Source of the DNA: Escherichia phage UE-S1 | Sequence record: ON568341.1 | Strand: one strand, 5' to 3' | Length of the DNA stretch: 64,000 nucleotides | Shown here: positions 1-64,000 of the stretch, piece by piece | Numbering within the stretch: the first letter of the stretch is position 1 | How the letters are laid out: each line of letters opens with the position of its first letter | Made by a program: the position numbers and the translations under genes | The notes under the pieces: generated by a model | What the model saw: the letters and a program-made list of their open reading frames with translations, nothing else | Told to the model about the DNA's origin: nothing | Database searches by the model: none

Positions 1-7
1 AAAATTC

Positions 8-214
8 ATGCCTATAATTCCAGTTGCTTTTTGTCAACCGGGAAAAGGTGAAGCGTTTTTCAACACTTTACTCCAGAATAATGAACATGGTACAATGGTA
101 GGTCTAGAATTTGAAATCACATCAGTTGAATTCGGATACTTTTCACATGAATCAGTTAATTATGTGCCTGATACATTTGTGATTACCCTACCAAACAATA
201 ACATAGGAGGTTGA
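8..214 (+). CDS. hypothetical protein (68 aa)
   Basis: Track ORF at window edge; no motif recognised. Confidence 0.35.
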   Translation: MPIIPVAFCQPGKGEAFFNTLLQNNEHGTMVGLEFEITSVEFGYFSHESVNYVPDTFVITLPNNNIGG

Positions 215-215
215 T

Positions 216-527
216 ATGTTTAATCCTTTCTTTGATCCGTCTGGGATGACCGAAAAGGAACTACAGTTGAAAATTAATGAACAGTCAATGCGTTTAACAT
301 CAGCACGTGCTGCTGGGATGAGCAATATGATTATTGGTAATATGCAAACTGTGTTAAATCAATGTTATGCTGAACTAGAACTTCGTCAAGGACAAAAAGA
401 GAAAAATGTTTACGATGATGAAGGTCCATGTATATTTGACATGGATTCCTATCTAACAGATAATGAAGAGGCCCAGAAGAAGAAAAATGAAAGTACAAGG
501 AAACAGATTTATAAGTCCCAATGGTGA
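216..527 (+). CDS. hypothetical protein (103 aa)
   Basis: Track ORF; overlaps next ORF in another frame near an A-rich run (agaagaagaaaaatg). Confidence 0.4.
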   Translation: MFNPFFDPSGMTEKELQLKINEQSMRLTSARAAGMSNMIIGNMQTVLNQCYAELELRQGQKEKNVYDDEGPCIFDMDSYLTDNEEAQKKKNESTRKQIYKSQW

Positions 528-1005
528 TGTGAAATGTAATCTCAATGCAGTTGTTTATGCAATCAATTGTGGTGTAGATATCCAGTACTTACAATTACAG
601 GAAATTGATGAACCTGAAAGGTTAAAATTTAATGATAACTGTAAAAAATTTGGCTTAGAACAACGTATGCTGGATTATACGATAGAACATGATAAAAATC
701 ATGAACTTTGGCGTTATGATCCAGTGTATGATAATATAAATCTTCGTGATTATTTTTTAGAAAAATGTACTTCAGATGAAGCACGAAAACGTGTTGAATA
801 TGAACTTGATTTATATGAATATTATAATATGACAAAGCTATTGAGGTGTATGATATGGCTAGTCGATTATATGGAAGAAAATAAGATCTTTTGGGGTCTT
901 GGGCGTGGAAGCTCTGTTGCATCGTATTGTTTGTTTTTGATTGGTCTACATATGGTAGATTCATTGAAATATGAACTTGATGTTAATGAATTTTTGAAAT
1001 GGTAG
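463..1005 (+). CDS. hypothetical protein; start uncertain
   Basis: Track ORF; C-terminal GLGRGSSVASYCLFLIG motif; 5' end overlaps previous ORF. Confidence 0.4.
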   Translation: MKRPRRRKMKVQGNRFISPNGDVKCNLNAVVYAINCGVDIQYLQLQEIDEPERLKFNDNCKKFGLEQRMLDYTIEHDKNHELWRYDPVYDNINLRDYFLEKCTSDEARKRVEYELDLYEYYNMTKLLRCMIWLVDYMEENKIFWGLGRGSSVASYCLFLIGLHMVDSLKYELDVNEFLKW

Positions 1006-1023
1006 AAAAACATGTGATATAAT
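994..1023 (+). promoter_or_regulatory. sigma70-like promoter (TTGAAA-N18-TGaTATAAT)
   Basis: Extended -10 TGnTATAAT at 1014-1023, weak -35; upstream of ORF 1072. Confidence 0.45.
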
Positions 1024-1071
1024 GTTTGTTACAGAAGCATTATATCACACATACAATAAAAGGATTTTTAT

Positions 1072-1416
1072 ATGTCTAAACACACAACTTATCGTGGTAC
1101 AACTATTGATATGGATATGCTCAAGTACCAAAACCAATACCAAGTTGCATTAGGTAACGCAAACCTAAATGCACGCGGTGACAAAATTGGTTCCGGTGGT
1201 ACAATTGTTAAAACTCGTGAAGAGTTACTACAAGAAAAAGAACGAGAAATGCAAATTCCTGATTATATTCCTGAGCATCAACTTCATAGTACTGAGCATA
1301 GTACTGAAGATGTATGGGATGATGAAAGTTTTGAAGTTAAGCCTGAAGAACAAGAAGCTAAGGTTTCCGAAGAGAAGAAAGCACCACGTCGAGCTAGAAC
1401 CAAAGATCAGGAGTAA
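1072..1416 (+). CDS. hypothetical acidic protein (114 aa)
   Basis: Track ORF following promoter; no motif recognised. Confidence 0.55.
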   Translation: MSKHTTYRGTTIDMDMLKYQNQYQVALGNANLNARGDKIGSGGTIVKTREELLQEKEREMQIPDYIPEHQLHSTEHSTEDVWDDESFEVKPEEQEAKVSEEKKAPRRARTKDQE

Positions 1417-1424
1417 TATATTAA

Positions 1425-1751
1425 ATGACTAAAAAAGTAATGACAGCATGTAAAGGTAAAGTTTTAGTAACTGAACTTGAACATGGTGAACGTAAAACAG
1501 CAGGTGGTATCGTTTTAACAAACGATGATGGTAAAATTCGAGGAATCCGCTCACGATGGGCGAGAGTTTATTCTGTTGGTGAGGACATTACTGATATTAA
1601 AGAAGGGCAATGGATTTTAATCGATCATGGACGATGGTCCAGAACGATTGAAGTTGATGGTATCAAATTGAACTTAGTTGATTACCCTGCTGCTGTTAGT
1701 TTAGTGTCAGATGAAGACCCTCGAACTAAAATGCTAACATTTGGACGTTAA
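1425..1751 (+). CDS. GroES/Cpn10-like co-chaperonin fold protein
   Basis: ERKTAGGIVLT ... ARVYSVGED ... pattern mirrors GroES (KSAGGIVLT ... VLAVGNG); about 100 aa like Cpn10. Confidence 0.55.
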   Translation: MTKKVMTACKGKVLVTELEHGERKTAGGIVLTNDDGKIRGIRSRWARVYSVGEDITDIKEGQWILIDHGRWSRTIEVDGIKLNLVDYPAAVSLVSDEDPRTKMLTFGR

Positions 1752-1794
1752 TATAATATAATTAAAGCTCGGAATAATTTCTGGGCTTTTTATT

Positions 1795-2076
1795 TTGGAC
1801 ACTTTTATGATAACGGATGATGGAAAATTTAGTTTTAAAGATGTAACATTGATATCAAAAAACGGAAGATTCATGTTTGAAGATAGAAAAAATACCAAAT
1901 ATGTGTATGAAGTTTCCCATGATATGTTTAAGGTTTTATTAGTTGCTGCTGCCCAAGCTGAAAGTACTGGGATTAAAAATAAGGCAAATTCTTTTAATTT
2001 TTTATTTAATCAACTAGAAATGACAGAAGACCTTTTTACGGCTTTATTGTACAATTCAGCCGATTGGATTCTATAA
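1795..2076 (+). CDS. hypothetical protein (93 aa)
   Basis: Track ORF; no motif. Confidence 0.45.
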   Translation: MDTFMITDDGKFSFKDVTLISKNGRFMFEDRKNTKYVYEVSHDMFKVLLVAAAQAESTGIKNKANSFNFLFNQLEMTEDLFTALLYNSADWIL

Positions 2077-2101
2077 ACACGTACACAGAAGGAAATATAA
2101 A

Positions 2102-3055
2102 ATGACCACACTATGGACTGAAAAATATCGCCCACAAACAATGGAAGATTATGTATCAAAGAACGATGCACTACGCCAGAAAATGGAAGAATGGATTAAA
2201 ACTGGTGATATTCCTCATATTGGTTTTTTTGGCCCAGCAGGAACTGGTAAAACATCTGCAATTAAAGTTCTTATTAATGGGTTAGTTCAAAATGGACACC
2301 TAGACCCAAGTGATGTAACGACTCTTAATATGTCAGATGAAGGTATTGATGCGGTACGTGATAAAATCGATGCAGCAGCTAAACTATCATGTTTTGGAAG
2401 ATATCGTATTTTTGTTCTTGAAGAAATGGAGCAGATGAACCATAAAGCACAAGGTAGTTTGAAACGTGTAATGGAGGATTATCATGAAAATGCTCGCTTT
2501 ATTTTAACAAGTAATGAGCCACATAAAATTCAAAAGCCTATCATTTCTCGTGTTCAAGTCATCACTATTGAAAAGCATGACATGGAACAGTTCATGACTA
2601 GAATTTACAATATCCTTCTCGCCGAAGGTGTTGACCTGAGTAGTGATGATAGTGTTGAGCAAGTCCAAAAGTACATCAATGCTTCATATCCTGATTTTCG
2701 TAAAACGTTAAACGTATTGCAAAGTTCTGTTGTTGATGGTAAGCTAGTAAAATTAGAGGATAGTATTGAAAATTCAGCGGGATACCGCACTGCAATCATT
2801 GATGCATTGAAGGCAGGTAATATTCGTCAAATGCGAGAACAGATTGTTCAATCTATTCCTGATGATGAAATGGATGCATTTTTCTCTTACTTATACCGAA
2901 ATGCTGAAATGTTCAGTACTGACGAAATCACGCTGATGAAGATTAAAGTTAAAATTCGTGATGCAGTTGTAAAGCAAGCTACAGTGTCAGATCGTGAAAT
3001 GAATCTCAGTGCTTTGTTGTGTGAGATTGACCTAATTTGTTCGGGGAACATGTAA
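2102..3055 (+). CDS. clamp-loader AAA+ ATPase (T4 gp44 / RFC-like)
   Basis: EKYRPQTMEDY, Walker A GPAGTGKTS, SRVQVI and C-terminal YPDFRKTLNVL match T4 gp44 (EQKYRPSTIDE, SPGTGKT, FPDFRKTIGEL); 317 aa. Confidence 0.85.
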   Translation: MTTLWTEKYRPQTMEDYVSKNDALRQKMEEWIKTGDIPHIGFFGPAGTGKTSAIKVLINGLVQNGHLDPSDVTTLNMSDEGIDAVRDKIDAAAKLSCFGRYRIFVLEEMEQMNHKAQGSLKRVMEDYHENARFILTSNEPHKIQKPIISRVQVITIEKHDMEQFMTRIYNILLAEGVDLSSDDSVEQVQKYINASYPDFRKTLNVLQSSVVDGKLVKLEDSIENSAGYRTAIIDALKAGNIRQMREQIVQSIPDDEMDAFFSYLYRNAEMFSTDEITLMKIKVKIRDAVVKQATVSDREMNLSALLCEIDLICSGNM

Positions 3056-3684
3056 TGAAGCCACGTTGTATTGTCTTTGATTGTGACGAAGTTCTGTTGG
3101 ATCACATGGGTATGCTTTCTGAGTTTGTAAAACAAACTTATAATATCACACCATCAACAACATACCCATTGAAATATGATTTGTCAGATTGGTTAGGTGT
3201 ATCCCAGTCTGAAGTTAAAAAAATTCTTGAACATTTTAACCAACAATCATATTTGTTTGGATTGTTAAAGCCAGTTGAACCAAATACAGTTGATATTGTT
3301 CAAGAGTTGCGTGACCGTTTTTATAATGAAAAATTTGTAGTTCTAACTAAATGTGGCAAGAAAGGATATGGTGAAGTTTTGCGTAATGTAAATCTTATGC
3401 GTGAATTTGGTGAAAACTGCTTTGATGAGATTATCATTATTGAAATGAATGAATCAAAGAAACAAGCATTAGAAGAGTTACAAAAGAAGTATGATGTGAA
3501 ATTAATGATCGACGATTACATCAATAACATTGAAACTGCAATGGAACTTGGAATCCCTTCTGTTATGATGGGTTCTTCACATAATATTATGTATAAGAAT
3601 AATAGTACTGGATTTGAATATATAGATAACTGGACCGAACTTAGACTTAAAATTTATTCCGTTCTGGGTAAATATTACAAATAA
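3055..3684 (+). CDS. HAD-superfamily phosphatase / 5'(3')-deoxyribonucleotidase-like
   Basis: HAD motif I IVFDCDEVLLD (DxDxV) at N-terminus; ATG overlaps gp44 stop (TAATG). Confidence 0.6.
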   Translation: MKPRCIVFDCDEVLLDHMGMLSEFVKQTYNITPSTTYPLKYDLSDWLGVSQSEVKKILEHFNQQSYLFGLLKPVEPNTVDIVQELRDRFYNEKFVVLTKCGKKGYGEVLRNVNLMREFGENCFDEIIIIEMNESKKQALEELQKKYDVKLMIDDYINNIETAMELGIPSVMMGSSHNIMYKNNSTGFEYIDNWTELRLKIYSVLGKYYK

Positions 3685-3696
3685 AACTTTTAAATT

Positions 3697-3722
3697 GGGG
3701 TTTGTTTCAAACCCCTTTTGTT
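3697..3722 (+). terminator. rho-independent terminator
   Basis: GGGGTTTG-ttt-CAAACCCC hairpin followed by T-run. Confidence 0.7.
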
Positions 3723-3780
3723 GTATTTTAAAAGTAGTAAATAGTATTATATGTGCTAGTTTTTAAGGATAATATAGAAT

Positions 3781-4344
3781 ATGGAAGATTTAGATTATAC
3801 AGATAATGCTATTCAGCAGTTGTATGATAATAGTGGTATGTTAGATATACTTCTTGCTGTTGAGAAATATTTCGATGATAATGATTTATATGCATATAAA
3901 GGTATCATCGAGGGAGAATTAGTTGAAGGTCCAATTGTAAGTAAATATTGGTGTACTGTTACATTTAAATACTATCGTGAAAATTTTCCAGATCCTACAG
4001 CATTCTCCATTTTGGAGAAACATGGTACTAAAGTATATGTCAAAGCTGATTATGAAATAACACCAATACAAGAACCAAATCGCCAAGCTGACATGAAAAG
4101 CGTAGCGACACAATCTGGTTCTGTGCGTATTCCAAAAAATGAAAGAATTCCAGTACTGTTGGTTAGAGTTCAAATTCCAAGAAACTTAATTAATCCAGAA
4201 AGTTTTGATGAATATAAACTTATGGCATCCGAATTTAATAGTAATCCTATGAATTCTCCCGAAAATACCGAAGAACCAGTCACTGGTGGTGATGTTGATT
4301 TGGATGTCGATGTAAATGATGATATGCAAGAAGGTGGAATGTAA
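3781..4344 (+). CDS. hypothetical acidic protein (187 aa)
   Basis: Track ORF; no motif. Confidence 0.55.
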   Translation: MEDLDYTDNAIQQLYDNSGMLDILLAVEKYFDDNDLYAYKGIIEGELVEGPIVSKYWCTVTFKYYRENFPDPTAFSILEKHGTKVYVKADYEITPIQEPNRQADMKSVATQSGSVRIPKNERIPVLLVRVQIPRNLINPESFDEYKLMASEFNSNPMNSPENTEEPVTGGDVDLDVDVNDDMQEGGM

Positions 4345-5024
4345 TGAAAAAGAAATTAAATGAACAGGGATTACGCCCACAGGTTCTTAAAGACTTGATT
4401 CATCCTATTATTAGTGTTGATGAATATACTCCTAAAATTGAGGATAGTAATATTGTTATTATGTTCCAAGTTCTAAATAATTTTGATGCCGCATACGATT
4501 TATCTTCTTTTATTGAAAAATCACCAATTGATGCAATCGATACAGAAGCAGCAGAAACTCCTAATTTGGACGGTCGATATCAAGTTTATGTTGAAATGGA
4601 ACGCAATGCGGAGTTCCCTGAAAAACTATTACGTTTAATCAAAACCATTGAAAACATTTGTCCAGACCCTGGTTGGAAAATCCAACTATATGGTGTTAAT
4701 GATCCCATTGATGTTGATTTTGACGAAATACAGCAGAGAATTGATTTAGGTATTCCGAGTACAATTAGTGAGTTTCTTGACTATGCAGGAGTTTCTGCAA
4801 TTAAAGAAGGTAATATGTTGACACTAAAAACTGCATATGGTAAATTACATTATAGTTCTGGAAGTGGGTTTGTTTCGGAAACATATGTTAAAAAGTTATT
4901 AAAAAGTGATACACAATTGGATACATCACGTCTAAGTTCTATTTTAGGTGAAAGTTATACAGTTCTACGTAGTGGTGATCAATATGTGATTGGGAGAAAT
5001 GGGAAGTATTTGGTGTTGCGATGA
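4344..5024 (+). CDS. hypothetical protein (226 aa)
   Basis: Track ORF; start overlaps upstream stop. Confidence 0.55.
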   Translation: MKKKLNEQGLRPQVLKDLIHPIISVDEYTPKIEDSNIVIMFQVLNNFDAAYDLSSFIEKSPIDAIDTEAAETPNLDGRYQVYVEMERNAEFPEKLLRLIKTIENICPDPGWKIQLYGVNDPIDVDFDEIQQRIDLGIPSTISEFLDYAGVSAIKEGNMLTLKTAYGKLHYSSGSGFVSETYVKKLLKSDTQLDTSRLSSILGESYTVLRSGDQYVIGRNGKYLVLR

Positions 5025-5839
5025 GAATTTTAAATATGCTTAAATCTCTTCACGAAACAACGAAATTACATCATGATGAAAAATATCGTCGCAGTCTTAC
5101 AAAAGATTTAGCATGTCGAATGTATATGCGTAGATTCGAAATTTCTAGAATTGGCAAAGGGTGGGACGATGTAAATCGTGAAGATATTGATCCAGATGCA
5201 ATTTTTAAAGCATACATGGCTAGAAAAGTTTTCATAAATGAAAAAACTTTTTATATTGATAGTGATAGAGAATTAGAAAATAAATTTACAAAAGGTTTAT
5301 GGAAGATATGGTGTGTTGAAGTATTCGGTGAAGTATTACCTGAGCCACCTGTTCCAGAAACTTATAAAGATTTAAAAATTATTTTTGATAATGAACATAT
5401 ACATTCAAATTTTTCATTATATGATACTGTATCAGAAGCTGTATTTTATGGTGAGTTACATGGACATAACAAATACTTTAATAGTATGGTGAGTTTTGAT
5501 TTGTTTTGTCACTTACCTGGTGTATCAAGTTGGACTTGTGATCAATACAGAGCAAGTAAGTATGATAAGCGAAAATTCTCAGCACAAAGATTTATGCAAG
5601 TTGCTATGAGTATGTACAAGCTTGATTATCTAGGTTGTCCAGAGCCATATAAACATTTTTGGAAAGAAAGAGCACAAAAATGTTTAAACTATTGTATAAT
5701 TCGTTTAATGAACACATACATTCTTAAGTTTAGAAATGCAACTGTATACGACATGCCTGAACCACCAAAGAATGAAAAATATCCTCCAGTCAAAACATTT
5801 GTATGGTACAAGGATAAAAGTAACAAAAGGATGCACTAA
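5021..5839 (+). CDS. hypothetical protein (272 aa)
   Basis: Track ORF; overlapping stop/start with upstream gene. Confidence 0.55.
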   Translation: MRILNMLKSLHETTKLHHDEKYRRSLTKDLACRMYMRRFEISRIGKGWDDVNREDIDPDAIFKAYMARKVFINEKTFYIDSDRELENKFTKGLWKIWCVEVFGEVLPEPPVPETYKDLKIIFDNEHIHSNFSLYDTVSEAVFYGELHGHNKYFNSMVSFDLFCHLPGVSSWTCDQYRASKYDKRKFSAQRFMQVAMSMYKLDYLGCPEPYKHFWKERAQKCLNYCIIRLMNTYILKFRNATVYDMPEPPKNEKYPPVKTFVWYKDKSNKRMH

Positions 5840-5860
5840 GGTGTGTCCTTTTTTTCTTTT
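5828..5860 (+). terminator. rho-independent terminator (imperfect stem)
   Basis: GGATGCAC-taag-GTGTGTCC followed by TTTTTTT. Confidence 0.5.
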
Positions 5861-5865
5861 TAGGT

Positions 5866-5895
5866 GTTGACATGTGTAGTGGAAGGATGTACAAT
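5866..5895 (+). promoter_or_regulatory. sigma70-like promoter (TTGACA-N18-TACAAT)
   Basis: Consensus -35 and near-consensus -10 upstream of ORF 5937. Confidence 0.5.
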
Positions 5896-5936
5896 AACTA
5901 TATCGAGTGCATTTTAATTGATTATGAGGTTTTATA

Positions 5937-7064
5937 ATGAAAGGTAAATATTTTTTCATTGAAAATGGGAAAGAAGTTGAGATTCAAGAATTTAACTATA
6001 ATTATGTACTGAATTCTTTATTGAAACAATATGACCGTTCATCAAACAAAAAATACATTTACAACGTGATAGTTCGTCGTACATATGACTCATTGGGTAA
6101 TCCGTCATTTGATGTAAAAACATTGGCATTGGATGAAATCTATTTTGATAATAAACGATTAAAAGTTCTTGATTTAATGAAGGATAAAATTCATTTTAGT
6201 AATGTTAAAATTGATCCGAACATGCCAGTACCGCCACTAGAGCGTGAATATCGTGAATGGAAAGAAGGTCGTTCTAAACCACGTTTAGATATGGTACAAA
6301 CATCACCAAATGTACCTGCACCTATTGTTCTTAAGAAAAAACCTATCAAACCAGACGATAGCAGAATTGCTGACATTGAAAAATGGGTTGAATTCCCTAG
6401 TAATATTGAAAAGAATTCAGTAAAAGTACTAGACTGGTTTGTAAACTTACCAGTTTGTGCACAAGAAATTGGAACTAAGATTCAACAAATTTCAGAACGT
6501 CAATTGGATCTTAATTCAGCATTACAACAGCATAGTGATTATATCCGAATGCTTATGAATAATCTTACAGTTGCTTTGGAGTCTTTGTTTCCATTGAAGC
6601 CAACTTTTACGCAAAAATTGTTTGGTAAAACTGATATCAAAGTACAGCCATCAGATTTACCAAAAGTAATGAAAGCACTAAATGATGCAGTTAAGTATGA
6701 CACTAATAAGTTTAGTGGTCTTAGTACTATGTTTTCAGAACTAAGAAACGAAGTTCATGTAATCAAAAATGAACTTGAATATGGAAAGTTGGGGTGTGAA
6801 TATGCACTACGTCGTGTGGATGATGCGTTTGAATATGAATTAACGTTAGAACGTATTATGAAAATGGGAATCACTACATCCATGACTGAAACGAGCATTA
6901 TTGCAACAAGTAAGCAATATCAAGTTGATATGAATCGTATGGTAGATATTCAAACGATTACTATCCCTTTGATTATCAATCGTTTACAATCACAGACAGG
7001 TAAAGCAGTAGATGAGGATACTGTAGAAATTATTCGTAATCTGGCATATGGTAACAAAGAGTAA
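5937..7064 (+). CDS. hypothetical protein (375 aa)
   Basis: Track ORF; no motif. Confidence 0.55.
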   Translation: MKGKYFFIENGKEVEIQEFNYNYVLNSLLKQYDRSSNKKYIYNVIVRRTYDSLGNPSFDVKTLALDEIYFDNKRLKVLDLMKDKIHFSNVKIDPNMPVPPLEREYREWKEGRSKPRLDMVQTSPNVPAPIVLKKKPIKPDDSRIADIEKWVEFPSNIEKNSVKVLDWFVNLPVCAQEIGTKIQQISERQLDLNSALQQHSDYIRMLMNNLTVALESLFPLKPTFTQKLFGKTDIKVQPSDLPKVMKALNDAVKYDTNKFSGLSTMFSELRNEVHVIKNELEYGKLGCEYALRRVDDAFEYELTLERIMKMGITTSMTETSIIATSKQYQVDMNRMVDIQTITIPLIINRLQSQTGKAVDEDTVEIIRNLAYGNKE

Positions 7065-7073
7065 AAAAATACT

Positions 7074-7101
7074 TGACTAGCATCTGTGCTGCACGTATAA
7101 T
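7074..7101 (+). promoter_or_regulatory. sigma70-like promoter (TTGACT-N16-TATAAT-GTTT)
   Basis: Consensus hexamers; same TATAATGTTT downstream box as other promoters in window. Confidence 0.65.
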
Positions 7102-7149
7102 GTTTATCACAAAGCAGCACATCATATTAAATTACACGAGGAATACTAA

Positions 7150-8286
7150 ATGTCCGAGAAAGAAATCAATCCAAAAAAAGCATCTACCGCAGCTAAAACT
7201 ACAAAACGTTCTACCAAAACTGCATCTAAAGGGCATACCATTGATGCAAGTGATATTTTTAACCAAACTACAAAATCACTCCCAGTACTGAAAGATGTTA
7301 AGGGTAATACTATGTCTCTAACAGTTCAAAACATCAACACTGTTGGTACAACTGCTGGTGCTGCTGTTGGACGATTAGCTGATGAAATCATGTCTAAAGT
7401 TAATGTAACTGATGACAATACAGAGTTTGGAAAATCAATCACAACAATTCTTACATTGACTCGTGCAGTTGATATTGACAGTCTTCAAGAAGATAAATCA
7501 ATTGTGGGGCGTATTAAGAAATTTTTTGTTAATGCTCAGCAGAAAGTTGGTGATCAGTACAAAAATAGCAAAGAGCAAATTGATGAAATCATGAAAACTC
7601 TTCAAACTGGTATTAATCGCCAGCACGGAGAGTGTGAATGGCTTGATAAAGCATATAATGAAAACAAAGAATATTTGTTTGAATTACGTGATACATTAGT
7701 TGGTTTAGAAGAAGTAACGAAATCGCAAGATGCATTGTTAGCAGAAATGCAAGCAGACAAAAATGTAGACTCTTTTGCTATTCAAGAGCAGAAGATGATT
7801 TGTGAAGCACTTTCTAAACAAGAAGATAAGATTCGTCGTCTTATTATGATGTGTGAACTAAGTGGCCCACGTCTGATGAGTATGAAAAAAGTAAACTTGA
7901 ACACTGTTTCTAAGTTTGAAGATTTAAAATCTGTTGTTATTCCAGCATGGAAGTCTCAATTGGCTGAACAGTTGATTTCCGAGCGTCAACGTAAGGATAA
8001 TGAACTGGGAAATCTAATTGATAATGAGACAAACCGTCTTTTAGAAACTAATTCTAAAATGGTTGCAGCAAATATGTTGGATGCAGCAAAGGCAAACAAC
8101 CGTGGTATTGTGGATATTAAAACTTTGCGTAATGTACATAAAACAATGATTGACAGCATTGAAGCAGTTATTGAAGAAGAGAAAAAAGGTAAATTGGAAC
8201 GTGAACGTGCTAAACAGGAAATTGCACAACTTTCCTATGAACTTGAAGACACCCTTCGTGAAATTGCCGAAAAAGCTAACAAGTAA
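7150..8286 (+). CDS. coiled-coil protein (378 aa); function unknown
   Basis: Long heptad-like K/E-rich sequence; RBS-like acgaggaat upstream. Confidence 0.55.
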   Translation: MSEKEINPKKASTAAKTTKRSTKTASKGHTIDASDIFNQTTKSLPVLKDVKGNTMSLTVQNINTVGTTAGAAVGRLADEIMSKVNVTDDNTEFGKSITTILTLTRAVDIDSLQEDKSIVGRIKKFFVNAQQKVGDQYKNSKEQIDEIMKTLQTGINRQHGECEWLDKAYNENKEYLFELRDTLVGLEEVTKSQDALLAEMQADKNVDSFAIQEQKMICEALSKQEDKIRRLIMMCELSGPRLMSMKKVNLNTVSKFEDLKSVVIPAWKSQLAEQLISERQRKDNELGNLIDNETNRLLETNSKMVAANMLDAAKANNRGIVDIKTLRNVHKTMIDSIEAVIEEEKKGKLERERAKQEIAQLSYELEDTLREIAEKANK

Positions 8287-8289
8287 TAG

Positions 8290-8343
8290 TTGACATATGA
8301 GTGCGTTTTTCATATAATAATCTTATTGAAAACGCACTTTTTT
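8290..8343 (+). promoter_or_regulatory. promoter (TTGACA-N17-TATAAT) embedded in terminator-like hairpin
   Basis: TTGACA 8290-8295, TATAAT 8313-8318; GTGCGTTTT / AAAACGCAC arms flank the -10, then T-run. Confidence 0.5.
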
Positions 8344-8367
8344 AATGTACATATAAGGAACGGACAT

Positions 8368-9057
8368 ATGAAACGTCGTCATATTAGTGTTGATATTGAA
8401 GCTCTTGGGACTCCTGAACTTTCAGGTTATGATATTATTATTCCAAATTATGCCGCAGTTGTGGTTCCAAGTAAACCTGAAAATGACATTCATCAGTTCT
8501 TATATATTAAATTGCCATATCAGGATCAAGTTGCTGCTGGTTTAAAATCAGATGCAGGTGCAATGGATTTTTGGATGAATACATGTCAGAAAGAATACTC
8601 CAATGCATATGCTGAAGTTGCCAGTACTATGAAACTCAAAGCACCGGAACTGTATGGACCGAATGGTCAATCACGACGATTTTTCGCATACAGTAGTATT
8701 GTTGATTTCTGGAAAGAATTACGTTACAATGATTATGGCGAAGAAGTCCCTCATTCAGTCTGGGGTAACGGGTGTAATTTCGATTGTAGTATTTTACAAG
8801 CAAATCATTTAAAATTAATGAACACTGGAGAGTTGTGGAAGTATGATGCACCTGAAAATGCACGCACGTTGAAACGCTTACTAAATGAAGAAGCTCGTAT
8901 TGAAATGGATGAAATAGTTTCGGTACAATTAGCTAAATTTGTCACATATGCAAACAAGTGTGGGATTAATGGGTTGGAGTTGCACCACCCACTGTTTGAT
9001 GCAGCACGTGAAGCAATCCAGATTTCATTTTGTCTAAACAAGCTTAAAATGGATTAA
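8368..9057 (+). CDS. DexA-like 3'-5' exonuclease (DEDD family)
   Basis: ISVDIEALGT (Exo I DxE), GNGCNFDCSIL, HHPLFDAAREA resemble T4 DexA (IIDFETMG, GMSFDFPIL, HDSIHDCAKD); start set at ATG after AAGGAA RBS. Confidence 0.6.
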   Translation: MKRRHISVDIEALGTPELSGYDIIIPNYAAVVVPSKPENDIHQFLYIKLPYQDQVAAGLKSDAGAMDFWMNTCQKEYSNAYAEVASTMKLKAPELYGPNGQSRRFFAYSSIVDFWKELRYNDYGEEVPHSVWGNGCNFDCSILQANHLKLMNTGELWKYDAPENARTLKRLLNEEARIEMDEIVSVQLAKFVTYANKCGINGLELHHPLFDAAREAIQISFCLNKLKMD

Positions 9058-9060
9058 TAC

Positions 9061-10155
9061 ATGAATTTCATTATTCTGTTAATACCTGCTCTAATCGTCG
9101 TATTCGTTATGAAATACATGTATGATAAGCACATCAGTACTAAAGAATTGATGATTCATATTGGTTGTTGTGTATTAGGTGCTGCTCTTGTACTTGGGAT
9201 TTCATATGCAATTAATTATAGCCAACTATATGATGTAGAGATTTTAAATGGACAAGTAACATCAAAATATAACCATAAAGAAATTTGTACACAATCAAGT
9301 TCATGTAAGCACTATACATGGCATGAGAAGTGTCACACACGATATGATAGCAAAGGTAAATCACATCGTGAGTGTGAATCATATAAAGTGTTTGATTACT
9401 CATATGAAGTTGATTGGTATGTGAAAAGTACAGTGGGTGTATTTGTGATTGAACGTGTAAACCGTCAAGGTACAATGACACCACCACGTTGGCAGCAAGT
9501 TATGATTGGTGACTATGCCGCAGCAGAGAGTTCATATATCAACTATCTATTTGCTGATAAGAACTCATTGTTTAGCCCAGAAGAAATACACAACATATAT
9601 GATGAAAAGTATCTTAGCACTATTCCAGAATACCCAAGTGTAGTTGATTATTACAAAACACATCATGTAATTAACACTACAAATTACAACGTTGATGGTT
9701 ACGATGAATATCTTCGTAATGTGCTAAAAACGATGGGTGCACGTAAACAGGTAAACATCCAAGTTCTGGTGTATAATTACAAAGATAGTGACTTTGTTGC
9801 TGCAACTCTTGCAAAGTGGCGTGGTGGCAAGAAGAATGATGTTATTATGTTCTTTGGTATTGATAATGATGGTAACGTTGTTAAATTCAACAGTACCTCA
9901 TTTGCACAAGGTATGAAGAATGAAGATTTACATGCAAAGATGCGTATTGATGCATTAAATGAAAAATTAACTCTTGACTTATTAACCAAAGAAGTGCATA
10001 ATATTGATACACAATTCGAGAGACTCTCTAATAAAGAGTTTGAGTACTTATCAGTAAAAATGGAACCTAGAAAAGATGTTCTTATTGGTGCTTCCATTGT
10101 ATTGTTGATTCTGTCTATTTTCATTGGCCTTTATATGAGGGATAACAAGTTATGA
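9061..10155 (+). CDS. membrane protein (364 aa)
   Basis: Hydrophobic N- and C-terminal segments; Cys-rich central region. Confidence 0.55.
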   Translation: MNFIILLIPALIVVFVMKYMYDKHISTKELMIHIGCCVLGAALVLGISYAINYSQLYDVEILNGQVTSKYNHKEICTQSSSCKHYTWHEKCHTRYDSKGKSHRECESYKVFDYSYEVDWYVKSTVGVFVIERVNRQGTMTPPRWQQVMIGDYAAAESSYINYLFADKNSLFSPEEIHNIYDEKYLSTIPEYPSVVDYYKTHHVINTTNYNVDGYDEYLRNVLKTMGARKQVNIQVLVYNYKDSDFVAATLAKWRGGKKNDVIMFFGIDNDGNVVKFNSTSFAQGMKNEDLHAKMRIDALNEKLTLDLLTKEVHNIDTQFERLSNKEFEYLSVKMEPRKDVLIGASIVLLILSIFIGLYMRDNKL

Positions 10156-10706
10156 ATGGTAAAATTTATGCGTTGATTGGTATTGTCGTTATTGTATGTC
10201 TGGTGATGATTGGTGCTGTCAGTATGTATGTTGATACACATGACCGTGCAGTTGAATTCGAGGGTAACATTAAAAAGTACCATGACGCGTCTGAAAGCCA
10301 ACTAAGCACCTACACTCTTACCATTCAAGAAAAAGTACAAGTTTCTGATAAGTACAAAGATGCATTGAAAGAAACAATTGAATCATACTTTAAAGGACGT
10401 GATGGGGTTGATCAGAAATTTGTAATGTCACAGATCCAACAACAAGTTCCAAATCTCGATCCTAAGATTTATCAGGAACTAATGGCTACAATTGAATCAG
10501 GGAGAAATAAGTTCAACAATCTTCAGAAAATGAAAATTGATCAGTGTACTGATTATGCAAAGTTCCGTAAAGGTTTTTGGAATTCCAGAGTTCTTGATGA
10601 AAGTATTTTTCCAGGTAAAGAAATTGAACATCTATGTACTGTAGTTTCTGATGTACGTACTAAGAAAGCAATGGATACTGGTATTCAAGAAGTAATTAAA
10701 CTATAA
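10152..10706 (+). CDS. membrane-anchored protein (184 aa)
   Basis: N-terminal hydrophobic helix IYALIGIVVIVCLVMIGAV. Confidence 0.55.
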   Translation: MNGKIYALIGIVVIVCLVMIGAVSMYVDTHDRAVEFEGNIKKYHDASESQLSTYTLTIQEKVQVSDKYKDALKETIESYFKGRDGVDQKFVMSQIQQQVPNLDPKIYQELMATIESGRNKFNNLQKMKIDQCTDYAKFRKGFWNSRVLDESIFPGKEIEHLCTVVSDVRTKKAMDTGIQEVIKL

Positions 10707-10715
10707 TTAAATGTT

Positions 10716-10742
10716 GGGAGTACTTTGTACTCCCCTTTTCTA
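10716..10742 (+). terminator. rho-independent terminator
   Basis: GGGAGTAC-tttg-TACTCCCC followed by TTTTC. Confidence 0.7.
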
Positions 10743-10753
10743 TAGGATGTTCT

Positions 10754-11341
10754 ATGTTTTTAAAAAATACTTATGAATTAATTAAAATGATTCAGCACAT
10801 GACGACAGGTGGTTTGTTCCCCTATTACTCTGAGGATGAAACACATCGTTTAGAACTTAAATTAGATGAAACTGGACGTATTATATCATTAAGAACACCA
10901 GTCCCCAGTGTAGAAACAGTAATTACGCAATCAACTCAAAATTCAGGAACTGCTGTTAAAACACCACAAACATACAACCCTAATTACCCACAACCCCAAA
11001 TGTACACGATTAGTACTCCACCTATTAAACGAGTTGCTTGTATTGTTAATATAAAAGTATCTAAGGACTATCGTGACTTAATATCAGTTGAATGGGCAGA
11101 ACTAACATCATCATTAACAAACAATGGACTTGTAGTAACAAATGCCGGTATAATGCACAACAAAAAAGAAGGACAGCAGATAATGAGTGCGTTATATCTT
11201 AGTAATGGTTATGTTATTATCAATGGTAAATTGTATAGCGATGATGACTCCACTGCATTCACTGAAGATTTGGTTGGTGAAAAAGAATACAGCATTCTTG
11301 AAATTATGAATTTAAAAAAGGTGTATGAAAACCATGATTAG
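10754..11341 (+). CDS. hypothetical protein (195 aa)
   Basis: Track ORF. Confidence 0.5.
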   Translation: MFLKNTYELIKMIQHMTTGGLFPYYSEDETHRLELKLDETGRIISLRTPVPSVETVITQSTQNSGTAVKTPQTYNPNYPQPQMYTISTPPIKRVACIVNIKVSKDYRDLISVEWAELTSSLTNNGLVVTNAGIMHNKKEGQQIMSALYLSNGYVIINGKLYSDDDSTAFTEDLVGEKEYSILEIMNLKKVYENHD

Positions 11342-11906
11342 ATTTCATCAAGATGATTTGCCATTTATTCAAGAACTAGAAGAACAGGTAATAAGTATTA
11401 TGGATGAAATTAGTACTTGGGATATAACAGTTTTTCGAAAGGTATATGATAAAGTGGTGAATTTTAAAAATGTTAATATTGAAGTAAAACATAATAATTT
11501 TTACTTAACAAAACAATTCATTCTAACTCGTCCCGGAACAAAGCAAGTTAAGCGTAATTTGTCGTTTGGACACTTAGTTGGTGCAGAACAGGTGAATGAG
11601 GACTGGATTGATTCCATCTATTCGTACACAAAAGAACTTATACCTGATATTGAGAAAAGATACTATCTTAGTATCACATTAGATGAAAATGGAAATCTTA
11701 ATGCATATTCAATAAATTCGTCGTCAAATGTTCCATTACATTCAATGACGATTGGTGACAAAAAAATACTAATAAATTCTGAAACATGGTACAATCGAGA
11801 AAATTTCGCAGCAGAATCATTTCAGTACTCTGTATCGGAACCGAAGTCACCTTTTGATTTAGTGTTTGTAAATAATATTATTTTGCGTTTTGGTGTAGGA
11901 GTGTAA
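11325..11906 (+). CDS. hypothetical protein (193 aa)
   Basis: Track ORF. Confidence 0.5.
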   Translation: MKTMIRFHQDDLPFIQELEEQVISIMDEISTWDITVFRKVYDKVVNFKNVNIEVKHNNFYLTKQFILTRPGTKQVKRNLSFGHLVGAEQVNEDWIDSIYSYTKELIPDIEKRYYLSITLDENGNLNAYSINSSSNVPLHSMTIGDKKILINSETWYNRENFAAESFQYSVSEPKSPFDLVFVNNIILRFGVGV

Positions 11907-11910
11907 ATTT

Positions 11911-12264
11911 ATGCTAATTTGTTTAAGTGTTGTAGTGGTTTCATTACTTGTCTCATTCGTTGTTCTTAAAATTGTTGCTATTTGTAGAAGTAAGATTGAT
12001 TGTACTGAAACTAGTTCAGTACTTGACTTGATTCTTGATTATCCAAAAAGATGTGGGGTGATTGTATTAGTTGTTCTTATCATGAATACATATATTATCA
12101 GAGGACATTTATATAATATGTATGATTGTAGTATTCGTTCCATTTCACAAGGTGTTGACACAGACTATAGTTGGTATTATGAAAAATGTCGATTCAAAAA
12201 CCAACATGGTATTTGGGTTGATTTTGATAAACTACGCGGAACACCGACAGGGGAAGAAGAATAA
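11911..12264 (+). CDS. hypothetical membrane protein (117 aa)
   Basis: Hydrophobic N-terminus. Confidence 0.45.
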   Translation: MLICLSVVVVSLLVSFVVLKIVAICRSKIDCTETSSVLDLILDYPKRCGVIVLVVLIMNTYIIRGHLYNMYDCSIRSISQGVDTDYSWYYEKCRFKNQHGIWVDFDKLRGTPTGEEE

Positions 12265-12266
12265 TC

Positions 12267-12758
12267 ATGTTTGAATTTCCTGAAGAGTCATTCAATTTTA
12301 TTGACCCTACAGATGATGGATATCAACATATTAACATTTATAGTAAAGCTAAAACTAAGTTAGGTAGAGATCTATCTAACTTTTCTTCTCATAGCTTCAC
12401 TCTTGAACCATATGGATGGTTCCCATCGGTTGAAACATTTTATTTTTGGTTTTTGACTGGTCAAAAGCATGATGATCTTCGACGAGTATCTGGTCCAGCA
12501 GCGAAGGCGGCAGCGAACAAATATATGCATGATAGAATCGAAATGACCGATGAATGTATTTCTATTATACAAGATGCAATTTGTGCCAAGATAATTCAAA
12601 ATCCAGAGTTAGCTGAAAGATTAAGAAAAAGTTCTTTACCATTTTACCATTACTACGTATATGGTGGAAAAGTGGTTGATGTGTCCGACGAACATGACTG
12701 GTTTGTAAAAACATTTGAATATATAAGAACTGCATTAAAGGAAATCCATAATGGGTAA
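12267..12758 (+). CDS. NADAR/YbiA-like (DUF1768) hydrolase
   Basis: LSNFSSHSF ... WFPSVETFYFW ... SGPAAKAAAN matches NADAR pattern FSNF...EH.YQA.K...SP.AK. Confidence 0.55.
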   Translation: MFEFPEESFNFIDPTDDGYQHINIYSKAKTKLGRDLSNFSSHSFTLEPYGWFPSVETFYFWFLTGQKHDDLRRVSGPAAKAAANKYMHDRIEMTDECISIIQDAICAKIIQNPELAERLRKSSLPFYHYYVYGGKVVDVSDEHDWFVKTFEYIRTALKEIHNG

Positions 12759-13029
12759 ATGTTGGGTATGTTTAAAGATGTTCGAAGAGGAATATGAAAT
12801 AACATTAGATGTATTTCAACAGCAGTACATGGTGTGCAATGGAAAATACAAACTTGATACATATCCAACCCCCAAGTACATGGGAATATGTCCTGTGTGT
12901 GATGCAAATGGTGTGTCTAATAGTGAGATTTCATTCACTAACCAAGCTACAACCAACTGTGTAGCGGAGTATATAAGAAAGAATCGAGAGTATTTTATTT
13001 GGAGATTATATGAACGACAAAATCTTTGA
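12751..13029 (+). CDS. zinc-ribbon mini-protein (92 aa)
   Basis: CWVC ... CPVC Cys pairs. Confidence 0.45.
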   Translation: MGKCWVCLKMFEEEYEITLDVFQQQYMVCNGKYKLDTYPTPKYMGICPVCDANGVSNSEISFTNQATTNCVAEYIRKNREYFIWRLYERQNL

Positions 13030-13240
13030 TACATATAACATCGATACTTTACTAACACCATCTGACAACAGTACTGTTAAAATGGACATGTACTGGATTG
13101 TAGTTGATAAAAAAGTGTTTAGACATAAAATTACTAAAGTTTGGCAATGTAATAAAAACAAATCTATTGTTGAAGGATTGGCACAATGCATTCCTAATGC
13201 AGAGGTATTATTTTTTCCATATGCATACACCAAGGAATAA
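13010..13240 (+). CDS. hypothetical protein (76 aa)
   Basis: Track ORF. Confidence 0.4.
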   Translation: MNDKIFDTYNIDTLLTPSDNSTVKMDMYWIVVDKKVFRHKITKVWQCNKNKSIVEGLAQCIPNAEVLFFPYAYTKE

Positions 13241-13241
13241 C

Positions 13242-13403
13242 ATGAAAAAAAGTTGGATTGTGTTGGTGATACCTGTTATAATGTTGTTATTGGCATTTTT
13301 CACTCCCTATAGTAATATATTAGCTCTTAATATAGTGGAGATGATTCTTCTTGTAATTCACTGTATCGTGTGTTATAATTATATAAAAGGTGATAAAGAA
13401 TGA
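13242..13403 (+). CDS. small membrane protein (53 aa)
   Basis: ATG at 13242 directly after upstream stop; MKKSWIVLVIPVIMLLLAFF hydrophobic. Confidence 0.4.
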   Translation: MKKSWIVLVIPVIMLLLAFFTPYSNILALNIVEMILLVIHCIVCYNYIKGDKE

Positions 13404-13822
13404 AGTTTTTTAAAATTCGAATTGGTGTAAGTTCTGGGTTATCTCATTGGGTGTTTTATGATTTACCGGATAGCTATACGGTTGATGATGTAATTGACTT
13501 ATATACAGAAGACCAACAATGGATATTCGACACCGAAACGTATCAAATTGATTGTCAAGAGATTAATGAAGATGATTACAAGCACGGGAAACAAGCAATG
13601 AAGTATTTTGAAACGAATGTCAAAATGCTTTCAGAAAATATATTTCCTGTAAAAGAATGGGCGATTTTGCTTGCGAATCCAAAAAAACCTGTTAGAATTG
13701 GTTATCCAAATTTTCATATGGTGTATAGAATGAATGATAAACGTGAGCTTAATTATCAATACGATTATGATTCATCTAAGTTTGGGGTTCTTAAACAATT
13801 TTTAAAGGCTTATCCAGTATGA
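13400..13822 (+). CDS. hypothetical protein (140 aa)
   Basis: Track ORF. Confidence 0.5.
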   Translation: MKFFKIRIGVSSGLSHWVFYDLPDSYTVDDVIDLYTEDQQWIFDTETYQIDCQEINEDDYKHGKQAMKYFETNVKMLSENIFPVKEWAILLANPKKPVRIGYPNFHMVYRMNDKRELNYQYDYDSSKFGVLKQFLKAYPV

Positions 13823-14154
13823 GTGAAGATAGTAAAGAGTATATTTTACGTTGTTCTTGTGGCGATAAAATGGAGCATTGCGTTCACATTGCACAATTTG
13901 ACTTGACTGAGGAATATGGAGATGATAAACTTGGTCAATGTCTTATTAGTATGCGTTTAAATCCTTTTTTAAAATGGTATAAACGTGTATGGGTGGCAGT
14001 AAAGTACATTTTTGGCGTAAACGACTATCAATACGTAGAAGCAACAATTGATGTTGACATTCTAAAAGATGTTGTGATACAATTAGAAGATACTCGTTCT
14101 GATGAGGTTAAGAAAGAAGAAAGAGAAAAACGTACTGATGTGAAGGTTTTATGA
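13819..14154 (+). CDS. hypothetical protein (111 aa), Cys motif CSCGD...CVH
   Basis: Track ORF. Confidence 0.5.
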   Translation: MSEDSKEYILRCSCGDKMEHCVHIAQFDLTEEYGDDKLGQCLISMRLNPFLKWYKRVWVAVKYIFGVNDYQYVEATIDVDILKDVVIQLEDTRSDEVKKEEREKRTDVKVL

Positions 14155-14345
14155 GTACTGAACTTTATGAAAAAAAGTACTGTACAAATTGTTCAACTGA
14201 GTATACAATACAAGGTATGTTAATTTGTACAATATGTCAATCAAAGCAATCAGCCACGTTTATCGTTGATGATAGATTTGGCGATTTAAAACAGTTTAAA
14301 GCAAACCGCAATCTTCGTATTTTTAGCAATCTAAATAAGGAATAA
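14151..14345 (+). CDS. zinc-ribbon mini-protein (64 aa)
   Basis: CTNC ... CTIC. Confidence 0.45.
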   Translation: MSTELYEKKYCTNCSTEYTIQGMLICTICQSKQSATFIVDDRFGDLKQFKANRNLRIFSNLNKE

Positions 14346-14348
14346 TAT

Positions 14349-14777
14349 ATGAATATCGAACAAACTATCCGTAATCATTCTTTCTTCGCACCAGAAACTG
14401 GTCGTGTTATCGAGAATATCAAAATTGAAGAACTCATGATTAATGTTAAATACAAAGAACTAAATGATGAGATTAGTAGTACCATTTGTGCTCTACGTGC
14501 ACCATTCCGAGACGAAAAAGCCAAAAAACCAGCATATGTTCTTGCAATTGCACTAGGGTGTGTCGTTAAACTGGCAGTTGATGAAAATATTATCAACATC
14601 AAAGTCGCACCAAGTAATGACGAAGATAACATTGATTTGAACTTCGATGGTAATCTTGATGAAGATGTATTTTTCCAACAATCACTTGTTTATGATTTCC
14701 GCACAGTTACACATTCTCATATCAACTTCGTCAATGAAATGGTTGATATTGTGGCGAAATATGAAGAATCACTATAA
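14349..14777 (+). CDS. FQxS-motif paralog family member (142 aa)
   Basis: C-terminal DEDVFFQQSLVYDF. Confidence 0.6.
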   Translation: MNIEQTIRNHSFFAPETGRVIENIKIEELMINVKYKELNDEISSTICALRAPFRDEKAKKPAYVLAIALGCVVKLAVDENIINIKVAPSNDEDNIDLNFDGNLDEDVFFQQSLVYDFRTVTHSHINFVNEMVDIVAKYEESL

Positions 14778-14786
14778 GTAAATATA

Positions 14787-14812
14787 AAAGCCTCCATAAT
14801 GGAGGCTTTTCT
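14787..14812 (+). terminator. rho-independent terminator
   Basis: AAAGCCTCC-ataat-GGAGGCTTTT. Confidence 0.7.
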
Positions 14813-14831
14813 CACATAAGGTAATGATAAT

Positions 14832-15383
14832 ATGATTGAACAAATTAAAATTCTCACAAAGCAAATTACCGATTTTCTTTCAGACAAAGATGGTTTTCAA
14901 ACAGAAGTAAAAATGCACGGTGTTAGTCTTGATGTTATTTCCCCTGATTCTAATGTGACAAATTATGATATGTATGAGTTATTCCTTTACACGTTAGCAG
15001 TACGTAAGTTAGGAAGTGATATTGAACTTAATATTAATACTAATAGCGAAGGAAATAAAATTTTTGCAATCAACACGAGTGCCAAATTTGATATTAATGC
15101 AGAAATTAAAAAAATCAATGAAAGTTTTGTTGGTTTTAAACATGATTCTATTCAAGGTGTTTTTGTAGGAAAACAAACATCCACAAGTCAATACCCATAC
15201 TGCATTATGACTTTATACAAAAATGGAGATTGGATGCGACAAGATTTAGTTTATGCTGAATTGTTGTATGCGTTTACACATGATCTTGTAATTGAATTGG
15301 ATGACAGTGCTTTTTGTTTTAAGAAAATCAGAAAATTAACCAATGATATACAAACACAACTTAAAGAATTAAATGATAAATAA
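14832..15383 (+). CDS. hypothetical protein (183 aa)
   Basis: Track ORF. Confidence 0.55.
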   Translation: MIEQIKILTKQITDFLSDKDGFQTEVKMHGVSLDVISPDSNVTNYDMYELFLYTLAVRKLGSDIELNINTNSEGNKIFAINTSAKFDINAEIKKINESFVGFKHDSIQGVFVGKQTSTSQYPYCIMTLYKNGDWMRQDLVYAELLYAFTHDLVIELDDSAFCFKKIRKLTNDIQTQLKELNDK

Positions 15384-15502
15384 ATATACCAGAAATGGTT
15401 AACATATCATGTTACTTCCTCCCTTACATAATAATGATGCGTTGTTATATTTTTTCATTATATTATTATTTTCTTTTTATATTGTACAAAATTATATTAG
15501 TA

Positions 15503-15528
15503 CTGCCCCGTTCTTCGGGGCATTTTTT
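15503..15528 (+). terminator. rho-independent terminator
   Basis: TGCCCCG-ttctt-CGGGGCA followed by TTTTTT. Confidence 0.7.
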
Positions 15529-15549
15529 ATTATCTAAAATTGAGGATAT

Positions 15550-15945
15550 ATGAAAAATAACATCGGAACTTCAATAATTAACCCACTTTCTTATTACCTT
15601 GAAAAATTTAGAAGTACAAATGGCAAGAAATTTAATAATATATTTCAGTTCTCCCATAAAGAATATATTACTATTGATCATTTCTCTAAGAAACTAATGT
15701 ATGTAAATGATAATAATCATATTATTAAACTATCATTCGATATTGAATTAGACAAATTGACATTTACTGAATACATTAATAAAAAAACTTCATTTTTAAA
15801 CACATATAATAGAAAAGTATATAGGAACATTTCAATGTACCTAAATGACGAATATTACTTTCAACAATCTACAATTGAAGAGGTATTATTCAGCACTGAA
15901 GAATTAAAAGAATTATTTTATTGGCATGAGAAATTTATCTCTTGA
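15550..15945 (+). CDS. FQxS-motif paralog family member (131 aa)
   Basis: C-terminal NDEYYFQQSTIEEV; GAGGA RBS. Confidence 0.6.
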   Translation: MKNNIGTSIINPLSYYLEKFRSTNGKKFNNIFQFSHKEYITIDHFSKKLMYVNDNNHIIKLSFDIELDKLTFTEYINKKTSFLNTYNRKVYRNISMYLNDEYYFQQSTIEEVLFSTEELKELFYWHEKFIS

Positions 15946-15970
15946 CATTGTGATGGTTTTCTTCTAAAAT
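15942..15970 (+). promoter_or_regulatory. sigma70-like promoter (TTGACA-N17-TAAAAT)
   Basis: Hexamers upstream of ORF 15998. Confidence 0.5.
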
Positions 15971-15997
15971 ACAAGATAATATGTTGAGGATTAGTTT

Positions 15998-16408
15998 ATG
16001 AGTTTAGATTTACACAATGAACTAAAATATTTTTTGGATTTGGATATATCAGAATTGAACCAACACATCAATCATATAACTAGTACTGTGTGGTGGTCCA
16101 ATGAGCATGATGACCCAATTATACAACTAAGTGATAAGTCATCAGTTATGCGATTTTATAAGATTAATCATAAAAATAACATCAAGATCACATATATACC
16201 ATATAAAAACATATTACTAGTTGAAACACTTAATCCAAGTTCTTTATTAAAAATCACCGATTTAGATACATTACAAACAAGTGAATCTTTATTCCAACGT
16301 TCATTAGTTGATGATCTTGGTGGTATTACTTTTGAAGATATATTACAATTGAAGAAGATGTATAGTGAATTGTTAGAGATTAAAAACACTTTAGTAATGG
16401 GATATTGA
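15998..16408 (+). CDS. FQxS-motif paralog family member (136 aa)
   Basis: C-terminal SESLFQRSLVDDLGGITFEDI. Confidence 0.6.
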   Translation: MSLDLHNELKYFLDLDISELNQHINHITSTVWWSNEHDDPIIQLSDKSSVMRFYKINHKNNIKITYIPYKNILLVETLNPSSLLKITDLDTLQTSESLFQRSLVDDLGGITFEDILQLKKMYSELLEIKNTLVMGY

Positions 16409-16409
16409 T

Positions 16410-16814
16410 ATGGTAAGTTTATTAGATATTGACAATACCAGTTTAGTGTTGGTGAAAAAAGGTTTAATCCCCAATTCTACAAAAATTGATTATGCTGTTA
16501 TTGAAACAAATATGGGAAATATTTGGTATGATTCCGAAAGGGATATTGTGATTAGCTGCGTAGACAGTGACCGTGCTGAGTGTTGTAGAGTCGGTCATGA
16601 CGGACAATTTGTTTTTGAATTTCGTTATTGGAAGGACGCAAAATTTCACCAAGAACTGGTTGCATTGTCAAACGAACTGTATACAGAAGAAACTTTCTTC
16701 ATGGAAAGTACTATTAATAATGTTGGCTCAGTAACGTATGAGCACTATAAAAAAGTATATACACTATCCAGAGAAGTTATGAAAATTATCAGAACTGCTG
16801 AAGGTAAAGAATAA
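16410..16814 (+). CDS. FQxS-motif paralog family member (134 aa)
   Basis: C-terminal TEETFFMESTINNVGSVT. Confidence 0.6.
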   Translation: MVSLLDIDNTSLVLVKKGLIPNSTKIDYAVIETNMGNIWYDSERDIVISCVDSDRAECCRVGHDGQFVFEFRYWKDAKFHQELVALSNELYTEETFFMESTINNVGSVTYEHYKKVYTLSREVMKIIRTAEGKE

Positions 16815-16815
16815 C

Positions 16816-17187
16816 ATGACTACTATATATGATATTTTGGGTGTTCTGAGTAGAAATATAGATGATGATTTTGTTATTGTTCAAGATACTAGAAATACAT
16901 TTCAACTACCAATAGGTTCACCAGATAGGTTAATTTTTAATAGATACTCAAATGAACTAACTTACATCCATGATGGGATTGCAATTGTATCAGTTTCTAT
17001 AAACGACTATACAATACGATATGTATATGACTTCAACGATTATTGTACAAGAATCCACAGTATTGATATTTCCGAAGAGGAACTATTCCAATTGTCATTG
17101 ATTGAGAAAAATGTAATAGGAATTACAGAAATTGATATTGTTAAAAAAGCATTAGACTATACAAATATAAAAATTAATGGTGAGTGA
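16816..17187 (+). CDS. FQxS-motif paralog family member (123 aa)
   Basis: C-terminal SEEELFQLSLIEKNVIGIT. Confidence 0.6.
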   Translation: MTTIYDILGVLSRNIDDDFVIVQDTRNTFQLPIGSPDRLIFNRYSNELTYIHDGIAIVSVSINDYTIRYVYDFNDYCTRIHSIDISEEELFQLSLIEKNVIGITEIDIVKKALDYTNIKINGE

Positions 17188-17189
17188 GG

Positions 17190-17636
17190 ATGAATGTTGA
17201 CGAAATAAAAAAACATTTTGAAATTGCATTATCTTGTAATTTTGATACCAAAAGTGTAGTATCACCTAAAGAGTATATACATATTAGCAGTTCTTATTCA
17301 CATTCATGTATAGTCCATATTGAAAAGACCTATGACCGTACTGAGTTATCGTTTTACAACCCACTTATTAGAACAACATCAGTTATGTTAATATACAATA
17401 CAATATCTGACATTATTGAAATTATTTCAACTTATACTGATGTGACTTGCACAACTATATATAATGCAAGTACATGCATAACAGAAGAAGGATATTTCCA
17501 GGAGTCACTTATTCAAAATTTTAATTATGATTATAAAGATTTAAGTTATATAGTCTTAAGTTTTGAAAAAATAAATGAAATGGTTTTGTCATTATTTGAC
17601 ATAATCGAACAAAATCCAAAGGTAATCAAATGCTAA
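17190..17636 (+). CDS. FQxS-motif paralog family member (~148 aa)
   Basis: C-terminal TEEGYFQESLIQNF; ATG at 17190 after GAGTGAGG (track start is GTG at 17184). Confidence 0.6.
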   Translation: MNVDEIKKHFEIALSCNFDTKSVVSPKEYIHISSSYSHSCIVHIEKTYDRTELSFYNPLIRTTSVMLIYNTISDIIEIISTYTDVTCTTIYNASTCITEEGYFQESLIQNFNYDYKDLSYIVLSFEKINEMVLSLFDIIEQNPKVIKC

Positions 17637-18070
17637 ATCCAAAAAAGTTTTTTGATTTATTAGGTATTACATCTATACCGGATTTAACAAGTGAAACAAA
17701 CGAATATCGTGATGTTGGAATTGTATCATTGGAATATGATACATTTGACTTTAAATGTTACATAACATATGATGTTGAAACCTATACTAAAAAATCATCA
17801 TACATTTTTGTGTTCATATATAATGATTATAGTGATAATAAACTGAATGATGTTCATATTGACACATTCGAAATATGTGGTAATATTATATCAGATGAAT
17901 CGTCATCTACATTTGATTTGGAGTTAAACAGTACTGAAGAGTCACTTTTTCAGTTGAGTACTATAAGTGACACTATATTAACACCAGATGACATTGAGAA
18001 ATTTAAAGAACATCTTGACGCAGTTCGTGAGATGTTCTATAATCATTATCCAGAAGTGGAGTTCAAATAA
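17630..18070 (+). CDS. FQxS-motif paralog family member (146 aa)
   Basis: C-terminal STEESLFQLSTISDTILT. Confidence 0.6.
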   Translation: MLNPKKFFDLLGITSIPDLTSETNEYRDVGIVSLEYDTFDFKCYITYDVETYTKKSSYIFVFIYNDYSDNKLNDVHIDTFEICGNIISDESSSTFDLELNSTEESLFQLSTISDTILTPDDIEKFKEHLDAVREMFYNHYPEVEFK

Positions 18071-18084
18071 CTAAAGGTAATAAG

Positions 18085-18345
18085 ATGACTAAAGTAGTTC
18101 GTAAACGCCATATGATGAACATGGATGAATTTCGCACATTTGACAAATATCGTACTATGTTTCGTATGCTTTCACAGGGCCGCCCAATTGTCATTGTAAC
18201 AGAGAATTACATGTCACCTGAGATTATGTTTGGTAATTATGAAAAGGTCTTCATGCTGTACGTGAAGCGTGGATTACTTACAATCAAGACATTAGCTGAA
18301 GCAACTGATGAAGATATGGATGGTGATAATACCTTTACCATGTGA
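18085..18345 (+). CDS. hypothetical protein (86 aa)
   Basis: Track ORF. Confidence 0.45.
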   Translation: MTKVVRKRHMMNMDEFRTFDKYRTMFRMLSQGRPIVIVTENYMSPEIMFGNYEKVFMLYVKRGLLTIKTLAEATDEDMDGDNTFTM

Positions 18346-18384
18346 GGAAATATATGTCTGAAAAACCAAAAGAACCTTTAGACC

Positions 18385-18675
18385 GTGATGATGATTTTTA
18401 TGACGAACGATATGGAGATGATAATGAGTGAACATAGTGCGGTGCTTAAAAAGATTTTAAAGGAAATTGATGGTGAGTTTAATGTCACAGAAGAAGAATA
18501 TCAGCATTGGAAGAAAGATTTCGAACAACTAACCGAGTATGATAAAGTGTTCAATATGATTGGTGTAATTAGCCAGTACTTACTCGGTGGAGGACGTGCA
18601 AGTGCTTCAATTCTGGCATCTGCAATCATCTGTACATCACGATGGTGTGATGAAAAAAGTTTGGAAGATTTCTAA
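18385..18675 (+). CDS. hypothetical protein (96 aa)
   Basis: Track ORF; start uncertain. Confidence 0.4.
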   Translation: MMMIFMTNDMEMIMSEHSAVLKKILKEIDGEFNVTEEEYQHWKKDFEQLTEYDKVFNMIGVISQYLLGGGRASASILASAIICTSRWCDEKSLEDF

Positions 18676-18727
18676 ATAAGATGCTATAATATATTATAGT
18701 ACCTTAACAATATAAAAAGGATTTTAT

Positions 18728-20608
18728 ATGAAACCTATCCGAGTACTATCTCTTTTTAATGGGATGAGTGTAGGATACATGGCATTAAAAGATGCTGGTA
18801 TCCCTGTTGAAAAATATTATTCATCCGAAATTGACAAATTTGCTATAGCTGAATCCCAAGCTAACTTCCCCGATATCATCCAATTGGGTGATGTAACTAG
18901 ATGGAAAGAATGGGATATCGAATGGGACAAGATAGATCTACTGATGGGTGGTTTTCCATGCTTCCCAGCAGGAACTATGATAATGACAAATAAAGGTCAT
19001 AAAGATATAAAAGATATAAAAATTGGTGATATGGTTCTTACACACACTGGACAGTACCAAAAAGTATTGAGTACTGGTGTTAAAAAGGCTCCCACTCGTA
19101 TTATTACAGGTCAAGGTCACCTTCCAATTGAATGTACCGATAATCATCCATTTTGGAGTAGGGAACGTCTAGCCAATAAATGGAATAATCAACGCCGAAG
19201 ATATGATTCTGTGTTTTCTGAACCGCAATGGGTAAATGCTATAGATCTTACTAAACAAAGTTATATTTGTAATGTTAAAAATATTACACATAATACAGTA
19301 AGTGATAAAGATGAAAAATATTGGTATTTTGTTGGTCGTTTTATGGGTGATGGATGTGCTAGTGTATCTAATAACAAATACAGTATTACTATTGTAGATT
19401 CATTAGATAAAGTTGATGAATTGAAAAAATGTTTTGATGATTTTGGATACAAATACACATTAGCTATTAAAGATAATCATGTAAGATGTGATATATATAG
19501 CAAAAAGCTTTATGATGAATTAATATGTATTGGGCATAAATCACAAAACAAATGTTTACCACCTGAAATATTCAATGAAACTATCAATAACAAAGAAGCA
19601 TTTATTAAAGGATACATGGATGCAGATGGTTGTGAGGATAAACACAATAAAAAATACAAATTTACCACCACAAGTTATAAAATAGTTCTTGGTATGCAAC
19701 AGTTAATCTTAGATACTTATCAACGTCATTGTACTATTAGTCAAACTGTTCCAAAAACAAAAAAATATATAAAAAATAAGTTGGTTAATCAGCTTCCGTA
19801 TTGGAATGTTCATTTTAGCTATAATAAAATTAAAAGAGATGATGTAATATATGATGAAATTTATATATGGAATCGTGGTGTAAAAAGTAATGTACCAACC
19901 GGAGAATGGAAAACCGTTTACAATATTGAAGTTGCAGTAGATAACACATATACGGCGAACAATATTGTAGTTCATAACTGCCAAGCGTGGTCAGTTGCAG
20001 GTAAACAGGGTGGAATAAATGATCCTCGTGGTATGTTATTCCATACAATGGTTGATATTTACCAGCACATAAAAAGTCTCAATCCAGACTTGAAAGTACT
20101 GTTCGAGAATGTTAAAATGAAAGAAGATTTCAAGCAATACATTAATAGTGTTCTTGAGATGACACCAGTACTGATAAATTCCCAGCATTATACGCCTCAC
20201 TTCAGGCAGAGATATTACTGGTACAGTACTGATAAACTTTTTATACCACCTGCATTATCAAATGCACCTAAACTTCAAGATATTATTGAAGATGGTTGGT
20301 ACACTGACAGAACCGCTTCGTACTGTATAGATGCTAACTATTTTAAGGGTGGGGATTGTAACCAGTACTTTAATAAATCAAGAAGACAAATTGTTTTCAA
20401 AGAACCTGATATCGATAGGGATTTCCTTCTTGAACATGGTAAGCGAAATGTGGACTATCGTCATTTAACAGTACAAGAGTGTTGCATGTTGCAAGGAATT
20501 GATGTAAACTACTTCAAAGTTAGTAGTTCAACACAAGCATACAAAATGCTTGGGAATGGATGGACTATGCCAGTTATATCACACTTACTACGAGATATAT
20601 TCTTTTGA
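18728..20608 (+). CDS. C5-cytosine DNA methyltransferase, intein-containing precursor (626 aa)
   Basis: Motif I SLFNGMSVG, motif IV GGFP|...|CQAWSVAGKQGG (split by intein), motif VI VLFENVK, QRYYW, C-terminal GNGWTMPV. Confidence 0.8.
   Translation: MKPIRVLSLFNGMSVGYMALKDAGIPVEKYYSSEIDKFAIAESQANFPDIIQLGDVTRWKEWDIEWDKIDLLMGGFPCFPAGTMIMTNKGHKDIKDIKIGDMVLTHTGQYQKVLSTGVKKAPTRIITGQGHLPIECTDNHPFWSRERLANKWNNQRRRYDSVFSEPQWVNAIDLTKQSYICNVKNITHNTVSDKDEKYWYFVGRFMGDGCASVSNNKYSITIVDSLDKVDELKKCFDDFGYKYTLAIKDNHVRCDIYSKKLYDELICIGHKSQNKCLPPEIFNETINNKEAFIKGYMDADGCEDKHNKKYKFTTTSYKIVLGMQQLILDTYQRHCTISQTVPKTKKYIKNKLVNQLPYWNVHFSYNKIKRDDVIYDEIYIWNRGVKSNVPTGEWKTVYNIEVAVDNTYTANNIVVHNCQAWSVAGKQGGINDPRGMLFHTMVDIYQHIKSLNPDLKVLFENVKMKEDFKQYINSVLEMTPVLINSQHYTPHFRQRYYWYSTDKLFIPPALSNAPKLQDIIEDGWYTDRTASYCIDANYFKGGDCNQYFNKSRRQIVFKEPDIDRDFLLEHGKRNVDYRHLTVQECCMLQGIDVNYFKVSSSTQAYKMLGNGWTMPVISHLLRDIFF
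18959..19978 (+). mobile_element. intein with LAGLIDADG homing-endonuclease domain (340 aa)
   Basis: Begins CFPAGTMIMT, block B CTDNHPF, LAGLIDADG motifs FVGRFMGDG and IKGYMDADG, ends VYNIEVAVDNTYTANNIVVHN, +1 Cys; excision restores GGFPCQAWS. Confidence 0.8.
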
Positions 20609-21090
20609 ACATAAACAAACACCAAACTTATATAAAACGTGCAGAAAGTTTCAAACGGCTGGCTGTAAAATCTGAATTAGAATTTAATTTGTATTATCCT
20701 AATATTGGTGATGAGGTATTTTATTGCTCACATTCAAAGAATGGAACTTTACTTAAATCGGGTAAAGGAACTATTGTTGATATGACCGCAAATTTCAGAG
20801 GTAAACTTAATGTAATGTACAAAGTGCAAGATTCAAGTACTGAGTGTATCCATGAAGTGATGCATAACATACCTGCATATCCAAAAGATTTTGTTCAGCT
20901 AATATCTCGAAGGGAGAAACCTATGTTTTATTGTGGTTACGACAAATTAACCAAACAAATTATTCCTAATACTATGGGAAAATTTAAAAGTGATGTAAAA
21001 TCTGAACTAGAAAAGAAATTTGGTACATCATGGGAAACTGAAAACGAGTTTATCGAAATTCGTTTAATTGAAGTTACTATTCTTGATTAA
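20560..21090 (+). CDS. hypothetical protein; start uncertain
   Basis: Track ORF overlapping methyltransferase 3' end by 49 nt; alternative ATG at 20782. Confidence 0.4.
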   Translation: MDYASYITLTTRYILLNINKHQTYIKRAESFKRLAVKSELEFNLYYPNIGDEVFYCSHSKNGTLLKSGKGTIVDMTANFRGKLNVMYKVQDSSTECIHEVMHNIPAYPKDFVQLISRREKPMFYCGYDKLTKQIIPNTMGKFKSDVKSELEKKFGTSWETENEFIEIRLIEVTILD

Positions 21091-21096
21091 TTATAA

Positions 21097-21120
21097 ATCC
21101 ACGCAATGCGTGGATTTTTC
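21097..21120 (+). terminator. rho-independent terminator
   Basis: ATCCACGC-aat-GCGTGGAT followed by TTTTC. Confidence 0.7.
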
Positions 21121-21132
21121 ATAGGTGTATAT

Positions 21133-21648
21133 ATGTCAATTCCTTATGTTAAAATTATTAACAATATTCTTGATTCTTGGGAAGATGTCATTATTGGTAA
21201 AAAGAAGCCTTTACCCGTTCATGCACTATCTGGAAAACTTCAATTCAGAATGTCAAATAAAACTGAAACGTTTAATAATCATGATATTTGTATTACACTA
21301 AAAACACCTGATTGTATTGTAATTAAAAAAAATAAAGATGATGAATTGACATTATCTATTGGTCGTGATAAAATCATTTTAAATAATTTGTCTGAAGAAG
21401 AATTTTTTCAAATAAGTACTATTATCGACATGAAAGATTTTACATATGAATCGTTGATAGAACTCAATACACGTTTTATCGATATACAGGAACGATTGCG
21501 ACCCATTCTTCGTATCGAAGAAGAAGCTTGGATTGAAAGTATGAATAAGATGCAAGAAATGTTGAAAGAAACTATTAACAATATGGGTCAATCTATTTTG
21601 GACATTGGTAAAACTTTTAAACTCAACTTTTCAAAGGAACGTAAATGA
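21133..21648 (+). CDS. FQxS-motif paralog family member (~171 aa)
   Basis: SEEEFFQISTIIDMKDFT; ATG 21133 after AGGTG (track start lies inside the terminator). Confidence 0.6.
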   Translation: MSIPYVKIINNILDSWEDVIIGKKKPLPVHALSGKLQFRMSNKTETFNNHDICITLKTPDCIVIKKNKDDELTLSIGRDKIILNNLSEEEFFQISTIIDMKDFTYESLIELNTRFIDIQERLRPILRIEEEAWIESMNKMQEMLKETINNMGQSILDIGKTFKLNFSKERK

Positions 21649-22097
21649 AAATCGATGAACTGATTTATATTTTAGGTAACTTGCATAAAATATTGTTACA
21701 TCGCAACGAGATGAATAAACTAGGATATAATATCTCTAATGTAAATGAAGCAACATTTAAATATAACTCAATCACTGGTGGAAATTATAATATTGTGTAT
21801 TGCTATGAAACGGACCCAGACTGTTACCAACTTACGTTATACTTTTCTCCAACAAACCCAGCCTTTGTTCACGACATATCATCAATATCACTTGACCCAG
21901 ATGGAGAAATGAGTATAGAATATAACTATGATTCTAAAAAAGAATGTTATGTTGAAGATATGAAAAATATGTTTAACGATGAATATGTGTTCCAGCTAAG
22001 TACTGTACATGATGTTGGCAGTACTAATGGACAATTTTGGAATACATGTTATTATCATATGATTGAAATTTGTAAATTACTAAAAGGCGATGATTAA
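21645..22097 (+). CDS. FQxS-motif paralog family member (150 aa)
   Basis: C-terminal NDEYVFQLSTVHDVGST. Confidence 0.6.
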   Translation: MKIDELIYILGNLHKILLHRNEMNKLGYNISNVNEATFKYNSITGGNYNIVYCYETDPDCYQLTLYFSPTNPAFVHDISSISLDPDGEMSIEYNYDSKKECYVEDMKNMFNDEYVFQLSTVHDVGSTNGQFWNTCYYHMIEICKLLKGDD

Positions 22098-22480
22098 TGA
22101 AATACAGCATTGAAGTACATTACACTACAGGTGACACTGAAACAGAAGATTCAGTTACCAATACATTGGATGTTCAATGGGAATCAAAGGATGAGGCAGT
22201 TGTAGCATTACAGTCTTTGAAAGAGCATTGGGTATTCTTTAAGAAACTCGATGATGCATATAGTAACGAACGTGCGACCATAATCGATGAAGCCAAACAT
22301 AAAGAATGGTTTGATCCAATGTCATGTGAATTCTCTTTCTTTGTAAAAAATGGAGATGAAAAAATTCCAGTACATACACCGTGGAACGGCTACTTTGAAA
22401 CTCTTCATAATGCACGAGTTATCGCTGTGGATAATCCTGAACAAATCGATTTCGATTCATTGGACTGGAAAAAACTATGA
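22097..22480 (+). CDS. hypothetical protein (127 aa)
   Basis: Track ORF. Confidence 0.5.
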   Translation: MKYSIEVHYTTGDTETEDSVTNTLDVQWESKDEAVVALQSLKEHWVFFKKLDDAYSNERATIIDEAKHKEWFDPMSCEFSFFVKNGDEKIPVHTPWNGYFETLHNARVIAVDNPEQIDFDSLDWKKL

Positions 22481-22920
22481 CAGTACTGCACCAATTGAAG
22501 AAGGTTAAGCATCCAGTTGTATATGAGGACTGGAAACGTCAGAAGCTGATGGGTGACTTTTATTACCCAAAATCTAAAGTACTGGCAACGTCAAAAGCTA
22601 TATACTTGAAATATAAGGATGAAGATTGTTTGTGTATTCAAATGGGATTCCATCCTAAAGTTGGTTTGTTTACATCAAATCAAACATTTTATAAATTTAG
22701 AATTCAAAAAGATACATTTAGTATTCATATCGAAAAGCATGATGTACAAGATACAATTTATCGTGTGGAAAGTGAGCCTTTGAATCTTGTTGAGATTCCG
22801 TACAATAATTTAGAAGAAATGTACTTTCAGCAGTTGACAATACAAGAAGACTTTGGTATGATAGGACTTCAAGAGTTAGAGATGATTAAACAAATTCGTG
22901 ATGTCTACTTTAAGGAGTAA
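22477..22920 (+). CDS. FQxS-motif paralog family member, divergent (147 aa)
   Basis: C-terminal NLEEMYFQQLTIQEDFGMIGL. Confidence 0.55.
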   Translation: MTVLHQLKKVKHPVVYEDWKRQKLMGDFYYPKSKVLATSKAIYLKYKDEDCLCIQMGFHPKVGLFTSNQTFYKFRIQKDTFSIHIEKHDVQDTIYRVESEPLNLVEIPYNNLEEMYFQQLTIQEDFGMIGLQELEMIKQIRDVYFKE

Positions 22921-23053
22921 CTATGCCAGTACGTAACAGTACTTCACGCTTTACGCTTCAACAGAAAGCAGATCTTTTGAATATGGCAAACAAAGATTCT
23001 AATTTTCACTATCTAGTGCTCGGTGGGTCAGTAGAAAAGATTGACCTACGTGA

Positions 23054-23251
23054 GTGTATGAAATAACAAAAGGGGCTAAAATGAGTCTACGTGAATCATG
23101 GGAACAATTTAAAGAAGAGATTGGTTATCGTGGTGTTAAGATTGAAAAAATCAATCGTTCTGAAAGCATCAAAGCCAGTTCTAATGGCACTACTTATGAT
23201 CGTTATGATGAAAAGTATGGTTTGCATTCTAACCCGAAGGATAGTGAATAA
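23054..23251 (+). CDS. hypothetical protein (65 aa)
   Basis: Track ORF. Confidence 0.35.
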   Translation: MYEITKGAKMSLRESWEQFKEEIGYRGVKIEKINRSESIKASSNGTTYDRYDEKYGLHSNPKDSE

Positions 23252-23390
23252 TGGTATACACTAACATTTTTACTGGTATTATGCGTAAATTTATTAATGG
23301 TACTGGATACGTATCCAATGACAACGGTAGTACATGGGTAAAAAATAATACGTCTGAATCTTTAGTAAAAAGTCTTCCGTATTATAAAGC

Positions 23391-23419
23391 TTGACACATG
23401 AAAATGGAGTATGTATAAT
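23391..23419 (+). promoter_or_regulatory. sigma70-like promoter (TTGACA-N17-TATAAT)
   Basis: Consensus hexamers upstream of ORF 23452. Confidence 0.6.
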
Positions 23420-23451
23420 ACTCCTATATTAATTAAACGAGGATATACGAA

Positions 23452-24024
23452 ATGGCGGGTGTTGATAAAATTTGCGAATTCAGTTCAGATTATGAAGGGT
23501 ACGAAATGTATAAGTCCAAGCGTAATCACATTCAAGTACTGTCAAAGTACCGAAAACATTTTAGAGGACACAAAGCAACCCTGTATATTTTTGAAAACGG
23601 ATTGAAAGAGGTATGGAAGTCGGGTGCGTTATCTGATGCAACGATGGAATGTGTAAATCCAAACCCAACTGAAGAGAACTGGAATAACCACGAATATTTC
23701 CGTGTTGCCACACGTACACCTTGGGGTAAAAAGGAATGCTTTGGTGTATTCTTTGATAACATTAATGAATACAAAGCTGCATTAAAACAATATCACCAGC
23801 GTTTACTAATGAATTATGATTACATTCTTCATGTACCAACTGTTCCTGGACAGGTTAATGGTATCTATACGAACAGTACGCATGATTTAACTGCGGTGAA
23901 ACGTCGTCTTAAACGTATGTTGGGTAGTGGTAATTTAACAATCAAGGTTATGCGTAATGAATCAATGTATAACTTTTTAAATATCCTACACTACACATTA
24001 AAGGATAATAATGGAAACGATTAA
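23452..24024 (+). CDS. hypothetical protein (190 aa)
   Basis: Track ORF. Confidence 0.5.
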   Translation: MAGVDKICEFSSDYEGYEMYKSKRNHIQVLSKYRKHFRGHKATLYIFENGLKEVWKSGALSDATMECVNPNPTEENWNNHEYFRVATRTPWGKKECFGVFFDNINEYKAALKQYHQRLLMNYDYILHVPTVPGQVNGIYTNSTHDLTAVKRRLKRMLGSGNLTIKVMRNESMYNFLNILHYTLKDNNGND

Positions 24025-24208
24025 GTTTATTTTTGAGGTGTTTGTTGCATTCATCTTATGTATTGTATCTATTACTATTTCTTTAATCCCAGTCATCGTG
24101 TACCAAATTAATGGCGGCACTGATCCAACAGTTGATATGTTTCTTCGTTGCTTTGGATTTTGTATATGGTTAGCGATGTTTATGTTCTATATGCATCGTG
24201 AGGAATAA
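24011..24208 (+). CDS. small membrane protein (65 aa)
   Basis: Two hydrophobic segments. Confidence 0.4.
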   Translation: METIKFIFEVFVAFILCIVSITISLIPVIVYQINGGTDPTVDMFLRCFGFCIWLAMFMFYMHREE

Positions 24209-24210
24209 TT

Positions 24211-25041
24211 ATGTCATTGGAAAAAGTAATCATTTCTGAATTCCGAAAGTATATCATGGATTGTGATAGAGATGTGCAACGTAAATTCAATGAGTATCTT
24301 GACAAATATCCGTATTTGATGTTTAATCCGTTTGAAGTTGATAATGATTTATATCTTGGATTTTACATAGGATTTACTCACCGAATTCTACATAAAGATG
24401 AGATGAAACAATCTGAGATTTGGGTAGAAACTGACTCAGCCGAGTCTAATATTTTTTATCTTTATACATATTATGCCGAAATTGTTAGAGATATGACACC
24501 TGACGGTTGTCTATTTGTACAATCGTCTGATATTGAAAGAATATATGTAGAACCTGTATCTTTGGACATGGTTGCACAACTTCCAACTATCCAACAGTTA
24601 GGTGCGGAAGAATTAACTTATTCTGTATTTGAATATTTAAATAGAGATGATTTGACTCAAGAAATTGATAAAATGGTTTCTAAATATACTTCATCCCTTA
24701 TTTCGGATGGTAAACTCAGATTGGAATTAATTTTTGAAGATACGAGTATTAATCCAGTAAGAGGGGTTACAATTGGAAACGTTACCATACGTGTTGTTTA
24801 CGATAATGAAGTTCTAGGATATATCTCAAAACGTGGTCATGATTTATGTATAAATAGAACATTCGTTATTTCTCGTAAAAAATGGAATGATTTAATGCAG
24901 AAAATTGTTGACGGCAGTAAAATTCGTGATATAATATGTAATGATATGGTAATAATGAATCCCGATGTTGACTGTGATGTATATTTTCCAGTACCTGGGT
25001 TTACACGAGAAAACTTTAGTAAATTGAAGGATACGAAATGA
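24211..25041 (+). CDS. hypothetical protein (276 aa)
   Basis: Track ORF. Confidence 0.55.
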   Translation: MSLEKVIISEFRKYIMDCDRDVQRKFNEYLDKYPYLMFNPFEVDNDLYLGFYIGFTHRILHKDEMKQSEIWVETDSAESNIFYLYTYYAEIVRDMTPDGCLFVQSSDIERIYVEPVSLDMVAQLPTIQQLGAEELTYSVFEYLNRDDLTQEIDKMVSKYTSSLISDGKLRLELIFEDTSINPVRGVTIGNVTIRVVYDNEVLGYISKRGHDLCINRTFVISRKKWNDLMQKIVDGSKIRDIICNDMVIMNPDVDCDVYFPVPGFTRENFSKLKDTK

Positions 25042-25328
25042 AAATTTTAGAAGTCTTGCTAGAAAAAGATGCATCTGGTACACTTTATGTTGGTAATGAG
25101 TTCAGTCCAGATCCAATTGATATGTTACAAAGAATCCAAACACTGACTCAAAATATCTCAGTTAAAAAACCGTTTCAGAAAGAATTGGAAATCTTTTGTG
25201 ATAAAGATATTGAACAGCATGATAATGTGATTTCAGATATTAAAAGTCTATTGACAAAAAATGGTTATGTAGAGTATAATCCTCCTATCGTAATCGTTAT
25301 TCCAGACTTCATGAAAGGAACAATCTAA
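25038..25328 (+). CDS. hypothetical protein (96 aa)
   Basis: Track ORF. Confidence 0.5.
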   Translation: MKILEVLLEKDASGTLYVGNEFSPDPIDMLQRIQTLTQNISVKKPFQKELEIFCDKDIEQHDNVISDIKSLLTKNGYVEYNPPIVIVIPDFMKGTI

Positions 25329-25597
25329 TGACTAAAGACGAAATGAAATCTCGCTTAAGAGAACTGAAGAAAGAGCGTAAACTAGTACGTTTAGACTGGG
25401 ATATCCTTAACAGGAAAGATGAGCAATCATATGCTAACTGGAGTTCTGAGAAAGTACGAAATGACCGTTCTAAAGAAGATGCAAAGCAATTCATGGCATT
25501 AACGAAGCGACTAACATCTTTGAACAGTGAAATTGCTGGCCTTCAGAAAGAGATCATTTCCATTCTTAAAGCGGAGATTGAATCACTCTATGAATAA
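25328..25597 (+). CDS. hypothetical coiled-coil protein (89 aa)
   Basis: Track ORF. Confidence 0.5.
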   Translation: MTKDEMKSRLRELKKERKLVRLDWDILNRKDEQSYANWSSEKVRNDRSKEDAKQFMALTKRLTSLNSEIAGLQKEIISILKAEIESLYE

Positions 25598-25886
25598 CCA
25601 TGAAGTAATTCATTTTGATGATAAGATCTATGTACCAAATAGTGATAGTACTGAAACATATTACCTAATCAATAAGATTATGGCTGAAACAAATACTTGT
25701 TGTCACCAACAGCCGGGAAAATATGAATTCAGACAGACTGTTGGCTATTACCGATATGATATGTTAGAATCATTTATAATTGATAAGTCTAAAGTTATTG
25801 ACATTCTTGTACAGAATGGATATAATGAAGAACAGGTAAATGATACAGATTTACCAGTTTCACAAATTGTTCTTTCTAATAATTAA
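25590..25886 (+). CDS. hypothetical protein (~98 aa)
   Basis: ATG at 25590 overlapping upstream stop. Confidence 0.45.
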   Translation: MNNHEVIHFDDKIYVPNSDSTETYYLINKIMAETNTCCHQQPGKYEFRQTVGYYRYDMLESFIIDKSKVIDILVQNGYNEEQVNDTDLPVSQIVLSNN

Positions 25887-25888
25887 AG

Positions 25889-25918
25889 TTGGACAATAAA
25901 CATATATTGTGATATAAT
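25889..25918 (+). promoter_or_regulatory. sigma70-like promoter (TTGGAC-N18-TGaTATAAT)
   Basis: Extended -10. Confidence 0.45.
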
Positions 25919-26001
25919 ATTTGTTATCGGCAGATGTTAAAATGCAAACCATTCCTCAATGATGAGGGTTTTTCATAAAAAAGAAATAAAAGGGTATTAA
26001 A

Positions 26002-26211
26002 ATGGCTAAAGAAACTAACGCACAAGTACTAGATATCACCGACTTCGACCGCACCGTGAACTACATTCAATTCCAGATTCATCAAGCAGAAGAAGCTCTA
26101 GCAGTCTTTCACGGTACTGGTGCAAGGCCAATCCGTTTTGCTCACTTGATTGCATGGAAGAAAAGTCTTCAAGAAGAACTATCTGAACTGCGTAAAGCAA
26201 ATCGTAAGTAA
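26002..26211 (+). CDS. hypothetical protein (69 aa)
   Basis: Track ORF flanked by terminator-like hairpins. Confidence 0.45.
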   Translation: MAKETNAQVLDITDFDRTVNYIQFQIHQAEEALAVFHGTGARPIRFAHLIAWKKSLQEELSELRKANRK

Positions 26212-26221
26212 TTTATCTTAC

Positions 26222-26250
26222 CGCCTCATCATTGTTGATGGGGCATTTTA
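26222..26250 (+). terminator. rho-independent terminator (one wobble)
   Basis: CCTCATCA-ttgt-TGATGGGG followed by T-run. Confidence 0.5.
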
Positions 26251-26276
26251 ATCATATAAAGTAAGAGGATTTATAA

Positions 26277-26783
26277 ATGAGTGTTGAATATTGGTTTTTG
26301 ATTGTGTGTATTGGGACACTGGCACTAATCACCATTGGTTTGACCTTCAATACTATGATCAGTGGGAGTAAGTACTTTAAAACATTTCAACTTTTAATGT
26401 CTGCAATGCCATATAGTGCTGATGCCGAAAAAACAATTACTCTAATTTTAGATAAGTTCGATGCAAATCTTTTGATTGCTAAAATTTCAGCGTGCGATAC
26501 AAATATTGTATTTTACTCACCAGATAATGACTTGGATAAAAAAGATACCCAATACTCAAACCAAGCAGTTGCTGAAATTTTTATTGGTTCAAAATATTAT
26601 GCCTATGGATATGTAAGAAAATATTATTCAGAAGCAAAAGCTGAGTTGACAAAAAAACGACCTTCTATTAAAACGTTAAAACGCATCATTGCGTTGGAAA
26701 AATCACTTCGCGGACAGACAAGCGTAAATGAACCACCATCAGTGATTAAATCCAAAAAAAGTAACGTAGTGGAGTTAGAGTAA
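26277..26783 (+). CDS. membrane-anchored protein (168 aa)
   Basis: N-terminal hydrophobic helix. Confidence 0.5.
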   Translation: MSVEYWFLIVCIGTLALITIGLTFNTMISGSKYFKTFQLLMSAMPYSADAEKTITLILDKFDANLLIAKISACDTNIVFYSPDNDLDKKDTQYSNQAVAEIFIGSKYYAYGYVRKYYSEAKAELTKKRPSIKTLKRIIALEKSLRGQTSVNEPPSVIKSKKSNVVELE

Positions 26784-27073
26784 TGGAACCAGAAAAATCA
26801 AAACAAATTCTTATTGATGTACAAGCTAAACTGTTAGATGTTATGGAAATCATCAATGAGTTACCATCGGGTTATAAGTACAAAGTTCGTGAAATGTTAT
26901 CATGTGCTGAAACTGTTGTTTCTATGTATAATGATATACAGCATGGTGTTATTCCTGATATTCTCAAAAATGACGTAAATATTGATACTGATGAAAAAGA
27001 AACAAATATAGAATCAGAAACAATCTCTAATAAAAAAGTTCTTGACATTAGTGGTATAAAAATTAATATCTAA
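26783..27073 (+). CDS. hypothetical protein (96 aa)
   Basis: Track ORF. Confidence 0.5.
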   Translation: MEPEKSKQILIDVQAKLLDVMEIINELPSGYKYKVREMLSCAETVVSMYNDIQHGVIPDILKNDVNIDTDEKETNIESETISNKKVLDISGIKINI

Positions 27074-27257
27074 TAACATCCAATAGGAGAAGTAATGAGT
27101 AATCAAAAAATTGATTTAGTAGTAAAACTTCAAGAGATTCAATCACTAGCTAAAGAACTCGATGAAGCACGTGCATCAGTGGTCGATTCTTTGTGTGCAA
27201 CCATATTAGCTGTATTTTCAGATTATGATAAAAACACTGATTAACATTACTTTTTAT

Positions 27258-27288
27258 ATACCCAGTCAAGTACTGGGTATTTTTTTAA
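27258..27288 (+). terminator. rho-independent terminator
   Basis: ATACCCAGT-caagt-ACTGGGTAT followed by TTTTTTT. Confidence 0.7.
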
Positions 27289-27297
27289 GGAAATAAA

Positions 27298-27543
27298 ATG
27301 ACTGAATCAGAACTACACGAAATGATAGATTTCATTTATGAAATGGTGCAAGATAAAAATAACATCAATACAATTGCATCAGGCCCAAGACAAATTGGTA
27401 ACCAAATAACATATTCTTTGTCCTTATGGTTACACCCGTGCTTAAAGGTTGATTGTTTGTATTTCCGTCCTGATATTGATGCATATTATTTTGTAAATCA
27501 TGATGCATTAATGAAACCACATAATCGTCCTGTTGATGGATAA
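27298..27543 (+). CDS. hypothetical protein (81 aa)
   Basis: Track ORF. Confidence 0.45.
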   Translation: MTESELHEMIDFIYEMVQDKNNINTIASGPRQIGNQITYSLSLWLHPCLKVDCLYFRPDIDAYYFVNHDALMKPHNRPVDG

Positions 27544-27738
27544 CTTTGTGACGCACCCATTTTACCTGGCTGATTCTGAAGAAGATGAGTTTCAAAAGAA
27601 CACAACGTTAAGCCCTAGCGAAATTTGCATCCCTTACACACTAAAAGATAAAATGATTTACATCACAGAAGTTATGAAAACATGCTGGTAAGTGCAATGA
27701 AACTCTGATATAATACTATGACTTACTAAGGAGAACAT

Positions 27739-28308
27739 ATGAACTTTATTAAATTCAACACATCTGAGTCAGAAGCATACTTTAATACAAATAATAAATT
27801 TAATATTATTCTTAAAGACGGAACGGTTGTTATCGGAGTATCATTGCTTTCATTTGATGGCGAAAAACTCAATACTGTTTATAAATTCACCAATCTTGAT
27901 GGTGATTACTGGGATACATCAGATGTATCTAAAATTTGCACACATTATGTATTTGAATCTATTGAAGTTGGTGATGGCTGGGCATTGACCTGTAATGGTA
28001 ATAAAGTATTTTCTGGTAACATATTTGGGGTAATTTCCAGTAAAGAAATCGTAGACCATCATCTTCATGTTCTCAATAATAACGCCAACACTTATACACC
28101 TGATAATATCAAAATTCACGATATTGTAACATATACTGATTATAATGGTTTCAGACATAAAGCAATCGTAACTGAAGTTAAAAAACCAAAAAATTATTTC
28201 GACCACGGTTTAATTGAAGTATATATGGTAGGTGGCGAAAAACAATACTTTGATCATTTCACTTATACTGGTTGGGATAGATTCCTAACCGTTATTGAGG
28301 AATACTAA
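27739..28308 (+). CDS. hypothetical protein (189 aa)
   Basis: AGGAGAA RBS upstream. Confidence 0.55.
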   Translation: MNFIKFNTSESEAYFNTNNKFNIILKDGTVVIGVSLLSFDGEKLNTVYKFTNLDGDYWDTSDVSKICTHYVFESIEVGDGWALTCNGNKVFSGNIFGVISSKEIVDHHLHVLNNNANTYTPDNIKIHDIVTYTDYNGFRHKAIVTEVKKPKNYFDHGLIEVYMVGGEKQYFDHFTYTGWDRFLTVIEEY

Positions 28309-28309
28309 C

Positions 28310-28798
28310 ATGCCGATTCGTGGTGTACCAGAACCATTAATGGAAGTTATTAAGCATGTTCGCATTGGAGATCGAGAAGTTAATCTTCGCCGTAATAACA
28401 TTTATTACTTTAAAACTTCAGAAATGAGTTCTGTACAGATTGTCATTGGTACATCTATTAAGATTACTCGTGTACTTGATGGTAGTACTGACTTCGTTGA
28501 ATATAATGTACTTACTAATAAAGTAACGCATATATATAAATGGAGTGGGTATAAAACTATTAAGTATGAATTTGACTTAGCTAGAACTGAAGAAGAACGA
28601 TTTATGCTGAGTACTATCAATCCAGCAAACTATCCCGATCTTGATGCATTTTTGCTAATTTTAAAATTGTATAATGAAGCAAATCAGAAAGCTAAAGAGT
28701 ATGATAGAATCATGTATGAACGCCGAAAAGAACGTGCACAAAAAAGTTATGATCTGTATGATAGCCCATACGTGAAATATACTAAGGGGTCGAAATGA
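28310..28798 (+). CDS. FQxS-motif paralog family member, divergent (~162 aa)
   Basis: TEEERFMLSTINPANYPDL; ATG 28310. Confidence 0.55.
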   Translation: MPIRGVPEPLMEVIKHVRIGDREVNLRRNNIYYFKTSEMSSVQIVIGTSIKITRVLDGSTDFVEYNVLTNKVTHIYKWSGYKTIKYEFDLARTEEERFMLSTINPANYPDLDAFLLILKLYNEANQKAKEYDRIMYERRKERAQKSYDLYDSPYVKYTKGSK

Positions 28799-29199
28799 AT
28801 AAAGAAGTTCAAATTATCATAACTCCACCTATACAAAGTCTGGATGTATCCATTAGTGATTTTTTGGAAAAATACTATGAATGGTTTAATGAAGATTCAG
28901 TAATTTATAACCATTCATTACCTGATGGTTTCGTTGAGCTTATTGAATTAAATGCCAAATCACTATACTTCTGTGTTGAATACAATGATTATATGACAGA
29001 TGAAGCATATCGTTTTCGTTGTACATTGTATCCTAACCATTTTTCCATTGGTTATAAAGACTATCAGTACTGCACCACTAACTACAGTGTAGAGGAAGAA
29101 TTTCAGTACAATTTACTTTATCCAGATTTAGATTATACTATTGCAGTACTGTTATCTAAAATTATGGATTTTTATAAAGGTAAATACAGTGCAGCCTAA
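28795..29199 (+). CDS. FQxS-motif paralog family member, divergent (134 aa)
   Basis: SVEEEFQYNLLYPDLDYT. Confidence 0.5.
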   Translation: MNKEVQIIITPPIQSLDVSISDFLEKYYEWFNEDSVIYNHSLPDGFVELIELNAKSLYFCVEYNDYMTDEAYRFRCTLYPNHFSIGYKDYQYCTTNYSVEEEFQYNLLYPDLDYTIAVLLSKIMDFYKGKYSAA

Positions 29200-29370
29200 A
29201 ACATTTGACGAGTGGTATCAAATGCATTACAATATAAATGCAGGTGATGTATACTTCTTTAAGTTGGAGTTGTTTTTATTGTTAAATGATCCCGAATCGT
29301 ACTATAACAATATCATTCACTGTGATGATTTTAGTACATATTTTAGTATAGCCGTTATGGATATTAAGAG

Positions 29371-29374
<4 letters not shown>
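29141..29374 (+). CDS. hypothetical protein (77 aa)
   Basis: Track ORF. Confidence 0.4.
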
Positions 29375-29890
<516 letters not shown>

Positions 29891-29891
29891 A

Positions 29892-30071
29892 ATGACACAC
29901 AAAGAATGGATGTCCAAACAACATAAAGAACATGATTTCTTTGGGAATGGTATTCGTCAGGTACACTATGACATCTTAAGAGATGAAAATCTTTTCAGGT
30001 CATATGTTTTGGATACCAGAAAACCCTGGTTTATATGCGAACTGGCATTTAGAAAAACAATCAAACAATGA
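29892..30071 (+). CDS. MTHxEW mini-protein family member (59 aa)
   Basis: Own translation: MTHKEWMSKQHKEHDFFGNGIRQVHYDILRDENLFRSYVLDTRKPWFICELAFRKTIKQ. Confidence 0.5.
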   Translation: MTHKEWMSKQHKEHDFFGNGIRQVHYDILRDENLFRSYVLDTRKPWFICELAFRKTIKQ

Positions 30072-30165
30072 ATATAGAAAATTGCGTTAGTGTATCTAAA
30101 GCACTTGCATAAATGATTAATTCATTATATAATGATTATCATTGGTTCTAAATGAGGATAATATT

Positions 30166-30438
30166 ATGCATTTTGAAAAATTCAACACAAGTCGTGACAC
30201 ACGCATTGATGTTCTTTATGAAACACAAGACTCAATTAGTATTCGTACACGTAGTGGTGATGTATATCATGACTGCACTATTGGTTGGAAACAGGGAAGA
30301 ACACGTAGTGCAGAATTCGATAATTATCGCTTCTTCCAAGATGACACCACAATCTGGCCTGAAGATGTAGAAGATATTGCAATCGAAGATGAACATAAAG
30401 ATGAATTTATCAAATTTAATCCCCAAACCGAATCATAA
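30166..30438 (+). CDS. hypothetical protein (~90 aa)
   Basis: ATG 30166 after GAGGA RBS. Confidence 0.45.
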   Translation: MHFEKFNTSRDTRIDVLYETQDSISIRTRSGDVYHDCTIGWKQGRTRSAEFDNYRFFQDDTTIWPEDVEDIAIEDEHKDEFIKFNPQTES

Positions 30439-30452
30439 ATAATGGGACAGCA

Positions 30453-30571
<119 letters not shown>

Positions 30572-30575
30572 AATA

Positions 30576-30652
30576 CGGGGTATAGCACAATTGGATAGTG
30601 CAAGAGAATTCTAATCTCTAGGTTGGGGGTTCAAGTCCCTCTACCTCGGCCA
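30576..30652 (+). tRNA. tRNA-Arg (anticodon TCT)
   Basis: Acceptor CGGGGTA/TACCTCG, D-arm GCAC...GTGC, anticodon arm AGAGA-ATTCTAA-TCTCT, T-loop TTCAAGT, CCA. Confidence 0.75.
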
Positions 30653-30675
30653 ATTTTAATTAAAGGTTAAAAACC

Positions 30676-31431
<756 letters not shown>

Positions 31432-31479
31432 ATTCAGTACCAAGGAGATTAATATGTTTAAAGATGAACGTCCAGATTT

Positions 31480-31520
<41 letters not shown>

Positions 31521-31870
31521 GAATTCCACAATCAGACGTATATGGTGTAAGCTACGTCGATGCTATCCAGAACAAGATCTCTGGTACTCTAGGAAGTGGT
31601 GAATGTTAACCTAGACGGGTTTGATAATTGGACGATAGGCAATTATTACTTGACTAGCAGGTTGAAACTAGAGGTGACAGTCCTTCACCAAACTGGAAAA
31701 CCGGATGGACTTTTATTTAAAAGGGTAAGGCGTGGAAATATGTTTACAGTAGTTACTTTTAGTAGCCTGTACGCCCCACGTTAAGGTAGTCGAAAGGCAA
31801 GTTAAAACGGGTAGTTATAAAGCTGAATTAACAGCGGCGTTTAACAGCGTCACAAAATATACGCATGTTG
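31521..31870 (+). ncRNA. candidate stable/structured RNA (unclassified)
   Basis: About 350 bp downstream of a strong promoter, inside the tRNA island, relatively GC-rich, no convincing ORF. Confidence 0.3.
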
Positions 31871-32070
31871 AATGAGAGGACTAGCCATGATGTTTACTCA
31901 GGAACGATTAAACGAGATTGAGCAAGAACTCTTGAAGATTCAACATGAATTACAAGCCGTTGTTCGTCCTGTTAATTCAGATAATAACGTTTTATCAAAG
32001 TACGCACAGATCAAGCTGTTGGTCATGCACATAATACTCGTATATGGGTATAAGTACTTAAAGGTTATTT

Positions 32071-32143
32071 GGTCAGTTAGTTCAGTTGGTAGAACGCTTC
32101 ACTTCATAATGAAGAACTTACAGGTTCAAATCCAGAACTGACC
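32071..32143 (+). tRNA. non-canonical tRNA-like element (8-nt anticodon loop, weak T-stem)
   Basis: Perfect acceptor GGTCAGT/ACTGACC and D-arm GTTC-AGTTGGTA-GAAC; anticodon arm CTTCA-CTTCATAA-TGAAG; T-stem ACAGG/CCAGA mispaired. Confidence 0.4.
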
Positions 32144-32151
32144 ACAAAAAA

Positions 32152-33849
<1,698 letters not shown>

Positions 33850-34108
33850 AATATTCTCCTGAATTTGCTAAAAGTTATAATAATATTTAGTTACAATATT
33901 TATGAAATAGATTAAAAATTTGAAATGTGTTCAAAAATATTATAATAAATTTATAAAAAAAAATAAATGATTTTTTTTGAAACGGTTCAAAAAAATGTGG
34001 TATAATATATATGTTGTTCACGGAAAGATTAAGCGGGGATGCATGAGTTTGCTTAACGGAGATGATTGCAAATCCGATGTTAGTGGGTTAGAATCCCACA
34101 CTCACTGT

Positions 34109-34206
<98 letters not shown>

Positions 34207-34207
34207 C

Positions 34208-34257
<50 letters not shown>

Positions 34258-34330
34258 CTTTTTAATTTAAAAGTACTTTACTGTAGTGTTTAGTACCGTA
34301 TAATGTAAACAAAAGGATAAAATAAAACTC

Positions 34331-34855
<525 letters not shown>

Positions 34856-34878
34856 TTAAAAAAATCAGTACTTTATTA

Positions 34879-35263
<385 letters not shown>

Positions 35264-35280
35264 TTCACATGATATAGGGA

Positions 35281-35542
<262 letters not shown>

Positions 35543-35550
35543 GAATTTAA

Positions 35551-35952
35551 ATGAAAAAGAATGACTTGATCAAAATGCTTCAAGAAATTGACGGCAATCC
35601 AGAGATTGTTATTTGGAATGGATACGTCGATGATTATATGAACATCGAAAAAGGCTTGACTAAAATCACTCTAGTCAAAGAAACCGAACAGTTTCTTCAG
35701 AGTGCATTAGAGCACGAATGGTGTGAACGTAACAATACATTCGACATTCCAGAAGACCAACGAACCAAGATTGCAGAACGTGCTAAAGAACTGCATAAGA
35801 AACGCGAATACGATTTCCAGAACCCATATGTCACTGAAGACGAATTCAATCGCTGGTACGGTAAAAAGAAATTGACAAAGTATGTCCTTTCACCTAAACT
35901 ACGTGGTAAGACTTCACTTGGTGTATTCAACGCCGCAGACTTAAACTACTAG
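35551..35952 (+). CDS. hypothetical protein (133 aa); paralog of 35965
   Basis: N-terminus MKKNDLIKMLQEIDGNPEIVIWNGYVDDY. Confidence 0.5.
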   Translation: MKKNDLIKMLQEIDGNPEIVIWNGYVDDYMNIEKGLTKITLVKETEQFLQSALEHEWCERNNTFDIPEDQRTKIAERAKELHKKREYDFQNPYVTEDEFNRWYGKKKLTKYVLSPKLRGKTSLGVFNAADLNY

Positions 35953-35961
35953 CGGGTATTA

Positions 35962-36229
<268 letters not shown>

Positions 36230-36273
36230 GATTCCCGATTCAGTAGTTTTAAAGCTGACCCGTATGTGCCTAT

Positions 36274-36373
<100 letters not shown>

Positions 36374-36374
36374 T

Positions 36375-36508
<134 letters not shown>

Positions 36509-36510
36509 TA

Positions 36511-36592
<82 letters not shown>

Positions 36593-36593
36593 G

Positions 36594-36626
<33 letters not shown>

Positions 36627-36631
36627 GTGCT

Positions 36632-36753
<122 letters not shown>

Positions 36754-36774
36754 TATCTTACTTTTAAACAAACT

Positions 36775-36848
36775 GCCTCAATAGCAAAATTGGTAATGCA
36801 CACGATTTGTAATCGTGAGATTTTTCCGTTCGAGTCGGAATTGGGGCA
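36775..36848 (+). tRNA. tRNA-Thr (anticodon TGT)
   Basis: Acceptor GCCTCAA/TTGGGGC, anticodon arm CACGA-TTTGTAA-TCGTG, T-arm TTCCG-TTCGAGT-CGGAA. Confidence 0.75.
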
Positions 36849-36864
36849 CAAATAAAGGCACATT

Positions 36865-37290
36865 ATGAAATACAACATCGTTGAAATGGTGAACTATGTA
36901 TTAAAAAACAACGCATGGTCACTGCATGATGTACAATTAGAAGATATTGGTGAAGTTAGAGTATTTTGCTATGATCCAGAGTTGAATCAAACCACAGATT
37001 TGAGTAAATGTTTTAATATTTTTCTTGGTTATGAATTCAATAATCATTTTTATTCATTTGATGTGTATTTTGAAAAAGTTATATTCAGAAGTTATGAATG
37101 TGATAATGAAGATTATGATTATGATGACGAATCAATTGAATTGAATGTTAACGACATTGATACTGAAGAAAAATTCTTCCAGTACTGCCTCGTTAACAAC
37201 ACATTAGGATTGTCATTTAAGGACATTGAATCTATACTTAAAGTTCAAAAGTTGATTCCAGAAGAGGTACTAAATCCATTAAATGACTAG
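36865..37290 (+). CDS. FQxS-motif paralog family member (141 aa)
   Basis: DTEEKFFQYCLVNNTLGLSFKDIESIL. Confidence 0.6.
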   Translation: MKYNIVEMVNYVLKNNAWSLHDVQLEDIGEVRVFCYDPELNQTTDLSKCFNIFLGYEFNNHFYSFDVYFEKVIFRSYECDNEDYDYDDESIELNVNDIDTEEKFFQYCLVNNTLGLSFKDIESILKVQKLIPEEVLNPLND

Positions 37291-37648
37291 TCTAATAGTA
37301 CGTATAATGCAAGATGTTTGTAATAACCTTTATACAGGTAATTTTGACGATCCGAACATAAAAATATTATGTTATGATGGTTTTACAATGGTACATCCAG
37401 CCTATTCAAATAATATCTACGTAGCATATACAGGTGAAAATCTATTGTATCAATTTGATATATATAGTACAATGACAAAGATAATTTTGGATGCATCTAA
37501 ACCAGCAATTATTATTGCTTCTCATGATTATCATTACACTGAAGAATCACTATTTCAGTACTCAATGATTAATGACATTGGTGGGTTGACATTGGATGAG
37601 GTTAATGCTATACTAGCTGTCTCACGTTTGGTTAAAACTCACAATTAG
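37283..37648 (+). CDS. FQxS-motif paralog family member (121 aa)
   Basis: TEESLFQYSMINDIGGLTLDEVNAIL. Confidence 0.6.
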   Translation: MTSLIVRIMQDVCNNLYTGNFDDPNIKILCYDGFTMVHPAYSNNIYVAYTGENLLYQFDIYSTMTKIILDASKPAIIIASHDYHYTEESLFQYSMINDIGGLTLDEVNAILAVSRLVKTHN

Positions 37649-37657
37649 GAGATTCAT

Positions 37658-37849
37658 ATGTTCTGGAATTTATTATGCTTGTTTGGTCGCACATTAGTTC
37701 TTGCAATTATTCATACACCTGGCATTCGTAATTATGTTTCTTATGAATTTAAGAAAGATTATCACAACGGTACTGAAGCACGTGCTACTAAAATGTGCAA
37801 AGACTTCAATGTATCAGTACCACCATTTAAGAAATACGAGGATGAATAA
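37658..37849 (+). CDS. hypothetical small protein (63 aa)
   Basis: GGAG RBS. Confidence 0.4.
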   Translation: MFWNLLCLFGRTLVLAIIHTPGIRNYVSYEFKKDYHNGTEARATKMCKDFNVSVPPFKKYEDE

Positions 37850-38133
37850 TGGAATTCATTGTTGCCCCTGATGATATTAAAACATTTACGTTCAGAGATA
37901 ATAATAATTATCCTTATACAAATCATTCATTGAATTCATTACATGTTATTTCAATCATTGCATCTGAATACAGAGAAAATCCCTGTATTGATTTTAAAAC
38001 CACTGATGGTGAATATACATGGGTAATCCCAAAAGATAAATATAGTTATCAAGGGGCAGTAGAAATTCGCGACTTGATTCTAAAACAAATCGAAGATGGA
38101 AATACTCATCCTAAACTAAACACTCAGTACTGA
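37849..38133 (+). CDS. hypothetical protein (94 aa)
   Basis: Track ORF. Confidence 0.45.
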   Translation: MEFIVAPDDIKTFTFRDNNNYPYTNHSLNSLHVISIIASEYRENPCIDFKTTDGEYTWVIPKDKYSYQGAVEIRDLILKQIEDGNTHPKLNTQY

Positions 38134-38156
38134 AAATGTTCCCTCTGATAGCTTTT

Positions 38157-38170
38157 AATCAGTACTGATT
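38157..38170. repeat. 14-bp perfect palindrome AATCAGTACTGATT
   Basis: Intergenic, CAGTACTG core. Confidence 0.65.
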
Positions 38171-38319
38171 TTCTCCTTATGTGTAGAAGCTATCACCATT
38201 ACAATGATATTATTATCAATTCATTATATTCTTTACCCTCCTAACAGTATCTAGATAAATTTATATTAGATACTGTGATTTTAGAAGTTGCATTTTAACT
38301 TCTTTCCTGTTATACTTAA

Positions 38320-38350
38320 GGCTGATTCATGTTCGAATCGGCCTTTTTTC
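38320..38350 (+). terminator. rho-independent terminator
   Basis: GGCTGATTC-atgttc-GAATCGGCC followed by TTTTTT. Confidence 0.65.
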
Positions 38351-38367
38351 TTATATAGGTGAATACA

Positions 38368-38784
38368 ATGAATGATTTGTTTACTTTGATCGATAAGTAT
38401 GTTGACATTGTATACCATCAAGTTGGTAGTGATACGTTTGAAACAAAAAACCCAATTAGAGATGGCAATTTTGATGTTGTCGTTGGTTCATTTTTGAATG
38501 GATACACCGAGACATTATACAATAGTAATAATATTTTTATTTCAGTTCAATCCAGACATACATCAGACTATTCTGTTAGCATTGATATTTGGGAAAATAA
38601 TATAGAAATAGATATAACGGAATCTACTAATATTTGTGTTGATGATTCATTTAATCAATTAACTGAGGAAATGTACTTGCAGTTGAATTTTGTACATGAT
38701 CTTACAAATATCAGTTATAAAACATTAAGGAAAATATGTTTTCTTAGTGGGGTGATACGTAGTAATATGAATAAGGATGATTAG
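38368..38784 (+). CDS. FQxS-motif paralog family member, divergent (~138 aa)
   Basis: LTEEMYLQLNFVHDLTNISYKTL; ATG 38368 after AGGTGA. Confidence 0.55.
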   Translation: MNDLFTLIDKYVDIVYHQVGSDTFETKNPIRDGNFDVVVGSFLNGYTETLYNSNNIFISVQSRHTSDYSVSIDIWENNIEIDITESTNICVDDSFNQLTEEMYLQLNFVHDLTNISYKTLRKICFLSGVIRSNMNKDD

Positions 38785-39205
38785 AGAAATGATAAAAATT
38801 CCACCTGATTCACTAACACATCTTATTGAATGTGGTGTAAAATTTTGCGAAGGAGATATCTCATCTTATACATCAGTTGATGAACCTTATAAATTTTTAT
38901 ATCAATCTTATAAAAATAATTCTAAAGTTTCTTGTAGAGAGGCTGACAACATATTAATTGATGTTTCGTTACATAATGTACCTAAATTTTATATTGATAT
39001 CTTTGGTGATTCTTTAACAATTCGAACATATGATTATTTTATTAATAAAGATCTCTTGAATCTTTCAATCGATCATGATACTATAGATTCAGAACTTTTC
39101 TTTCAACTATCAACGGTTTCTGATTTACAGGGTTTAACTGTTGAACAGTTGAATGGTCTGTTTGAGATTTCAAGAAACATACGAAGTAGGAACACAAATG
39201 TCTAA
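38777..39205 (+). CDS. FQxS-motif paralog family member (142 aa)
   Basis: DSELFFQLSTVSDLQGLTVEQLNGL. Confidence 0.6.
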   Translation: MIREMIKIPPDSLTHLIECGVKFCEGDISSYTSVDEPYKFLYQSYKNNSKVSCREADNILIDVSLHNVPKFYIDIFGDSLTIRTYDYFINKDLLNLSIDHDTIDSELFFQLSTVSDLQGLTVEQLNGLFEISRNIRSRNTNV

Positions 39206-39614
39206 TATTTTAAATGAAAAAACAGTTGATGTTGTCATTGATGTACTTGAGAACAGTAATACATTTGAGAAAAAATACAGAACAGTATACTTTGGTGAAT
39301 ATTGTTGGCTAAATTATACTTCAGAAAATTTATTTATAATTCGTGTTGAAACGGATGATATTGGATTAACTATACATAATGCACTTAATAAAAGTGGTAA
39401 GAAAATAACTATTATTTTGGATAAATCAAGTACATCTTCTTTCTGTGATAGAATTGATGATTGTGAACACTTCACGTCAACATTTTATGATACCGAAGAA
39501 GAACATTTTATGGCTAGTACTGTTAAAGAATTACCTATTCCATTCAAATTGATGAAAGCGACAAGGGATTTTATCTTAAAATATAAAAAATCAGGAGTTT
39601 ATAATGACATTTAA
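39198..39614 (+). CDS. FQxS-motif paralog family member, divergent (~138 aa)
   Basis: TEEEHFMASTVKELPIP; ATG 39198. Confidence 0.55.
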   Translation: MSNILNEKTVDVVIDVLENSNTFEKKYRTVYFGEYCWLNYTSENLFIIRVETDDIGLTIHNALNKSGKKITIILDKSSTSSFCDRIDDCEHFTSTFYDTEEEHFMASTVKELPIPFKLMKATRDFILKYKKSGVYNDI

Positions 39615-40053
39615 TGGTAATGTTTCTAAAGTTGGTTTAGTTTTTGAAAATTGTGAATTTGTTGAGATTGATGTAGAGAATGTTTTATGGATGCATATTG
39701 CTGATGAAAAGACACTTTGTAGTCGTTTTTCAAATGGACTGACAATTAATACTGGTATCGGTGAGTTTGGTATTGCATTACGTAGCAATACACCATCTGA
39801 TTTCATGGACAACTCTACATTATTGGAACGTTTGAAAATGCGTGACGTGACACACGTTTATCTTTATGATACTAACGGTGTTATTCAACGTTATGTAGTT
39901 GAATGGGCTGATTACAACCTTAATGGTCAATATTCCATCAACCAGCGTGTTCAACTGACACCTGGTGGTAATATTGTGTTTGTTAGTTCAACTGGTAAAT
40001 TAATCAGTGTAGATGATAAAAATATTGATCTGTTCACTTCATACAATCAATAA
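39604..40053 (+). CDS. hypothetical protein (149 aa)
   Basis: Track ORF. Confidence 0.5.
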   Translation: MTFNGNVSKVGLVFENCEFVEIDVENVLWMHIADEKTLCSRFSNGLTINTGIGEFGIALRSNTPSDFMDNSTLLERLKMRDVTHVYLYDTNGVIQRYVVEWADYNLNGQYSINQRVQLTPGGNIVFVSSTGKLISVDDKNIDLFTSYNQ

Positions 40054-40086
40054 GATGTTATTCTTCATTTAGGTTGAGGGTAAAAG

Positions 40087-40449
40087 ATGAGCTTTATAAC
40101 ATTTACGATTATTTGTTGCATCACTATTGTACTTTGTCGTCTAATTCATGCATACTCATATCACAAAGCGTTACGAATTGAGCAAGAGACTTATATTGAA
40201 AACCAACCAAAGAAAAAACCACCATCACCTTATGGATTAAAGCGTGAGATGCACTCTCAAAGTAAAGAGTGGGGGTATGCAATCACAAAACATGGTTACA
40301 TTTATACAGCAAGTAATGGTTATTTTCAAATTCATCACAAGTTAGATGTAGCTGTTAAGATTTTGTGGGAGATGGAGGATATTGGTGGTTATGAGCGTAC
40401 TAAGTTTGAATTCATATCAAATGATACAGGAACTTCACCAGAATCATGA
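40087..40449 (+). CDS. membrane-anchored protein (120 aa)
   Basis: N-terminal hydrophobic helix; GAGGG RBS. Confidence 0.5.
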   Translation: MSFITFTIICCITIVLCRLIHAYSYHKALRIEQETYIENQPKKKPPSPYGLKREMHSQSKEWGYAITKHGYIYTASNGYFQIHHKLDVAVKILWEMEDIGGYERTKFEFISNDTGTSPES

Positions 40450-40594
40450 TATAATTATTGATATTAATAAGAAGGAAGTTGTGATGAAAAAGGAAGTATA
40501 CCGTATGTTAGAAGACTTCCATTTAAAAGCATTTATAATGAAGTTCTGTACAGATGAACATCTTACGGGACGAGTAATACGTAAGGAGTTGTAA

Positions 40595-40936
40595 ATGAAC
40601 TTAAGTTCAACAATTCAGTTCTTGAGCAATAATTTCGAGAAAATTATTTCTCGCGGTGGAATGATTGTACATCCAGACACAGATGAAATGTACATCATTG
40701 GATTTGATAAAAATTCTTATGATCAAGTACTTGTAATTTCAAAGTTAGAACGTTATAATGAAGTGGTTCAGTTTTGTTGTACCGAATTTGGTATATACAT
40801 CAAAGACGCTGAAACAAATACCATTTCACATTATTTTTACCATACGCTGATGGGTACTAAAGACTTTGGATTGAAGTTTGATGATTTAGTGCAATGTCAT
40901 TATATGTTTAAAACCTTTCCTGCTAGTGGATACTAA
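40595..40936 (+). CDS. hypothetical protein (113 aa)
   Basis: Track ORF. Confidence 0.5.
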   Translation: MNLSSTIQFLSNNFEKIISRGGMIVHPDTDEMYIIGFDKNSYDQVLVISKLERYNEVVQFCCTEFGIYIKDAETNTISHYFYHTLMGTKDFGLKFDDLVQCHYMFKTFPASGY

Positions 40937-40949
40937 GGAGTATTTCAAT

Positions 40950-41735
40950 ATGAACAACATTTTCTTCAAAACTATTTCTTTCAAAAAATCATCTTATTCT
41001 TACGCATATGTTGATGGTAAAGTACTCAATATTGTTCTTGATGGGGTTGATGTACCAGTCCAATTCAATTCACATGAAGAAGCAATTGATGGAGCAAAAG
41101 AATTGAATTCCATTCTTAATGGGGAAGTAAGTCTAAAACAAAATGTAAAATCTGATTTAGATGTACTTTTGGAAAAAATTAAAAGTGGGGAAGTTCTAGA
41201 AATTTTGGAAAATTGCAATGAAAAGTTATCTAATGTAGTAAATAATGTCCGTGAACATATTCAAGAAAAAGCACTAGACCAAGCATTCAAACATGTATCA
41301 AAGAAAGCTGAATCACGCATCGATAGTATGGTTAAAAATATTGATGATGTTCTATCCCATCTCTTTACTAAAGAATATGAACACGAAACCGAAGAACCAA
41401 AAGAAGAAGTCAAAAAAGAAAAACGTAGTTTTGGTTCAGGTGATGATGTGTTTGGTTTCACTAATGTACGAACAAGTTCAGATGAACCAAAGGAAATCAG
41501 TGAAATGCTTATTGGTGATATGACAACTACACAACTTCGTAAAGAAATTGATAAGTTTGTAACCACTTCGGTTCAATCAGAACGTGCACAAAATATGTTT
41601 AAAAGTATTAGTGATAATTTTGGACCAGAAGCAACTGAACAAGCACTAACTGCATTTAAAGAATTGATTTATAATGTAGCTATTCGTAATCCAGAAAAAA
41701 CGCTTGAAGAAGTACTGCGTGATAATTTCAAATAA
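40950..41735 (+). CDS. hypothetical acidic protein (~261 aa)
   Basis: ATG 40950 after TAAGGAG. Confidence 0.55.
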   Translation: MNNIFFKTISFKKSSYSYAYVDGKVLNIVLDGVDVPVQFNSHEEAIDGAKELNSILNGEVSLKQNVKSDLDVLLEKIKSGEVLEILENCNEKLSNVVNNVREHIQEKALDQAFKHVSKKAESRIDSMVKNIDDVLSHLFTKEYEHETEEPKEEVKKEKRSFGSGDDVFGFTNVRTSSDEPKEISEMLIGDMTTTQLRKEIDKFVTTSVQSERAQNMFKSISDNFGPEATEQALTAFKELIYNVAIRNPEKTLEEVLRDNFK

Positions 41736-41746
41736 TTAGATAAAAT

Positions 41747-41775
41747 TAAAGCCACTACAATGTAGTGGCTTTTTT
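41747..41775. terminator. bidirectional rho-independent terminator between convergent genes
   Basis: GCCACTACA/TGTAGTGGC stem flanked by A-run and T-run; between + ORF ending 41735 and - ORF ending 41777. Confidence 0.65.
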
Positions 41776-41776
41776 A

Positions 41777-42931
41777 TTATTCGTTATAGCCAACAATAAC
41801 TACTGAGCAGTCAAGTGGTTCACCAACTTTTACAATTACGTTATCATCTTCATCAACTTGTAAATCACTATGAATTACCTGTTTATCAGAAGAATACAAT
41901 TGAACTTGTGGAAGTGCTTTACCATGTTCAGTTGCAGGAATGGATAGAGAATACATTGAGTCTTCATCATGTTTCCAATCACTTAACGCATATTCCTTGT
42001 GGAACGGTGTAGTATGTAGAGTTTTACCCATAATACGTAAAGATATAGGAGAATTATCAGTTTGTTGTACTGTAATATTACCTTTATCATCAACTGACAT
42101 ATCAACGCCTATTTGATGGGAATCCCCATTATATGTTTGGAGAACCAATTTATGTCCACGTTTATGAACATCATATGGTACTACAGCAGAGAATGCACCA
42201 TCAGGTGATGGTTGAAAATCTGACAAGTGAACAGGTGTAACAAAATCTACATCTTCACCATGTTCCTGAACATCAAACTCAACAACTTTAGTATTATAAT
42301 ATGGAGAAGTTAGGGTAGCAGTACCTTTTCCTTTTTGTGTAATTGCATCAACTTGGATTGTAAATGTATCACCAGCAAATTGAGTAGTAGTGTATTCTGT
42401 TCCTTCAGGTAAAACAATTTTGATTTCCATTGAATTGGTATCAATTTCGGAACCAGCATTGAATAACTTACCACTAATTGATTTGTCACCAACAAATACA
42501 GGTGAAATAATAATATTATCTATATCACGATCAATAATACTACATTCAGGTGTGTACATATTGTAAAGAGTTTTTGAACTTCCTAATATTGTTTTATGTA
42601 ATAGGAATTTATATACAAAGCCAGTATCAGCCTCTTGATGGTCATCCGAATGTCCACGAACAAAGAAACTATTTTTATTAATTTCACTTAATAGTTCGTC
42701 AGTTGATTTACTATAATTTAATAGATAACCTTTATTATCTTTTGTTGTTAATTGGACTTTACGATAGATTATATTAGTTCTAGGATCAACTAAATCATAT
42801 AATTTATGACTTCTCTGACGATAGATTCTAATATTTTTTAGTTTAGATCCGTCATTAAGAATCGCACCATCAACGATATAACCACATTCACCAAACTTAT
42901 ATCTTCCAGCCGCTGCAATTGATCTTGACAT
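41777..42931 (-). CDS. hypothetical protein (384 aa)
   Basis: ATG with GGAGGAATAA RBS on minus strand; convergent with upstream + gene. Confidence 0.65.
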   Translation of the reverse strand: MSRSIAAAGRYKFGECGYIVDGAILNDGSKLKNIRIYRQRSHKLYDLVDPRTNIIYRKVQLTTKDNKGYLLNYSKSTDELLSEINKNSFFVRGHSDDHQEADTGFVYKFLLHKTILGSSKTLYNMYTPECSIIDRDIDNIIISPVFVGDKSISGKLFNAGSEIDTNSMEIKIVLPEGTEYTTTQFAGDTFTIQVDAITQKGKGTATLTSPYYNTKVVEFDVQEHGEDVDFVTPVHLSDFQPSPDGAFSAVVPYDVHKRGHKLVLQTYNGDSHQIGVDMSVDDKGNITVQQTDNSPISLRIMGKTLHTTPFHKEYALSDWKHDEDSMYSLSIPATEHGKALPQVQLYSSDKQVIHSDLQVDEDDNVIVKVGEPLDCSVVIVGYNE

Positions 42932-42989
42932 TTATTCCTCCATTGATATAATTATTATAGCGTATTTATTAGGTATATCAAAAAAGTGC

Positions 42990-43019
42990 TTGACTGGTGC
43001 ATAACAAAGTGCTACTATA
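42990..43019 (+). promoter_or_regulatory. sigma70-like promoter (TTGACT-N18-TACTAT)
   Basis: In divergent intergenic region upstream of ORF 43048. Confidence 0.45.
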
Positions 43020-43047
43020 TAGTGAATGAATAAATGAGGCGTTTTTT

Positions 43048-43632
43048 ATGAATGTTATTGACGATAGATTAGTACTGAAAAATGGAAAAATGACAGTTAA
43101 GTTATACAAAGACGAAGCTGATTCATTTATGGCAAAAGCTATTGAGAAATCAGAGCGATATAAACTACTAGCACCTGCAAGTAGATCACCCTACGGTTTT
43201 AATCATGCACATAGTCATTTTGTTGGTATGGTGTGTGAACATGCATCTTTAGTACTTTTTAATGAAATAGAAAATAATACCGGTATTAAACTTAACATCG
43301 ATGCAGCATTTCAGAATGAAGCACGTGATGGTGAATGTGATATTAAAGTAAACAATCTTCGCATAGAAGTTAAAGGTATTAAGTATAAATCTTGGACGGA
43401 CTTTGGACCATGTGTTAGTACTCGACAACTAAAAAATATTCAGAAAAAAGCTGACGTGATTCTATGGGTGTTGTATAATGAGAAAAAACAAGAGTTCACA
43501 TTTGAAGGATTTAACTATGTAAAAGATATTAGTTCTATCCCTGTTATTCTTACTGGTGTTCCTGGGCGACCAATGATTGAAAATCACCCAGTGCTAAGTA
43601 TTATGAAACCACTACAGGAGTTACCATTATGA
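43048..43632 (+). CDS. hypothetical protein (194 aa)
   Basis: Track ORF. Confidence 0.55.
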   Translation: MNVIDDRLVLKNGKMTVKLYKDEADSFMAKAIEKSERYKLLAPASRSPYGFNHAHSHFVGMVCEHASLVLFNEIENNTGIKLNIDAAFQNEARDGECDIKVNNLRIEVKGIKYKSWTDFGPCVSTRQLKNIQKKADVILWVLYNEKKQEFTFEGFNYVKDISSIPVILTGVPGRPMIENHPVLSIMKPLQELPL

Positions 43633-43856
43633 TTACTGCAACTGTATATCAGGATATTAATGAAGAATTTAATTCTAAAATTGCTTTTTTGTCATTTCCA
43701 GTACTACCCGAAATTGGTTCATCTTTAAATTTAAAAATTTGTGGGTTTGAAAAATATTATGAAGTAATAGATATTGAGTACTGTGCTGATGTTTATTCAT
43801 GTAATAGTGAATTTGCCATTCCGGTATCAATCGATATTATCGTAAAAGAGGTTTAA
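43629..43856 (+). CDS. hypothetical protein (75 aa)
   Basis: Track ORF. Confidence 0.45.
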   Translation: MITATVYQDINEEFNSKIAFLSFPVLPEIGSSLNLKICGFEKYYEVIDIEYCADVYSCNSEFAIPVSIDIIVKEV

Positions 43857-43859
43857 AAT

Positions 43860-44315
43860 ATGTTTAAAAATTTTATTGTTATTGTAGCAGTGCTTTTTGG
43901 TGTATCATATTTTATTTCCCCTGTACATGCAGAAGAACAACGACAAACAATTAAAACAATAGGTACTGGGAAAACTCCACCTAAACGCACTGCTGAAGAA
44001 TATATGCCTGAGATGCGTGAACGTTATCGCCAGACATATAGAGAAAAACATGCAAATGATAAACCAATCAAGAAACACAAATGGGAAGTCGTTAAATCAC
44101 CTTCATTTTGTGCTGGGTATGCTAAAGTAAAAGTTGAGCAACACAAAAACCAGTACTACAAAGATATGTATTATTTCTATAACTCCAGAATCTCAGACAC
44201 TGATATGATGGCAGGGAAAGTTAACAAAGAAGAGTTTCTTCAAGGTTATGATATGATGGATGATGATAAGATTATGGAATGTGTGGAAGTATATGAGAAA
44301 TACAGAGGGTTCTAA
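43860..44315 (+). CDS. secreted protein with signal peptide (151 aa)
   Basis: MFKNFIVIVAVLFGVSYFISPVHA|EE. Confidence 0.5.
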   Translation: MFKNFIVIVAVLFGVSYFISPVHAEEQRQTIKTIGTGKTPPKRTAEEYMPEMRERYRQTYREKHANDKPIKKHKWEVVKSPSFCAGYAKVKVEQHKNQYYKDMYYFYNSRISDTDMMAGKVNKEEFLQGYDMMDDDKIMECVEVYEKYRGF

Positions 44316-44788
44316 TGATAACAATGGTATTATTTTCAAGCCCGTTTGCTTATTTTATTCTGTATAATATTTTTAGTAATGCTCATCATTTTAAATACGC
44401 ACAAACAATTGCAAAACATGAAGGATTTTGGAATTTTTTCCCAGCGTTATTATGTTCCTACCAATATCATGAACGCTATTTTATATTTCCAGAATATCAA
44501 AAATATGGATATGATTCTAAAGTAAATGCACTAATTGAGTACTGTACACGAAACTATTTGAATAATAGTAATGATAATGTTCAGATACTAATAGGGAATG
44601 GAAGGATTCCAAGAATAGTTTTTATATCTGATATACAAGACCCGATTTACTTATATCTATATGAATATTGTATCAAGGCTGGTGGTTCTATGCACGGAAG
44701 TAGGTCCATGTATGAATACTTCATATTGCCACCAACGCATATCAGGCTAATAGAAAAATACTTAAAAAATATTGACAAAAATGATTAG
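44315..44788 (+). CDS. hypothetical protein (157 aa)
   Basis: Track ORF. Confidence 0.5.
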   Translation: MITMVLFSSPFAYFILYNIFSNAHHFKYAQTIAKHEGFWNFFPALLCSYQYHERYFIFPEYQKYGYDSKVNALIEYCTRNYLNNSNDNVQILIGNGRIPRIVFISDIQDPIYLYLYEYCIKAGGSMHGSRSMYEYFILPPTHIRLIEKYLKNIDKND

Positions 44789-44832
44789 TAGTATTATAAT
44801 CATAATACCATCTAACCAAAGAGGAATGGAAA

Positions 44833-45291
44833 ATGGACGTATTAGCTACCAACTTCAAACGCAATACTGAAGAACGTGAAGGGTATCTTAGTATTAATGA
44901 TGTTGTTGCCGACAATTTTAAACAATACATTTTTAATAGTGCAATTAAATTAAAATGCACAAAAGATGCACCTGACCGTAGTTTTACTAAATGGATTGCA
45001 TACTGGGAAGATTCCCCTGTTGCAATTGAAATGACAGTCATTACTACTGTTCTTGAAACTGGTTACATTAAAGCAATTGTAGTTGATAAAAAAGTTCACA
45101 CACTAGATGAAATTAATCCATATCCTGCACGAAATTCTAAAGTTTTTGGTGTATTAGTTGATGGTAAATTTATGGTAGAAAAAGATGCAAAAGAATATGT
45201 AATTAACAAACTTCAATCTACGGCAGAAAAAAAAGAAGTGGTGGACCAAAATTCAGTGGATGCAATTAAAAAAGCATGGGGATTGAACTAA
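44833..45291 (+). CDS. hypothetical protein (152 aa)
   Basis: GAGGAATGGAAAATG RBS. Confidence 0.5.
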   Translation: MDVLATNFKRNTEEREGYLSINDVVADNFKQYIFNSAIKLKCTKDAPDRSFTKWIAYWEDSPVAIEMTVITTVLETGYIKAIVVDKKVHTLDEINPYPARNSKVFGVLVDGKFMVEKDAKEYVINKLQSTAEKKEVVDQNSVDAIKKAWGLN

Positions 45292-45292
45292 T

Positions 45293-45712
45293 ATGTTCAC
45301 ACTAAGTAATACAAAATATCTTTTTCTTATTAGTATTATTGGTTGGGTTATGGCTCCAGTGCTAAATGCACTGGGGTTTTCAGATGAACACAAACTTGTC
45401 ATCGTTTCAGGCGTAATTCAGGGTATTTCATGGTATACATTGATTATATTTTCAGTGTGTATCAATACCTTTGCCCGTGATTATCGACGTTTTTTATATC
45501 TGAAAGTATTCGGTACTACGCGATACAGTTTTGTTTATACTTTTATTTTAGTACCGTGCATGTTATATGCATTTGTATTTGATTACTATACATACCTATG
45601 GGTATGTGGAACTATGTTTGTCATGTTAGAATACATCAGAACAGTACAAAACTCATATGCTGACGAGTATTATGATTTAGAAGTTAAACGACAATTAACG
45701 GAGATAAACTAA
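45293..45712 (+). CDS. polytopic membrane protein (139 aa)
   Basis: Multiple hydrophobic segments. Confidence 0.5.
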   Translation: MFTLSNTKYLFLISIIGWVMAPVLNALGFSDEHKLVIVSGVIQGISWYTLIIFSVCINTFARDYRRFLYLKVFGTTRYSFVYTFILVPCMLYAFVFDYYTYLWVCGTMFVMLEYIRTVQNSYADEYYDLEVKRQLTEIN

Positions 45713-46137
45713 TGAGAGCGTATAATAAGATTTGTATTTTTGTATTTTTAGTTTGTGCATTCAATTCATTTGGATACTACTGCGTTGAAAACAACATTTC
45801 ATATGGTTTAAATCCGTTATGGTTTTCAATTGCCAATGTAGTTCAAATTGGTATTGCTGTCATGTCCGCACTTATGTTCTGTCCAATTGTCACGATAGAT
45901 AGTGAATATGAAAAGCTTGGATTTCTACGTGATACGGGAGATGAACCTTACAATAGATTGATCGTATTGTATCCATTTTTAATGATGTTAGGTATTAATA
46001 TTCAACTAGGTGCAACAACCAACAGTATTACATCAGCAGCCATTGCTGTATTTGCATTCACATTTTTAACGATTCACCGCTCTATAAGTCATTGGTACAT
46101 TGCAAAAATGGCAGAGGAAGGTACTCAAAATACTTGA
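45712..46137 (+). CDS. polytopic membrane protein (141 aa)
   Basis: Multiple hydrophobic segments. Confidence 0.5.
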   Translation: MRAYNKICIFVFLVCAFNSFGYYCVENNISYGLNPLWFSIANVVQIGIAVMSALMFCPIVTIDSEYEKLGFLRDTGDEPYNRLIVLYPFLMMLGINIQLGATTNSITSAAIAVFAFTFLTIHRSISHWYIAKMAEEGTQNT

Positions 46138-46162
46138 CATAATTTAGTATTTTATATATAAT
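46134..46162 (+). promoter_or_regulatory. sigma70-like promoter (TTGACA-N17-TATAAT)
   Basis: Consensus hexamers. Confidence 0.55.
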
Positions 46163-46199
46163 TATTTCATAAAAAAAAAGAAATTTGAGTGAGGAACTT

Positions 46200-46451
46200 A
46201 TGAACATTGATAAGGTCAAAGAAATTAGTGCTGCACTAATTAAAAATGAAGAGGTTTGTGAAGAACTTCGCAGTACTATCAAATTTGAGTACGCGAGATT
46301 GCAAAGTATGCTTCAAGAATCTGAATGGGTAGTAACTAAATCTATCGAAGCAATCTATAAGGATATCGAATCCCTTTTCAACAAGAAAAGTAAGATTGAA
46401 TCTGATTCATACAATAAGCGTAAAGAATTAAATTCGGCACTCGGTATTTAA
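46200..46451 (+). CDS. hypothetical protein (~83 aa)
   Basis: ATG 46200 after GAGTGAGGAA. Confidence 0.45.
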   Translation: MNIDKVKEISAALIKNEEVCEELRSTIKFEYARLQSMLQESEWVVTKSIEAIYKDIESLFNKKSKIESDSYNKRKELNSALGI

Positions 46452-46458
46452 AATTCAT

Positions 46459-46487
46459 TTGACATAATAAAAAACATGGAGTACAAT
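46459..46487 (+). promoter_or_regulatory. sigma70-like promoter (TTGACA-N17-TACAAT)
   Basis: Hexamers upstream of ORF 46526. Confidence 0.5.
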
Positions 46488-46525
46488 GTACTCCTAATTT
46501 AATTATAAGATAAAAGGAAATAGTT

Positions 46526-46795
46526 GTGAAATCTATTCTTGTAGCAGTTAATCTCATTGCTTCCCCATCTTTTAACTTCAAAAAAGTTGTTGCTGATAAT
46601 CTGAAGAAGATCTGCCCAAACGCTGAATTGACTTTTTGTGTGTTTGATTCAGAAAAAGTAACTAAAGTTGATTTGAACTATATTTTGAACGATGTACAAT
46701 GTATTTCAGGTGAAAGCAACTTAAAAGTTCTTCGTGAGATTGCAGACGATTATGATGACACTTTAGTAATTTCGGAGAAAATCCAAATCAAATGA
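46526..46795 (+). CDS. hypothetical protein (89 aa)
   Basis: GTG start after AAAGGAAA. Confidence 0.45.
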   Translation: MKSILVAVNLIASPSFNFKKVVADNLKKICPNAELTFCVFDSEKVTKVDLNYILNDVQCISGESNLKVLREIADDYDDTLVISEKIQIK

Positions 46796-47211
46796 TTAGA
46801 TTCATTCAGTACTTAATCATTAAATTTTTTGGCTGTTATACGATTGAAGGAAAAGCCACACTTGCACATAAAATTTTTGTAGCATTATGTACAGGTGATT
46901 ATGACGTATTGAATAAGTACTGTAAATCTCAAGCATGTATTGATATAATGGCACTTCGTATCTATGAGTGCCAGTTCTTTAGATACAATTTTTACAAGTA
47001 CAGATTTGATAAACAAGAATTTGATAGTTTTGAAATGTTAAAAAATTTATGTAACAATAAAAAGAATATGCATATATCAGAATTTGTTGCTTTGTATTTT
47101 TATTTAAAAAGTTCATTGTTTATGAACACGAGTAAACTTTTTGATACTAGATTTAATGTATTCGAAGGTAAAGAATTTTACATATATGATAAATTCTTAG
47201 ATAAGGTGTAA
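46792..47211 (+). CDS. hypothetical protein (139 aa)
   Basis: Track ORF. Confidence 0.45.
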   Translation: MIRFIQYLIIKFFGCYTIEGKATLAHKIFVALCTGDYDVLNKYCKSQACIDIMALRIYECQFFRYNFYKYRFDKQEFDSFEMLKNLCNNKKNMHISEFVALYFYLKSSLFMNTSKLFDTRFNVFEGKEFYIYDKFLDKV

Positions 47212-47212
47212 T

Positions 47213-47710
47213 ATGACAACTGTTTATATTGATAAACGATTAAATTTGTTGATTACCGATTCTAGAGTTACATCAACTATACCACGAAACTTATTTGGTC
47301 TTTTTCCACTAAGACCAAAATATCAATATGGAGTTGTTAATCAAAAAACTTTATATGTACATGACCGTTTATTCAGTGCTAGTGGATCAGTAAGTGAAAT
47401 TGATAAAGTACTTAATTGGTTGATTAATAAAGTATCAATTATTCCTGACAGAAAATTAAGTTGTCATTGTATTTTACTTTCCAAAGATTATATCATTCAT
47501 TTGATTTTATCTAATGGTGAGTTTACTAAAAAACTTGAGTATCTACATAAAGACTACACATTCTTTATGGGAAGTGGTGGAGAATACATGATAGATGCAG
47601 CTATTCATGAAGAGTATACAACTTTATATGATAAAGTACTTAGAACTTTTATGGATGTGCATAATCATGATTGTTTCACCGATGATAATATTAATGTATA
47701 TCGTTTTTGA
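47213..47710 (+). CDS. hypothetical protein (165 aa)
   Basis: Track ORF. Confidence 0.5.
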   Translation: MTTVYIDKRLNLLITDSRVTSTIPRNLFGLFPLRPKYQYGVVNQKTLYVHDRLFSASGSVSEIDKVLNWLINKVSIIPDRKLSCHCILLSKDYIIHLILSNGEFTKKLEYLHKDYTFFMGSGGEYMIDAAIHEEYTTLYDKVLRTFMDVHNHDCFTDDNINVYRF

Positions 47711-47732
47711 TTTTTTTCATTAGGAGACGTAA

Positions 47733-48686
47733 TTGAAAAAACTAGATTTGAATGCAATTGCAGATGAAGTACTGGACGAATGTTTTTCTAATGAAGAAGT
47801 CAATACACTTGATGCATTAGATTCAGTACAAGATGAAGATAAAGTTCAAAGTAATTTCAAGTTTAATATTAGTCTTAAGCGTCCACATAATGTAACAAAT
47901 GAAGATCTAATCCGTGATATTCAAGCTGGTATCAATGTTAAGAAAAACACTGAACTATTAGTTCGTTATAATTATGGACTAATTGTTGATGTTGCAAGTA
48001 AATGCACGTGTTATATCCCATTTGAAGATAAGATATCATATGGTATTGAGGGATTCATGCGAGCACTAAAAACATTTGATCTTAGTAAGAATGTTAAGTT
48101 CGTTACATACGCATCTTCCAGCATTTATATGACAGTATACAATGAAAGTTCAGATGCCAATCATCTGGTACATTTTCCACGCTATATGAGTGTTAATAAG
48201 ATACAAGTTAAACGCTTTTGTCATGAATATGAGCGTAAGCACGGTTGTCGTCCAACACCTGAACTAATTTCAGAGGGGACGGGAATTGAAATTCAACATG
48301 TAAAGAATTGTTTGTTATTCCAAAGTGAATATACTGCATTGGATGCACCATTGGATGGTGTTTCGGATGGTACGTTAAGTGATATTCTTCATACATCTGA
48401 TTGCGATTACAATCTTAATGTTGATAGTATTCGTGCACCTTTGCGTTATGTCATTAATGATCTAACACATGAATTGAGTACGAAAGAACGTGAAATTATC
48501 CAGCGTGTTCATGGTTTAGGTGAATTTAATCCTGAATCACTTCGTGAAATTGCTGATAGTGGTTTTGTTGATGACAATGGCAAATGTGTTAAATCAAGAT
48601 CATCTGTACACCGTAAATATAGTGAAGCTATAAAAAAACTTAAGAAATTAGTACTTGAAAAAGGGTACGAATACGAAGATTTCTAA
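47733..48686 (+). CDS. sigma-70 family RNA polymerase sigma factor (phage-encoded)
   Basis: Region 2-like LVRYNYGLIVDVASK...GIEGFMRALKTFD...KFVTYASSSI; region 4-like HTH LSTKEREIIQRVHGL...SLREIADS...SRSSVHRKYSEAIKKL. Confidence 0.65.
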   Translation: MKKLDLNAIADEVLDECFSNEEVNTLDALDSVQDEDKVQSNFKFNISLKRPHNVTNEDLIRDIQAGINVKKNTELLVRYNYGLIVDVASKCTCYIPFEDKISYGIEGFMRALKTFDLSKNVKFVTYASSSIYMTVYNESSDANHLVHFPRYMSVNKIQVKRFCHEYERKHGCRPTPELISEGTGIEIQHVKNCLLFQSEYTALDAPLDGVSDGTLSDILHTSDCDYNLNVDSIRAPLRYVINDLTHELSTKEREIIQRVHGLGEFNPESLREIADSGFVDDNGKCVKSRSSVHRKYSEAIKKLKKLVLEKGYEYEDF

Positions 48687-48693
48687 AGAACAA

Positions 48694-48722
48694 GGGTTGA
48701 CTTAGGTCAACCCTTTTTTTAT
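48694..48722 (+). terminator. rho-independent terminator (GGGTTGAC-ttag-GTCAACCC)
   Basis: Perfect 8-bp stem followed by TTTTTTTT; related to hairpins at 57163, 59958, 61299. Confidence 0.75.
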
Positions 48723-49255
48723 GGGACAAATTATAAAGTTATGATATACTTATTATGTACAATCCTGTTGAATGCAGAAATGCATATAAATGAGAACCTG
48801 ATCCTATCGAAAATGTAGATGGCAGATGAGCAGTTCAACAGTGCGATGAGCAGAAGAAACCCGTCAGATGTGGGCATAGTTTGAACCCCTCACGGCAATG
48901 CGGCTCAATAAAGAACCATGTTAGGATAGCTGATGGTTCCTTGATAGACATATAAGGATAACACCTTACGAATTATCTAAGGGAGAGTACTCAAATTTTG
49001 TACAAGAAAGTTGCGTCCAAAATTTGAGTACTCACATTAAGTATTTGATTGCATAGATACTTAATGAAGATACACTATGTTTAAAAGTGTAGACCGTCAT
49101 ATGAAACTGAAGTAGAGAGAAACAGGATGACCCGCTTTCGCACTCGTTATGAGTAATCTTCAATGCAATAGCTCTGATACCATCAGCGTCAAATTTCCCT
49201 CCGCAGTGGGGGGAAGAAAAATCACCTCCTCAAATCCCGTCAATATTAAAAGTCC
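48723..49255 (+). other. long non-coding region with structured elements (candidate ncRNA)
   Basis: About 530 bp without an ORF of 60 aa or more on either strand; locally GC-richer; 16-bp-stem hairpin at 48985-49033. Confidence 0.35.
48985..49033. repeat. inverted repeat: 16-bp stem (GAGTACTCAAATTTTG / CAAAATTTGAGTACTC), 17-nt loop
   Basis: Perfect complementarity between arms. Confidence 0.7.
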
Positions 49256-49284
49256 TTGACAGTTATTAATCATTCGCGTAGAAT
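49256..49284 (+). promoter_or_regulatory. sigma70-like promoter (TTGACA-N17-TAGAAT)
   Basis: Upstream of ORF 49349. Confidence 0.5.
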
Positions 49285-49348
49285 ACGTAGTATTAGAAGC
49301 GAACAGACATCTCGAAGAGATGGATGATTAACTATTGAGGAATTTCCA

Positions 49349-49558
49349 ATGAATTCAGTAATCTTTTTAGTAGTCGCTCTTTCAATTCAATCCGGTGTAC
49401 AAATTACCCCAATGAACTCAATGAACCAATGTTTTTCAGTACGTGACAGTACTTATGAACAAGTAAACCACATGTCACTTATGACAGTTAGTAAAGAAAG
49501 TATGTGGTGTTACAATAGTAATACTAACACAAAGCTTATTGTAGGACAAAATCAATGA
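49349..49558 (+). CDS. secreted/membrane mini-protein (69 aa)
   Basis: Hydrophobic N-terminus. Confidence 0.4.
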   Translation: MNSVIFLVVALSIQSGVQITPMNSMNQCFSVRDSTYEQVNHMSLMTVSKESMWCYNSNTNTKLIVGQNQ

Positions 49559-49785
49559 GTTATGGTGTTCGTTTTGAGATTCGTTCTATTATTATCAATG
49601 GCGAGAAACAAGCATCGTTGGATGGAGATATACGAGAAAAATATCTATCATGTATCCGTGCAAAATCTGAAGCAGATGCATTAGCACAAATGTATAGTTT
49701 TAACTTTTTTCATGGATACCATTTGGTACGAGTTATCGAAGTTACAAAAATAATTATAGATTGTAGCATGGAAGGATTAATGTAA
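49555..49785 (+). CDS. hypothetical protein (76 aa)
   Basis: Track ORF. Confidence 0.45.
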   Translation: MSYGVRFEIRSIIINGEKQASLDGDIREKYLSCIRAKSEADALAQMYSFNFFHGYHLVRVIEVTKIIIDCSMEGLM

Positions 49786-49786
49786 A

Positions 49787-50575
49787 ATGAGCACTATAGA
49801 TGAACTGATTCGACGGAATTCAAAATACTACAAACCATCAGAAATTGTAGGTAACATTACCAAATCAGAGTTTGGTCCAAATACTCGAAAACTAATTCAT
49901 GTAATGTCACGTGATGGCTTTAAATGTGATTGTTGTGGTGAATCCAATGTGGTATTCACTTTGCATAAGCACAGTACTAAAGACCGTTATAAATTCAGAC
50001 CTTATGTACTTAAAGGGAAACGCCTTGTACGCATGACGTTAGACCATAATGTACTGGACTGTCTTCAGGGTGGTAATGATAAAGAGAACATGACTGCATT
50101 ATGTGAAGATTGTAACGCATTACGCCAACATAAGTTTGCTGAGTACAGTGAGTTTAAACACTGGTATCATAATGCGGAACGTTCAATCGAGCCGGACGTT
50201 AACTACTGCTTCATTGAGTACATTAAGAATGCTAAAGATACATATATTCTTAAATCTATGGAACCAATTACCGTGTTTCCAATGAACCTATTCACTACAT
50301 TAAAGAATAGTTTTATGGTAGGTGATATTGATGCATTCAAGTATTTTGACAAAGGTGCAAAACATTTTGAAGTTCAATGTCTTAGTACTGCACTATGTGA
50401 ACTTATTAAAATTTACATAAAAGATTATTTGGGTATTGACAATGTACGCGTACCAGAGTATACTTTTTCTATTGATTTCGATTGTGAATCAATCAAAGAG
50501 TTTGGGATTCTTTTCAATAAACAAATAGAACTTGCAATTCAAAACGAAATCAAGTACTATAATACTAACATTTAA
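49787..50575 (+). CDS. HNH (His-Me finger) endonuclease
   Basis: CDCCG ... LDHNVLDCLQGGNDKENMTALCEDCNALR. Confidence 0.7.
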   Translation: MSTIDELIRRNSKYYKPSEIVGNITKSEFGPNTRKLIHVMSRDGFKCDCCGESNVVFTLHKHSTKDRYKFRPYVLKGKRLVRMTLDHNVLDCLQGGNDKENMTALCEDCNALRQHKFAEYSEFKHWYHNAERSIEPDVNYCFIEYIKNAKDTYILKSMEPITVFPMNLFTTLKNSFMVGDIDAFKYFDKGAKHFEVQCLSTALCELIKIYIKDYLGIDNVRVPEYTFSIDFDCESIKEFGILFNKQIELAIQNEIKYYNTNI

Positions 50576-50590
50576 TCAGAGGAAATTATT

Positions 50591-50773
50591 ATGCAAATCA
50601 TCATTCTTATCGTAGGTATCATTCTTGGTGTATATGGTCACTCCTGGATGAACGAGAAGTTCCCTAATACCCGTCCTGAGTATTGCAGTACTAATGTATT
50701 TCAGAATGGTGAGAAACCAAAGGAAAGTATTGGTAAAAAGCTGGACAAAGTACTTGATGTGATCAATGAATAA
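50591..50773 (+). CDS. small membrane protein (60 aa)
   Basis: Hydrophobic N-terminus. Confidence 0.4.
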   Translation: MQIIILIVGIILGVYGHSWMNEKFPNTRPEYCSTNVFQNGEKPKESIGKKLDKVLDVINE

Positions 50774-50984
50774 GGGCCATAAAATGTTTAAACCGAATTC
50801 AAATGTTGGTAAGAAAGTCCAATTACTTGAAGATGTATCCACTATGAGTGGAACCTTCACTAAAGGCCACATCATGACTATTATTGCCGAAACATCCCGT
50901 GGTTGGGACTTGGAAGATGCTGATGGTAATCGCATCCTTGAGGCTGGTTTTTATGGTCATCGTGAATATAAAATCATCGATTAA
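50766..50984 (+). CDS. hypothetical protein (72 aa); start uncertain
   Basis: Track ORF. Confidence 0.45.
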   Translation: MNKGHKMFKPNSNVGKKVQLLEDVSTMSGTFTKGHIMTIIAETSRGWDLEDADGNRILEAGFYGHREYKIID

Positions 50985-51080
50985 GGATATAAAATGATGT
51001 TAGAGGCTATCTTTGGTATTGTCAGTTTAGTCATCTGTGTTGGTTGGTTTGGGTATCTGATGATTTTTGGTGATTAATAC

Positions 51081-51108
51081 TTGACATAAGATATCAGTAC
51101 TGTATAAT
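51081..51108 (+). promoter_or_regulatory. sigma70-like promoter (TTGACA-N16-TATAAT) with CAGTACTG spacer
   Basis: TTGACATAAGATATCAGTACTGTATAATGTTTATATCAAA. Confidence 0.65.
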
Positions 51109-51153
51109 GTTTATATCAAACGAAATCCACTTTAACAAATGATAGGAAATATT

Positions 51154-51432
51154 ATGTCTTTTTCTAAAGAAGAACGTGACCTTATTAAAAAAGCAATCTG
51201 GTTTTATGCTAATGAAGGGAAGTGCGATGAAGAAAAAGCACGTGAACTGTGTAATATCTTTGAGAAGAAACAAGATCTGAAAGTGTATCGTATCCGTGAT
51301 TTGGATGAAGGGGATCGTATTGTCCTAGCTGAAACAAAAGAAGAAGCAGAACAAATCTTCACTGATAAAAACGAAAATCCACATTGGATGGAAGAAGTCT
51401 GTGATGTTAAAAAAGGTACTTATATCGATTGA
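51154..51432 (+). CDS. hypothetical protein (~92 aa)
   Basis: ATG 51154 after AGGAAA. Confidence 0.45.
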   Translation: MSFSKEERDLIKKAIWFYANEGKCDEEKARELCNIFEKKQDLKVYRIRDLDEGDRIVLAETKEEAEQIFTDKNENPHWMEEVCDVKKGTYID

Positions 51433-51457
51433 CAGAACTGAATAATAGCAGTATAAT
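51429..51457 (+). promoter_or_regulatory. sigma70-like promoter (TTGACA-N17-TATAAT)
   Basis: Followed by the same GTTTATATCAAAG box as promoter at 51081. Confidence 0.6.
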
Positions 51458-51549
51458 GTTTATATCAAAGGGAATGCAGTGAAAGGAAAGACAGCATAAT
51501 CGTACTCGTCACTGCGTTTCCAACCTATTAATTAAATGAGGAATTAACT

Positions 51550-51858
51550 ATGTTTCAAACTAACACTCAAGGTTTTGTAATCATAGATTTGAATCAAAAC
51601 AGCGGTTATTGGATGAAACCTACTGACGCATGTATGCAGTTTGATTTCTTAGGTTACAGAATTAGTGTAAGTACTGGTGCTTCTGTACTGAGAGGTGGTT
51701 GTATCGTTGAACATCTGGTAACTGATCCAGAAGGTCGTGAGTATGAAATCGCAGGTTCAGTACAAGATGCCATTATGTTTGTATGTCAGCGTGAAATGAA
51801 TGGTTCGAATTCAAATGCACTGACTCATGCTCTTTCTCAAGAAGTGGAGATTCGTTAA
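51550..51858 (+). CDS. hypothetical protein (102 aa)
   Basis: GAGGAAT RBS. Confidence 0.5.
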   Translation: MFQTNTQGFVIIDLNQNSGYWMKPTDACMQFDFLGYRISVSTGASVLRGGCIVEHLVTDPEGREYEIAGSVQDAIMFVCQREMNGSNSNALTHALSQEVEIR

Positions 51859-52109
51859 TGAAATACATTGTAGCAGTACTCGTCGCATTTTTACTCACTG
51901 CATGTGATGCTTCAACCAAAGAACGCACAAGTGATTTTGAACTCCCTACTGAATTAAAAGAAGCAGGATGTAAGATTTATCGTATGCAACAGGAAGGTGC
52001 TGGTGCAACGTTGTATACAGTTTATTGTCCTAATGCAAACACCAGTACTGGATACACTAGTGGAAAAACACGAATCAACACTTCAGTGATTAATGGAGTA
52101 CAACAATGA
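51858..52109 (+). CDS. lipoprotein (83 aa)
   Basis: Signal peptide with lipobox LLTAC. Confidence 0.5.
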   Translation: MKYIVAVLVAFLLTACDASTKERTSDFELPTELKEAGCKIYRMQQEGAGATLYTVYCPNANTSTGYTSGKTRINTSVINGVQQ

Positions 52110-52474
52110 GCCTTGATACAACCCGTGCAACAGATTTATTAACTCGTCTGAATGATGAAGAGTATCTTGCTGAAATAAAATACAAGCTTGATAAACTGGT
52201 TCGAAGTGCTGAAGTAATTGAAGTTGAAGGTCACTTACCAATGGATCAATTCCATACGTTCAACGAAGATATGGTTTATTATCCTAATGAAATTTGGATT
52301 GAGTGGCAACATTGGACTGGTAAAACACTACGTATTGAAGGGTATTGTGTGAAGTATGAACGTGATCCTGGTTATGTGACAAAAACTTTGTCAATTTGGT
52401 GTACAAAAACACATGAACTCGTTGAGGTGAATTTGAATTATATGAATGGCTTCCGTTGGGGTGATGTTAAATGA
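52106..52474 (+). CDS. hypothetical protein (122 aa)
   Basis: Track ORF. Confidence 0.5.
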   Translation: MSLDTTRATDLLTRLNDEEYLAEIKYKLDKLVRSAEVIEVEGHLPMDQFHTFNEDMVYYPNEIWIEWQHWTGKTLRIEGYCVKYERDPGYVTKTLSIWCTKTHELVEVNLNYMNGFRWGDVK

Positions 52475-52746
52475 TTAAAAAACTCTTGACGGTGTTCTTT
52501 GTATTCAGTATAATGTTTCTTACCGCATGTAATGACGATGGCACGTTAAGTGCAAAAGACTTAGCTCGATATGATTGTACATTCACAGGTAAGTCTTTTA
52601 TTAACGAATATGAAATATGTACACAAGCAGGACGTATCTGTGGTGGTTGGGAGAAACGTCAAGAGAAGTTGTATGTATACGAATGTCCCGGAAAACACAA
52701 TAAAGTTCTAAGTAAACAAAAACTTGTTTATGATAAGGTTGAATAA
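52471..52746 (+). CDS. lipoprotein (91 aa)
   Basis: Signal peptide with lipobox FLTAC. Confidence 0.5.
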   Translation: MIKKLLTVFFVFSIMFLTACNDDGTLSAKDLARYDCTFTGKSFINEYEICTQAGRICGGWEKRQEKLYVYECPGKHNKVLSKQKLVYDKVE

Positions 52747-52961
52747 TGACTACCAATGAAATGATGCAGGTTATTTGGGATAAAGGATGTGATATTAAAA
52801 TCACTAGCACTGATGTTCGTGTGTTCAAAACTGAATACCTAGAGTACTTGGACCTTGATACTTATAATAATATTGTATCAATTGAACACAAAGGTGCAGT
52901 ACTTGAAACTATTGATGTGGTTCTGAAGAAAGCAACAGACCTATTAGGTGCGTCAGTGTGA
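52746..52961 (+). CDS. hypothetical protein (71 aa)
   Basis: Track ORF. Confidence 0.45.
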   Translation: MTTNEMMQVIWDKGCDIKITSTDVRVFKTEYLEYLDLDTYNNIVSIEHKGAVLETIDVVLKKATDLLGASV

Positions 52962-53111
52962 ATAATAAAGAGTGGGAAGAATATAGAAAAAATGCCGAGA
53001 GTTTGATAAAGAACTAACTGGTACTATTAATGCAATAATGGGTGTATCTGTTTTTATTGCAGTTGTGTCATTATTTTCTGTTATTATTAATAAATTTTTA
53101 TAGGAACTCCC

Positions 53112-53309
53112 ATGTTTACTTTATATCTTGCAGTGGTTCTTACTAATGGTGACATAACTCGAACTATTGGTGAAGGTGTATATAAAACTCCTGAGCAATG
53201 TTACTCTGCTACACATTGGCCTCGTGATAGTGATGATACTCGTACCGAATTTAAATGCATGAAAGTAAAAGGTGATTTTGTTAACCTTAAAGTTATCGAG
53301 GCTAAATGA
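53112..53309 (+). CDS. hypothetical protein (65 aa)
   Basis: Track ORF. Confidence 0.4.
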   Translation: MFTLYLAVVLTNGDITRTIGEGVYKTPEQCYSATHWPRDSDDTRTEFKCMKVKGDFVNLKVIEAK

Positions 53310-53827
53310 TGAATATTAATGAGTTGTTAATATTATTGTTTAATCGTGAACGCCGCGATACAAGACCAATTGAATATCAAGATGTGATACGTATTGAAAC
53401 GGATTTCTGTTATGGTAAAACAACTCATGATCTTTTGAATCCATCTGGAAAACGCTATGCTGATGTTTGTTTTTCTGAAAGAAGTGATGGTTCAGAAATA
53501 ACAAGTACTGAAATTGTGTTTTATGATAGATCCTCGGCAGGTTCGTATGAAATAGAACTTATATATTGTCCTTGTTCAGAAACACACAATAAACATCAGA
53601 TATTATATGATGTTTATTCACCCCCAGGTATTGCTGAATATTTTGTTATTGATTACAGTACTGAAGAAAGTGTGTTTCAACAGAGCTTGATTCATAACTT
53701 CCAGTTGAATGATCCATTAGTACCGAAGATTTTCAAACTACTTGACACAATCGATGTTGATTTTGAATTTGTTATGTGCATTAGAACTTCTTTATTCAAT
53801 GAATTCATGGAACTTTTTAATATATGA
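53306..53827 (+). CDS. FQxS-motif paralog family member (173 aa)
   Basis: STEESVFQQSLIHNFQLND. Confidence 0.6.
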   Translation: MMNINELLILLFNRERRDTRPIEYQDVIRIETDFCYGKTTHDLLNPSGKRYADVCFSERSDGSEITSTEIVFYDRSSAGSYEIELIYCPCSETHNKHQILYDVYSPPGIAEYFVIDYSTEESVFQQSLIHNFQLNDPLVPKIFKLLDTIDVDFEFVMCIRTSLFNEFMELFNI

Positions 53828-54045
53828 ATAGATACTATGTTGTGTATGAACACGTTTCTGAATTTAATAACATACGAGGTTATTCCAGAGTTGTCACAAA
53901 GATGGATGTATTCATTCGTGCTCTTAGTGAAGTAGATGCACTGTTTAAATTGTTTGATGAAATTACAAAGTATAACACACCCAAAACACACCGCTATGTG
54001 GAAACTGTACATAGCATTATGCTAACTGAAAGTGATGAGGAATGA
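53824..54045 (+). CDS. hypothetical protein (73 aa)
   Basis: Track ORF. Confidence 0.4.
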   Translation: MNRYYVVYEHVSEFNNIRGYSRVVTKMDVFIRALSEVDALFKLFDEITKYNTPKTHRYVETVHSIMLTESDEE

Positions 54046-54048
54046 TAA

Positions 54049-54267
54049 ATGAATTTATATCTTGTTGAAGGATTGGTACAAGTCTATAAACTTGAATGTG
54101 AAGGGCAGCGTTTTTCACACGTAGAAGATTTTAAGTACGTTGTAAAGGCATCTTGTCAAAACGATGTTGAAATTCAAGTTCGAGAATCATTTCGTAATAA
54201 GAATGCAATTGGAAAATTCAAATATCAGCACTTACAATTCAAAGTATGGCCTAGCATAAATGACTAA
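54049..54267 (+). CDS. hypothetical protein (72 aa)
   Basis: Track ORF. Confidence 0.4.
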   Translation: MNLYLVEGLVQVYKLECEGQRFSHVEDFKYVVKASCQNDVEIQVRESFRNKNAIGKFKYQHLQFKVWPSIND

Positions 54268-54475
54268 GATGTGGTGGTGTCATGGTGTCTATAACGTGTA
54301 TGTAAATGGTCGATATAAAATGTCTAGTACCTATGCTAGACGTGTTCATGCGAAGAATAAAGTTGATGCGGCGTGTGATATCATTGAGTGGTATGCTGAG
54401 TTTAATACATTTGACTATATGTACGAAATAGTTACAATAAATGTTGTACAAATTGACACGTCTCTGATACAATAA
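54260..54475 (+). CDS. hypothetical protein (71 aa)
   Basis: Track ORF. Confidence 0.4.
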   Translation: MTKMWWCHGVYNVYVNGRYKMSSTYARRVHAKNKVDAACDIIEWYAEFNTFDYMYEIVTINVVQIDTSLIQ

Positions 54476-54508
54476 CTACATCAAAAAACAACTGCAACTG
54501 AGGATACT

Positions 54509-55171
54509 ATGTTAGTAAATCTTAATTTCATCACTTCTCCTGATTGGGCATTACGTGGTGTTTCTTTGAACTTTAAAGAAACTAATTTCGACTACATTGG
54601 GGATTGTACTTTAGTTAATGCTACATTTGATCCTCATCATCCTTTTTGGGCTAAGATTCATGATCCTAATGTAAACAATAGTGTATCTGTTATGACTATT
54701 GTACAGACGAAATATCCTGGCATTCTCGCAGGAGAACATCCTAAAGTTGCAATTAATCATTTCACTGATTATGATGTAGTAGATGAGTATCCAATGATTC
54801 ATAAAGATGGAAGTTTATACACATCTGAAGACGTTCGTGCTATCTTTAATAGTACTGATGATATTCTACCAAGTGGACGAACACGTCCTAAGTCTTATCT
54901 TATGCATTCATCTTATGGTGTAGCAGATACGCTTGAGCAGATTATGAAGAAGTACAAGAACCTAATTGAAGGTCCAGAAGAAGTTGTCATGTGCTATTAT
55001 CCAGTACTGAAATCAGACCAGCCAAAGAGTGGTGGGTGGCGTTGGCATAAAAACGGTGAGTACATTGGAAATAAACGTAGCAAAGAACGTTTTGAGTACT
55101 TGTATGATGAACCCGATATTGATGTTGTTTTGTGTTATAACTTCCTTAAGGTGAAAAAGAAATGTATCTAG
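54509..55171 (+). CDS. hypothetical protein (220 aa)
   Basis: GAGGA RBS. Confidence 0.55.
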   Translation: MLVNLNFITSPDWALRGVSLNFKETNFDYIGDCTLVNATFDPHHPFWAKIHDPNVNNSVSVMTIVQTKYPGILAGEHPKVAINHFTDYDVVDEYPMIHKDGSLYTSEDVRAIFNSTDDILPSGRTRPKSYLMHSSYGVADTLEQIMKKYKNLIEGPEEVVMCYYPVLKSDQPKSGGWRWHKNGEYIGNKRSKERFEYLYDEPDIDVVLCYNFLKVKKKCI

Positions 55172-55398
55172 TATTGAGTATTGTAACTGCACTATTGTTT
55201 ATGTTTTACCCTACACTAGTAGCACTAGTTACAAGACGAACTGTTGGAGATATCACTACAGTATTCTTGTTAAACGTGGTTCTGGCACTAGTGTCTATTA
55301 AAATCCCAGTAACCCCCACTGTTATTGATACGGTAACAGTATTTCTCTTTGTTTTCAGTTATCTTATGCTTATCGATGAGAAACCTGTTGACAAATAA
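55162..55398 (+). CDS. small polytopic membrane protein (78 aa)
   Basis: Hydrophobic throughout. Confidence 0.45.
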   Translation: MYLVLSIVTALLFMFYPTLVALVTRRTVGDITTVFLLNVVLALVSIKIPVTPTVIDTVTVFLFVFSYLMLIDEKPVDK

Positions 55399-55415
55399 TC
55401 TTAGTGCTGTATAAT
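55388..55415 (+). promoter_or_regulatory. sigma70-like promoter (TTGACA-N16-TATAAT)
   Basis: Consensus hexamers with TG at -15. Confidence 0.6.
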
Positions 55416-55457
55416 AATTCTTGAAATGTAAAAAACTTAAACATGAGGGTATAAAAT

Positions 55458-55778
55458 ATGTTATCAGTATTGTTTTCAATTCCATCTTTAATTCTAATTT
55501 GGATTATTGTGTATGAATGTTTTATTGTAGATGATACGGAGAAAAAAGAATTCAATGAGTTATTCATGCTTGATACGCCAGTTGTCCGCATTTTCTATTC
55601 TGTAGTTATCGTTTCAGTACTTGCATGGATTGTAAGTTTTATCTTCCCAATGGGTGCAATCATTAATGTATTGAATTTGGTTGAAAACACTATTGCTATT
55701 CTATGGCTTATCAAAGCGTGGTATGTAGGAAATGTTAATATTTGGATTGATATTGTTAAATCTAAATTTACAAAATAA
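55458..55778 (+). CDS. membrane protein (106 aa)
   Basis: Hydrophobic segments; GAGGG RBS. Confidence 0.45.
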   Translation: MLSVLFSIPSLILIWIIVYECFIVDDTEKKEFNELFMLDTPVVRIFYSVVIVSVLAWIVSFIFPMGAIINVLNLVENTIAILWLIKAWYVGNVNIWIDIVKSKFTK

Positions 55779-55870
55779 GATGTAATAAGTAATAGTGAAA
55801 CAACCTAGATATGATTAAATACTTCTGTACATACATATAGTACAGAAGTATTTCTTAGTAGAGGTTTGTT

Positions 55871-56230
55871 ATGAATACTTATATAAAATTAATAGCACTT
55901 ACTTGCTTGTTATTGTCTTTTTTTAGTTACGGTTCGTCATCTGAAACACAATGTCGTAGTACTAATGGAACGATGTATTCATTAACTAACGATCCGGGAA
56001 ATGGTAAAAATATTGTTATTGATGGTGAAACTTATCGTTTTAAAGTACAAAGCACTATTGGTAATAAAAAGATAACGACTTATATTAATGATTCTGGAAC
56101 ACTTGCAAATGTTATATTAATTGTTAATCCAAAAACAGGTCGTGGTGATATCTATATAGTAATTTATTTAGATTCAGCACAACAACGAGAATTAGATATA
56201 GATGAATTAAATCTTCATTGCAAAATATAG
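55871..56230 (+). CDS. secreted protein with signal peptide (119 aa); paralog of 56615
   Basis: Signal peptide; shared IDG(E/Q)xYxF core. Confidence 0.5.
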   Translation: MNTYIKLIALTCLLLSFFSYGSSSETQCRSTNGTMYSLTNDPGNGKNIVIDGETYRFKVQSTIGNKKITTYINDSGTLANVILIVNPKTGRGDIYIVIYLDSAQQRELDIDELNLHCKI

Positions 56231-56240
56231 GGTATAAAAT

Positions 56241-56618
56241 ATGATAGATTCTATTGTAATTGGGTTGATAAGTATTCCATTTATTTTGTCTTTTATAATT
56301 TCCATATGCATGATTGTGTATTTTATATTTGCTGGAATGTATTTTGTTTTAACAAACAAGTATATTTTTATTTCTAAGCTTGATTCAATATTTGCATGTG
56401 AAACTTTAGCTTACAACTTATGGATAATCTGCTCTAGTATTATGGGGTTGACTTACCTTTTATATAAATTTGATTTTATTAATGTAAATATTGTATATAT
56501 TAGTGCTGGATTAGCATTATATCCTGCTACATGGTACTTGATTTATGTTGTGGACATATGGTATAGTACTTACAAAGAATACCAGTGTAAGAAATCATTA
56601 AAAGTTGAGAGGAATTGA
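56241..56618 (+). CDS. polytopic membrane protein (125 aa)
   Basis: Hydrophobic segments. Confidence 0.5.
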   Translation: MIDSIVIGLISIPFILSFIISICMIVYFIFAGMYFVLTNKYIFISKLDSIFACETLAYNLWIICSSIMGLTYLLYKFDFINVNIVYISAGLALYPATWYLIYVVDIWYSTYKEYQCKKSLKVERN

Positions 56619-56971
56619 TTATGAAAATTATTTTATTTTTTGTATCTATGTTATTGAGTGGATTTGTATATGCTGAACCACTTGAAGGTTTAGTTTGCAC
56701 AGACGGACACATCAAACATATCTATCAAGGTGATAGTTATGATCATGATATTGTTTATATTGATGGTCAACAATATAACTTTGTTAAAGAGCATACTATT
56801 GGCGACATTAGCTTCAATGAGTTTTCAAATGATGAAGATCCTAACGCCTTGGCATTTATGGAAGTTGATTTGTATGAAGATAGTAATGGTACACAATATG
56901 CTAAACTTGTTATGATGCGTCGTGGTGCTAAAGAAACAAGTTTCGGTGGTTTATGTAAATATAAGGATTAA
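56615..56971 (+). CDS. secreted protein with signal peptide (118 aa); paralog of 55871
   Basis: MIMKIILFFVSMLLSGFVYA|EP. Confidence 0.5.
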   Translation: MIMKIILFFVSMLLSGFVYAEPLEGLVCTDGHIKHIYQGDSYDHDIVYIDGQQYNFVKEHTIGDISFNEFSNDEDPNALAFMEVDLYEDSNGTQYAKLVMMRRGAKETSFGGLCKYKD

Positions 56972-56976
56972 TTATT

Positions 56977-57168
56977 ATGCTGATTTATAAATGTGATAAT
57001 ATTCGTGTTCTACAACATCCTTATCTTCAAATCTTTGATGTGCAGATGTTCATGGAAGGTGATAATCCGAGAACCTATGGACGTAAGTATGATTATTTCA
57101 CGGTCAAGCAGTGCAACAACATTGATGAAGTACGACGATTAGTACATGAACTCCAAAACAAAGGTTGA
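56977..57168 (+). CDS. hypothetical protein (63 aa)
   Basis: Track ORF. Confidence 0.4.
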   Translation: MLIYKCDNIRVLQHPYLQIFDVQMFMEGDNPRTYGRKYDYFTVKQCNNIDEVRRLVHELQNKG

Positions 57169-57187
57169 CTTCGGTCAGCCTTTTTTG
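57161..57187 (+). terminator. terminator GGTTGAC-ttcg-GTCAGCC (copy 1) with embedded promoter hexamers
   Basis: Hairpin then TTTTTTG; TTGACT in the 5' arm lies 17 nt upstream of TTATAAT. Confidence 0.75.
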
Positions 57188-57222
57188 TTATAATTATTTT
57201 ATATTCTAATGGATTTTAAATT

Positions 57223-57663
57223 ATGTTAGTATATCGTTTTGAACTTAAATTTAGTTACATTGAACCTGATTTGAAACCAGCAACAAATGTTGGTCCATTT
57301 GCACGGTATTCTTCAAAATACAGTACTAAAAATGGTTTTGACCGTTTGTATATGTCTACGCCTACGCAGTTCCAACCTGAACCAACTGATGATGGAATCT
57401 ATTCAATCAAATATGGATGGGCATTTGGCTGTCAAAGTTTGAATGATTTGTTTCGGTTCTTTACTATGGACTTGGGTAAATTACATCGTGCTGGGTTTGC
57501 TATTTCCGTATATGATGTACCTGATAATCATGTGGATATTGGTCGTAATCAGGTTCAGTACTATTGCGGTAGTGCAACATTGGTTCGTATCATGTCAGTT
57601 AAGGATGCAAAGGTGGAGTACAGTCAAAGTAAAAGAGTAATACATGAGGCTATATATGGATAA
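57223..57663 (+). CDS. hypothetical protein (146 aa)
   Basis: Track ORF. Confidence 0.5.
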   Translation: MLVYRFELKFSYIEPDLKPATNVGPFARYSSKYSTKNGFDRLYMSTPTQFQPEPTDDGIYSIKYGWAFGCQSLNDLFRFFTMDLGKLHRAGFAISVYDVPDNHVDIGRNQVQYYCGSATLVRIMSVKDAKVEYSQSKRVIHEAIYG

Positions 57664-58000
57664 GACACAAATAGAATTGAAAAAATTTGTATCATTCTAT
57701 CTACCAAATGATCCACGTACTTCACAAAAAGATTTTGAATATTATAATATTCTAAGTAAACAGTTAATGAGAAAGTTTCAACAGTGTTTAAGTATATTCA
57801 ATACCGATGGTAGACGTAGATACCGAATCATTTCAATGAATGATGAAAACGCAAACTACTTTGATTATGATGTTGTTTTTAGAGCATATAATGATGACCG
57901 AATTAAATTAAATTATGATCAAATAATATTTGATCTAAGTGCTATATCTGTTATAATCACGCATATCGCCGAGATTAATGGTTTTAAAGAGTGGTATTGA
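57656..58000 (+). CDS. hypothetical protein (~114 aa)
   Basis: ATG 57656. Confidence 0.45.
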   Translation: MDKTQIELKKFVSFYLPNDPRTSQKDFEYYNILSKQLMRKFQQCLSIFNTDGRRRYRIISMNDENANYFDYDVVFRAYNDDRIKLNYDQIIFDLSAISVIITHIAEINGFKEWY

Positions 58001-58014
58001 TTAGAGGACAACAT

Positions 58015-58281
58015 ATGAAGCTTAAATTGCAATATAACGGATTTACTTTACGTAATGATACTGAGTTTGTAAATCGTTCACCTGGTGCTGAACTTTTTTT
58101 GCGAGAGATGAACATTCCTTTCATTGTCACCACTGTTGGGGATCGTGAAGTTTTACAATACGCAGAGCATCCTATTATTGATGTTCCTTGGTATTCTGAA
58201 CATATGTACATGGATATGGCACGTCGCTACAACTGTAAGTTCATAGTAGAAGGTGATAAAATTACAGTACAATTTAAATGA
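58015..58281 (+). CDS. hypothetical protein (~88 aa)
   Basis: ATG 58015 after AGAGGA. Confidence 0.45.
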   Translation: MKLKLQYNGFTLRNDTEFVNRSPGAELFLREMNIPFIVTTVGDREVLQYAEHPIIDVPWYSEHMYMDMARRYNCKFIVEGDKITVQFK

Positions 58282-58349
58282 TGTGAATTGAAATGAACAG
58301 TACTACACTCAATTTAAGCATCATCGCAAATGTAGAAATATAATATAAA

Positions 58350-58380
58350 AAGGGAAATCATATATGGTTCCCCCTTTTTC
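58350..58380 (+). terminator. rho-independent terminator (weak)
   Basis: GGGAA...TTCCCCC followed by TTTTTC. Confidence 0.4.
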
Positions 58381-58421
58381 TTATTACGTACAATTAAGTA
58401 CATATATTAATTGAGGAAATT

Positions 58422-58994
58422 ATGAATCGTAAAGGCCGTTTTAAGGTATCAAAGAAGAATAAGAGTTCTAGGTTTAAACCTATAGTGTTAACAGTTAAAG
58501 CTAAAGAAGAATTAACTGCACTTAGTAAAAAGATCATTTCATCTAAGATCAAAATATCATATATAAATTCAGTAAAATATCAAAATGTAAAACCACGAGA
58601 TCAACTTATTTCACTTATATTTGAACGTAATGATTTTGAGATATCAGTAGATGATTATAGAGCCTATAATGCTGGCTTCATTAATGTTACTTGTAATAAA
58701 GAACTAACTGCATTAGAAAATTTGTCATGTATAATAAATCTAGATAAAGGTGTTGTGAAATACCATTTTGTACATTTCACTAATATCAATAATGGAATGG
58801 GCGTAGAATCCAGACCTATAGTGCCTACGTGTGATGTTACTAAATTAGCAAAACTCAATGATGAAGAATATTTTCAAGAAAGCATTGTAACTGAGCATTT
58901 AGATGATATAATAGCAACTTACAAAGAATGCATATGGGTTTTGAATGCCATTAAGCCTAAATTGTGTTTAATGAATATTGTTCGTGATTTATGA
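58422..58994 (+). CDS. FQxS-motif paralog family member (190 aa)
   Basis: NDEEYFQESIVTEHLDD; GAGGA RBS. Confidence 0.6.
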   Translation: MNRKGRFKVSKKNKSSRFKPIVLTVKAKEELTALSKKIISSKIKISYINSVKYQNVKPRDQLISLIFERNDFEISVDDYRAYNAGFINVTCNKELTALENLSCIINLDKGVVKYHFVHFTNINNGMGVESRPIVPTCDVTKLAKLNDEEYFQESIVTEHLDDIIATYKECIWVLNAIKPKLCLMNIVRDL

Positions 58995-59007
58995 ATGGGA
59001 AATTAAA

Positions 59008-59451
59008 ATGGGTTGGGTAAATGTAAATAGTATTGAACTTAACGAACAAGATATTTTTGCATTTGTGAATTTGACCAATAATACAGTACTGAAAGGGCGT
59101 TTGTTCAGAGCGAGTGATGGATATAAATGGATCTCTTTGATGGATGATTGTGGTGTGATTTATAATGCAATGCAATTGCCACAGTGGGTATATAGTAATA
59201 CTTCTGACGATGTTCTTGCCGCTGTTATGCGTGAGTTTGAAAAACTACCAGGTGGTGATATGAAAAACAAAGTTTTTAATGCAGAACGTCATAATTATAC
59301 AGCACAGCAATTGGAATCACTTGCCATTGCTGCATATCAAGCTGCTATTAAGAAGCCAGAGTGTGTTATTCTTAAGTACGTCCCAGACTTAAAACTCACG
59401 TTGGAAGATATGGATGCATTCATTTTTACATCTGAACTTGAACAGTACTGA
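59008..59451 (+). CDS. hypothetical protein (~147 aa)
   Basis: ATG 59008. Confidence 0.5.
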   Translation: MGWVNVNSIELNEQDIFAFVNLTNNTVLKGRLFRASDGYKWISLMDDCGVIYNAMQLPQWVYSNTSDDVLAAVMREFEKLPGGDMKNKVFNAERHNYTAQQLESLAIAAYQAAIKKPECVILKYVPDLKLTLEDMDAFIFTSELEQY

Positions 59452-59565
59452 TTTAACTTTGGGACAAACTTTTCTATAATGATATAATTTTCTTGTCTGA
59501 TTATTTAAATGACATGTTGAAGTATAAATATTATTGTAAAGTTATCTCTTATAGGAGTTATAAAA

Positions 59566-59949
59566 ATGGTTGATAAATGGAATAAGAAAGATCCATCCCA
59601 TGATGTTGATATTTCTGATCTAGATGATGCACATAAGCATAAGTATCTAGATTCACTAGGTCTTCTCAAACCGGACCAAAGTCTTGCACACGAACGCCCA
59701 TCACGTGAAAAAGCATTCAGTCTAGAATCACTTGGTCATGAGCTAAATCGTGTGTTTGAAGAACACCCAATTTATGTACGTGATATTATTGAGAAACTTA
59801 AAGTAACTCCTAAAGAGCACTTTAAAGCAACTGTACATTCTGCATTCCGTGCATTGCATGATTCTCTCAAGAAAACTCATAATCTTCGTAAAATTCATGA
59901 TGAAATTGTGAATGCAATCGAAAGTGAAAAGCATAAGTTCAAGAAGTAA
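59566..59949 (+). CDS. hypothetical protein (127 aa); SLGLL-motif paralog
   Basis: AGGAG RBS; HKYLDSLGLLKPDQ; KLKVTPKEHFKATV. Confidence 0.5.
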   Translation: MVDKWNKKDPSHDVDISDLDDAHKHKYLDSLGLLKPDQSLAHERPSREKAFSLESLGHELNRVFEEHPIYVRDIIEKLKVTPKEHFKATVHSAFRALHDSLKKTHNLRKIHDEIVNAIESEKHKFKK

Positions 59950-59957
59950 TAGAAAAT

Positions 59958-59984
59958 GGGTTGACTTCGGTCAGCCTTTTTTTA
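59958..59984 (+). terminator. terminator GGGTTGAC-ttcg-GTCAGCC (copy 2)
   Basis: Identical hairpin followed by TTTTTTT. Confidence 0.75.
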
Positions 59985-60014
59985 TATACTATAAATATAG
60001 TCATAGAGAAAAAC

Positions 60015-61289
60015 ATGAAATCTATGGAGAGAAATCAAATGCCAAGTAATTTTACTGATAAAAATGGTGGTAACATGGCAGGTCACTCGGATAAATGGAG
60101 TGAACGCAACCGCCGACCAAATAGTTACCAAGCAGGTCAAGGTTCTCGTGGCTCCAGAAACCAAGGAACTGGTCTAGCTGGTAAAGCAAATGCTGAACCT
60201 GGTGAAGTTAAAAGTACTGAGAACATGACTGAGCTAGAAAAACTACGCTACGTTAATTCATTGGGACTTCTTAATGCTACACAAAAACAACGTCTAGCTG
60301 ATATGGAACGTGAAGAAAAAGAAAAGACTGCTCCTGCGAAAGAAGAACCAAAACAAGAAGCACCAAAGGCGGTTAACCCTGTCAAAGAACTGTCTGATAA
60401 GTTAGGTAAGATCTTTGCAAATAAACCCCAACTTATTCAAGGTATTGTCAAAGAATTGCAATCTGTACCTAAAGAAGAATTAAAAGCCAAAGCACAAGCT
60501 GTTCTGGATGCAATGAAAGGAAATACCAGTACTGAACCAACCGAAGTATTCAGTACTATTATGCGTGCACTGGAAGGTAAACAACAAGGTGAAGAACGTG
60601 GTGATGAAGTAAGTCTTGAACGTGTTCTTAAAACATTTGATAGTATTGGGAAAGAAGACCGTGTTAATGCACAACAGGTTAAAAATGTACTAGCAAAATT
60701 GGAAAACCGTCTAGAAGGTAAAGATGATAAGATTAAATTGGTATCCGATGCAGTTGAAAATGCACTTAAATCTTATGTACAAGGTGAAAAGAGTCGTTTT
60801 GTAACTGCTATGGATGCTGCATTCAATACTATGAAAAAGTACGAAGCGGATCATGGAGAGAAGGTAACACGAGATGGTTATTTAATGCGTGATGATGAAG
60901 AAGGTGCAGTGGAACAGAATGATGCTCATTCTGACGAAGATATTGATGACATGGAAGCAGAACTGTCACAGGACCGCCAAATGACTGAAAAATCTCACAA
61001 TGAACTACAGAAATTAATGCAGTGGGTTGCAGAAGTAGGTGAAAAGGCTGGTGAAGATAAGAAGAGTATCAACCGAAACCTAAGTTGGATTAAAGATAAG
61101 GTTGGTAATAACGCTCGTAAACTACAAAAAGCATGGACTGATGTAGTGAATGGTGCGGTAGATATTGATGTTGAGTCTGGTGAAGCATATGATTATGCAT
61201 TGACTACACTTGATGATTCTTTTCGTGACTACGAAAAAGGAAACGTTACTCCTTGGGAAAAGGACATAATGAGTAAATATGGTAAATGA
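60015..61289 (+). CDS. K/E-rich protein, SLGLL-motif paralog (~425 aa); start uncertain (60015-60039)
   Basis: LRYVNSLGLLNATQKQ; QSVPKEELKAKAQAV; track start at 59961 lies inside the terminator. Confidence 0.5.
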   Translation: MKSMERNQMPSNFTDKNGGNMAGHSDKWSERNRRPNSYQAGQGSRGSRNQGTGLAGKANAEPGEVKSTENMTELEKLRYVNSLGLLNATQKQRLADMEREEKEKTAPAKEEPKQEAPKAVNPVKELSDKLGKIFANKPQLIQGIVKELQSVPKEELKAKAQAVLDAMKGNTSTEPTEVFSTIMRALEGKQQGEERGDEVSLERVLKTFDSIGKEDRVNAQQVKNVLAKLENRLEGKDDKIKLVSDAVENALKSYVQGEKSRFVTAMDAAFNTMKKYEADHGEKVTRDGYLMRDDEEGAVEQNDAHSDEDIDDMEAELSQDRQMTEKSHNELQKLMQWVAEVGEKAGEDKKSINRNLSWIKDKVGNNARKLQKAWTDVVNGAVDIDVESGEAYDYALTTLDDSFRDYEKGNVTPWEKDIMSKYGK

Positions 61290-61298
61290 TAACAAAAA

Positions 61299-61323
61299 GG
61301 TTGACTTCGGTCAGCCTTTTTTG
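61299..61323 (+). terminator. terminator GGTTGAC-ttcg-GTCAGCC (copy 3)
   Basis: Identical hairpin followed by TTTTTTG. Confidence 0.75.
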
Positions 61324-61358
61324 TTATCATAGCTTTCCTAACTACAAAGGATGACGTG

Positions 61359-62000
61359 ATGACTAAGCAAGAAATATTCAAAACATTAATTGACATTTTA
61401 CGTTCATCTAAAACTCGTTGTGCAATGGAGTTTGATATTCCTTACGCTGAACGAGTCATCTTTCCACAAGTAAAAGCGGCAGGTCTTACTTTACTTGGTA
61501 TGGGGATGTACTCTGTAGTAGTTGAACATAAAAACTATCCAGGTCGTGCATTTAAAGTAACCACGTCACGATGGGATGGTTTTCGTGCTTATGCAAAGTA
61601 CTGTATTGATAACACAGGAACTAAGTTTCTTCCTGTAATATACAGTGCAAATGAACAAGGAAACTTTGGATGGTATGAAATGGATAAGTACTACCCTATC
61701 ATTAAACAAAAAAATAATTATGATGACTTTGTTAGTACTAAAATTGGAGATTTGTATTCGTATGCACATGCTGGTCAGTACGCAACTTCAGTGAATGAAC
61801 TGCGTGGAAATTCAGAAGAGATTGCCATTGCAACTGTTGCAGCTAACATAATGAAAGAGTTTCATGGTCGTTTTGTACCAGACATTCATTCCAGTAATGT
61901 GATGATGGATAAAGATGGAAATTTATTCATCACTGACCCTATTTCGTGTGATGTACGTCGAGAAATACCAATCACTGAAGAAGACCCAATTTTTTATTGA
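61359..62000 (+). CDS. protein-kinase-like fold protein (atypical kinase)
   Basis: Gly-rich GMGMYSVVV, Lys in AFKV, catalytic-loop-like DIHSSNVMMD, DFG-like FITDP. Confidence 0.5.
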   Translation: MTKQEIFKTLIDILRSSKTRCAMEFDIPYAERVIFPQVKAAGLTLLGMGMYSVVVEHKNYPGRAFKVTTSRWDGFRAYAKYCIDNTGTKFLPVIYSANEQGNFGWYEMDKYYPIIKQKNNYDDFVSTKIGDLYSYAHAGQYATSVNELRGNSEEIAIATVAANIMKEFHGRFVPDIHSSNVMMDKDGNLFITDPISCDVRREIPITEEDPIFY

Positions 62001-62025
62001 CAGAACTTGTGTTCTGGTGTATATT
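61997..62025 (+). promoter_or_regulatory. sigma70-like promoter (TTGACA-N17-TATATT)
   Basis: Upstream of ORF 62064. Confidence 0.5.
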
Positions 62026-62063
62026 AAGTGAATTATAAACAAATTGTGACACAGGATTAAATC

Positions 62064-62345
62064 ATGCGTTCATTTGAAAACTTAATAGGTAAACTTCTTT
62101 TATCTGAAATTGAAGAAGACGTTAAGGAATTATGCAAATCAAAAAGTTACATTCATTTGGATGAACTGTTTGTTAAGTACGGAGAGATTAGTTTTAAATC
62201 ATTATTTGTTTTTACTATGAAAGTACATAGTTTAAAGCACTTCGATTTAAGTTATAAAAATGATCAACCAAATCTATATCATATGTATTATCTCAAGAAT
62301 ATAGAAGAAGCTCATGCATTATTTTCTGAATATCTGAAGGTATAA
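62064..62345 (+). CDS. hypothetical protein (93 aa)
   Basis: Track ORF. Confidence 0.45.
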   Translation: MRSFENLIGKLLLSEIEEDVKELCKSKSYIHLDELFVKYGEISFKSLFVFTMKVHSLKHFDLSYKNDQPNLYHMYYLKNIEEAHALFSEYLKV

Positions 62346-62346
62346 A

Positions 62347-62685
62347 ATGGAACAATATTTTGAATTAATTAATAAAGTGTCATTCTATGTAGTGTCATTG
62401 ATGTGGGTTTATTTCATGTTTTGCTACATTATTGCATTCTTCCGATACACTACTTTATATGAACGTATCTATTATGATGCACCGATTTCATTCTTGGTAT
62501 TCTGTGCGTGTACGTGGGGAATATTAGAAGTACTGATATGTGGATATAGTACTGATGAATTAAATCTGGTATCGGTATTGACTGGGTTATCACTTGGCGT
62601 TATGATATCTTTCTTTCCAGTATGGTTGTTCTTTGAGCTGTTCCATCGCATTGATGTATGGCGTTCTAATATCCCTGAAAAATAA
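62347..62685 (+). CDS. small membrane protein, tandem paralog 1 of 3 (112 aa)
   Basis: FRYTTLYERIYYDAP ... WRSNIPEK. Confidence 0.5.
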   Translation: MEQYFELINKVSFYVVSLMWVYFMFCYIIAFFRYTTLYERIYYDAPISFLVFCACTWGILEVLICGYSTDELNLVSVLTGLSLGVMISFFPVWLFFELFHRIDVWRSNIPEK

Positions 62686-62694
62686 GGATTGATA

Positions 62695-63036
62695 ATGATT
62701 TATTACACTAACGTGTTTGCCTATGCTGTTGCTTGCATTTACATTGTTTACTTCTTATTTGGTGGAGTGCTTTACTTCTTTAAGTACAAAACACTGTTTA
62801 ATAGGATGTATCCAAATCACCCTATCGTAGTTGTACTTTTGATTCTTTCTGTTTCCCAAATAATCGTTGAAACTACAATGGGTATCAGTAGTGTACATTA
62901 TAGCTTCGGTACTATAGTAATTATTACTATGCTTATTGCATACATTTTAGTACTTGGATATGGTATATTTGGTAATGTTGGAATGAAAATGTATCATCGA
63001 ATTAAAACCTTACGTGATAATCTACCGGAGCGTTAA
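62695..63036 (+). CDS. small membrane protein, tandem paralog 2 of 3 (~113 aa)
   Basis: FKYKTLFNRMYPNHP ... LRDNLPER; ATG 62695 after AAGGA. Confidence 0.5.
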   Translation: MIYYTNVFAYAVACIYIVYFLFGGVLYFFKYKTLFNRMYPNHPIVVVLLILSVSQIIVETTMGISSVHYSFGTIVIITMLIAYILVLGYGIFGNVGMKMYHRIKTLRDNLPER

Positions 63037-63037
63037 T

Positions 63038-63382
63038 ATGTATAATTTAAACCTAATCTCATATATTATAACAACACTGTTTACATTCTATGCCTTTGTT
63101 GGTATAATCCTACTGTACTTTAAATTTTATAAAGTGTTTAACCGTTTCTATCCTTCAATGGAGAATGAGTTTTTCTTTGTGTTGTACGTAGGTTACACAT
63201 TAATGGCTACATGTTTCACTGTAGCCGATGGTGTCATCGGCATTAAAACTGATGCACCAAATGGTAGTACGCTGGTTGCATTTATTCTTACCGGATTCCT
63301 TGCAACTTATATTGCCTTCATTACAACATGGTCAGTAGTTGAATTTCTCTTGCGACTACGTAAGAATATGCCGAATCGATAG
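63038..63382 (+). CDS. small membrane protein, tandem paralog 3 of 3 (~114 aa)
   Basis: FKFYKVFNRFYPSME ... LRKNMPNR; ATG 63038 after GGAG. Confidence 0.5.
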   Translation: MYNLNLISYIITTLFTFYAFVGIILLYFKFYKVFNRFYPSMENEFFFVLYVGYTLMATCFTVADGVIGIKTDAPNGSTLVAFILTGFLATYIAFITTWSVVEFLLRLRKNMPNR

Positions 63383-63391
63383 GAGACATAT

Positions 63392-63646
63392 ATGTTTGCA
63401 TTGCGTAATAAAGACACTAAAGAATTATTATGTATTGATACCGTATGGGATTGTGCGGGTTCAACTACTGTTCTTGAAGAAGGAACTGGTTGTTGTGTGT
63501 TTGTTGTTCAAGATAAGAATATTCTCGAATCATTACTTGCTGAGTTCAATGCTGGTGATAATCCTAATAGTACTGAATACCCTGAGATTATCAATCCAGC
63601 ACCTCCAGGTTCTTATGAAATCCTACCACTATGGGTGTTGAAATAA
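63392..63646 (+). CDS. hypothetical protein (84 aa)
   Basis: AGGAGA RBS. Confidence 0.45.
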   Translation: MFALRNKDTKELLCIDTVWDCAGSTTVLEEGTGCCVFVVQDKNILESLLAEFNAGDNPNSTEYPEIINPAPPGSYEILPLWVLK

Positions 63647-64000
63647 TGCGACAAATGTACAAAGTAACCGAGCTAAACAAGCGTCTGGTTAAACAATCTA
63701 TGTTTGAGGATAAAGAGTCTTACTATAACTTTAAACGTGCTGTAGAGGCTGCTATCCACATTCAGAAGCTTAAAGAACGTGGTTTTATTATTCTGGAAAA
63801 TGGTTCGGAAGTTGTAACGGATGACTTTAGTGTAGCGTTTGATGTTTCACCTGATGGCACGCTATCAATGCCCCGCTTAGGAACTGGAAACATGACTGTT
63901 TGGGTTGGCTTCACTATGGGGAATGTACCTGGTACTGTGTACGTAGATGATGCGGAATTGAAAGACAGTTTCAAAAACTTATCTTATCTGGAACCACAAT
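63646..64000 (+). CDS. hypothetical protein, 3'-truncated by window end
   Basis: Own translation from ATG 63646 (MRQMYKVTELNKRLVKQSMFEDKESYY...) runs open to position 64000. Confidence 0.4.
   Translation, partial: MRQMYKVTELNKRLVKQSMFEDKESYYNFKRAVEAAIHIQKLKERGFIILENGSEVVTDDFSVAFDVSPDGTLSMPRLGTGNMTVWVGFTMGNVPGTVYVDDAELKDSFKNLSYLEPQ

Follow-up and report, generated by a model that had tools for sequence, protein, structure and literature searches.

Proteins of the NADAR superfamily are ribosyl N-glycohydrolases, which cleave the distal ribose of ADP-ribose from an acceptor nitrogen, and DarTG1, a defence system that they can defeat, is carried by E. coli strains. The gp30.3 protein of phage T4, also called AdfN, strips guanine-linked ADP-ribose off phage DNA (PMC11825919), is needed for the growth of T4 on DarTG1 hosts (PMC11825919; HIDEN-SEQ preprint) and, reportedly, is fully active only together with an unknown T-even factor. 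All NADAR subfamilies tested act on base-linked ADP-ribose in nucleic acids (PMC12945103). The subfamilies differ in a residue of the catalytic strand, which is Glu in YbiA-type or general NADARs, Asp in the antitoxin NADARs of the DarG1/BC4488 kind and His in the 'phage NADARs', that is, T4 gp30.3 (PMC11543638, PMC11125620, PMC12945103).

Phage NADARs were shown only recently to defeat DarTG1 abortive infection, and the proteins tested are T4 gp30.3 and two phage NADARs of the canonical type. A phage NADAR as counter-defence protein is an already known kind of protein. The PHROG 652 family, to which the protein described here belongs, is much larger than this tested set and covers Ackermannviridae and 121Q-like jumbo phages, which are candidates for biocontrol and therapy. 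Neither Pfam nor NCBIfam recognises it, and in the deposited genomes sampled its members bear 'hypothetical' or unrelated generic labels. In the published literature searched, we found no account of this branch as a distinct one, of its missing lysine, of its DG-H-N and HYY motifs or of experiments on it.

A conserved gene in a 121Q/PBECO4-like jumbo phage

The DNA analysed, referred to here as the window, is a stretch of 64,000 nt from Escherichia phage UE-S1, a 121Q/PBECO4-like jumbo phage of E. coli. It is ~90% identical to the ~350-kb Escherichia jumbo phages 121Q, PBECO4, UB, phAPEC6 and JP4, in all of which the orthologue of the gene under study is labelled 'hypothetical protein'. In the ORF list of the window the gene is an ATG-initiated ORF encoding 163 aa (Table 1), and it is one of a long row of small genes that are closely packed on the same strand: the stop codon of the previous gene lies 2 nt before its ATG, and the ATG of the downstream gene, at 12751, gives an overlap of 8 nt with its 3' end. 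Orthologues with 60-95% nucleotide identity are present in 35 related jumbo phages, 23 of which reach at least 80%. Comparison with the JP4 ortholog gives a dN/dS of 0.043, with 45 synonymous and 12 non-synonymous changes. Conservation and low dN/dS together show that this is a real protein-coding gene on which purifying selection acts strongly, rather than an ORF that arose by chance.

Table 1. Coordinates of the gene, its putative ribosome-binding site and the motifs of its product in the window
Feature	Position	Strand	Remarks
CDS, stand-alone divergent NADAR-fold protein (PHROG 652 family)	12267..12758	+	163 aa
Purine-rich stretch AGGGGAAGAAGAA, putative ribosome-binding site	12249..12261	+	Read from the sequence, function putative; within the end of the upstream ORF
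D-G-x-x-H-I-N, codons 17-23, family-specific N-terminal motif	12315..12335	+	Not seen in the alignments made of gp30.3 and of canonical NADARs, the latter stopping short of this segment
L-S-N-F, codons 36-39, NADAR superfamily signature	12372..12383	+	Aligns to LSNF/FSNF of 8BAU, YbiA, gp30.3 and canonical NADAR
E56, codon 56 (GAA), catalytic Glu equivalent	12432..12434	+	= EcC7 E88, PnNADAR E43, T4 AdfN E36
L63, codon 63, position of the canonical Glu+7 Lys	12453..12455	+	= EcC7 K95, PnNADAR K50, T4 K43; variable column
K80, codon 80 (AAG), 'AK' motif	12504..12506	+	= PnNADAR K75 / EcC7 K115; aligned to AKKLGR of 8BAU
H-Y-Y, codons 128-130, catalytic beta-strand	12648..12656	+	H128 = T4 AdfN H123

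Terminator-like GC-rich hairpins followed by T-runs, at 10716-10734 (+) and 15504-15522 (+), flank the group of small genes to which the NADAR-type gene belongs, and a perfect sigma-70 consensus (TTGACA-17-TATAAT) is present at 8290-8318. A promoter/terminator scan of the window gave 65 against 54±7 in shuffles, which is no enrichment, and no transcription unit is claimed beyond the hairpins. Elsewhere, the window encodes a sigma-70-like factor, a Cpn10/GroES-like protein, a clamp loader, fragments of DNA polymerase III alpha, an Rv2179c-like exonuclease and HNH/NUMOD4 homing endonucleases. Additionally, a C-5 cytosine DNA methylase of 626 aa (18728-20608, +; PF00145 in three stretches, 8.4e-29) is split by an intein, with Hint_2 at aa 77-134, the homing endonuclease domain LAGLIDADG_3 at aa 289-330 and Intein_splicing reaching to aa 417. 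The JP4 ortholog of this methylase is just 286 aa long, and the intein is therefore present here and absent in JP4. Three large ORFs, 32152-33849 (-), 41777-42931 (-) and 59961-61289 (+), are without Pfam matches.

Fold recognition

The 163-aa protein had no match in a Pfam scan at E <= 10 and none in an NCBIfam scan. Among the PHROGs it matched phrog_652 (E 4.7e-44) and phrog_11222, both of them families without an assigned function, and in a single-sequence phmmer search E. coli YbiA was the sole PDB match, at a marginal E of 0.25. When a profile was made from an alignment of 31 homologs (A1) and compared with the PDB, the P. nicotianae NADAR (PnNADAR, 8BAU) was matched at E 2e-4 and YbiA (2B3W) at E 8e-4. 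An AlphaFold2 model built on the same alignment reached a pLDDT of 90.4 and a pTM of 0.84. Foldseek against the PDB gave three credible matches, each with a probability of 1.0, namely YbiA, the G. lovleyi DarG1-NADAR and PnNADAR, the rest having E > 1. Among the viral models of BFVD, the top matches were uncharacterised proteins of the same family, followed by NADAR-annotated proteins from giant viruses and phages.

A NADAR fold had been proposed for this product by a sequence-only reading, from a motif pattern. The peptides concerned are present (LSNFSSHSF at aa 36-44, WFPSVETFYFW at aa 51-61 and SGPAAKAAAN at aa 75-84) and the profile and fold searches of the PDB matched NADARs only, which bears the proposal out. 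At the level of the fold the protein belongs to the NADAR superfamily.

Place among the NADAR subfamilies

For profile-profile comparison, alignments of gp30.3 (A2) and of canonical NADARs (A4) were built. With hhalign, the family of the 163-aa protein aligned to the canonical NADARs at 97.4% and E 1.4e-11, supplying the NADAR profile match that the sequence-only reading had named as a check, and to gp30.3 at 97.2% and E 4e-11 over 137 columns, while gp30.3 and the canonical NADARs aligned to each other at 98.7% and E 2e-16. The family is thus no closer to gp30.3 than to canonical NADARs, and on these comparisons it appears to be a third, more divergent branch beside the two, not a subclade of gp30.3.

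The Pfam models agree in being distant. PF08719 (canonical NADAR) did not match the 163-aa protein and matched just 4 of the 31 homologs, at E 0.024 or weaker. Similarly, PF08010 (Phage_30_3) did not match the protein even at E 10, and its weak matches to 8 of the 31 homologs were sub-threshold (best E 4.9e-4). A local gp30.3 HMM, run over 579 ORFs of the window, ranked the 12267-12758 ORF first (E 0.046) and revealed no second NADAR in the 64 kb. The earlier label 'YbiA-like' was imprecise, but the NADAR fold and the general idea of that reading stand. An anti-DarT role of the product is something that we infer with less certainty, given its atypical active site.

Active site and family-specific motifs

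Residue counts in this section refer to 178 aligned members of the PHROG 652 family, the 163-aa protein included, of which 177 have a residue in each column. The catalytic Glu equivalent, E56, is invariant (177/177), all profile alignments place it opposite the catalytic Glu, and the LSNF signature is at least 88% conserved. On the catalytic strand, H128 is found in 175, Y129 in 173 and Y130 in 171 of the 177 sequences, and the three residues stand at the start of strand 129-132 of the AlphaFold2 model. In the hhalign alignment to gp30.3, H128 pairs with H123, which makes it the 'phage NADAR' His that replaces the Glu of YbiA or the Asp of DarG1; in the alignment to canonical NADARs the catalytic Glu falls on Y129, in a register that is uncertain by one residue. 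The family-specific N-terminal motif is conserved at 97-100% (D17 172/177, G18 176/177, H21 172/177, N23 177/177). On the N-terminal side, D17, G18 and H21 fall outside the alignment to gp30.3, in which N23 pairs with the Asp/Glu that starts the first gp30.3 strand, and the canonical NADAR alignment stops short of the whole D17-N23 segment.

The most conspicuous departure concerns the canonical lysine seven residues after the catalytic Glu. This column holds Ser in 43, Leu in 42, Gly in 35 and Lys in 17 of the 177 sequences, with no conserved Lys, and the residue is consistently missing in the alignments to 8BAU, to T4 and to the gp30.3 and canonical profiles. In characterised NADARs this Lys contacts adenine and pyrophosphate, and in EcC7 efficient hydrolysis and rescue from DarT1 depend on it (K95; PMC11543638), whereas T4 AdfN with K43A still gives partial rescue (PMC11825919). 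The second lysine, K80, is conserved in 176/177; its EcC7 equivalent, K115, is dispensable in vitro and required against DarT1 in cells (PMC11543638). A family-specific basic position, R72, is Arg or Lys in 174/177, and R72, K27 and R34 are candidates that may functionally replace the missing Lys.

On detailed examination, the 121Q-like clade was found to differ from the rest of the family at several positions that are otherwise well conserved (G57T, W59Y, Y60F, L62F, G83A, R/K84N and F97C). The 'LRxxDW' motif, kept in some relatives and in canonical NADARs, is missing in this clade, and the G-R of 'AKxxGR' has become A83 and N84. These altered GR and DW positions match R79, D86 and W89 of PnNADAR, residues that bind ADP/pyrophosphate (PMC11543638). 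Since E56 and HYY are kept while the positions corresponding to these three residues are changed, the catalytic centre for the distal ribose appears to be intact and the ADP-binding periphery to be remodelled.

Distribution and domain fusions of the family

By tblastn, the PHROG 652 family was detected in 565 phage records, 66 of them from Escherichia phages. The carriers include Ackermannviridae-like phages of Salmonella, Klebsiella and Dickeya, jumbo phages of Erwinia and E. coli, Vibrio phages of ~157 kb, Pseudomonas phiPMW, E. coli ST32 and others. Among the matches listed, almost all are labelled 'hypothetical protein' and a few 'virion structural protein' or 'coil containing protein'. 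AdfN-Bas32 and AdfN-Bas60 were considered as possible members. Both came to light in conserved-domain (DELTA-BLAST) searches and were grouped by their authors with archaeal and non-DarT bacterial NADARs; this discovery route, the grouping and the low count of Escherichia records suggest that they do not belong to the family. The 66 Escherichia records seem too few for phages of the Bas60 type to be carriers, a group, the Vequintavirinae, that is well represented among E. coli phages.

An exhaustive profile search at E <= 1e-3 retrieved 2,095 clusters (50% identity), with 666 of them at E <= 1e-30, and about half of the best matches are multidomain proteins. In 88 multidomain proteins the partners are DUF4326 (27), YAcAr SLOG (20), Macro (6) and DUF488-N3a (6), besides YpsA SLOG and calcineurin-like phosphoesterase and, once, a canonical Pfam NADAR; DNA_processg_A matches in 11 of the 88 probably cover the same region as YAcAr SLOG. 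Architectures such as Macro-DUF4326-[domain]-YAcAr, DUF4326-[domain]-YpsA, Metallophos-[domain] and [domain]-DUF488 were seen. As relatives are fused to Macro, SLOG, DUF4326 and DUF488, a substrate of the ADP-ribose type is well supported.

Fusions of viral 'NADAR' domains to SLOG, Macro and DUF4326 have been described by Iyer, Burroughs, Aravind and colleagues, and in the accessible text of these surveys (PMC7824862, PMC9503650) the architectures match those of the PHROG 652 family. Given the same architectures, the sensitive profiles of that group very probably cover the family already, and its members are probably already counted as NADARs there. The accessible text of the two surveys does not single out the branch, its missing Lys or its specific motifs (PMC7824862, PMC9503650), and in the part available of the second, Iyer et al. 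predict soluble substrates for these fusions and propose that NADARs of phages act mostly on soluble signals or toxins derived from ADP-ribose (PMC9503650).

Two fusion proteins deserve description. One, of 1415 aa and encoded outside the window (P0247), contains a canonical Pfam NADAR at aa 10-143 (with E-x6-K and E..D..WG), a Lys-less domain at aa 547-698, DUF4326 at aa 1185-1274 and, on visual inspection, regions resembling Macro and SLOG. That a single polypeptide has NADARs of both types suggests that their specificities are not redundant. The other, A0A173GE06 of Erwinia phage vB_EamM_RAY (293 aa; BFVD), is a NADAR-like and SLOG fusion annotated as 'DprA-like protein', a label that is probably a misannotation driven by SLOG/DNA_processg_A similarity.

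Genomic neighbourhood

Within the window, no ART homologs were found by phmmer with T4 Alt and a metagenomic ART as queries or by the window-wide Pfam survey, which also gave no Macro, Nudix, SLOG or DUF4326 domain in the 64 kb. There is no operonic linkage to DarT1; DarT or other ADP-ribose genes were not found in the window, and the ten flanking ORFs have zero Pfam matches. Across the neighbourhoods of five distant homologs the contexts are heterogeneous and no conserved partner was found; an ART, an NMNAT-like gene, Metallophos and synteny with TelA were each met once.

A metagenomic phage contig of 117 kb (L003) encodes a family member at 8001-8435 (+; P0026) right beside a 392-aa Alt-like ART (ADPrib_exo_Tox; 8500-9678, -), the source of the second query above. 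A DNA ligase lies ~7 kb upstream, at 257-1141, an arrangement that resembles the T4 order alt-30-30.1-30.2-30.3. In a further contig (L007), a CTP_transf_like gene of the NMN adenylyltransferase kind, 5378-5785 (+), is situated two genes upstream of the family member at 6001-6693 (P0018), in keeping with the link that has been reported between phage NADARs and genes for NAD+ salvage. The window itself has a TelA-like gene at 7150-8286 (+; PF05816, 9.3e-38), and TelA is also syntenic with a family member in a third contig (L008). At 3037-3684 (+) it encodes a 215-aa protein resembling NT5C/HAD-type 5'-nucleotidases, which is a homolog of T4 gp30.2 (phmmer E 2.7e-7); in T4, gene 30.2 directly adjoins 30.3/adfN, and here the homologs are ~9 kb apart.

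Probable function

The gene would thus supply a small single-domain NADAR enzyme, probably expressed from the same-strand array of small unannotated genes downstream of replication genes. We propose that a host DarT1-type toxin would attach ADP-ribose to guanine (guanine-N2-ADPr) in replicating phage DNA and that the 163-aa enzyme would remove the guanine-linked ADP-ribose, as T4 AdfN does, allowing phage replication to continue. The parts of this proposal differ in strength. It is highly probable that the protein is an active NADAR-type hydrolase of an N-glycosidic conjugate of the ADP-ribose type. DarT1-type ADP-ribosylated DNA as its physiological substrate is a best guess about which we remain somewhat doubtful, and the statement as a whole, an active NADAR counter-defence enzyme with DarT1-modified DNA as substrate, is put forward tentatively, with slightly more doubt than conviction.

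DNA is preferred because the nearest characterised relatives act on guanine-N2-ADPr DNA and the K115 equivalent is kept, and because the tested NADAR subfamilies all share this activity and DarTG1 is present in E. coli strains. Several observations count against it. The Glu+7 Lys is absent and the 121Q-like clade is without the GR and LRxxDW ADP-binding motifs; the window has no DarT, ART or ADP-ribose gene, and no conserved neighbour points to DNA. The fusions with SLOG, DUF4326 and Macro are read by Iyer et al., in the part of their survey available, as processing soluble ADP-ribose (PMC9503650), and the pairing of a canonical NADAR with a Lys-less domain in P0247 suggests non-redundant specificities.

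In the strongest competing explanation, the substrate is not DNA but a soluble low-molecular-weight derivative of ADP-ribose and a NAD-based defence is blunted. The enzyme would then cut the N-glycosidic ribosyl linkage in a NAD+-derived immune signal or toxic metabolite, for example an N-linked cyclic ADP-ribose isomer or an amino-acid or base conjugate of ADP-ribose; we regard this, in general and in this detailed form, as unlikely but worth serious attention. It draws on relatives with the architectures Macro-DUF4326-[domain]-SLOG, DUF4326-[domain]-YpsA, Metallophos-[domain] and [domain]-DUF488, on the division of labour on soluble ADP-ribose derivatives that Iyer et al. see, as far as the accessible text goes (PMC9503650), on the NMNAT-like gene near the L007 member and on P0247, where a canonical NADAR and a Lys-less domain are joined. 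Loss of the Lys that binds adenine and pyrophosphate, together with loss of the clade's GR and DW, likewise suggests an altered ligand. However, the literature searched shows no NADAR acting on an immune signal, the tested subfamilies act on base-linked ADP-ribose in nucleic acids (PMC12945103), and the 163-aa protein stands alone, with a SLOG, Macro or DUF4326 partner nowhere in the 64 kb.

A broader form of this idea is that the Lys-less DG-H-N/HYY branch as such evolved a substrate other than guanine-ADPr on DNA, which we consider rather improbable. The candidates may be an N-linked immune signal or toxin derived from ADP-ribose, or ADP-ribose on another base or on RNA. Both the co-occurrence in P0247 and the fact that fusions to SLOG, DUF4326 and Macro recur fit a distinct specificity.

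Further down in probability, and distinctly unlikely, is a role in the phage's own economy of ADP-ribosylation or RNA repair, either reversing or editing collateral modification that the phage's own Alt/Mod-like ADP-ribosyltransferases leave on its nucleic acids or clearing ADP-ribose by-products of NAD-dependent RNA repair. In L003, the family member next to the Alt-like ADPrib_exo_Tox gene, downstream of a DNA ligase, echoes the T4 gene order, and co-expression of NADARs with ARTs in T4-like phages is noted by Iyer et al. in the text accessible (PMC9503650); nevertheless, ART homologs are found neither in the window nor in the other contexts sampled. Moreover, T4 adfN is dispensable without DarTG1 and essential with it (HIDEN-SEQ preprint), and this pattern favours defence evasion over housekeeping.

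It is still less credible that the protein is a catalytically impaired NADAR acting by binding, as a sponge or decoy for a ligand containing ADP-ribose or for the toxin. Of the two catalytic residues common to the whole superfamily, the Lys is indeed missing, and several ADP-binding residues are gone in the clade, but the near-invariance of E56, H128, Y129, Y130, N23, D17 and H21 across a very diverse family is typical of an active site and not of a binding surface, and the partial rescue by T4 AdfN K43A indicates that the Lys is not absolutely essential (PMC11825919). A metabolic N-glycosidase of the YbiA type, destroying reactive riboflavin-pathway intermediates, was rejected on context and is extremely improbable.

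Removal of guanine-linked ADP-ribose remains the preferred reading. Should the protein remove ADP-ribose from DNA as AdfN does, current annotation would greatly understate how widely DarT1-type defences are countered, and the NADAR mechanism would tolerate loss of an 'essential' Lys. If a different substrate is the true one, hundreds of jumbo, Ackermannviridae and Vibrio phages carry a new enzymatic class of anti-defence protein.

Comparison with known NADAR systems

Compared with the YbiA-type or general NADARs (PF08719; PDB 2B3W, 8BAU), the protein has no Pfam match and no E-x6-K, the catalytic strand 'E....D..WG' is replaced by 'HYYxYGxK' in the PHROG 652 family, and the LRPDW motif of those NADARs is missing in the 121Q-like clade. 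Unlike the NADAR antitoxins of the DarG1/BC4488 type (E. coli C7, G. lovleyi; PDB 8BAT), it has no linked DarT toxin. With respect to DarG1, it carries His/Tyr in place of Asp171 and no equivalent of K95, and the additional N-terminal helix and sheets from which DarG1 builds its DNA channel are absent (PMC12945103).

The comparison with T4 gp30.3/AdfN, known from T4-like phages, is closer in form. Members of the PHROG 652 family come from jumbo phages, Ackermannviridae and Vibrio and Pseudomonas phages; they have an extra N-terminal D-G-x-x-H-x-N and HYY instead of (K/T)HS. The equivalent of K43 is missing, and the C-terminal T-x-L-T-x-x-E-F helix of gp30.3 is replaced in the 163-aa protein by W145-x8-R154. 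Because of these last two differences, the family would be a sister of gp30.3/AdfN and not a member of it, and the activity demonstrated for AdfN is in this family a predicted one. The Gly that follows the catalytic Glu is shared by gp30.3 and most of the family, whereas the 163-aa protein has Thr57. Like gp30.3, the protein is a small stand-alone phage protein of ~150-160 aa that consists of the NADAR core alone, and LSNF, the catalytic Glu, G-x-x-AK and the His on the catalytic strand (H128 = H123) are common to both families.

What the first reader, a model, noticed from the sequence alone, without database searches (positions are those of the whole stretch)
18728..20608. LAGLIDADG intein inserted at the catalytic PCQ motif of a phage C5-cytosine DNA methyltransferase
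The 626-aa ORF reads ...DLLMGGFP-[CFPAGTMIMT ... 340 aa ... NNIVVHN]-CQAWSVAGKQGG.... Removing nt 18959-19978 restores the canonical C5-methyltransferase motif IV GGFPCQ with the catalytic Cys as the +1 residue. The insert has intein block A (C-x-x-x-G-T-x-I), block B (CTDNHPF), two LAGLIDADG motifs (FVGRFMGDG, IKGYMDADG), a terminal block (VYNIEVAVDNTYTANNIVVHN) and a downstream Cys. The extein carries motif I (LFNGMSVG), ENV (VLFENVK), QRYYW and GNGWTMPV. Methyltransferase activity would therefore depend on protein splicing.
Basis: partly seen in the sequence, partly recalled or inferred. Interest (0 to 1): 0.8.

Follow-up and report, generated by a model that had tools for sequence, protein, structure and literature searches.

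The report
Intein splitting a phage cytosine methyltransferase
A jumbo E. coli phage carries a self-splicing, mobile protein insert (an intein with its own homing endonuclease) exactly at the catalytic cysteine of its DNA cytosine methyltransferase; this is a real, well-formed but fairly ordinary selfish element, and related copies occupy the same spot in many other phage methyltransferases.

Summary
Window 18728..20608 (+) is one intact 626-aa ORF. Residues 78-417 (nt 18959-19978, 340 aa) interrupt C5-methyltransferase motif IV between Pro and the catalytic Cys.

Phage 121Q encodes a 286-aa homolog that lacks exactly these 340 residues (GGFP|CQ). The insert matches Hint and LAGLIDADG Pfam models. 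It folds with pLDDT 93.5 into a structure whose best PDB matches are the intein endonucleases PI-SceI, TliVMA and PI-PfuI. It keeps Cys1, block B TxxH, terminal His-Asn, Cys+1 and both catalytic Asp residues of the LAGLIDADG motifs.

The window is an Asteriusvirus (121Q-like jumbo coliphage). Only 4 of 36 related phage records carry the intein. Flanking sequences are mosaic, and the endonuclease is under purifying selection in the sister variant. Together these fit active or recent homing.

Related inteins (25-34% identity) sit at the same P|C…N|CQ junction in other places:
- C5-methyltransferases of Lactobacillus, Propionibacterium, Mannheimia and EBPR phages;
- the dmt gene of the P1-like phage RCS47, and probably about 127 P1-like plasmids whose junctions I did not inspect;
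- many metagenomic proteins.

None of these is annotated as an intein, and I found no paper describing it. Splicing and homing were not tested here.

Verdict: a new member of a known kind, of modest interest.

The parts
18728..20608 (+). Complete precursor gene: C5-cytosine DNA methyltransferase interrupted by an intein (626 aa plus stop). An AAGGA Shine-Dalgarno-like sequence lies 8 nt upstream of the ATG.
   Evidence: It is 99.2% identical to the ph0011 CDS WAE77301.1, annotated 'DNA cytosine methyltransferase'.
18728..18958 (+). N-extein (aa 1-77): methyltransferase motif I (LFNGMSVG, nt 18752-18775) up to the GGFP of motif IV.
   Evidence: Pfam DNA_methylase stretch 4-79; alignment with 121Q gp91.
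18959..19978 (+). Intein (aa 78-417, 340 aa): Hint splicing domain split around a LAGLIDADG homing endonuclease. GC content is 29.7%, against 36.8% for the exteins.
18959..19153 (+). Intein N-terminal splicing region with Cys1 (block A, CFPAGTMIMT) and block B T60-x-x-H63 (ECTDNHPF, nt 19130-19153).
   Evidence: Hint_2 match covers residues 77-134. C1 is invariant, and T60 and H63 are at least 90% conserved across 26 related inteins.
19328..19354 (+). First LAGLIDADG motif, FVGRFMGDG. The acidic residue at position 8 is kept. It lies at the end of predicted helix 119-131 (intein numbering).
19604..19630 (+). Second LAGLIDADG motif, IKGYMDADG. The acidic residue at position 8 is kept. It lies at the end of predicted helix 209-223.
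   Evidence: Pfam LAGLIDADG_3 best stretch 289-330.
19916..19978 (+). Intein C-terminal splicing region (blocks F and G): VYNIEVAVDNTYTANNIVVHN, ending in His339-Asn340.
   Evidence: N340 is invariant in 26 related inteins; the Intein_splicing match reaches residue 417.
19979..20605 (+). C-extein (aa 418-626). It starts with Cys418, which is both the +1 splicing nucleophile and the catalytic Cys of motif IV (PCQ). It also carries ENV (nt 20099-20116), QRYYW (nt 20207-20221) and GNGWTMPV (nt 20552-20575).

Best explanation
The gene encodes a precursor in which a full-length class 1 intein sits between Pro77 and the catalytic Cys of motif IV (GGFP|CQ) of a compact, DNMT3-like phage C5-cytosine DNA methyltransferase. 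The intein is a Hint splicing domain carrying a two-motif LAGLIDADG homing endonuclease.

Proposed mechanism (inferred, not shown):
1. After translation, Cys78 (intein Cys1) undergoes an N-S acyl shift.
2. Cys418 (+1) attacks the resulting thioester.
3. Asn417 cyclises, assisted by His416, and releases the 39.6-kDa intein.
4. An S-N shift joins Pro77 to Cys418. This recreates the PCQ catalytic loop in a 33.4-kDa, 286-aa methyltransferase.

Before splicing, a 40-kDa domain sits at the catalytic loop next to the nucleophile, so the precursor should be inactive.

The released intein is expected to cut the uninterrupted GGFP-CQAWSV coding sequence of intein-free Asteriusvirus genomes during co-infection. 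Repair from the intein-bearing allele would then copy in the intein together with flanking extein sequence (homing).

Shown here: the domain architecture, the exact boundaries, conservation of all splicing and nuclease residues, the existence of empty-site alleles, a patchy distribution, mosaic flanks, and purifying selection. Inferred: splicing, nuclease activity, homing, and the dependence of methylation on splicing.
For: 1. The ORF is intact, and the boundaries are exact when compared with the intein-free 286-aa alleles of 121Q and Turkey3.
2. Pfam Hint_2, LAGLIDADG_3 and DNA_methylase all score above their gathering cut-offs.
3. The dcm model TIGR00675 passes its cut-off only after the insert is removed.
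4. The AlphaFold model has pLDDT 93.5 and pTM 0.90. Its top Foldseek PDB matches are all intein endonucleases: PI-SceI 4e-18, TliVMA intein 5.7e-18 with TM 0.75, PhoVMA, PI-PfuI and PI-TkoII, followed by I-DmoI.
5. In an alignment of 26 related inteins, Cys1 and Asn340 are invariant, and T60 and H63 of block B are at least 90% conserved.
6. Distribution is patchy. Only ph0011, A4, TH47 and JNE01, out of 36 Asteriusvirus-type records with the methyltransferase gene, contain the intein.
7. There are recombination signatures. The TH47 C-extein is 94.7% identical to the window for about 300-400 nt next to the intein and then switches to the 121Q type (96%). Window versus ph0011 is 93-100% identical only from about 17.8 to 20.6 kb, and 59-80% immediately outside that block.
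8. There is purifying selection. Splicing regions give dN/dS 0.04-0.12 despite saturated dS. The endonuclease region gives dN/dS 0.09-0.12 among A4, TH47 and JNE01.
9. Related inteins occupy the identical P|C...N|CQ junction in unrelated C5-methyltransferases. These include endonuclease-less mini-inteins of 140-154 aa and copies with a degraded endonuclease, that is, the stages expected of the homing cycle.
Against: - There are no experimental data on splicing, cleavage or methylation.
- Block F position 4, which is Asp in many class 1 inteins, is Asn322 here. The block F His position is Asn329 (DNTY rather than the DH(T/S)Y of many relatives). Splicing efficiency therefore cannot be assumed.
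- For the window's own intein variant, selection on the endonuclease cannot be assessed. The only close relative, ph0011, differs by 1 nonsynonymous and 5 synonymous changes.
- Mosaic identity is common throughout this genome region. The high-identity block around the gene is suggestive of homing but does not prove it.
Confidence: 0.9

Rival explanations
1. It is a decayed or splicing-dead intein remnant. The insert was once an intein but no longer splices, so the methyltransferase gene is in effect a pseudogene. This would be tolerable because orphan phage methyltransferases are dispensable.
For: - Asn replaces the common Asp at block F position 4, and Asn replaces His at the block F His position.
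- The methyltransferase is an accessory gene in a region full of small accessory ORFs.
- The Mannheimia phage 587AP2 allele is broken right after its intein, so broken alleles do exist.
Against: - The frame is open over 626 codons in 33% GC DNA, with a chance probability of about 1e-14 for the insert alone.
- All four essential splicing residues and both nuclease Asp residues are retained.
- Both exteins are under strong purifying selection in the intein-bearing alleles (dN/dS 0.02-0.18). An inactivated methyltransferase would not be expected to show this.
- Asn322 is nearly invariant across the whole intein family, including members under selection.
Confidence: 0.07
2. The insert is a normal lineage-specific domain of the methyltransferase, for example a DNA-binding or target-recognition insertion or a bacterial intein-like (BIL) Hint domain. 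It stays in the mature enzyme and is not excised.
For: The gene is annotated in GenBank simply as 'DNA cytosine methyltransferase' with no intein feature.
Against: - Most close homologs lack it exactly.
- It separates Pro from the catalytic Cys of the invariant PCQ motif.
- It has the full nucleophile set of a canonical intein (C1, TxxH, HN, C+1), which BIL domains usually lack.
- Its fold matches PI-SceI-type inteins.
- Mini-intein versions at the same junction make a functional role in methylation implausible.
Confidence: 0.02
3. The intein splices but is a stranded element whose endonuclease is inactive, so it is inherited only vertically or by ordinary recombination (the late stage of the homing cycle).
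For: - Selection on the window variant's endonuclease could not be measured.
- Relatives with degraded endonucleases (P0001, P0010) and mini-inteins exist.
- The endonuclease core differs strongly (20-60% identity) between the two Asteriusvirus variants, while the splicing domains are at least 85% identical.
Against: - Both LAGLIDADG motifs keep the catalytic Asp, and the domain is modelled with high confidence.
- The sister variant's endonuclease shows dN/dS of about 0.1.
- Distribution is patchy, and there is a near-identical 2.8-kb block shared with ph0011 in an otherwise 60-90% identical context.
Confidence: 0.25

Closest known systems
PI-SceI (S. cerevisiae VMA1 intein) and the archaeal TliVMA, PhoVMA and PI-PfuI inteins
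   Same: The architecture is the same: a Hint splicing domain interrupted by a two-motif LAGLIDADG endonuclease, with a Cys1 ... His-Asn / Cys+1 nucleophile set. These are the best structural matches (E 4e-18 to 1.6e-11, TM up to 0.75).
   Different: Sequence identity is only 12-17%, and the host protein is different (V-ATPase or RNR rather than a C5-methyltransferase). At 340 aa this intein is smaller than PI-SceI (454 aa).
Mycobacteriophage and actinophage DNA-methylase inteins (DNMT-1/DNMT-2 of Kelley et al. 2016, PMC5050341; Dorothy_75-type methylase intein of Gosselin et al. 2023, PMC9957025)
   Same: An orphan phage DNA methyltransferase is invaded by a LAGLIDADG intein, with a patchy distribution and within-gene recombination. 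The window's intein aligns over its full length with these at about 24% identity (E about 1e-21).
   Different: In Kelley et al. the host enzymes are N6_N4_Mtase (N-4/N-6) methylases, not C5 (PF00145). The insertion site and catalytic chemistry therefore differ. Here the +1 residue is the methyltransferase's own catalytic cysteine.
Unannotated inteins at the same motif IV site in other C5-methyltransferases: Lactobacillus phage Nyseid, Propionibacterium phage B22 gp50, EBPR siphovirus 2 gp44, Mannheimia phage 587AP2, Dmt of P1-like phage RCS47, and about 25 metagenomic proteins
   Same: The junction is identical, xxP|C(F/S)xxG(T/H)... (H/F/Y)N|C(Q/K/T). The intein family is the same at 25-34% identity. 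About 127 Escherichia, Salmonella and Shigella plasmids carry a homolog under genes annotated 'Dam family ... methyltransferase'; I did not inspect their junctions.
   Different: The extein lineages differ: long multi-domain methyltransferases of 700-1095 aa, against a 286-aa DNMT3-like enzyme here. Some copies lack the endonuclease or the penultimate His. None of them is in a jumbo phage.
Inteins in phage ribonucleotide reductases and thymidylate synthase (Lactococcus phage 949 NrdD; Aeromonas phage PS1 thymidylate synthase)
   Same: These are the nearest relatives outside methyltransferases (28-30% identity over the full length). They also sit in nucleotide-metabolism enzymes of large phages.
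   Different: The host genes and insertion sites are different.

Membership tests
Class 1 intein | Hint (Hedgehog/intein) fold formed by the N- and C-terminal parts of the insert | tested here: met
   Pfam Hint_2 3.8e-8, above gathering. The AlphaFold model has pLDDT 93.5. Foldseek top hits are intein structures.
Class 1 intein | N-terminal nucleophile (Cys or Ser at position 1) | tested here: met
   Cys78, the first intein residue, is invariant in 26 related inteins.
Class 1 intein | Block B Thr-x-x-His | tested here: met
   T60-D-N-H63 within ECTDNHPF; both residues are at least 90% conserved.
Class 1 intein | C-terminal Asn, usually preceded by His, followed by a Cys/Ser/Thr +1 residue in the C-extein | tested here: met
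   ...VVHN|CQ. Asn340 is invariant, and Cys418 is the +1 residue.
Class 1 intein | In-frame insertion in a conserved host protein, with homologs that lack it precisely | tested here: met
   121Q gp91 and Turkey3 (both 286 aa) show an exact 340-aa gap at GGFP|CQ.
Class 1 intein | Block F conserved Asp (F:4) and His | tested here: not met
   The sequence has VYN322IEV and DN329TY. Asn322 is nearly invariant in this intein family, while many relatives have His at the second position. That these two positions are typical but not obligatory for class 1 inteins is from my own knowledge of intein motifs, not from a test here.
Class 1 intein | Demonstrated protein splicing | not testable with these tools
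   This needs expression and detection of the 33-kDa and 40-kDa products.
LAGLIDADG homing endonuclease (two-motif, monomeric) | Two LAGLIDADG helices, each ending in a catalytic acidic residue | tested here: met
   FVGRFMGD131G and IKGYMDAD223G, at the ends of predicted helices 119-131 and 209-223. Pfam LAGLIDADG_3 3.4e-10.
LAGLIDADG homing endonuclease (two-motif, monomeric) | Alpha-beta-beta-alpha-beta-beta-alpha core fold | tested here: met
   Foldseek matches to I-DmoI (E about 2e-7, TMt 0.54-0.64) and to the endonuclease domains of PI-SceI and PI-PfuI.
LAGLIDADG homing endonuclease (two-motif, monomeric) | Site-specific cleavage of the empty allele, and homing | not testable with these tools
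   Only indirect evidence is available: 4 of 36 records carry the intein, the flanks are mosaic, and the sister variant has dN/dS of about 0.1.
C5-cytosine DNA methyltransferase (Pfam PF00145 / TIGR00675 dcm) | Motifs I (FxGxG), IV (PCQ), VI (ENV), VIII (QxRxR-like) and X (GNG/GNS) in order, and a profile score above the cut-off | tested here: met
   The spliced sequence scores 114.9 bits on TIGR00675 against a cut-off of 100.65; the precursor scores 95.3. PF00145 gives 8.4e-29. The sequence aligns over its full length with the DNMT3B catalytic domain, residues 2-282, E 5e-24.
C5-cytosine DNA methyltransferase (Pfam PF00145 / TIGR00675 dcm) | m5C-forming activity and sequence specificity | not testable with these tools
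   This needs methylome sequencing of the phage DNA or an in vitro assay.

The most novel reading that the evidence does not exclude
The motif IV (P|C-Q) intein of C5-methyltransferases may be a widespread intein insertion type that has not been described. It is found in jumbo coliphages, lactic-acid-bacteria and actinobacterial phages and the P1-like phage RCS47, with homologs under the methyltransferase genes of more than 100 P1-like plasmids. Because the +1 splicing nucleophile is the enzyme's own catalytic cysteine, splicing could act as a conditional switch, for example redox- or timing-dependent. Such a switch would delay or gate phage DNA methylation during infection rather than being a neutral parasite.
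Probability: 0.1. Interest if true: 0.6.

Novelty: new member of a known kind. Interest (0 to 1): 0.33.

Why it matters
For annotation: the gene, its homologs in ph0011, A4 and JNE01, the same-site alleles in Nyseid, B22 and RCS47 dmt, and probably the dmt genes of about 127 P1-like plasmids are deposited as plain methyltransferases or hypothetical proteins. Their length and domain content are therefore misread, and the mature enzyme is 286 aa, not 626 aa.

For intein biology: it adds a host-protein type, C5-methyltransferase motif IV, that I could not find in the searchable literature. It comes with a natural series of empty sites, two endonuclease variants that share splicing domains, degraded endonucleases and mini-inteins. 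That series is convenient for studying the homing cycle in culturable coliphages.

For tools: it offers Cys1/Cys+1 inteins with a GGFP/CQ junction and a new LAGLIDADG specificity.

It does not change any concept. Inteins at catalytic residues of phage DNA-metabolism enzymes are the rule.

Tried and rejected
1. Ten literature searches combined 'intein' with cytosine methyltransferase, C-5 cytosine, cytosine-5, dcm, dmt/P1, Asteriusvirus, 121Q, DNA methylase plus catalytic cysteine, and actinophage methylase. I also read the candidate papers.
   - Only N4/N6-type or unspecified phage methylase inteins are described (PMC5050341, PMC9957025).
   - Novikova et al. 2016 (PMC4760082) does not mention methylases in its main text.
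   - The absence of a paper is weak evidence, because subscription journals and InBase are not searchable here.
2. A sequence search of the intein against PDB chains found only a marginal gp41-1 mini-intein match (E 3e-4). The fold search was needed to place it.
3. The search for homologous proteins did not return the window protein or ph0011 itself, presumably because of its word-index sensitivity or coverage. It still gave 31 relatives.
4. I considered a group I intron or free-standing homing endonuclease gene and rejected it. The reading frame is continuous and the insert has Hint termini.
5. I considered a sequencing or assembly chimera and rejected it. The same structure occurs in four independently sequenced phages.
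6. I looked for other inteins among the long ORFs of the window and found none.
Full report
**1. Observation**

Window 18728..20608 (+) is a single 626-codon ORF starting at an ATG preceded by AAGGA.

Residues 78-417 (nt 18959-19978, 340 aa) begin with CFPAGTMIMT and end with NNIVVHN, followed by CQAWSVAG. Removing them joins ...LLMGGFP to CQAWSVAGKQGG, which gives a 286-aa protein of 33.4 kDa. The insert is 39.6 kDa and the precursor 73.0 kDa. The insert has 29.7% GC, against 36.8% for the exteins. An open frame of 340 codons in DNA of this composition has a probability of about 1e-14.

**2. What the parts are**

- Pfam finds DNA_methylase (8.4e-29, in separate stretches), LAGLIDADG_3 (3.4e-10) and Hint_2 (3.8e-8), all above their gathering scores. 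Weaker Intein_splicing, Hom_end_hint and Hom_end matches also appear.
- NCBIfam TIGR00675 (dcm) scores 95.3 bits for the precursor, below its 100.65 cut-off, and 114.9 bits for the spliced sequence.
- I built an alignment of 26 related inteins. In it Cys1 and the terminal Asn are invariant, and the block B Thr and His are at least 90% conserved.
- AlphaFold2 on that alignment gave a model with mean pLDDT 93.5 and pTM 0.90.
- The best Foldseek matches in the PDB are all intein homing endonucleases: PI-SceI 4e-18, TliVMA intein 5.7e-18 with TM 0.75, PhoVMA, PI-PfuI and PI-TkoII. The stand-alone LAGLIDADG enzyme I-DmoI follows.
- Both LAGLIDADG motifs, FVGRFMGDG and IKGYMDADG, lie at the C-terminal ends of predicted helices and keep the catalytic Asp.
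- The spliced extein aligns over its full length with the catalytic domains of DNMT3A and DNMT3B (E about 3e-24 to 5e-24), ahead of M.HhaI and M.HaeIII.

**3. Genomic setting and empty-site alleles**

The window is an Asteriusvirus, a 121Q/PBECO4-like jumbo coliphage. The gene is 99.2% identical to Escherichia phage ph0011 (OP557969), where it is annotated only as 'DNA cytosine methyltransferase'.

Megablast found the methyltransferase gene in 36 phage records. The intein is present in only four of them: ph0011, A4, TH47 and JNE01. In 121Q and about twenty other listed records the match spans exactly 861 nt, the length of the joined exteins. The 121Q and Turkey3 genes, which I examined directly, encode 286 aa.

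The protein alignment shows a gap of exactly the proposed 340 residues in 121Q gp91, between GGFP and CQ.

**4. Signs of mobility**

A4, TH47 and JNE01 carry a second variant of the intein.
- Its first ~65 residues are at least 85% identical to the window's, and its last ~25 residues are 95-100% identical.
- Its endonuclease core is only 20-60% identical.

The extein flanks are mosaic.
- The TH47 C-extein is 94.7% identical to the window for the 300 nt next to the intein. From about 400 nt downstream it is instead 96% identical to the intein-free 121Q and Turkey3 alleles.
- The window and ph0011 are 93-100% identical only from about 17.8 to 20.6 kb. Identity falls to 59-80% immediately on either side of that block.

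Selection is purifying.
- Nei-Gojobori estimates give dN/dS of 0.04-0.12 for the splicing regions, despite saturated synonymous divergence.
- The endonuclease region gives 0.09-0.12 among A4, TH47 and JNE01.
- The exteins of intein-bearing alleles give 0.02-0.18.

These patterns are what homing with co-conversion predicts. However, mosaicism is common across this genome region, so they are supportive and not decisive. For the window's own variant there is too little divergence from ph0011 to measure selection.

**5. The same site elsewhere**

tblastn of the intein against phage genomes found 66 records. Outside the Asteriusvirus group, the best hits include inteins in genes annotated as cytosine or DNA methyltransferases. 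I translated these genes, and the junction is the same in all of them:

| Phage | Junction |
|---|---|
| Lactobacillus phage Nyseid | FGFP\|CSPAG...IIVHN\|CQD |
| Propionibacterium phage B22 | GGSP\|CFVAG...IVVHN\|CQD |
| EBPR siphovirus 2 | GSCP\|CFPAG...IVVHN\|CQP |
| Mannheimia phage 587AP2 | GGTP\|CFTAG...AVVHN\|CQS (reading frame broken just after) |
| P1-like phage RCS47, dmt | GGTP\|CFTAG...AVVHN\|CQA |

A search of about 5.8 billion proteins gave 31 relatives. Most carry PF00145 together with Hint domains. Of the 31, 22 show the same P|C...N|C junction by pattern matching. They include mini-inteins of 140-154 aa, copies with degraded endonucleases of 214-267 aa, and copies with Phe or Tyr in place of the penultimate His.

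In the plasmid collection, 131 records match the intein. Of these, 127 are from Escherichia, Salmonella or Shigella, and every listed Escherichia or Salmonella hit lies under a gene annotated 'Dam family site-specific DNA-(adenine-N6)-methyltransferase'. I infer that this is the fused dmt gene of P1-like plasmids; I did not inspect those junctions.

The motif IV site of C5-methyltransferases is therefore a recurrent intein home in public data, although none of the records I inspected annotates it.

**6. Literature**

Ten full-text searches and the papers I read turned up inteins in phage methylases only for mycobacteriophages and actinophages. In Kelley et al. 2016 (PMC5050341) the hosts are N6_N4 methylases. 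Gosselin et al. 2023 (PMC9957025) does not state the methylase class in the passages I read. No paper describing an intein in a C5-methyltransferase or in Asteriusvirus was found. The CBB paper notes only terminase inteins in Rak2-like phages. The library lacks many subscription journals and InBase, so this absence is weak evidence.

**7. Mechanism**

The residue set is Cys1, TxxH, His-Asn and Cys+1, which is that of a class 1 intein. From established intein chemistry the steps are:
1. an N-S acyl shift at Cys78;
2. trans-thioesterification by Cys418;
3. cyclisation of Asn417;
4. an S-N shift that joins Pro77 to Cys418.

Cys418 is also the nucleophile that C5-methyltransferases use to attack cytosine C6. 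It lies on the mobile catalytic loop of motif IV. A 40-kDa domain inserted there should prevent catalysis until it is removed. Both points are inference.

Two block F positions that are often Asp and His are Asn here (Asn322 and Asn329). Asn322 is nearly invariant in this intein family, so I regard it as a family trait and not as decay. Even so, splicing efficiency is unknown.

**8. Verdict**

It is a new, unannotated member of a well-known kind of element, sitting at an insertion site that many other phage C5-methyltransferases share. Interest is modest. It is useful for annotation, as a tractable homing system in coliphages, and as a source of new intein and LAGLIDADG parts, but it is not conceptually surprising.

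Noticed in passing
window 18728-18958 plus 19979-20605 (spliced extein): The 286-aa mature methyltransferase is most similar in sequence to the catalytic domains of mammalian DNMT3A and DNMT3B (E about 3e-24, full-length alignment including KPIRVLSLF(N/D)G). It is less similar to the bacterial M.HhaI and M.HaeIII (E about 5e-17). This makes it a compact DNMT3-like phage enzyme of unknown specificity.
   Followed up: partly
window about 17800-20600 versus ph0011 (L012): Identity to ph0011 is 93-100% only in a roughly 2.8-kb block covering the intein-bearing gene and about 900 nt upstream. It drops to 59-80% on both sides. The rest of the 64-kb window is only 82-97% identical to ph0011 and has several indels.
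   Followed up: partly
window 32152-33849 (-) and 41777-42931 (-): Two long minus-strand ORFs (565 and 384 aa) have no Pfam match. They lie in segments that do not align with ph0011, inside a region where the long ORFs of the window and the ph0011 gene annotations otherwise all lie on the plus strand. They could be insertions or mobile elements.
   Followed up: partly
window 29577-36849: ARAGORN calls a cluster of eight tRNA genes. One has a four-base anticodon (tcat, 32071-32145), directly beside the 565-aa minus-strand ORF. Another is a tRNA-Ser with anticodon ACT (34918-35009).
   Followed up: no
L008 (Escherichia phage RCS47 dmt, 2270-5557) and 127 Escherichia/Salmonella/Shigella plasmids: The fused Dam/Dcm gene dmt of RCS47 carries a 341-aa LAGLIDADG intein at the PCQ motif of its C5 domain (GGTP|C...HN|CQ). 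Homologs are present in about 127 plasmid records under genes annotated only as a Dam family methyltransferase; I did not inspect their junctions.
   Followed up: partly
L007 (Mannheimia phage vB_MhS_587AP2, 1264-3100): This phage's C5-methyltransferase has an intein at the same site, but the reading frame breaks a few codons after HN|CQS. The gene is annotated as two overlapping CDSs ('hypothetical protein' and 'cytosine-specific DNA methyltransferase'). This is either a decayed allele or a sequencing frameshift.
   Followed up: no
window 20560-21090 (+): The downstream ORF (176 aa, phrog_28599, unknown function) overlaps the 3' end of the methyltransferase gene by 49 nt in the window and in ph0011. 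In 121Q the homologous gp92 overlaps by only 4 nt.
   Followed up: no
P0001 (metagenomic protein, 551 aa): This is a close relative of the Asteriusvirus methyltransferase. Its N-extein opens MKPIKVLSLFDGMSG, against MKPIRVLSLFNGMSV in the window, and it has the same GGFP|CFPGG junction. It carries a 264-aa intein whose endonuclease region has no recognisable LAGLIDADG motifs, which looks like a degenerating copy of the same intein lineage.
   Followed up: no

What the first reader, a model, noticed from the sequence alone, without database searches (positions are those of the whole stretch)
48694..49348. Unusually long (about 530 bp) ORF-free, GC-richer segment downstream of the sigma-factor gene
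In a genome where genes mostly overlap or abut, the stretch between the sigma-factor terminator and the promoter at 49256 has no ORF of 60 aa or more on either strand. Its composition is distinct from the flanks (runs such as cccgtcagatgtgggcatagtttgaacccctcacggcaatgcggctc and ccctccgcagtggggggaag), and it contains a perfect 16-bp-stem hairpin at 48985-49033. Candidates are a structured ncRNA, a replication/packaging or other cis element, or a decayed gene.
Basis: seen in the sequence. Interest (0 to 1): 0.55.

Follow-up and report, generated by a model that had tools for sequence, protein, structure and literature searches.

The report
New large structured RNA gene family
The "empty" 660-bp gap after the phage sigma-factor gene holds a gene for a roughly 450-490-nt, intricately folded noncoding RNA of unknown function; it matches no Rfam family, occurs 4-5 times per genome in Rak2-like jumbo phages, and also sits next to the integrase in small integrative islands of enterobacteria.

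Summary
Window 48687-49348 is the largest stretch of the window without an ORF of 60 aa or more. It is GC-richer than 98.6% of 500-nt windows and contains a perfect 16-bp hairpin.

The region is a stand-alone RNA gene on the + strand. Its promoter is at 48722-50 and its body runs from about 48757 to 49245.

Homologues are 59-75% identical. On 38 of them, a fold of 15 helices and 88 pairs, with two pseudoknots, holds up:
- 94.7% of cells are paired, against 77% when shuffled and 36-44% when slid.
- 68 of 88 pairs carry changes on both sides.
- No shuffle out of 500 reaches the observed values.

G·U pairs outnumber A·C by 231 to 48, which fixes the + strand as the folding strand. There is no coding signal. 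None of the ten phage copies scanned matches any of the 4227 Rfam families.

Phage 121Q has four copies, all on the + strand, at positions that are conserved across genera.

Single copies also lie between an integrase and a CI-like repressor in integrative islands of Serratia, Enterobacter, Buttiauxella and Silvania. An E. coli defence island carries one downstream of its disrupted integrase.

The function is unknown. I favour a stable trans-acting folded RNA. An RNA-dependent replication or hitch-hiking element remains a live rival. I found no description of the family in Rfam 15 or in the papers searched.

The parts
48692..48715 (+). Intrinsic terminator of the upstream sigma-factor gene. 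It is context and marks the 5' limit of the unit.
   Evidence: 10-bp stem, 5 GC pairs, followed by a T run.
48722..48750 (+). Promoter of the RNA gene: TGGGACA, 16 nt, TATACT, with TG one base upstream of the -10 box. The transcription start is predicted near 48757.
   Evidence: scores it 9 of 12 with an extended -10. The motif TG[AG][AG]AC[AG]-N-TGnTATAAT is conserved upstream of every copy, phage and island. The same class precedes tRNA, replication and late-sigma genes in the window and in 121Q, almost only on the + strand. It resembles the 'TGAAACG -35' class described for phage CBB (PMC5259590).
48757..49245 (+). Body of the structured noncoding RNA. The 5' end is inferred from the promoter. 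The 3' end is uncertain: it reaches at least 49190, and conserved sequence continues to about 49244.
   Evidence: DNA conservation of 68-95% in 61 jumbo-phage records. Covariation. The G·U to A·C ratio of 231:48 selects the + strand. No coding signal.
48765..48841 (+). P1. The 5' segment 48765-72 (CUGUUGAA) pairs with 48834-41 (UUCAACAG). It encloses a GAAA-capped hairpin (48773-84) and P2 (48803-08 with 48818-22).
   Evidence: All 8 P1 pairs show changes on both sides, with up to 6 pair types per column and 95% of cells paired. P2 has 5 of 5 pairs covarying.
48847..48907 (+). P3 (48847-51 with 48903-07), enclosing P4 (48861-64 with 48892-95). P4 carries an apical arm of variable length; in this copy its loop is the conserved GGCAUAGUUUGAACC.
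   Evidence: P3 is 100% paired and 3 of its pairs swap AU/UA or GC/CG. P4 is 100% paired, with a CCGA/UCGG compensatory variant in 2 sequences.
48913..48939 (+). P5 hairpin: GAACCA pairs with UGGUUC.
   Evidence: all 6 pairs covary, with 3-4 pair types per column and 97.8% of cells paired.
48953..48968 (+). P6 hairpin (UAAGG with CCUUA). It is flanked by the near-invariant strands GAUAGACAUAUAAGG and CUAAGGGAG.
   Evidence: 3 of 4 pairs covary and the flanking strands are invariant or nearly so.
48985..49033 (+). It is a peripheral arm of variable length, capped by the conserved 17-nt loop module UACAAGAAAGUUGCGUC (49001-49017).
   Evidence: One search confirms the perfect stem; the three basal pairs covary; by the fuzzy-motif count, of 52 copies 29 have the module at this site, 2 at a second site in the P13 arm, 3 at both and 18 at neither. 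Some of the 18 carry it but were missed by the anchors or the mismatch limit, this copy among them (a module that moves between arms).
49035..49066 (+). P8, a 12-bp hairpin. Its loop, 49048-54 (AUUGCAU), forms pseudoknot PK1 with 49163-69 (AUGCAAU).
   Evidence: P8 has 12 of 12 pairs covarying. PK1 has 7 of 7 pairs covarying and 98.8% of cells paired; in the four 121Q copies the PK1 strands read AUUGCA/UGCAAU, AUUGUA/UACAAU, UCAUAU/AUAUGA and AUCGAAU/AUUCGAU.
49071..49091 (+). P9 hairpin: UACAC pairs with GUGUA.
   Evidence: 4 of 5 pairs covary.
49096..49162 (+). Pseudoknotted core. P10 is 49096-100 with 49127-31. P11 is 49108-12 with 49158-62. P12 is 49115-19 with 49135-39. P13 is the hairpin 49142-45 with 49151-54. 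P10 crosses both P11 and P12. The core contains the invariant strands GACCGU, GAAAC.G and ACCCGC.
   Evidence: P10, P11 and P12 are each 100% paired, with 3, 4 and 4 covarying pairs. Examples are GUCAU/AUGAC against GUUGC/GCAAC, GUUAC/GUAAC and GUUGA/UCAAC, and GAGAG/CUUUC against GGGAG/CUUCC and AGAAG/CUUCU.
49176..49190 (+). P14, a tentative hairpin (GAUAC-CAUCA-GCGUC) that ends in the conserved CGUCA motif.
   Evidence: GACGA/UCGUC in 17 copies and GAUGC/GCGUC in 7 are fully paired with one compensatory swap. Many other copies pair at only 3-4 of 5 positions.
49195..49244 (+). Conserved 3' segment. It comprises a GC hairpin, P15 (49195-202 with 49208-15, UUCCCUCC-GCAGU-GGGGGGAA), and the motif CAAAUCCCGUCAA (49231-43). 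In about 60% of copies a terminator-like hairpin plus U-run is inserted just before P15. This copy lacks it.
   Evidence: P15 is 86.5% paired, and its variation is mostly U·G/C·G on the + strand. The G6 run and the CGUCA motif are nearly invariant.
49256..49284 (+). Promoter of the downstream 69-aa ORF (49349-49558). It is context and not part of the RNA fold.
   Evidence: TTGACA-17-TAGAAT, 11 of 12 matches.

Best explanation
The gap holds an independent gene for a stable, elaborately folded noncoding RNA.

Transcription and fold. It is transcribed on the + strand from its own sigma70-type promoter (48722-48750), which starts immediately after the sigma gene's terminator. The RNA is about 430-490 nt long. 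It folds into two halves. The 5' half contains P1-P6. The 3' half contains P8-P13, with a loop-to-strand pseudoknot (PK1) and an H-type pseudoknot (P10 crossing P11 and P12). Long invariant strands sit at the junctions.

Distribution. This is one of 4-5 old paralogues per genome in Rak2-like jumbo phages. The same RNA gene is carried singly by small integrative islands of Enterobacterales.

Shown: the gene-like anatomy, selection on RNA base-pairing, the folding strand, the paralogy and the distribution.

Inferred, about 50% within this explanation: the RNA acts in trans as a folded particle, as a scaffold, decoy or catalyst. It would work on a host component, or on a factor that needs no dedicated co-inherited protein. 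The several paralogues would serve dosage or specialisation. It would be made together with the tRNA and replication-gene promoter class.
For: Gene anatomy. Every copy has a conserved promoter. About 60% have a covarying terminator-like hairpin plus U-run.

Fold. RNAalifold gives 45 of 77 predicted pairs with compensatory changes. The curated 88-pair fold on 38 sequences under 90% identical to each other gives 94.7% paired cells, against 77.1% shuffled and 36-44% slid. It has 68 pairs and 535 cells with changes on both sides, against 44.7 and 135 in the shuffles. The covariation score is 0.493, against 0.177 shuffled and 0.06-0.10 slid. No shuffle out of 500 reaches the observed values. Both pseudoknots covary.

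Strand. G·U/U·G pairs number 231 against 48 A·C/C·A.

Not coding.

Paralogy. 121Q has four copies, all on the + strand, including one between minus-strand genes. Their positions are conserved across genera.

Self-sufficiency. Islands carry the RNA. The two island proteins tested gave no tblastn match in jumbo phages: one had no phage match at all, the other a single weak hit to an unrelated 3.7-kb Pseudomonas phage record.

Not a known family. No Rfam family matches any of the ten phage copies scanned. NCBI's PGAP annotates nothing at the E. coli copy.

The conserved loop module sits on one arm or another in different copies, as peripheral tertiary-contact elements do in large RNAs.
Against: There is no expression data for any Rak2-like enterobacterial phage in the papers searched. 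The promoter, transcription start and 3' end are predictions.

In this copy and about 40% of others there is no terminator before the next gene, so the mature 3' end is unknown.

The 3' segment (GC hairpin plus CGUCA motif) and a further downstream motif are conserved with little covariation. That could reflect a DNA-level or single-strand-DNA role.

Several dispersed, co-oriented copies in the phage, plus a single copy in non-autonomous islands, is also what a cis-acting replication or hitch-hiking signal would look like.

No partner, ligand or target is identified.
Confidence: 0.85

Rival explanations
1. RNA-dependent replication origin, or a hitch-hiking cis element. The promoter fires a structured pre-primer RNA, in the manner of ColE1 RNA II or the R-loop origins of T4 oriF/oriG. 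The conserved GC hairpin and G-run just downstream would act at the RNA-DNA hybrid or on the displaced + strand to start DNA synthesis. Islands would carry one copy so that a helper jumbo phage replicates or mobilises them.
For: There are 4-5 dispersed copies per roughly 350-kb genome, all in one orientation. T4 is known to use several origins (my own knowledge).

The promoter class is shared with the SSB, primase, exonuclease and topoisomerase genes (PMC5259590).

The conserved 3' GC hairpin, G6 run and CGUCA motif show little covariation.

A single copy sits in small islands for which I found no other feature shared with jumbo phages.

A precedent exists: integrase-plus-defence islands are specifically packaged by a jumbo phage (PMC12595487, PMC12772148).

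The phage encodes RNase H and a UvsW-like helicase.
Against: Selection clearly maintains a complex tertiary-type fold, with two pseudoknots and invariant junctions, over about 400 nt across paralogues that are only 60-70% identical. To my knowledge no primer RNA requires that much.

In about 60% of copies a terminator-like hairpin lies between the RNA and the GC hairpin.

The islands have their own repressor and integrase and are not shown to be satellites.

No iterons or unwinding element were identified, and I did not search for them rigorously.
Confidence: 0.25
2. Cis-regulatory leader, such as a riboswitch or attenuator, controlling the downstream gene.
For: In this copy no terminator separates the RNA from the 69-aa ORF at 49349.
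Against: The downstream gene has its own near-consensus promoter at 49256. The downstream genes differ between paralogues. One 121Q copy lies between minus-strand genes. In islands the next gene is a convergent repressor. About 60% of copies have a terminator-like hairpin.
Confidence: 0.03
3. Decayed or very short protein-coding gene or genes. Several GenBank records annotate 3-5 tiny 'hypothetical proteins' here.
For: Records such as OR699282.2, PQ390715.1 and K64-1 list small CDSs under the region.
Against: Across 38 homologues, every + frame has at least 5 stops and every - frame at least 3. The median longest ORF is 41.5 aa on + and 55.5 aa on -. Column entropy does not differ by codon phase: 0.79, 0.87 and 0.77. 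Variation is compensatory within helices.
Confidence: 0.01
4. Repeated DNA element with no RNA function, such as a MITE-like mobile repeat, a recombination hotspot or a protein-binding array.
For: The element is multi-copy, and its sequence is shared between phages and islands. The E. coli island copy is 80.6% identical to a Serratia phage BF copy.
Against: No terminal inverted repeats were seen, and the copies are positional orthologues across genera. The strand-specific G·U excess of 231 to 48 and the covarying pseudoknots are not expected for duplex DNA sites.
Confidence: 0.03
5. Divergent member of a known large RNA family: a group I or II intron, RNase P RNA, tmRNA, 6S, or GOLLD/ROOL/OLE/HEARO.
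For: The size, the pseudoknots and the phage setting resemble several of these families.
Against: No hit to any of the 4227 Rfam models was found. This holds at the gathering score over the whole window, at E<=10 on the region, and at E<=1 on ten diverse copies. ARAGORN finds no tmRNA. The element is intergenic with its own promoter, so it is not an intron. The helix order of the core (P10, P11, P12, P10', P12', P13, P11') matches neither the group I P3-P7 arrangement nor the HDV arrangement, which I compared from memory.
Confidence: 0.02

Closest known systems
GOLLD, ROOL and OLE: large 'ornate' bacterial and phage ncRNAs
   Same: They are several hundred nucleotides long, with many covarying helices, pseudoknots and invariant junctions. 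They are stand-alone genes. GOLLD and ROOL are frequent in phages and prophages. Their function was unknown when they were discovered (PMC5737381, PMC12286853).
   Different: There is no sequence or structure match to their Rfam models. The host range differs: Enterobacterales jumbo phages and islands. This family has 4-5 paralogues per genome. It is not associated with tRNA genes at this locus. Whether it forms oligomers is not known.
ColE1 RNA II and the T4 oriF/oriG R-loop origins
   Same: A promoter drives a structured RNA of about 0.5 kb, or an origin transcript, with G/C-rich elements at its 3' end. T4-type phages have several origins per genome, served by middle-class promoters (my own knowledge). 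The promoter class here is shared with replication genes.
   Different: No homology was found. No hybrid formation, RNase H site or unwinding element has been shown. The fold here is far more constrained. A terminator-like hairpin often precedes the GC hairpin.
phi29 pRNA (packaging RNA)
   Same: It is a phage-encoded structured RNA whose loop-loop pairing covaries between relatives. Here PK1 has a different pairing sequence in each paralogue.
   Different: pRNA is 174 nt, single-copy, and works with a phi29-type packaging motor. The phage here has a T4-type terminase. Whether PK1 forms within one molecule or between molecules cannot be told from sequence.
The four RNA-seq-defined ncRNAs of jumbo phage PA5oct (PMC7318152)
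   Same: PA5oct is a distant relative of the Rak2-like phages. It has four + strand ncRNAs listed at 236-619 nt in long ORF-free gaps, and two of them are highly expressed.
   Different: nhmmer finds no similarity at any of the four loci, even at E<=100 with filters off. The signature motifs are absent from the ncRNA003 and ncRNA004 loci, where I searched for them. At most they are analogues.
Cis signals borrowed by phage satellites from their helpers (P4 cos, cos-type PICIs) and the jumbo-phage-transduced islands of Pseudomonas (PMC12595487)
   Same: Small integrase-bearing islands, one of which carries a candidate defence system, share a single noncoding unit with a family of lytic jumbo phages. 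I found no other shared feature.
   Different: Mobilisation of these enterobacterial islands by any phage is untested. The shared unit is an RNA gene under structural selection, not a short DNA site. The Pseudomonas study reports no shared RNA.

Membership tests
Any Rfam 15 family (including GOLLD, ROOL, OLE, HEARO, RNase P, tmRNA, 6S, group I/II introns, CsrB) | A covariance-model match at or near the family's gathering score | tested here: not met
   at the gathering score, only tRNAs elsewhere in the window; at E<=10 on 48600-49450, only scattered sub-threshold sRNA and miRNA noise; ten diverse copies at E<=1, with nothing on the element.
Group I intron | Interrupts a host gene, with exons that join into an ORF or RNA | tested here: not met
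   The element is intergenic, lies between a terminator and a promoter, and has its own promoter. The paralogues lie between unrelated genes.
Group I intron | A P3-P7 pseudoknot enclosing P4-P6, followed by P8 within P7 | tested here: not met
   The helix order found is P10, P11, P12, P10', P12', P13, P11'. This is not the group I order, which I compared from memory.
tRNA / tmRNA | Cloverleaf or tRNA-like domain detected by ARAGORN | tested here: not met
   the 8 tRNAs lie at 29.5-36.8 kb, and none is in 48.6-49.4 kb.
Riboswitch / cis leader | Lies in the 5' UTR of the gene it regulates, with an expression platform, and has consistent downstream gene families | tested here: not met
   The downstream gene has a separate promoter. 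Neighbours are inconsistent and sometimes on the opposite strand.
ColE1 RNA II-type or T4 R-loop origin | A persistent RNA-DNA hybrid and a primer 3' end at the site where replication starts | not testable with these tools
   This needs replication-initiation mapping. Only circumstantial features were seen: copy number, orientation, promoter class and the 3' GC hairpin.
Protein-coding gene or pseudogene | A conserved open frame, or 3-base periodicity of substitutions | tested here: not met
   at least 3-5 stops in every frame of every homologue, and flat entropy across codon phases.
Structured ncRNA gene (generic) | Compensatory base-pair changes well above controls, on one strand | tested here: met
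   (0 of 500 shuffles reach the observed values; slid controls are 5-8 times lower). (G·U to A·C ratio of 231:48).
Structured ncRNA gene (generic) | Its own transcription signals, and a transcript observed | tested here: inconclusive
   A conserved promoter and a frequent terminator-like hairpin are predicted. No transcriptome of a Rak2-like enterobacterial phage was found.
Phage satellite cis signal | The island is mobilised by the phage that shares the element, and the element is required in cis | not testable with these tools
   Only the sharing of the element is shown.

The most novel reading that the evidence does not exclude
The RNA unit is the molecular handle that links small integrative islands of Enterobacterales to Rak2-like jumbo phages. 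In the phage it would be a multi-copy, RNA-structure-dependent replication or packaging initiation element, or a factor that the phage machinery must bind. Islands would carry one copy so that they are replicated or mobilised by the jumbo phage, or so that they interfere with it. That would make them the first enterobacterial jumbo-phage satellites, or an RNA-based anti-jumbo-phage decoy, and it would define the signal they use.
Probability: 0.2. Interest if true: 0.92.

Novelty: categorically new. Interest (0 to 1): 0.82.

Why it matters
Large RNAs with this much conserved tertiary-type structure are rare. Historically they have turned out to be ribozymes, ribonucleoprotein cores or self-assembling particles.

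This one is found in isolated, culturable coliphages (121Q, PBECO4, phAPEC6, Sharanji) and in E. coli, Serratia and Enterobacter genome assemblies. It is therefore directly open to genetics, structure probing and cryo-EM.

Its distribution is unusual: 4-5 old paralogues in lytic jumbo phages, and a single copy in small integrative islands, usually beside the integrase. That points to a function at the interface between phage, host and mobile island. It may offer a concrete lead on the open question of how islands exploit jumbo phages.

There is also a practical consequence. Current annotations leave the region blank or fill it with spurious micro-ORFs.

Tried and rejected
- **Rfam.** I scanned at the gathering score and at permissive E-values, on the window and on ten other copies. 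Nothing matched.
- **A second copy in the window.** blastn with a 7-nt word and nhmmer found none. Only terminator-like repeats match elsewhere.
- **PA5oct's four ncRNAs.** All four loci were fetched and nhmmer was run with filters off. I searched the ncRNA003 and ncRNA004 loci for the signature motifs and read the ncRNA001 and ncRNA002 sequences by eye. I found no homology.
- **Coding potential.** Rejected.
- **A long-range pairing of GAUG (about 48825) with the 3' CGUC, proposed by RNAalifold.** It is invariant, and the GUUG variants are not compensated, so I dropped it.
- **RNAalifold's small hairpin at 48831-43.** It is replaced by the much better supported P1.
- **A UAAGG/CCGUU 'P7' closing helix.** It does not vary, so I could not evaluate it and left it out.
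- **P14.** Support is only moderate.
- **Proteins shared between islands and jumbo phages.** Two were tested by tblastn. One had no match at all. The other had only a weak hit to an unrelated Pseudomonas phage record.
- **Plasmids.** No match.
- **Temperate phages.** The only records in the GenBank phage collection that match are jumbo phages of about 310-390 kb.
- **Literature.** Searches and targeted reading of the Sharanji, CBB, fEgEco12 and phage-structured-RNA papers found no description of the element.
- **Thermodynamic stability as a strand discriminator.** Both strands fold better than shuffles, so it does not discriminate.
Full report
**1. The observation**

The sigma-factor ORF (47733-48686, +) is followed by an intrinsic terminator at 48692-48715. 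The next ORF starts at 49349 and has a near-consensus promoter at 49256-49284. No ORF of 60 aa or more overlaps 48687-49348 on either strand; the largest is 48 aa. This is the longest such stretch in the window. GC of 48751-49250 is 0.394, against 0.326 ± 0.032 for all 500-nt windows, which places it at the 98.6th percentile. The 16-bp hairpin 48985-49000 / 49018-49033 is perfect.

**2. The region is conserved and repeated**

A search of the GenBank phage collection shows that the window belongs to a 121Q/PBECO4-like (Asteriusvirus) jumbo phage. The core, 48797-49245, is 91-95% identical in 33 records. It is still 68-74% identical in other lineages: Erwinia/Serratia BF-like phages, GAP32, CBB, Yersinia fHe-Yen9, Munch/7t3 and Xanthomonas XbC2/XaC1. 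In nearly all of these nothing is annotated there. Each record holds 3-5 matching places.

I assembled 343.9 kb of 121Q and found four copies, all on the + strand:
- Copy A, 90326-90794, after the sigma gene. This is the orthologue of the window copy.
- Copy B, 192826-193316.
- Copy C, 247499-248051.
- Copy D, 326646-327149, between two minus-strand genes.

The window itself holds only copy A. The copies are positional orthologues across genera. Munch has one between the recombination endonuclease and the baseplate gene, matching copy D. XbC2 and XaC1 have one upstream of the adenine methyltransferase and cytidylyltransferase genes, matching copy B. The paralogues are therefore old.

**3. Anatomy of the unit**

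Alignments show the same layout everywhere.

- **Promoter.** It reads TG[AG][AG]AC[AG], 16 nt, TGnTATAAT. In the window it is 48722-48750 (TGGGACA ... TGATATACT).
- **Body.** About 400 nt, in which long invariant strands alternate with helices that vary by compensatory change. The invariant strands include CGAAAAUGUAGAUGGCAGAUGAG, ACCCGU, CACGGCAAUGCGGC, UAUAAAG, GAUAGACAUAUAAGG, UAAGGGAG, GACCGUU, AUAGAGAGAAACAG, ACCCGCUUUCG and CGUCA. Arms of variable length are inserted at fixed points.
- **Optional terminator-like hairpin.** About 60% of copies have such a hairpin followed by U6-7. It is absent from the window copy.
- **3' segment.** A nearly invariant GC hairpin with a G6 run and the motif CAAAUCYCGUCA (window 49195-49244).

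The same promoter class occurs at five places on the + strand of the window and none on the - strand. One of the five lies in front of a tRNA cluster. In 121Q it occurs 21 times on + and 4 times on -, in front of the SSB, primase, exonuclease, topoisomerase II and late-sigma genes. It resembles the 'TGAAACG -35 / TATA -10' class reported upstream of DNA-synthesis genes in phage CBB (PMC5259590). Island copies carry this promoter too, and I found no phage sigma gene near them, so host RNA polymerase probably recognises it. That step is an inference.

**4. RNA structure**

RNAalifold on 20 copies gave 77 pairs, 45 of them with compensatory changes. My own scans for covarying columns added two features. 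One is a long-range helix P1 that uses the 5' end. The other is two pseudoknots.

I tested the curated fold on 38 copies that are under 90% identical to each other and 59-75% identical to the window (alignment A2). The fold has 15 helices and 88 pairs. The table gives the results.

| Measure | Observed | Shuffled | Slid registers |
|---|---|---|---|
| Cells paired | 94.7% | 77.1 ± 0.4% | 36-44% |
| Pairs with changes on both sides | 68 of 88 | 44.7 | 25-33 |
| Cells with changes on both sides | 535 | 135 | 64-89 |
| Covariation score | 0.493 | 0.177 | 0.06-0.10 |

No shuffle out of 500 reached the observed value on any of the five measures the tool reports. The tool's own caveat applies: related sequences inflate the shuffle control. 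The slid control keeps relatedness, and it is 5-8 times lower than the observed score.

Helices P3, P4, P10, P11 and P12 are 100% paired. PK1 joins the loop of P8 to a strand 110 nt downstream. It has 7 of 7 covarying pairs, and the pairing sequence differs between the paralogue types of 121Q.

G·U pairs outnumber A·C by 231 to 48. The + strand therefore folds, in agreement with the promoter and terminator orientation.

Its 17-nt loop, UACAAGAAAGUUGCGUC, is a conserved module. By the fuzzy-motif count, of 52 copies 29 have it on this arm, 2 on the P13 arm, 3 on both and 18 on neither. Some of the 18 carry it but were missed by the anchors or the mismatch limit, the window copy among them.

There is no coding signal.

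**5. Not a known family**

No Rfam 15 model matches at the gathering score or at permissive E-values, for the window copy or for ten other copies. ARAGORN finds nothing here. NCBI's PGAP annotates nothing at the E. coli copy.

The four RNA-seq-defined ncRNAs of the distant relative PA5oct (PMC7318152) show no detectable similarity. I found no mention of the element in the Sharanji, CBB or fEgEco12 genome papers, in a survey of structured RNAs in phages, or in full-text searches. I also found no transcriptome of a Rak2-like enterobacterial phage, so expression is predicted and not observed.

**6. Distribution beyond jumbo phages**

Pattern scans of IMG/VR, metagenomes and one genome per species, filtered with a profile HMM, gave about 150 loci. 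Most lie in contigs of 350-371 kb or in fragments of such contigs. K64-1 (Alcyoneusvirus) has a divergent copy.

Eight hits were in bacterial genome records, which I did not expect. Seven are from Enterobacterales, including the complete Serratia fonticola GTA-SR07 chromosome, Enterobacter chinensis, Silvania hatchlandensis, Buttiauxella and Serratia sp. 2723. The eighth is a 2.8-kb contig binned as Clostridium, which is probably misbinned. In the enterobacterial loci the RNA lies at the edge of an integrated element. Upstream is an integrase, either a tyrosine recombinase or a large serine recombinase. Downstream is a convergent CI-like repressor (HTH plus S24 peptidase). Core chromosomal genes lie just outside. 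Clustering the neighbours of 91 loci recovers the order int, RNA, repressor (convergent), a 90-aa ORF, a 286-aa ORF and LprI; the repressor is present in at least 12 loci.

Two of 5426 complete E. coli genomes carry a copy. In strain LR-29-1 it sits in a roughly 10.8-kb island between ffs and ybaA. That island has an IS3-disrupted integrase and the candidate defence system PDC-M45.

The island RNAs keep the promoter, every helix and the 3' segment. The E. coli island copy is 80.6% identical to a Serratia phage BF copy. That is closer than the roughly 70% between most 121Q paralogues in the core, so islands and jumbo phages have exchanged the gene.

Two island proteins tested have no homologue in jumbo phages. 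No temperate phage or plasmid in the collections carries the RNA.

**7. What it most likely is and does**

Shown: an RNA-gene-like unit under strong selection for a complex fold on the + strand. It is multi-copy in the phage and portable between phages and islands.

Inferred: it is transcribed by host RNA polymerase together with the tRNA and replication-gene class, and it accumulates as a stable folded RNA.

I put the trans-acting reading at about 50%. On that reading the folded RNA binds or acts on a component available in both settings. This fits three facts: the RNA travels without a dedicated protein, selection acts on its tertiary-type architecture, and it is kept in several diverged copies.

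The main rival, at about 25%, is that the unit is an RNA-dependent origin or another cis-acting signal, and that islands copy it in order to be replicated or mobilised by jumbo phages. Four things favour it:
- the dispersed, co-oriented copies;
- the promoter class;
- the 3' GC hairpin, G-run and downstream motif, which are conserved but covary little;
- the recent demonstration that integrase-plus-defence islands can be satellites of a jumbo phage (PMC12595487, PMC12772148).

The leader, pseudogene, DNA-repeat and known-family readings are each contradicted by tests run here.

**8. Verdict**

It is a previously undescribed class of large structured RNA, as far as Rfam 15 and the searchable literature show. 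Its distribution ties lytic jumbo phages to integrative islands.

Confidence in 'structured RNA gene family' is high, at about 0.85-0.9. Confidence in any specific function is low. Interest is scored at 0.82.

Noticed in passing
window 30653-31070: The second-largest stretch of the window without an ORF of 60 aa or more runs 30439-31070. It holds tRNA-Ser and tRNA-Arg (30482-30652) and then about 418 bp with no ORF and no annotation. The RNA-type promoter class sits at 30443. It could hold another noncoding feature.
   Followed up: no
window 32071-32145 and 34918-35009: ARAGORN reports a tRNA with a four-base anticodon 'tcat' (an 8-nt anticodon loop). It also reports a tRNA-Ser with anticodon ACT, meaning an unmodified A at position 34. 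Both pass the Rfam tRNA threshold.
   Followed up: no
window 49256-49300; loci L010, L013, L020 and L022 downstream of the RNA; island loci L123 and L127: A further conserved segment follows the RNA unit in many phage and island copies: GAATTGAG..CAGTACAAACGAAGTGA. In the window the comparable sequence is TAGAATACGTAGTATTAGAAGCGAAC, overlapping the strong promoter. Its role is unknown. It may be a conserved leader or part of the unit.
   Followed up: partly
L242 (E. coli LR-29-1, NZ_AP027515.1, 3470260-3488515), RNA at L242:8959-9549: A roughly 10.8-kb island lies between ffs and ybaA. It carries the RNA gene, an IS3-disrupted tyrosine integrase and the PADLOC candidate defence system PDC-M45 (dual-OB plus DUF488 proteins). 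PGAP annotates nothing at the RNA.
   Followed up: partly
L129, L123, L127, L117, L134, L128, L118 (bacterial genome records): In most of these enterobacterial loci the RNA gene lies between an integrase (tyrosine or large serine type) and a convergent CI-like repressor. In L129 it follows a serine recombinase and two ParB-like genes, next to rof. These may be uncharacterised satellites or defence islands related to jumbo-phage biology.
   Followed up: partly
GenBank records OR699282.2, PQ390715.1, PP886230.1, NC_027399.1 (L243) and others: Several relatives annotate 2-5 tiny 'hypothetical protein' CDSs over the RNA gene. In 121Q the 51-aa gp516 lies inside copy C. These are almost certainly spurious calls.
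   Followed up: yes
window 2583, 30443, 33978, 48722, 59460 (+ strand): The promoter class TG[AG][AG]AC[AG]-N-TGnTATAAT is found only on the + strand of the window. In 121Q it precedes the SSB, primase, exonuclease, topoisomerase II and late-sigma genes. It probably corresponds to the middle class noted for CBB and GAP32, and possibly to the regulon of the sigma factor encoded just upstream of this RNA.
   Followed up: partly
L245 (PA5oct ncRNA004, 3' end): The unrelated PA5oct ncRNA004 also ends in a C-run/G-run hairpin (UUCCUUCCC-AAAC-GGGGAGGAA), reminiscent of hairpin P15 here. This may be coincidence, or a shared type of 3'-end structure.
   Followed up: no
window 49787-50575: An HNH endonuclease ORF of 262 aa lies three genes downstream of the RNA. 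121Q copy C also has an HNH gene nearby. No consistent association holds across the copies.
   Followed up: partly
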